A stretch of 14,690 nucleotides of DNA from Anaerohalosphaeraceae bacterium (GCA_050309605.1 JBNRMN010000061.1:1-14690); one strand, 5' to 3'. Counted from the stretch's first letter, positions 1 to 14,690 are shown. The notes: a model not told the origin generated them from the letters alone. Made by a program: numbers and translations.

Positions 1-115
1 TACGCTCAAACAACGCGGATTAAACCCCGTGAATACAGTAAAAGAGGCGCTGAAAATCTATCTCAAAACCGGCCAGCTGCCGGCATTGAAAGAGTTCACT
101 GCTTCAAATGGCTAA
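1..115 (+). CDS. C-terminal fragment of a probable IS66-family transposase (5'-truncated by the window edge)
   Basis: Frame 2 reads TLKQRGLNPVNTVKEALKIYLKTGQLPALKEFTASNG* (TAA at 113-115). From memory, this resembles the '...RTLKQRG.NP...L..G..P.L' C-terminus of single-ORF IS66-type (ISBst12-like) transposases. The stop lies inside the putative terminal repeat. The ORF is not in the supplied track. Confidence 0.65.
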   Translation, partial: TLKQRGLNPVNTVKEALKIYLKTGQLPALKEFTASNG

Positions 116-123
116 AATCTTAC
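1..123 (+). mobile_element. Right end of a probable IS66-family insertion sequence
   Basis: The sequence ends ...GGCTAAAATCTTAC at 123, which reads 5'-GTAAGATTTTAGCC on the minus strand. IS66 elements begin and end with GTAA/TTAC. The predicted 8-bp target duplication would be AAAACATC (124-131). The left end is outside the window. Confidence 0.6.
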
Positions 124-138
124 AAAACATCATTCTTC

Positions 139-161
139 TTTCAACGGACCACCCGTTGAAA
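139..161. terminator. Perfect 9-bp hairpin, possible terminator between the IS end and the FecR-like gene
   Basis: TTTCAACGG (139-147), loop ACCAC, CCGTTGAAA (153-161). There is no U-tract immediately adjacent on either strand. Confidence 0.35.
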
Positions 162-210
162 CGTGTTCTCTTTTTATTTGTCCATCGTCCGTGCGGCGAC
201 GGGGCTTGAG

Positions 211-1896
211 CTAATGTTCGATCAATTCCAACGCAGGCCGTGCAAACACACACCAGTCCGAGTCCGTGGCCAGGCCGAATTCCGTACCCGGCCGATCGAC
301 ATCCCCGCCGTCGGTCGTTACAAGCGTCAGAAAGCGATCCGTCTTGTTCAACGGCACGGCGATGTCAAAGGCCTGTCCTTTGTCGCGGACATGGCGGCGA
401 CTGAATCGCACCTGACCATCGACCAGCACCCAGAAATCCGCATTGCCAAGCCGCGGCGCCCGCGACGACAAACCGGCCTCGGCGGTAAACCCGGCAACGG
501 CGATGCCCGGCATCGCGGAACGAATCGCATCCAGATCAAAGGTAATGCCCGTGTTGGCGTGCATAAACAAACTCGGATAATCGGGCGTGCCGTACACCTT
601 GCCGCCTAATTGTCCCAACGGTTCATCGGGTTGGTAATCGACGAGATAGCGTCCGGAACCATAGATGATTTCCACATAATAGACGCCGTTGGTTGGCGGG
701 CATTCTTCAAAAATGTGTCCGGCTGAACTGACCGTCTGAGGGTGCGCGCCCTGCGGAACGAAGACGCCGTCTATATACGGATTACCCTCGACCGGCACAT
801 AGCGTCCGTCGCTGCGGCGATCAAGGGAACGATACATCCCGTGTGTGCCGGTCAGCGGGTCGATGGCCGATTCGATCTGTCCTGTGCCGAAGCCGCTTCC
901 GCCGCCGACAAGACCGGCCAGATCGAACACCGCCTCCCCCCGCCAGACAAAATTCGTTTGGGAATCGATATGGCGCGCAAAAATCTGCTCATCCAGTGTA
1001 ATATCGACCACCTCAGAGGCGCTTCGCAGAATCCGTTTGGCCGCGCCCTCATCGACGACCAGACTGACCTTGTCTGTTGATTGACCGGCGACGAGAGTGG
1101 TTCGTCCCTGAAGAACGTGCAGCTCGGTGCTGCCGTACAGGTCGGCCTGGACGCCGAACTCCGTGCCCAAATCGATAATTAACGCATTCGGCGTGACGAC
1201 TGAAAAGCCCATCGCCTCTTGGGGCACCGCCGCATAGACCCGACCGTAATTCAGCTTAAGTCGGTCATTATCCAAAATTCCGAATTCCGCCGGCCCTTCA
1301 ATCGTCACGCGGGCGTTATTGTCAAACAGAATCTGCACGATACCCTTTCGCAGCAGTATCGGATCCACATTGGTCATCAGCCGCATCCCGTTCTTGAGGG
1401 GACCGCCGGATTCATCCCACTGGGCGTTCAGACTGTCGGTGAGGGTGGCCACATCCCGCGGCACGGTAATCGGGGCAAACCGAATAAAGACCAGCAGGAA
1501 CACCAGCGCCGCCAAAGACGCAATCGCCGTATAGAAGGAGACTTTGTTGAAGCGATACACGGTTTTTTCACGCTGGATGCGTTCAATCGGCACGACAAGC
1601 GGCCGATCGGATGGTTTGTCCACGGGTACAGCGGGGGCACTTTTTTCGCTTTCGGACAACGCTTCCCACAATCGCTGATCGAGAAACGCCGAATCCGCCG
1701 CGTCCAGCTCCGAGAGAATCCCCATAAAATTCAGCCCGATATAGGCGGCGATACTGTCATAGTAGGTCGTACGGGCCGAAGCATCCGCAACCAGAAGCGC
1801 CGCCAATTCCCTTCTTTCCTCTTCGGAAATCAACCCTTCCAGAGACCTCAGAGCCAGCGTCGCGACACGAGACGGATTGTTCAGATGCTGATTCAC
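211..1896 (-). CDS. FecR-like membrane anti-sigma factor with a C-terminal NPCBM/NEW2-like carbohydrate-binding domain
   Basis: N-terminal anti-sigma-like helix (LEGLISEEERRELAALL), one TM segment (FYTAIASLAALVFLLVFIRF), FecR motifs (VTIEGPAEF, GFSVVTPNALIIDLGTEFGV, ELHVLQG) and a C-terminal NPCBM-like region (ADFWVLVDGQVRF, DRFLTLVTTDGGD, DWCVFARPAL). The likely start is GTG at 1896, overlapping the sigma stop (GTGA) and preceded by GAGGAGG. Confidence 0.88.
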   Translation of the reverse strand: MNQHLNNPSRVATLALRSLEGLISEEERRELAALLVADASARTTYYDSIAAYIGLNFMGILSELDAADSAFLDQRLWEALSESEKSAPAVPVDKPSDRPLVVPIERIQREKTVYRFNKVSFYTAIASLAALVFLLVFIRFAPITVPRDVATLTDSLNAQWDESGGPLKNGMRLMTNVDPILLRKGIVQILFDNNARVTIEGPAEFGILDNDRLKLNYGRVYAAVPQEAMGFSVVTPNALIIDLGTEFGVQADLYGSTELHVLQGRTTLVAGQSTDKVSLVVDEGAAKRILRSASEVVDITLDEQIFARHIDSQTNFVWRGEAVFDLAGLVGGGSGFGTGQIESAIDPLTGTHGMYRSLDRRSDGRYVPVEGNPYIDGVFVPQGAHPQTVSSAGHIFEECPPTNGVYYVEIIYGSGRYLVDYQPDEPLGQLGGKVYGTPDYPSLFMHANTGITFDLDAIRSAMPGIAVAGFTAEAGLSSRAPRLGNADFWVLVDGQVRFSRRHVRDKGQAFDIAVPLNKTDRFLTLVTTDGGDVDRPGTEFGLATDSDWCVFARPALELIEH

Positions 1897-2429
1897 ACGC
1901 CCTCCTCGCCGGCAAAATGCAGACGAATGCAATGAACAAGACGTTCATGAATTTTCCCGATTCGCTTAAACACCGCCACCGAGGACAAGCCCAGGCGATG
2001 TCCGATTTTGGCGAAGGTCAATTCCTGTTCATAACGCATTTTCAAAAGCGTCGTCTCGCTGCTGTTTAATTTTTTCAGACATTTTCGCAGGGTGTCAATC
2101 CGCTCGTCGAATCGATCCAGACACGAGGGGGATTCGGATTCGATGACTTCCTGCAGGCGTTCATCAAAATGGAATTTTCCCGCCGTCTTGCGCGAACGAT
2201 AATACCGCAGGACTTCATATCGGGCCACCGTGATGCCCCAGACGAGAAAGTCGGTGCCGATCTCGTAGTCGTCAAACTTTCTCCACAATGTCGCAAGAGT
2301 TTCCTGAAGAACATCCTCGGCGTCTGAATAAATCGGGATATAGTATAATATAAACGCAAGGATTTTCTTTTGATTTTGCGTTACCAGCCTGACGAACTGG
2401 TCTGAATTTAAATGACCTTTTCTGTCCAT
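1893..2429 (-). CDS. ECF-type RNA polymerase sigma-70 factor (Planctomycete/Verrucomicrobia-like)
   Basis: Region 2 (DAEDVLQET..LWRKFDDYEIGTDFLVWGITVARYEV) and region 4 (LRKCLKKL...LLKMRYEQELTFAKIGHRLGLS) are present. It overlaps the start of the FecR-like gene. The start is ATG at 2429, or alternatively TTG at 2438. Confidence 0.93.
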   Translation of the reverse strand: MDRKGHLNSDQFVRLVTQNQKKILAFILYYIPIYSDAEDVLQETLATLWRKFDDYEIGTDFLVWGITVARYEVLRYYRSRKTAGKFHFDERLQEVIESESPSCLDRFDERIDTLRKCLKKLNSSETTLLKMRYEQELTFAKIGHRLGLSSVAVFKRIGKIHERLVHCIRLHFAGEEGV

Positions 2430-2446
2430 TTTGAGCAAGCAGAATC

Positions 2447-2494
2447 ACCCGTTCCCTATAATACTCACTGTATTATTATATCCGAAAGACGGGT
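2447..2494 (-). promoter_or_regulatory. Putative promoter/operator of the ECF sigma operon
   Basis: A minus-strand TATAAT (2475-2480) overlaps a perfect palindrome ATAATAC-N5-GTATTAT (2458-2476), flanked by an outer inverted pair ACCCGT/ACGGGT (2447-2452/2489-2494). Confidence 0.4.
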
Positions 2495-2573
2495 GCTATT
2501 AACCGCAAACTTCAAAAACCGCGGTGAAAAGCCGTTTTGTCGGCGAAAAAAACCGAGTTTGCCCAAAAAAATT

Positions 2574-3881
2574 TTAGTTTGTCAGACCCGCGATAGCGGC
2601 GCCGATGAGGGTGGCGTTGTCAACGTGAACAATGTCGGTATGGATGCTCTTTTTATTTTCGAGGACGTGTTTGAGGTAATACGCGATGCGGGATTTGAGC
2701 GACTTCATTTTATAGAAGGTCGTACCCTCGGCAACGATGCAGATCGGACGGGTCGGGTCGGCGCCGCGACCGCTCTTAAGGGCCATGGCCGCCAGGTTCA
2801 CGGCCGAGAGTTTGGCGGCCCGTTCGGTGAGCCGGTCGGCGATGAACCAGGCGGTCAGCGTATCCGCATCGCTGCCCCGTTTGCACACCTCGGCCAGCGG
2901 GTTATCGCCGTAAGGATACAGCAGAAACCTGTTCATCTCCCGGGTGTCCAAATCCGAAAGGGTCTTTAAGATCGCCGCAACGGGCTTGCTGAACAGACCG
3001 TCGGCGCCGGCCTGCTGCAAAACAAACAAACACAGCGGCCCCAGATAGGCGCCGGAGATCATTTTTTCAAAGACATTAACGCCGGGGTTGACCGTGGTCT
3101 TGTCAAACCGCACATCGAGCTTGCCGCGGTAACCTTTGCCCATGCCGCCGGATTCCGTGTTGATAATCTGCGTGCCCTGCGGGTCGAGGGCTTTGTTCTT
3201 TGTGATGTTGGCGTTCTGCTCCATATACGCGCAGTTGGTTCCCGTGCCGAGGATAAAGCCGATAAAGCCGTCAAAGACGCGATTCTGAAAGCCCACGCCC
3301 GCCAGCAGTGTCGCGACGGTGTCGTTGAGCAGCACGATGTGTTTGCGCCCCGGCAGCCCCATCGCCGCCAGCGCCTGGTTCAGATGGTCGCCGACGAGCT
3401 GTCCTTCGACGCCGGTAACCTTGATTTCTTTGGAGAAACGTATCATTCGTCCGTCTTTGTTCGGCTGAATTTCAACGGGATAGGAAAAGCAAAACCCCAC
3501 CTTCTCGGACGCATCGGCGACATGGCGAAAATACTCGGCCATTGCGTTGAAAAACTCGGTTTTGTTGAGCTTGCGCTCGACGCCGGGCATGGTGAATTTC
3601 TTCAGATTCTCAATGACAGGCGTGTTGTTCTCGTCAAAATACACGGTCGCCACGCGAAAATTGGTCCCGCCGGCATCGGCCACAATCACACGCTTATGGC
3701 TTGGCACGTCATTTTCCGCCGTCAGATACGTCGGAATCATATCCAGCGTACTCTTGCGGCCGGCCAAACCCAGCTGCATCTGTTCCAGGAACATTGTGAT
3801 ATTCTCTGTAAAATCCACATCCAGCGGATCCATCCGAAACTGTTTGAGAAAATCAACCACCTTGCGCTGTGTCTTCTTCAC
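2574..3881 (-). CDS. Hexokinase (eukaryote-like Hexokinase_1/Hexokinase_2 family)
   Basis: Signature motifs LDMIPTYL, DAGGTNFRV, GFCFSYP, LLNDTVATLL, FILGTGTNCAY, INTESG and FEKMISGAYLG. GTG start preceded by GGAGACAGGA. Confidence 0.93.
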   Translation of the reverse strand: MKKTQRKVVDFLKQFRMDPLDVDFTENITMFLEQMQLGLAGRKSTLDMIPTYLTAENDVPSHKRVIVADAGGTNFRVATVYFDENNTPVIENLKKFTMPGVERKLNKTEFFNAMAEYFRHVADASEKVGFCFSYPVEIQPNKDGRMIRFSKEIKVTGVEGQLVGDHLNQALAAMGLPGRKHIVLLNDTVATLLAGVGFQNRVFDGFIGFILGTGTNCAYMEQNANITKNKALDPQGTQIINTESGGMGKGYRGKLDVRFDKTTVNPGVNVFEKMISGAYLGPLCLFVLQQAGADGLFSKPVAAILKTLSDLDTREMNRFLLYPYGDNPLAEVCKRGSDADTLTAWFIADRLTERAAKLSAVNLAAMALKSGRGADPTRPICIVAEGTTFYKMKSLKSRIAYYLKHVLENKKSIHTDIVHVDNATLIGAAIAGLTN

Positions 3882-4084
3882 GATCCTGTCTCCAGAGTCT
3901 AAATGGTACGTTCATTATCGCCGCAAATCCACCGACAATCACAAAATCAACATGTACATTGGACAGACGTATCAACAAGTTCGCAAAATCAAGACTCATC
4001 GGTTGTCTGCCTTGTACAACATATTAAAAATACCGACAGCAATTTCAAGCCATCGAATAGGGTCTTCAACCGGCGCCCCATTTA

Positions 4085-5068
4085 TTAATCTCCGTAACCG
4101 TCGGGATGTTCGTTATGAAACTGCCAGGCACTTTGGACGATGGTTTCCAGATCGGGGTACTCCGTCTTCCAGCCGAGTTCGGTTCGGGCTTTGGTCGCAT
4201 CGGCGGTCAGTACCGGCGGATCGCCCGGCCGGCGGTCCGTTTCGACGACCTTAAAGTCCCTGCCCGAAACCCTGCGAACGGTGTCGATGACCTGCCGGAC
4301 GGTGTAGCCCTTGCCGTTGCCGAGGTTATAAACCAATTCATCGCTGCCGTTGAGTTTATCCAGCGCCAGCAGGTGTGCTCTGCACAAATCCTCCACGTGG
4401 ATATAGTCGCGCACGCAGGTACCGTCGTCGGTCGGGTAGTCCGTGCCGTAAATGGCGATGCTGTCGCGTTTGCCCATCGCGGCCTGAATAATCAGCGGGA
4501 TCAGATGCGATTCGGGGTGGTGATCCTCGCCGAGCGTGGCGTTCAATCCGGCGCCGCAGGCGTTGAAATATCGCAGCGCTGCATACCGCAGCCTGCCGGT
4601 TTGACTTTGAAAGTGGCACATCCGCTCAACCGCCCATTTCGTCTGGCCATAGGGGTTGATAGGCGATTTGGGCGTCTGTTCAGTAATGGGAACGGTATCG
4701 GGCATGCCATAGACCGCAGCGGTACTGCTGAAGACGAACTTCTGCACGCCGGCGGTCTCCATCGCCGCCAGCAAGGTGCGCGTCCGGCTGACATTGTTGT
4801 CATAATACCGCAGCGGCTGAGACACCGATTCGGCCACTTCGATAAAGGCCGCAAAATGCATCACCGCCTCAATGCCGTACTTGCGCAGCACCTCGACGGT
4901 AAAATCATAATCGCCGAAATCACCCAACACAAATCGCGCATCGCGCACGGCCGAACGGTGGCCTTTGCTCAGGTTGTCCAGTACGATCGGTTCGCAGCCG
5001 TTCTGCGCCAGCATCGCCGTCATATTGCTGCCGATATAACCGGCGCCGCCGCATACCAATACCCGCAT
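4085..5068 (-). CDS. galE: UDP-glucose 4-epimerase
   Basis: GGAGYIGS NAD-binding motif, HFAA, FSSTAAVYG, catalytic YGQTK, LRYFNACG, DGTCVRDYIHVEDL and RRPGDP. An AAGGA SD lies upstream. Confidence 0.97.
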   Translation of the reverse strand: MRVLVCGGAGYIGSNMTAMLAQNGCEPIVLDNLSKGHRSAVRDARFVLGDFGDYDFTVEVLRKYGIEAVMHFAAFIEVAESVSQPLRYYDNNVSRTRTLLAAMETAGVQKFVFSSTAAVYGMPDTVPITEQTPKSPINPYGQTKWAVERMCHFQSQTGRLRYAALRYFNACGAGLNATLGEDHHPESHLIPLIIQAAMGKRDSIAIYGTDYPTDDGTCVRDYIHVEDLCRAHLLALDKLNGSDELVYNLGNGKGYTVRQVIDTVRRVSGRDFKVVETDRRPGDPPVLTADATKARTELGWKTEYPDLETIVQSAWQFHNEHPDGYGD

Positions 5069-5135
5069 ACGTATCGTTCCTTACTGAATCGGTTGTCGCT
5101 TCTGTTTTCAGCACACTGCCAAAAATGCTGTGCTC

Positions 5136-5717
5136 TCACAGCGGGGCCGAATTCCGTCGGCCTTGCTGCTGAATGCGTTCTGTGATGCGCTGCTCAAGGG
5201 CGTCATCCGGGGCAAGTTCGATCCACTCGATTCGCTCGGCGGCCTCGCGCCCGACGGCCAGCGTCTGAACGCGCTGGGTGCTGTCGGTGTACATATTCGC
5301 CAGGTGCGCCATTCGTCGAATCGGCTGGGGCGGAATGGATAGCTTTTCTACGGTAACGACGCAGCGCAGCGGCATCCCCCCGCCGTCCTCCGGCTCGACA
5401 AAGACCTCCGCCGTACGGCGAAGGCTGTCCAGGTTGGCTCGGGCAAAGCCCGCGGCCGAAGCGTTGTCCTGACGCCACGGTTCAAAAAACTGTCCTGCAC
5501 GGAGCGGGCGTGTGCGAATATAGCCGGCCTCAATGTCATATTTTTCGATAACAAAATGCATCCGGCGCAGCGTCTGCTCAGCGGCCGCCAGTGCAGCGGC
5601 CTTGTCCGATACGATCAAACCGTCAGGCGATGCCCCCGTGCGTGCAAAACCGCCGCAGCCGGCCGCGAACACCGCAGCCAGCAGTCCGAACAAGCCTGTT
5701 GCTGTGCGATACGTCAT
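5136..5717 (-). CDS. Putative lipoprotein of unknown function
   Basis: Signal peptide with lipobox FAAG-C21 and an AAGGGG SD. It fills the gap upstream of galE in the same orientation. Confidence 0.75.
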   Translation of the reverse strand: MTYRTATGLFGLLAAVFAAGCGGFARTGASPDGLIVSDKAAALAAAEQTLRRMHFVIEKYDIEAGYIRTRPLRAGQFFEPWRQDNASAAGFARANLDSLRRTAEVFVEPEDGGGMPLRCVVTVEKLSIPPQPIRRMAHLANMYTDSTQRVQTLAVGREAAERIEWIELAPDDALEQRITERIQQQGRRNSAPL

Positions 5718-5878
5718 TTTCGTGTCCCCTTAAATCAGGTATCCGTCGGATTGTATCCGGTTTTGCTCGCCTCCTCAAGAGCCTGTCCTGGATTTTATTG
5801 GCAATCGCGAATCCATTCAACCTTGGGGCGTCAAGTCGCCGATAAAAGCGGTATAGGAATGCTGATAATGGACATTGC

Positions 5879-6817
5879 ATGTTAAACAATCAGGTTCAAT
5901 CGCTCAAAACGAAGCTGGCGGTGTATCCGCTGGGCACAGCCGTGGCGCGGTTTATGGATTATATGACCGTGGAGGCGGGGCTGTCGGCCAATACGCTGCT
6001 GGGGTATGGACGGGACTTGTTGAAATTCTGCGCTTATTGTACCCAAAAAGACATCAAACAGCTTGACGGCCTGTCCGCGGTAACGGTGTATGGCTACCTT
6101 CAGCAGCTTGCCCGCCACGGCCTGCGTGAAAACAGCCTGAGCCGGTCGCTGGTGGCGATCAAGATGCTGCTGCGATTCGGGCTGATGACCGGGGCGGCGC
6201 AGGATGATTTTACCGATGCCCTGGAAGGCCCGAAACTTTGGAAGCGGCTGCCCAGTGTCTGCGGCAAAGAACAGGTGCTGCGGCTGCTGGACGCCCCGCA
6301 ACCGGACGATCCTTATTTTCTTCGCGACAAAGCGATGCTCTTTCTGCTGTATGCCACCGGCGCACGGGCCGGGGAAGTGACGGGGATGCGGGCCAAGGAT
6401 GTCAATCTGGAGATAGGCTATGTCCGCTGTTTCGGCAAAGGGGGCAAAGAACGGATTGTGCCCCTTGGCAAAACCGCCGCCGTCTATTTGAAAGAGTATC
6501 TTGTGCAGCAGCGGCCCGCCCTGCTGAAGGCCCATAGTCCGGAGACGCTGTTCCTTTCGCGTACCGGCCATGGGCTGGATCGCACCAATTTGTGGCGGGT
6601 GGTCAAGAAATACGCCCTTCGCGCGGGGATGCCGAAAAACCTGACCGTTCATACCCTGCGGCACTGTTTTGCGACGCATCTGCTGGCCGGGGGGGCCGAT
6701 CTGCGGTCGCTGCAGGAGATGCTGGGCCATGCCGATATTCGCACCACACAAATTTACACCCACGTGGATCAGGACCGGCTCAAAACCATCCATAAAAAGT
6801 TTCACCCCCGCCATTAA
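5879..6817 (+). CDS. xerD: Site-specific tyrosine recombinase, XerD-like
   Basis: N-terminal SAM-like domain (GLSANTLLGYGRDL) and an intact catalytic set: LYATGAR, GKGGKER, HTLRHCFATHLL, LGHADIRTTQIYTH. The C-terminus HKKFHPR and the 312-aa length are typical of XerC/D. Confidence 0.88.
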   Translation: MLNNQVQSLKTKLAVYPLGTAVARFMDYMTVEAGLSANTLLGYGRDLLKFCAYCTQKDIKQLDGLSAVTVYGYLQQLARHGLRENSLSRSLVAIKMLLRFGLMTGAAQDDFTDALEGPKLWKRLPSVCGKEQVLRLLDAPQPDDPYFLRDKAMLFLLYATGARAGEVTGMRAKDVNLEIGYVRCFGKGGKERIVPLGKTAAVYLKEYLVQQRPALLKAHSPETLFLSRTGHGLDRTNLWRVVKKYALRAGMPKNLTVHTLRHCFATHLLAGGADLRSLQEMLGHADIRTTQIYTHVDQDRLKTIHKKFHPRH

Positions 6818-6892
6818 ACACGCTACAATAGAGCACGACCGCAGCGAAGCGGCTGTACAGAGGCGCTCCGCAAATACAATGAACGATGTCCC

Positions 6893-7696
6893 ATGGCAGA
6901 GACAGAAACCATCATTCGGGTTGACCGGCTGACAGCGGGGTTTAACGGAACGCCGGTGCTCAAGGAGGTCTCGTTCTCGGTTGAGACAGGCGAGATTTTC
7001 ATTATACTCGGCGGGTCGGGCTGCGGCAAAAGCACCCTGCTTCGGCATCTGATCGGCCTGCAGGAGCCGATGGACGGTCACATCCACATCCTCGGACAGG
7101 AGCTGACCGGCGCCAGCGAATCCGAGCGGCGATCCATTTTGTCGCATATCGGCGTGGCGTTTCAGAGCGGAGCGCTGTTCGGCTCAATGACGGTGCTGGA
7201 AAACATTGCCCTGCCGCTGGAAGAGTTTACGAGCCTGCCTAAAACAGCGATTCGCTGGATTGCCGGCTCCAAGCTTCGGCTGGTCGGACTGGGCGGCTGT
7301 GAGGACCTTTTGCCGGCTCAGCTTTCCGGCGGGATGCAAAAACGGGCCGCCCTGGCACGGGCGATGGCGCTGGATCCGAAAATCCTGTGTCTGGATGAGC
7401 CGTCGGCAGGGCTGGATCCGGTCACCGCTGCTCAACTGGATGAATTGATCGTGCATTTGTCCGATATCCTCGGCGTGACCTTTGTCATCGTGACCCACGA
7501 GCTGGCAAGTGTCTTTACATTGAACGGTCGAGTGATTATGCTGGACAAGCAGGCCAAAGGCATTATCGCCGAAGGACGGCCCGATGAACTCAAAAATGAC
7601 CGTTCCAATGCAGCGGCCTGGCAGTTTTTTAATCGAAGCCTGAAGACGGCCGAAGAAGGCTCCATCGGAACCGGTTTGAATGGAATCAACAAGTGA
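6893..7696 (+). CDS. mlaF: ABC transporter ATP-binding protein, MlaF/Ttg2A family
   Basis: Walker A GGSGCGKS, FQSGALFGSMTVLENI, signature LSGGMQKR, Walker B LCLDEPSAGLDP and H-loop VTHE. Confidence 0.88.
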   Translation: MAETETIIRVDRLTAGFNGTPVLKEVSFSVETGEIFIILGGSGCGKSTLLRHLIGLQEPMDGHIHILGQELTGASESERRSILSHIGVAFQSGALFGSMTVLENIALPLEEFTSLPKTAIRWIAGSKLRLVGLGGCEDLLPAQLSGGMQKRAALARAMALDPKILCLDEPSAGLDPVTAAQLDELIVHLSDILGVTFVIVTHELASVFTLNGRVIMLDKQAKGIIAEGRPDELKNDRSNAAAWQFFNRSLKTAEEGSIGTGLNGINK

Positions 7697-8643
7697 AGCA
7701 GAAAGCGACATATTTTAAGGTGGGTTTGTTCGTACTGGTCTGCGCGGCCGGACTGGTGGCCGGGCTGCTGTACGTCGGGGCCGATGTGCTGCGCGGCGAG
7801 GTGGTGCGGGTCGAGACATATATCGACGAATCTGTACAGGGACTGAGCGTCGGCTCGGCAGTGCTGCATCGAGGGGTCAACATCGGTCAGGTCGAGCGGA
7901 TTACCTTTGTTCAGGTCGAATATCCGATGGCCCCGGACAGCCCCGAGTTTCGTCAATTCGGACGGTATGTGATGGTGGTCATGGCCATCGATCCGCGCAA
8001 GTTTCCCGGGCTGGACCGCGATCCGGACATAATCACCGCAATGTTGCGCAATCAGGTCTCGCTGGGCCTGCGGTTCAAACTGAGTTATCAGGGGATTACC
8101 GGACTGTCGTTTATTGAGGCCGATTACGTCGATCCGGAGCGCAACCCCGAACTGCACGTGCCGTGGGTACCCAAACACATTTATATTTCTTCGACACCGA
8201 GTCTGTTTACCAGTTTTACACATGCGGTGGAAAGTGTCTTTCAACGGCTTGAACAGATTGATTTTGAGGGCCTGTTCGCCCAATTAAACAACACCTTCGA
8301 GGCCATTGAGACCACGCTGCACGACGCCGACGTGGGTCAAATTCGCGAGGCGATGGTGGAGGTGATGGAGGATATCAAGACAACCAACCGACATATCCAA
8401 TCGCTGCTTAACCAGACCGACGAGCCGATGCCCGGCAACATCCCTCAAGCGGTAGAGGCCTTCAGTCAAACACTCGGCCGCGTCGATAAGCTGCTTGGAC
8501 GACATGAAATGGATATTGATGCGGTTATGGCCAATCTGAAAATTCTTGTGCACAACCTGCGGCAGGTTTCGGACAGTATTAAAGATAATCCAGCGCGATT
8601 GCTGTTTGCCGCCCCGCCGGAAAAATCGGAGCTTGTACCATGA
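7693..8643 (+). CDS. MCE/MlaD-family substrate-binding protein with a C-terminal helical region
   Basis: N-terminal TM (FKVGLFVLVCAAGLVAGLLYV) and MCE motifs SVQGLSVGSAVLHRGVNIGQV and QGITGLSFI. The GTG start overlaps the ATPase stop (GTGA). Confidence 0.9.
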   Translation: MKQKATYFKVGLFVLVCAAGLVAGLLYVGADVLRGEVVRVETYIDESVQGLSVGSAVLHRGVNIGQVERITFVQVEYPMAPDSPEFRQFGRYVMVVMAIDPRKFPGLDRDPDIITAMLRNQVSLGLRFKLSYQGITGLSFIEADYVDPERNPELHVPWVPKHIYISSTPSLFTSFTHAVESVFQRLEQIDFEGLFAQLNNTFEAIETTLHDADVGQIREAMVEVMEDIKTTNRHIQSLLNQTDEPMPGNIPQAVEAFSQTLGRVDKLLGRHEMDIDAVMANLKILVHNLRQVSDSIKDNPARLLFAAPPEKSELVP

Positions 8644-9269
8644 GACCCTCAACATTCATTCGGACGATCGGACTTGTTTTACTCCTGCTGCCTGCGGTCG
8701 GCTGCGGCCCGCTTCGTCAACCCCCGCCGGCCAAGGCGTTTTACCTGCTGGATATTCAGCCGGAATCGCAGCCGCAGCGTCTGTCGCCGGCGGTTTGCTT
8801 TCGCGTACGGACCGTGTCCGTCCAGTCGCCGTTTTCAGGCACAAGCCTGATCTATCGCACCAGCGAAACAGCCTACCAACGGGACTATTACAATCAGTTT
8901 CTTGTGCCCGCCGACCAGCAGCTCGGCGAAGCGCTGGCCGCATGGCTGCCGGCGGTCGGCGTGGTGCTTTGCCCGGATGCCGCAACACAAGACCAGACAG
9001 AAAGACTGACCCTTGAGCCGCATCTGGAAGCGCTGTACACCGATTTTCGCAACCCCGAATCGCCATCGGCCTATGTACGCCTGCGGTTTGCAATCACGAC
9101 ACATGACCGCTCCTGTCGGTGCAGCCGAATTCTGCTGAACGAATCCTTTGAGGCGACGGTCAATGTGCCGGCCAACCCCACCGCCGAACAACTCGTTGAG
9201 GCGATGAGTCGGGCCGTCGCCGAGGCCTTCGGCCAATTCCATTCGGCCCTTGAAAGTCTGTTTCCGTAG
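8640..9269 (+). CDS. PqiC-like / ABC-type transport auxiliary lipoprotein
   Basis: Lipobox AVG-C22, motifs FYLLD, LIYRTSE and DYYNQF, an ATGA overlap with the MCE gene, and the standard position after an MCE gene. Confidence 0.82.
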   Translation: MRPSTFIRTIGLVLLLLPAVGCGPLRQPPPAKAFYLLDIQPESQPQRLSPAVCFRVRTVSVQSPFSGTSLIYRTSETAYQRDYYNQFLVPADQQLGEALAAWLPAVGVVLCPDAATQDQTERLTLEPHLEALYTDFRNPESPSAYVRLRFAITTHDRSCRCSRILLNESFEATVNVPANPTAEQLVEAMSRAVAEAFGQFHSALESLFP

Positions 9270-9306
9270 GCTCACAGGCCAACACAATCGGCCTTGTCGC
9301 TTTGGC

Positions 9307-9870
9307 TCAGGATGTCGGCGAAATCTCAATATCAACCCGCGTACCGTGGATCAGCGTGTTGTAAACGGGGGAAAACGCGGCCAATTCTTTGAGTTTGGGC
9401 AGATTTTCGGGTGCTGTCTTAACGGTGAAACGAATACGGATATGCTGATAGCCTTTGGGTACATCAGGATCCAGCCCCAAAAAGCCCCGCAAGTCGATCC
9501 GGCCGTCAAGCTGTGATTCGAGGTGTTCAATCGCGATGCCGCGCACCGCGGCATGGGCCACCAGACTCGTCGTCACACAGGCCGCCAGGGCGTTGAGCAA
9601 ATGTTCAACGGGATTGGCGCCCTGGTCCGTACCGCCCAAGGCCTGCGGCTCATCGGCGTGCAGGTCAAACGGCTGCCGGTGCGATTGCTCACCGCCCAGA
9701 CATTTGAAACAAGTGATATGCGACTGATTGTGTCCGCCAGAGACCCACCGGTTGCGGGCACGAAAGACACATTGACCTTGTTCCGGATCGGCTTGGATGG
9801 CTTTGACGGTTTTTTCAAGCGATTCCATATCGATACCGTTGGTAACGGTCTGTAATTCGGTTGTTTTCAT
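9307..9870 (-). CDS. OsmC/Ohr-superfamily protein lacking the second conserved cysteine
   Basis: DEPQALGGTDQGANPVEHLLNALAAC, IDLRGFLG, and FSPVYNTL (Ser where canonical OsmC/Ohr has CP). ATG at 9870 follows a strong GGAGGTG SD, so it is preferred over TTG at 9912. Confidence 0.9.
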   Translation of the reverse strand: MKTTELQTVTNGIDMESLEKTVKAIQADPEQGQCVFRARNRWVSGGHNQSHITCFKCLGGEQSHRQPFDLHADEPQALGGTDQGANPVEHLLNALAACVTTSLVAHAAVRGIAIEHLESQLDGRIDLRGFLGLDPDVPKGYQHIRIRFTVKTAPENLPKLKELAAFSPVYNTLIHGTRVDIEISPTS

Positions 9871-9985
9871 AATATCACCTCCGTTAAAACGGTTTGGGTT
9901 TTCTTGTGTCAATCTTTCCCATACGTCCGCTCAAAGAGGTCGTTCGCTTGAAAAATCAGTCTTGAAATGTAAAAAAGGAGGACAT

Positions 9986-10015
9986 AAAAAAATGGGAGAG
10001 CTGAACGGCTCTCCC
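9986..10015 (-). terminator. Rho-independent terminator
   Basis: The minus strand reads GGGAGAGC-CGTTCA-GCTCTCCC-A-TTTTTTT, a perfect 8-bp GC-rich stem followed by a U7 tract. Confidence 0.85.
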
Positions 10016-10025
10016 GTGAAACTGG

Positions 10026-10163
10026 AATGGCTCTTCTCTTATCGGTTACTGCCTCTTCCCCTGCGGCTGACAATTGCCTGTTGCCTTGTGGTCCCGCTCC
10101 ACGATTGCCCGGCCGCCGGGGATCAGCCCGGATGACCTTCTGGGTCATTGATTAAGAGCCATT
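10026..10163 (-). ncRNA. Candidate structured RNA (riboswitch/attenuator leader or sRNA), family unassigned
   Basis: Perfect 10-bp closing helix (10154-10163 with 10026-10035), a 6-bp hairpin (10132-10148), an interrupted rod of about 16 bp (10104-10122 with 10057-10074) and an apical GTGG-AGCGGGA-CCAC hairpin (10088-10102). It is a GC-rich island inside AT-rich intergenic DNA and is directly followed by a terminator. Confidence 0.6.
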
Positions 10164-10273
10164 AAATACGGTATTGAATTTTGTTTTCTCTTTTTATTTC
10201 TACGACTCGTATCGACCATCAGGCCAAAAAATCTTTAGTTATTTTCCTTTTATTTTGATTTTTTGTCGCGGTG

Positions 10274-12178
10274 TTATCGCGAAAATAATTCGGTTGAATT
10301 CGATACGGTTTGAATGGCCGGTCGGGGCGGCTTTTTCATCTCCGCACCCAAGTAAAAACCGGTATGGGGCGGCTGATTGTAGCCGACATTTTGCCAGGCG
10401 ACGCTGAGCCGATAGACCGGATCGTGCATCAGGGTATAAATACGGTTTTTGGCCGGAACAGTGGTCGTGAAAATCCTCAATTCCCGCCGATCGCGTGTCG
10501 GCCAGATCACTTCTTCTCGCCAGTCGCCCAGGATATCGGCCGACAGGCAGGGATTGGCTTTTGAACCATTGATGGAGACACAGTCGTAGCGGCGGGCATC
10601 CAGCAGCAGCTCCGTATCGTGAGTGTCGGGATTCCATTTCTCAATTTGTGTGCCGCTGAGCAATTCGCGCGTCAGGTCGCTGTCCCACCACACGGCCATA
10701 TTGCAGCTCCGAGGCCGACGCGGGGCGACAACCTGGCCGGTGGCGGCGGCATACAACCGGTCCAATCCCCTTCCGACCGCCCAGACCTCATAGCCGGGGT
10801 GGGCCGGATCAATATCGGCGGCCATGCCCCGTACCACATCCGGCGAGGGGCGGCTCCACAGCAGCTTGCCCGTGGAGGCGTCGCGTACATCGATGCCGTG
10901 CGGGTGGCGGGGATTCTCGTGGATCGAAAAGGTCTGCAATTCGTCCCGGTCGGGAATCATCTTCGTGGTGTGCTGAGCGTCGCCGTGACCCAGTTGCGTC
11001 GAATAGCGCCCCGTGCCGTCGGGGTTGATGACCGCGCCGCCGTAGATAATCGAATCGCGACCGTCGCCATCCAAATCGGCTACGGCAATGCTGTGGTTGC
11101 CTTGGCCGATATACTCGCGGTTGATGTCGTCATCGATGCCGACCGCCGCCCTGAACAGCCAGACCGTCGTCAATTGACCGTCGCGCCAGTTATAAGCGGC
11201 AATCTCATTGCGAGCAGGCAGCCCCCGCTGCGGGCCGTAATAGCCGCGCGCCATAATCAGACTCGGACGCTTGCCGTCCAGATAGGCCACCGCCGCCAGA
11301 AAACGATCCGACCGATTGCCGCGATCATCTCCCCATTGCCTGACATCGCCGCGCGCCGGCTCAAAATCGATGGTCTTCAGCGCCGCGCCCGTACGGCCGT
11401 CAAAAACCGTCAGATACTCCGGCCCTTCAAGAATTCTGCCTTGACGATTGCGGTAGTCGGCATCAGGGTCGCCGATGACCTTGCCCGTTCCATCGACTGT
11501 GCCGTCGGCGGTTCGTACCGCGACCTCGGCGCGTCCGTTGCCGTCCAGATCATAGACGATAAACGGCGTATAATGTGCGCCTTCGCGGATGTTTTTGCCC
11601 AGATCGATTCGCCACAGAAACGTCCCGTCCAGCTTATAGGCTTCGAGTTTGGTCTGGCCGGTATAGCCGTCATGGGCGTTGTCGCGCGGGCGCATCTCCT
11701 GTTTGACGACGATGTCATACTCGCCGTCGCCGTCCAGATCGCCCACGGCCGCATCACCGACACGATGACCCTCCAGCGTTTGCAGTGGAATGGACAGATA
11801 GGGCTTGACTTCAGCGCCGGCCGGGAGCGTAAACGGCCGACTGGCCGGCTGCTCTTTGCCGTCCAGCACCGGACGCACGAAATAGGCATTCGACTTTGAT
11901 AAATCGACGTCTGTATCGACAAAATCGGTGGTCTTGACAATCGGCTCGTCGTTCAGACGCACCGGCTCACCGTCGCCGGCAGCACGGTACAGATTAAACG
12001 CGATCTCCGGCGCATCTGTGCCGAACAGCCGCCAGCCGATATACACCTGATCTTCTTGGGTTGGAATCGCCGCCACCCCGCGGCTGAGCTGTTCCATCTG
12101 CCGCTGCGCAACACCGATCTGAGCGCTTAAAAAAACACCCCCGACACATCCGACGAATACACCGCACCATTTGCCCAT
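10274..12178 (-). CDS. Secreted rhamnogalacturonan lyase, polysaccharide lyase family 11 (YesW/YesX-like)
   Basis: Signal peptide followed by QRQMEQLSRG, then GDLDGDGEYDIVVK, IDLGKNIREGAHYT, GPEYLTVFDG, RSDRFLAAVAYLDG, GQGNHS, HGDA, NGSKANPCLSADILGDWREE and YRLSVAWQNVGYNQPPH. The start is ATG at 12178, or alternatively GTG at 12184. Confidence 0.95.
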   Translation of the reverse strand: MGKWCGVFVGCVGGVFLSAQIGVAQRQMEQLSRGVAAIPTQEDQVYIGWRLFGTDAPEIAFNLYRAAGDGEPVRLNDEPIVKTTDFVDTDVDLSKSNAYFVRPVLDGKEQPASRPFTLPAGAEVKPYLSIPLQTLEGHRVGDAAVGDLDGDGEYDIVVKQEMRPRDNAHDGYTGQTKLEAYKLDGTFLWRIDLGKNIREGAHYTPFIVYDLDGNGRAEVAVRTADGTVDGTGKVIGDPDADYRNRQGRILEGPEYLTVFDGRTGAALKTIDFEPARGDVRQWGDDRGNRSDRFLAAVAYLDGKRPSLIMARGYYGPQRGLPARNEIAAYNWRDGQLTTVWLFRAAVGIDDDINREYIGQGNHSIAVADLDGDGRDSIIYGGAVINPDGTGRYSTQLGHGDAQHTTKMIPDRDELQTFSIHENPRHPHGIDVRDASTGKLLWSRPSPDVVRGMAADIDPAHPGYEVWAVGRGLDRLYAAATGQVVAPRRPRSCNMAVWWDSDLTRELLSGTQIEKWNPDTHDTELLLDARRYDCVSINGSKANPCLSADILGDWREEVIWPTRDRRELRIFTTTVPAKNRIYTLMHDPVYRLSVAWQNVGYNQPPHTGFYLGAEMKKPPRPAIQTVSNSTELFSR

Positions 12179-12229
12179 GGCCACCTGCCTTTCTGTGAAT
12201 CGTGTTTATCAACAAAGACGAGCCGAACG

Positions 12230-12263
12230 GGCCGTTTGTTGCTTTTTTTCAAAAAAACGGGCC
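12230..12263. other. Imperfect hairpin between hisF and the lyase gene (possible terminator or stability element)
   Basis: GGCCGTTTGTTG...CAAAAAAACGGGCC around a T7 run. AACGGGCC occurs twice. Confidence 0.25.
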
Positions 12264-12281
12264 TTTGGGACGGTTCACCTG

Positions 12282-13076
12282 TCATTTGGATTCACTTTCG
12301 GGTGGGCTGAACTCAGCGGCCAGCCGCACCCCGCGCGAGGCCAGATACGCCTTGAGATCCGGAATCTCGATCATTTTGAAGTGAAAGACCGAGGCCGCCA
12401 GCAGAATCGTCGCACCGGCCTGAACCGCCTCATAGAAATGTTCAAGCGTGCCCGCGCCCCCGGAGGCGACGATCTCGGCATGCGTGGCGGCCTTCATTTT
12501 CTCAATAATCGGCAAATCATAACCGGTTTTGGCCCCGTCGCCGGCCTTGCTGGTCGGCAAAATCACCTGCACGCCGAAGTCGGCGACTTTCCTGGACCAT
12601 TCCACCGCATCGGCGCCCGTGGCCGTGCGTCCGCCGTCGATATAGACCTCATAGCCGCTGGGCAGCGCGGGATTGCGATCTACGTCAATAGCGACCGTGA
12701 CCCGTTCGGGGCCAAAGGCCTTGACCATCTCGGCAATGACATCGGGCCTGCAAAACGCGGCACTGCTGGTGGAGATTTTGTCCGCACCGGCGTTTAAGAC
12801 CGCCTCGGCGGAGGCCGCATCGCGAATCCCCCCGCCGACCGTAAACGGCACGGTTGCCGCCTCGGCCACCCGACGCACGACCTCCAGCAGGGTCGCCCGA
12901 CCCTCAACGGTGGCGGTAATATCCAACAGCGCCAGCTCATCGGCCCCGGCGGCACAATAGGCCGCGGCACATTCGACCGGATCGCCCGCATCCCGAATAT
13001 CCACAAAATGCACCCCCTTGACCACACGCCCATCCTGCATATCCAAACACGGCATGATCCGCACCGACTGCTGCAT
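12282..13076 (-). CDS. hisF: Imidazole glycerol phosphate synthase cyclase subunit (divergent HisF)
   Basis: RIMPCLD, GRVVKG, DAGDPVE, DELALLDITA, PFTVGGGI, VAID, ASGGAG and LAASVFH. ATG at 13076 follows GAAAGGGA. The alternative start at 13106 overlaps the upstream stop. Confidence 0.9.
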   Translation of the reverse strand: MQQSVRIMPCLDMQDGRVVKGVHFVDIRDAGDPVECAAAYCAAGADELALLDITATVEGRATLLEVVRRVAEAATVPFTVGGGIRDAASAEAVLNAGADKISTSSAAFCRPDVIAEMVKAFGPERVTVAIDVDRNPALPSGYEVYIDGGRTATGADAVEWSRKVADFGVQVILPTSKAGDGAKTGYDLPIIEKMKAATHAEIVASGGAGTLEHFYEAVQAGATILLAASVFHFKMIEIPDLKAYLASRGVRLAAEFSPPESESK

Positions 13077-13102
13077 CGCTGTCCCTTTCACAACTGAGAT
13101 TG

Positions 13103-14539
13103 TCATTGCTGATTTATCCTGGCGGCATTGTACCGCTCAACAGGACTCTTGAAAAGGGTTTTTCGAAAGATACAGGCTGCAAGCAAGACTCCTGAAACAA
13201 ACAGCCCCGGCCAAAAGCCCCCACGTGCAAACGGCGTAACACCTTTGATTATCGGCACATCGGCAATGATCCAGCCCGGACCGTCGCGGTAATGGTCACA
13301 GTAAGCGAGAAGTTGGCCGGCGGGGCCGATCGCTGCCGAGATGCCGTTGGCCGCACCGCGAACGATCCCGTACCGACCTTCAATCGCCCGCGCCTGAACC
13401 GCCTGCAGATGCGCCGTACGGATGGTCCACCAGTCCGCCGTCGGGCACAATACCACATCGGCCCTGAGCCTGCCGTACCTGCGCGTCAAGGGGGTAAAAT
13501 TGTCGTCCTGGCAAATCATCGCTCCAATGGTATGGCCGTGTACTTCGACCGTCTTCAGATCGCCCGTTCCTTTTTTGCCCGGTTCATAGGGCGTCAGATA
13601 GGTCTTGGTATATTCGTGGACGATGTTGCCTTGCGGCGACATAAAAAACAGACGATTTTCGTCTTCACTGACATTCCAGTAGCCAACCACCAGCCACATC
13701 GCCGTCTGTCGGGCAATGCTTGCGAATCGCTCCATCCACATCAGCCGCTCGTGGTCGGCAATATAAAACCCCATTTCGCCGGTGGTAAAAATTACCGCAC
13801 CCGCCGCAGCGGCCTGCCGTGCCGGAGCAGCAAACAACGCCTCAAAACCTTCCGGCCTATGCGGATCGATGTCAGCACTGCGGTCATCAAAGACCCAGCC
13901 GGCTGCGGCGATTCGAATCGTACCCACCGGTTTTCGCCGCCATGCCATCACATCAGCCGCGAGCACCAATCCCAACAGCACTGCCAATGCCGTCATTGCA
14001 CTGGGTCGCAGGCGGGGTATTCCAATCGCAGTAACGACCAATGCCTGCATTGCCCCGAGCACAAATACCACACCGCAGATGCCTGTCCATTCGATAAAAC
14101 CGACAGCCGCCGGATACGCCGTCCAGCTTCGCGCAAACGACTGAGCCAGTCCCCAGATCGGAACCGCCAAGACATTGAGCACATCCAACAGAAACCAGGC
14201 CGCGCCAACCGCGACGGCCGAGCAAACACCGTCTGTTCTCAGAAGCCAACCCGTCGCTGCACACAAGCCCGTCAGCAGCAAACATACCCACAGCAGCAAA
14301 ATAACCGTGACCGTCACCGGCATTCGCAAATAAACCATCTGCGGCAGGATATAAAAAATACCCATATACAAGCCCGCCATACCTGCATTGCCGATGTGCT
14401 TGTGTTTGAGGGTCAGCCACAGCAGCGGACCCAGCGCTGCGACTTGCAGGAGACACGCCGGACCCCAAAATTGTCCCGCCGCCAGCATCAATCCCCCAAC
14501 CGCTCCGGCCGTTCGATAATACCACATCGTCGCTTTCAT
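13103..14539 (-). CDS. Apolipoprotein N-acyltransferase (Lnt)-like membrane protein, nitrilase/carbon-nitrogen hydrolase superfamily
   Basis: Multiple N-terminal TM helices, an E-K-C triad (TGEMG, YTKTYL, ICQD), RAIEG...RGAANGISA and one C-terminal TM helix. An AAAGGGG SD lies upstream. Confidence 0.82.
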   Translation of the reverse strand: MKATMWYYRTAGAVGGLMLAAGQFWGPACLLQVAALGPLLWLTLKHKHIGNAGMAGLYMGIFYILPQMVYLRMPVTVTVILLLWVCLLLTGLCAATGWLLRTDGVCSAVAVGAAWFLLDVLNVLAVPIWGLAQSFARSWTAYPAAVGFIEWTGICGVVFVLGAMQALVVTAIGIPRLRPSAMTALAVLLGLVLAADVMAWRRKPVGTIRIAAAGWVFDDRSADIDPHRPEGFEALFAAPARQAAAAGAVIFTTGEMGFYIADHERLMWMERFASIARQTAMWLVVGYWNVSEDENRLFFMSPQGNIVHEYTKTYLTPYEPGKKGTGDLKTVEVHGHTIGAMICQDDNFTPLTRRYGRLRADVVLCPTADWWTIRTAHLQAVQARAIEGRYGIVRGAANGISAAIGPAGQLLAYCDHYRDGPGWIIADVPIIKGVTPFARGGFWPGLFVSGVLLAACIFRKTLFKSPVERYNAARINQQ

Positions 14540-14690
14540 TGCTTTGCCCCTTTCGTCCCCCCACGTTTTGTCAAAAATTTTTCCTATATTTATCTTAAAA
14601 TCCCTTATATCAAAGGACTTACACCAGTTACTGTTTTTCCCTGTTTTTATTGACTAATTTGGATTTTTGGAAAAAATGTGTGGGCGTCGG
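14540..14690 (-). promoter_or_regulatory. AT-rich upstream region of the lnt-like/hisF unit
   Basis: Non-coding and AT-rich. It contains an imperfect inverted repeat AAAATCCCTT-ATATCA-AAGGACTTAC (about 14597-14622). No clean -35/-10 pair was identified. Confidence 0.35.

Follow-up and report, generated by a model that had tools for sequence, protein, structure and literature searches.

The minus strand of the window (the whole stretch of DNA that was analysed, 14,690 nt) carries, from approximately position 10201 to 9986, an independent gene whose product is a structured small RNA, about 180–215 nt long. The RNA family is new by sequence and structure, and its function may still prove to be of a known kind. 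It is confined to four families of the order Sedimentisphaerales (class Phycisphaerae, phylum Planctomycetota), mostly with one copy per genome. The reading that we prefer, with a probability of roughly 0.55, is a new class of structured sRNA that stands alone, acts in trans and probably binds a protein.

Anatomy of the locus

Positions 10163–10026 of the minus strand form a three-way junction of a 10-bp closing helix P1, a hairpin P2 and a long rod, next to which lies an intrinsic terminator. In the 5′ to 3′ direction of the RNA, the elements are as follows.

10237–10230, minus strand: −35-like element TAAAGATT, preceded by an A/T-rich tract, in a block conserved among homologues; putative promoter element
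10216–10209, minus strand: −10-like element GTCGATAC, family consensus G[C/T]CGAT[A]; putative promoter element
10201–10164, minus strand: predicted A/G-rich 5′ leader, its start placed near 10201 by the usual distance from a −10 element
10163–10154, minus strand: 5′ strand of P1, AAUGGCUCUU, paired with AAGAGCCAUU at 10035–10026 (minimum-free-energy fold and sequence)
10148–10143 and 10137–10132, minus strand: P2 hairpin AUGACC-CAGAA-GGUCAU with the loop CAGAA (minimum-free-energy fold and sequence)
10130–10043, minus strand: rod P3–P6 with UCCCC/GGGGA, GCGGC/GCCGC, GGCAAU/AUUGUC and internal loops (fold)
Base of the rod, minus strand: CGG..GCU/GGC..CCG (CGGGC/GC..CCG) in the window, UUAGC/GCUAA in most members; a conserved element
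P5, within the rod, minus strand: GCGGC/GCCGC in the window
10102–10088, minus strand: apical hairpin GUGG-AGCGGGA-CCAC at the tip of the rod, as paired in the earlier note
10089–10073, minus strand: most conserved unpaired stretch, ACAAGGCAACAGGCAAU, on the 3′ side of an asymmetric internal loop; consensus aCAaGgCaGA..G.Aa
10042–10026, minus strand: J3/1 (AUAAGAG) and the 3′ strand of P1, AAGAGCCAUU (fold and sequence)
10015–9986, minus strand: intrinsic terminator with GGGAGAGC at 10015–10008, loop CGUUCA, GCUCUCCC at 10001–9994, an A, and U7 at 9992–9986 (pattern scan)

All structural elements that the earlier note had named from the sequence are present in their places on the minus strand. 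The minimum-free-energy fold, which includes P1, P2, the rod and the terminator, has an energy of −72.5 kcal/mol (z = −3.9; none of 200 shuffled sequences equalled it) and pairs the apex otherwise than in the GUGG/CCAC hairpin. The opposite strand also folds, and at least as well (z = −5.1). Hence folding does not give the strand, and the minus-strand assignment is based on the U-run terminator, the upstream promoter block and the comparative covariation model. The terminator stem is separated from the 3′ strand of P1 by 10 nt; it comprises eight pairs, six of them G-C, closes a 6-nt loop and is directly followed by AUUUUUUU. Its strands GGGAGAGC and GCUCUCCC resemble the P1 strands AAGAGCC and GGCUCUU.

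The RNA is a single-copy element in its own genome. On the same strand, a rhamnogalacturonan lyase gene upstream of the RNA ends at 10274, and an OsmC-family gene (Pfam OsmC) starts with an ATG at 9870, 116 nt beyond the U-run. A conserved upstream open reading frame that might encode a leader peptide was found in none of the frames among the homologues. Two coding candidates were discarded: a five-codon frame M-A-L-N-Q/K-stop over P1 and P2 in most members from the family here numbered f1, which is ascribed to chance (no Shine-Dalgarno sequence precedes it, and some members begin it with ACG or CUG), and a 79-amino-acid frame at 9909–10148 of the minus strand, which is not conserved, other members having AUA in place of AUG.

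Conservation and covariation

BLASTN searches of 60 relatives yielded full-length or partial matches in 13 of the 36 same-family genomes, whereas the other families gave none. An exact-pattern scan limited to one genome per species then gave 22 loci from Anaerohalosphaeraceae, Sedimentisphaerales, Phycisphaerae and Planctomycetota, all metagenome-assembled genomes except for one isolate (L025); a few of these loci bear other Planctomycetota labels. Plain MAFFT alignment with RNAalifold recovered only P1, P2 and the terminator, since the variable rod was misaligned, and was replaced by model-guided alignment. The first covariance model was built from eight close sequences with a hand-set structure and used to re-align 24 distinct members; it was then rebuilt, and 63 members were aligned after the addition of 40 divergent ones.

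In the alignment of 24 sequences, standard pairs fill 90.1% of the cells of modelled helices, versus 38–46% when the partners are slid by 1–3 columns, and double changes occur in 17 of 41 pairs. With 63 sequences, the respective values are 87.6% versus 38–43%, and compensatory double changes are seen in 34 of the 41 modelled pairs (247 cells). None of 500 shuffles reached the observed values in either set, these figures being subject to the fact that both alignments were fitted to the model and so favour modelled pairs, and that the shuffles ignore relatedness. Thus, the structure is more than a chance fold, as the homologues retain it with compensatory changes. Covarying helices in homologues, which the earlier note had proposed to look for in Planctomycetota/PVC genomes, were indeed found; its guess of Planctomycetota as the taxon was right, with the family limited to a part of Sedimentisphaerales.

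The support is spread over most of the molecule (63 sequences). Both-side changes were observed in eight of the ten P1 pairs, one of which is A-U in 33 sequences and G-C in 23, and in four of the six P2 pairs, including one with 45 G-C and 10 A-U. In P5, where 91.2% of cells are paired, double changes affect all five pairs and up to six pair types occur; the pairs of P3 likewise covary. Support is lower for the inner P6 helices (66–68% paired), and the middle of the rod varies in both length and sequence. The terminator stem is paired in 99.0% of cells and has double changes in seven of its eight pairs. The view of the earlier note that the RNA is structured and closes with an intrinsic terminator is supported. 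In member L039 and in family f5 the terminator is swapped for unrelated stems, with P1 unchanged. A crude all-against-all column scan detected no covarying pairs beyond the model helices, and no pseudoknot or tertiary covariation.

Invariant letters among the 63 sequences are concentrated in the junction helices, namely UGGCUC/AAGAGCCA of P1 (of which AAGAGCCA, in the region of the 3′ strand, is at least 90% conserved), CC/GG of P2 and the G-C of P3, as well as in a single unpaired stretch. Between families, the strands of the junction differ, and so does the P2 loop, whose sequence is conserved only inside Anaerohalosphaeraceae. The unpaired internal-loop stretch at 10089–10073 is a candidate for an element that contacts a protein or serves as a seed. 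As a conserved unpaired stretch of 16 nt, it would also be suited to base-pairing.

Comparison with known RNAs

The whole window was compared with the 4227 covariance models of Rfam 15 and gave no match at gathering thresholds, so that the RNA, as the earlier note had suspected, is absent from Rfam. At E ≤ 10, the region 9850–10350 produced only five chance-level matches (12.7–17.2 bits), all to sRNA or lncRNA families and most of them on the terminator or the A/T-rich flank; none covers the junction fold. Twenty homologous loci similarly gave nothing at the RNA, the sole match being an unrelated tRNA. Full-text literature searches retrieved no description of this RNA or of any sRNAs from Sedimentisphaerales.

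Several known classes were considered individually. A 6S orthologue, which the earlier note had named for comparison, was rejected, as the 6S model (RF00013) has no match at the locus and identifies the 6S RNA of this genome on another contig (C20:45929–46114, 49.6 bits). The two RNAs are alike in having about 180 nt, paired ends, a long imperfect rod, nearly one copy per genome and lineage-wide retention; unlike 6S, the present RNA is branched and has a short closing stem. SRP RNA was likewise rejected: RF00169 matches at C67:127283–127380 (68.5 bits), and neither RF00169 nor RF01854 gives anything at the locus. A Y RNA was dismissed, as there is no TROVE match in the 99.7%-complete genome and no Y RNA match in the Rfam search, and an Hfq-dependent sRNA, as Hfq (PF17209) has no match in the same genome. 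CsrB/RsmZ-type sponges of CsrA resemble the present RNA in that they stand alone and have a terminator, and the genome does encode CsrA; the array of GGA motifs, however, is missing here. GGA occurs 0–5 times per RNA body (none in 8 and one in 23 of the 63 members), at no conserved position, and this class was rejected too.

The closest parallels are orphan structured bacterial sRNA classes discovered through comparative genomics, such as the raiA motif, Acido-Lenti-1 and Bacteroidales-1 (Weinberg et al., 2010, PMC2864571), which share with this RNA an independent gene with a terminator, a covariation-backed multi-helix fold, restriction to one lineage, variable neighbours and the want of an assigned function. 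All of them are in Rfam and none matches this RNA by sequence or structure; the taxon here, Sedimentisphaerales, is a different one, and the present RNA has a conserved FliA-like promoter. The Rhodopirellula-1 motif, which the same survey gives as a cis-regulatory motif of doubtful status, has no Rfam entry and therefore lies outside the Rfam-based comparison.

Transcription-terminating riboswitches also place a P1-closed three-way junction directly before an intrinsic terminator. Here, in contrast, there is no conserved downstream gene, the neighbours are mostly convergent, and the helices are conserved while the junctions vary.

Phyletic distribution

Within its own family, the RNA was counted as present when the second covariance model gave a full-length match at E ≤ 1e-9. 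By this definition, 48 of 70 genomes carry it, four more contain only weak terminator-like matches, and 18 none. The genome samples were scored with the stricter filters of Infernal, so that a genome in which the RNA was not found does not necessarily lack it. When 150 genomes from across the order were sampled, the RNA was detected in 33/43 genomes of family f1, 22/26 of f5, 2/2 of f6 and 34/43 of f7, that is, in 91 of the 114 sampled genomes of the four RNA-bearing families. The covariance model found it in none of the 36 genomes of the other four families of the order (f2, 0/25; f3, 0/3; f4, 0/1; f8, 0/7) and in none of 131 genomes from 18 other families of Phycisphaerae. Some complete f1 genomes are without the RNA, e.g., G016, which is a single contig. 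Most carriers have a single copy; strong multiple matches are present in G068 (four) and in G014, G083 and G073 (two each).

Upstream promoter block and sigma factors

Of the 63 upstream regions, 61 share a block that has kept both its sequence and its position relative to the RNA. It consists of an A-tract, TT[C/A]AA[G/C], TTT, 12–13 nt and G[C/T]CGAT[A], or in short TTCAAG/TAAAG, 13 nt and GCCGATA; in the window, the elements are TAAAGATT-N13-GTCGATAC. Among the upstream regions of the 63 homologues, the −35-like columns have T at −22 in 55/59, A at −20 in 55/59 and A at −19 in 48/59. The −10-like part is anchored by CGA in 61/63, preceded by G in 47/61 and then C or T in 51/61, and followed by T in 51/61 and A in 35/61. 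In most members the anchor lies 20–52 nt ahead of the model start, so that P1 falls inside the transcript, and the length of the leader varies.

The sigma-28 (FliA) promoter has the consensus TAAAGTTT-N11-GCCGATAA. The −10-like element GTCGATAC is of the GCCGATAA type, and this consensus is borne out by the flagellin promoters of the order: the pattern was observed at 9 of the 16 flagellin loci fetched, and all 11 regular-expression matches have an 11-nt spacer. The two flagellin genes of the genome itself are preceded by TTAAGATG-N11-TCCGATAA and TAAAGAAC-N11-GTCGATAA, i.e., by −10 elements of the nCCGATAA/GTCGATAA type, again at 11 nt. A −35-like element of the TAAAG/TTCAAG type, which resembles TAAAGTTT, is present upstream of the RNA, with a spacer of 13 nt throughout versus 11 nt in the flagellin promoters, and recognition by a sigma-28-type factor is for this reason only putative. 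We propose that the RNA may be transcribed from this FliA/WhiG (sigma-28)-like promoter of its own, about 50 nt upstream of P1. By its sequence, the promoter class fits a FliA/WhiG-type sigma factor, perhaps a non-flagellar paralogue.

The genome encodes two sigma factors of the FliA/WhiG family above the NCBIfam cut-off, at C17:5158–5940 and C20:114658–115542. Orthologues of the gene at C17:5158–5940 are the sole FliA/WhiG sigma factors in three of the four flagellin-less f5 genomes tested; in the fourth, G101, a second, paralogous match above the cut-off contains a stop codon. All four retain the RNA and its promoter. At the level of the order, a phyletic link between the RNA and flagellin was rejected, the RNA being distributed more narrowly than flagellin or either sigma factor: all 25 genomes of f2 have flagellin and none has the RNA, and 11 sampled genomes are RNA-positive without a flagellin match. 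A link with the C17-type sigma factor was also rejected, as the latter is broader, occurring in 141 of 151 genomes of the order.

A loose regular expression for this promoter applied genome-wide returned mostly noise; besides the two flagellin genes, the Pfam-annotated genes downstream of the matches are unrelated. The string CCGAUAC, shared by the promoter block and J3/1 in some members, shows no correlation across members and was set aside as a coincidence.

Possible mode of action

The RNA would act in trans, most likely as the RNA partner of a protein or as its decoy. We regard a protein-binding role, either as a subunit of a ribonucleoprotein or as a decoy, as about evenly balanced against all others taken together, and favour it because nearly the whole molecule is under structural constraint, because sequence is invariant in the helices next to the junction but drifts in the junction strands, because the one conserved loop is embedded in the rod and leaves no free linear seed, and because the genome is without Hfq. 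A conserved neighbouring gene that would point to the protein partner was not seen in 40 further loci.

The alternative that survives best, while still unlikely, is a stand-alone sRNA that acts by base-pairing, with the loop stretch aCAaGgCaGA..G.Aa serving as the mRNA seed and the remaining fold as a scaffold and as protection against nucleases. The anatomy of the gene, with its own promoter, terminator and variable context, would be the same, and the 16-nt conserved stretch is unpaired in the model. Sigma-28-dependent sRNAs of flagellar regulons, such as MotR, FliX and FlgO of enterobacteria and CJnc170 and CJnc230 of Campylobacter, provide a precedent for base-pairing sRNAs behind a GCCGATA-type −10 and a TAAAG-type −35 element. 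The present RNA has no sequence relation to them, is far more structured and has a 13-nt spacer, against 11 nt in the flagellin promoters of the order. As for the seed reading itself, Hfq was not found in a genome that is 99.7% complete, and the conserved helix sequences extend the constraint over most of the molecule, well beyond any seed. Finally, the putative seed differs in this genus (GCAACAGGCAAU versus GCAGAUCGUAAU) and is partly paired there as GGCAAU/AUUGUC.

A self-acting RNA, i.e., a trans-acting riboswitch-like sRNA that senses a ligand or a new ribozyme, appears improbable. Its compact, strongly conserved multi-helix architecture with an invariant internal loop, and the fact that no partner protein is evident, would be in keeping with such a role. 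The junctions, however, are poorly conserved, the crude column scan gave no sign of a pseudoknot or of tertiary contacts, and none of the ribozyme or riboswitch models of Rfam 15 matches the region 9850–10350 even at E ≤ 10.

Somewhat less probable again is a 6S-like decoy of RNA polymerase, possibly of the holoenzyme with a FliA/WhiG-type sigma factor. Such a function is suggested by the pairing of the ends in a closing stem, the partly open middle with a rod beyond it and the FliA type of the promoter; in addition, GCnGAU in the loop recalls the −10 sequence GCCGAT, a match at five of six positions that was noticed post hoc. Against this, 39 of 41 genomes of the order possess a canonical 6S RNA (RF00013), irrespective of whether their family carries the present RNA, while the 6S model is silent at this locus. 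Moreover, the closing stem has just 10 bp, and mimicry of promoter DNA would require a longer helix upstream of the loop motif.

Genomic context and expression

The remaining two explanations deny the RNA its independence and are judged by its neighbours, of which the earlier note had proposed to tabulate those downstream. Downstream reading frames were assigned by a simple longest-ORF rule, and 12 of those at the 40 further loci have no Pfam support and may be spurious. Four of the first ten loci are followed by a convergent ORF (two response regulators, an AcrB-type transporter and one ORF without a Pfam match); the ORFs after the other six, on the same strand, encode an OsmC-family protein (here only), a HAD hydrolase, a Sel1-repeat protein, TopA, an ECF sigma factor and a HEAT-repeat protein. 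Convergent ORFs are also the nearest downstream ones at 24 of the 40 further loci, 18 of them with Pfam support: ClpB (six), amidohydrolase (six), FtsW/RodA (two), MlaD, GMP synthase, RuvB and a dehydrogenase. Same-strand ORFs follow in 16, and the ten that are supported by Pfam are functionally unrelated: beta-CASP RNase (two), DUF6941 (two), ArgH, a LigT-like protein, YfiO, a pilin-like protein, a fucosidase and a Mur ligase. On the upstream side, a nearby divergent gene is frequent (only 79 nt away in L006), and at several loci the terminator directly adjoins the stop codon of a convergent gene. Synteny is kept within a family; e.g., in f5 the RNA lies between a divergent Fe-ADH gene and a convergent ClpB gene.

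The constant position before related same-strand genes that marks a cis-acting leader is thus not observed. Because the neighbours vary and are convergent in the majority of cases, the pattern is that of a vertically inherited independent RNA gene rather than of a leader, and we infer that the RNA stands alone and does not control the downstream OsmC-family gene. Accordingly, of the two options left by the earlier note, a cis-regulatory RNA or a stand-alone sRNA, the second fits, and the cis-regulatory option is not supported, nor is the link to OsmC that the note implied; among the loci examined, OsmC is downstream in this genome only.

A cis-acting riboswitch or attenuator, with the three-way junction as the aptamer and the terminator as the expression platform of the OsmC-family gene, is therefore very improbable. 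In the window, a junction and a terminator do precede a same-strand gene, and a strand swap can be drawn, given the resemblance between the strands of the terminator and those of P1. This picture is opposed by the convergent or unrelated neighbours elsewhere and by the 116 nt from the U-run to the ATG. The variable junction strands and conserved helices are the opposite of what is typical of aptamers, and in some members (L039, f5) the terminator is replaced by unrelated stems without any change in P1.

Evidence for expression comes from X2, an anaerobic-digester metatranscriptome, in which a single contig of 222 nt, 100% identical and with a depth of 2.5, covers positions 10047–10268; there is no other contig in 9300–10900, and the uncovered parts are uninformative. 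This one low-depth contig gives a weak indication that the intergenic region is transcribed. It extends 67 nt beyond the start predicted at 10201, its ends and strand are not readable from the contig, and as it passes upstream of that start it may represent read-through from the lyase gene or carry-over of DNA. A second run, X1, has scattered contigs across genes too and is probably DNA; runs X5 and X6 yielded no contigs here. The least probable explanation, namely that the RNA is the structured 3′ untranslated end of the rhamnogalacturonan lyase mRNA or a read-through product with no independent gene here, draws on this contig and on the same-strand lyase gene just upstream, and is opposed by three observations: the lyase precedes the RNA at only two of the first ten loci, the upstream gene is divergent elsewhere and the promoter block is conserved across four families.

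Biological implications

Returning to the preferred protein-binding sRNA, one specific version of it, which we consider a long shot, is that the RNA serves as a dedicated subunit or decoy of an unrecognised ribonucleoprotein of Sedimentisphaerales tied to the regulon of a non-flagellar FliA/WhiG-type sigma factor; that sigma factor would then have been kept even after the loss of flagella. One possibility under this version is a 6S-like antagonist of the alternative holoenzyme, in which the conserved single-stranded GCnGAU..AA loop would imitate the −10 element GCCGATAA. If this is true, the RNA would be the first of the 6S type to target an alternative sigma factor.

To our knowledge, almost no regulatory RNAs have been described in Planctomycetota, especially in the anaerobic Phycisphaerae. 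The four families that carry the RNA are abundant degraders of polysaccharides in digesters and sediments. The RNA is present at nearly one gene per genome in about 80% of their sampled genomes, and its covariation support is strong; RNAs that are central to the cell typically show retention and structural constraint to such a degree. Through its conserved FliA-like promoter, the timing of its synthesis and the sigma factor responsible may become accessible to experiment.

Genomic context and copy number of the RNA gene

Upstream of the RNA lies a gene for a family-11 rhamnogalacturonan lyase, found at this position only in the window's own genome (G000) and in one related genome (G002). With the related genome G001 as the comparison, the lyase gene looks as if it had been inserted between hisF (12282-13106) and the RNA. 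A Pfam search at E ≤ 0.001 returned no match for any of five ORFs that lie beyond the OsmC gene on its downstream side.

Genes and ORFs near the RNA in the window
10274-12184, minus strand, rhamnogalacturonan lyase gene (RGL11_C, E = 3.7e-207)
5882-7147, minus strand, ORF without Pfam match
7184-7711, minus strand, ORF without Pfam match
7432-8283, minus strand, ORF without Pfam match
8284-8655, minus strand, ORF without Pfam match
8656-9093, minus strand, ORF without Pfam match

Genes for RNA-processing enzymes follow the RNA at only three of the homologous loci. At L090 and L091 (family f6), a same-strand beta-CASP/RMMBL ribonuclease gene lies 89-104 nt downstream, and at L080, in a single genome of family f7, a same-strand gene for a 2'-5' RNA ligase-like protein (2H phosphoesterase) lies 10 nt downstream.

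In four genomes the RNA gene is present in two to four full-length copies, which score 101.7-134 bits and sit on separate contigs; they may be true paralogues or may reflect mixed bins.

Contigs carrying the RNA gene in multi-copy genomes
G068: C107, C64, C69, C25
G014: C2, C89
G083: C163, C167
G073: C16, C19

Sequence features within the RNA

The terminator (10015-9994) resembles P1 in both strands: its 5' strand, GGGAGAGC, is similar to the P1 3' strand AAGAGCC (10035-10026), and its 3' strand, GCUCUCCC, to the P1 5' strand GGCUCUU (10163-10154). Hence, a strand swap between terminator and P1 would be possible on paper. On the other hand, the homologous locus L039 and family f5 have unrelated terminator stems next to an unchanged P1, an observation that speaks against the need for such a switch.

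A five-codon frame, AUG GCU CUU AAU CAA UGA (M-A-L-N-Q-stop; 10161-10144, minus strand), overlaps P1 and P2 and is kept as M-A-L-N-Q/K-stop in most members from family f1, with synonymous-looking changes (CUU/CUG, CAA/CAG/AAA/AAG, UGA/UAA). The frame has no Shine-Dalgarno sequence, its first codon is ACG or CUG in some members, and it is probably a by-product of constraints acting on the RNA.

The conserved loop motif (10073-10089, minus strand) includes GCnGAU (GGCCGAUGG in the homologous loci L006 and L022), resembling the GCCGAT core of the RNA gene's own -10 element (10209-10216, minus strand), a short match noticed post hoc.

Flagellin promoters and FliA/WhiG-family sigma factors

Canonical sigma-28-type promoters, TTAAGATG-N11-TCCGATAA and TAAAGAAC-N11-GTCGATAA, precede two flagellin genes of G000, and the N11 pattern recurs ahead of flagellin genes at 9 of 16 Sedimentisphaerales loci. 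G000 also encodes two sigma factors of the FliA/WhiG family, whose NCBIfam scores of 260 and 199 bits both exceed the cut-off.

Sigma-28-type promoters and sigma genes in G000
C67:108403-108429, promoter upstream of a flagellin gene
C67:110198-110224, promoter upstream of another flagellin gene
C17:5158-5940, minus strand, FliA/WhiG-family sigma gene 1 (NCBIfam match)
C20:114658-115542, plus strand, FliA/WhiG-family sigma gene 2 (NCBIfam match)

G001, from the same genus, has a second copy of the C17-type sigma gene (C3:15517-16272, minus strand; 79% identity) 2.4 kb upstream of its RNA gene (C3:12961-13140, minus strand); this closeness may be a coincidence.

Orthologues of the C17-type sigma factor are present in 141 of 151 genomes of Sedimentisphaerales and are retained in the four f5 genomes without flagellin that were tested. 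Thus, a sigma-28-like factor of a non-flagellar kind seems to be general across Sedimentisphaerales.
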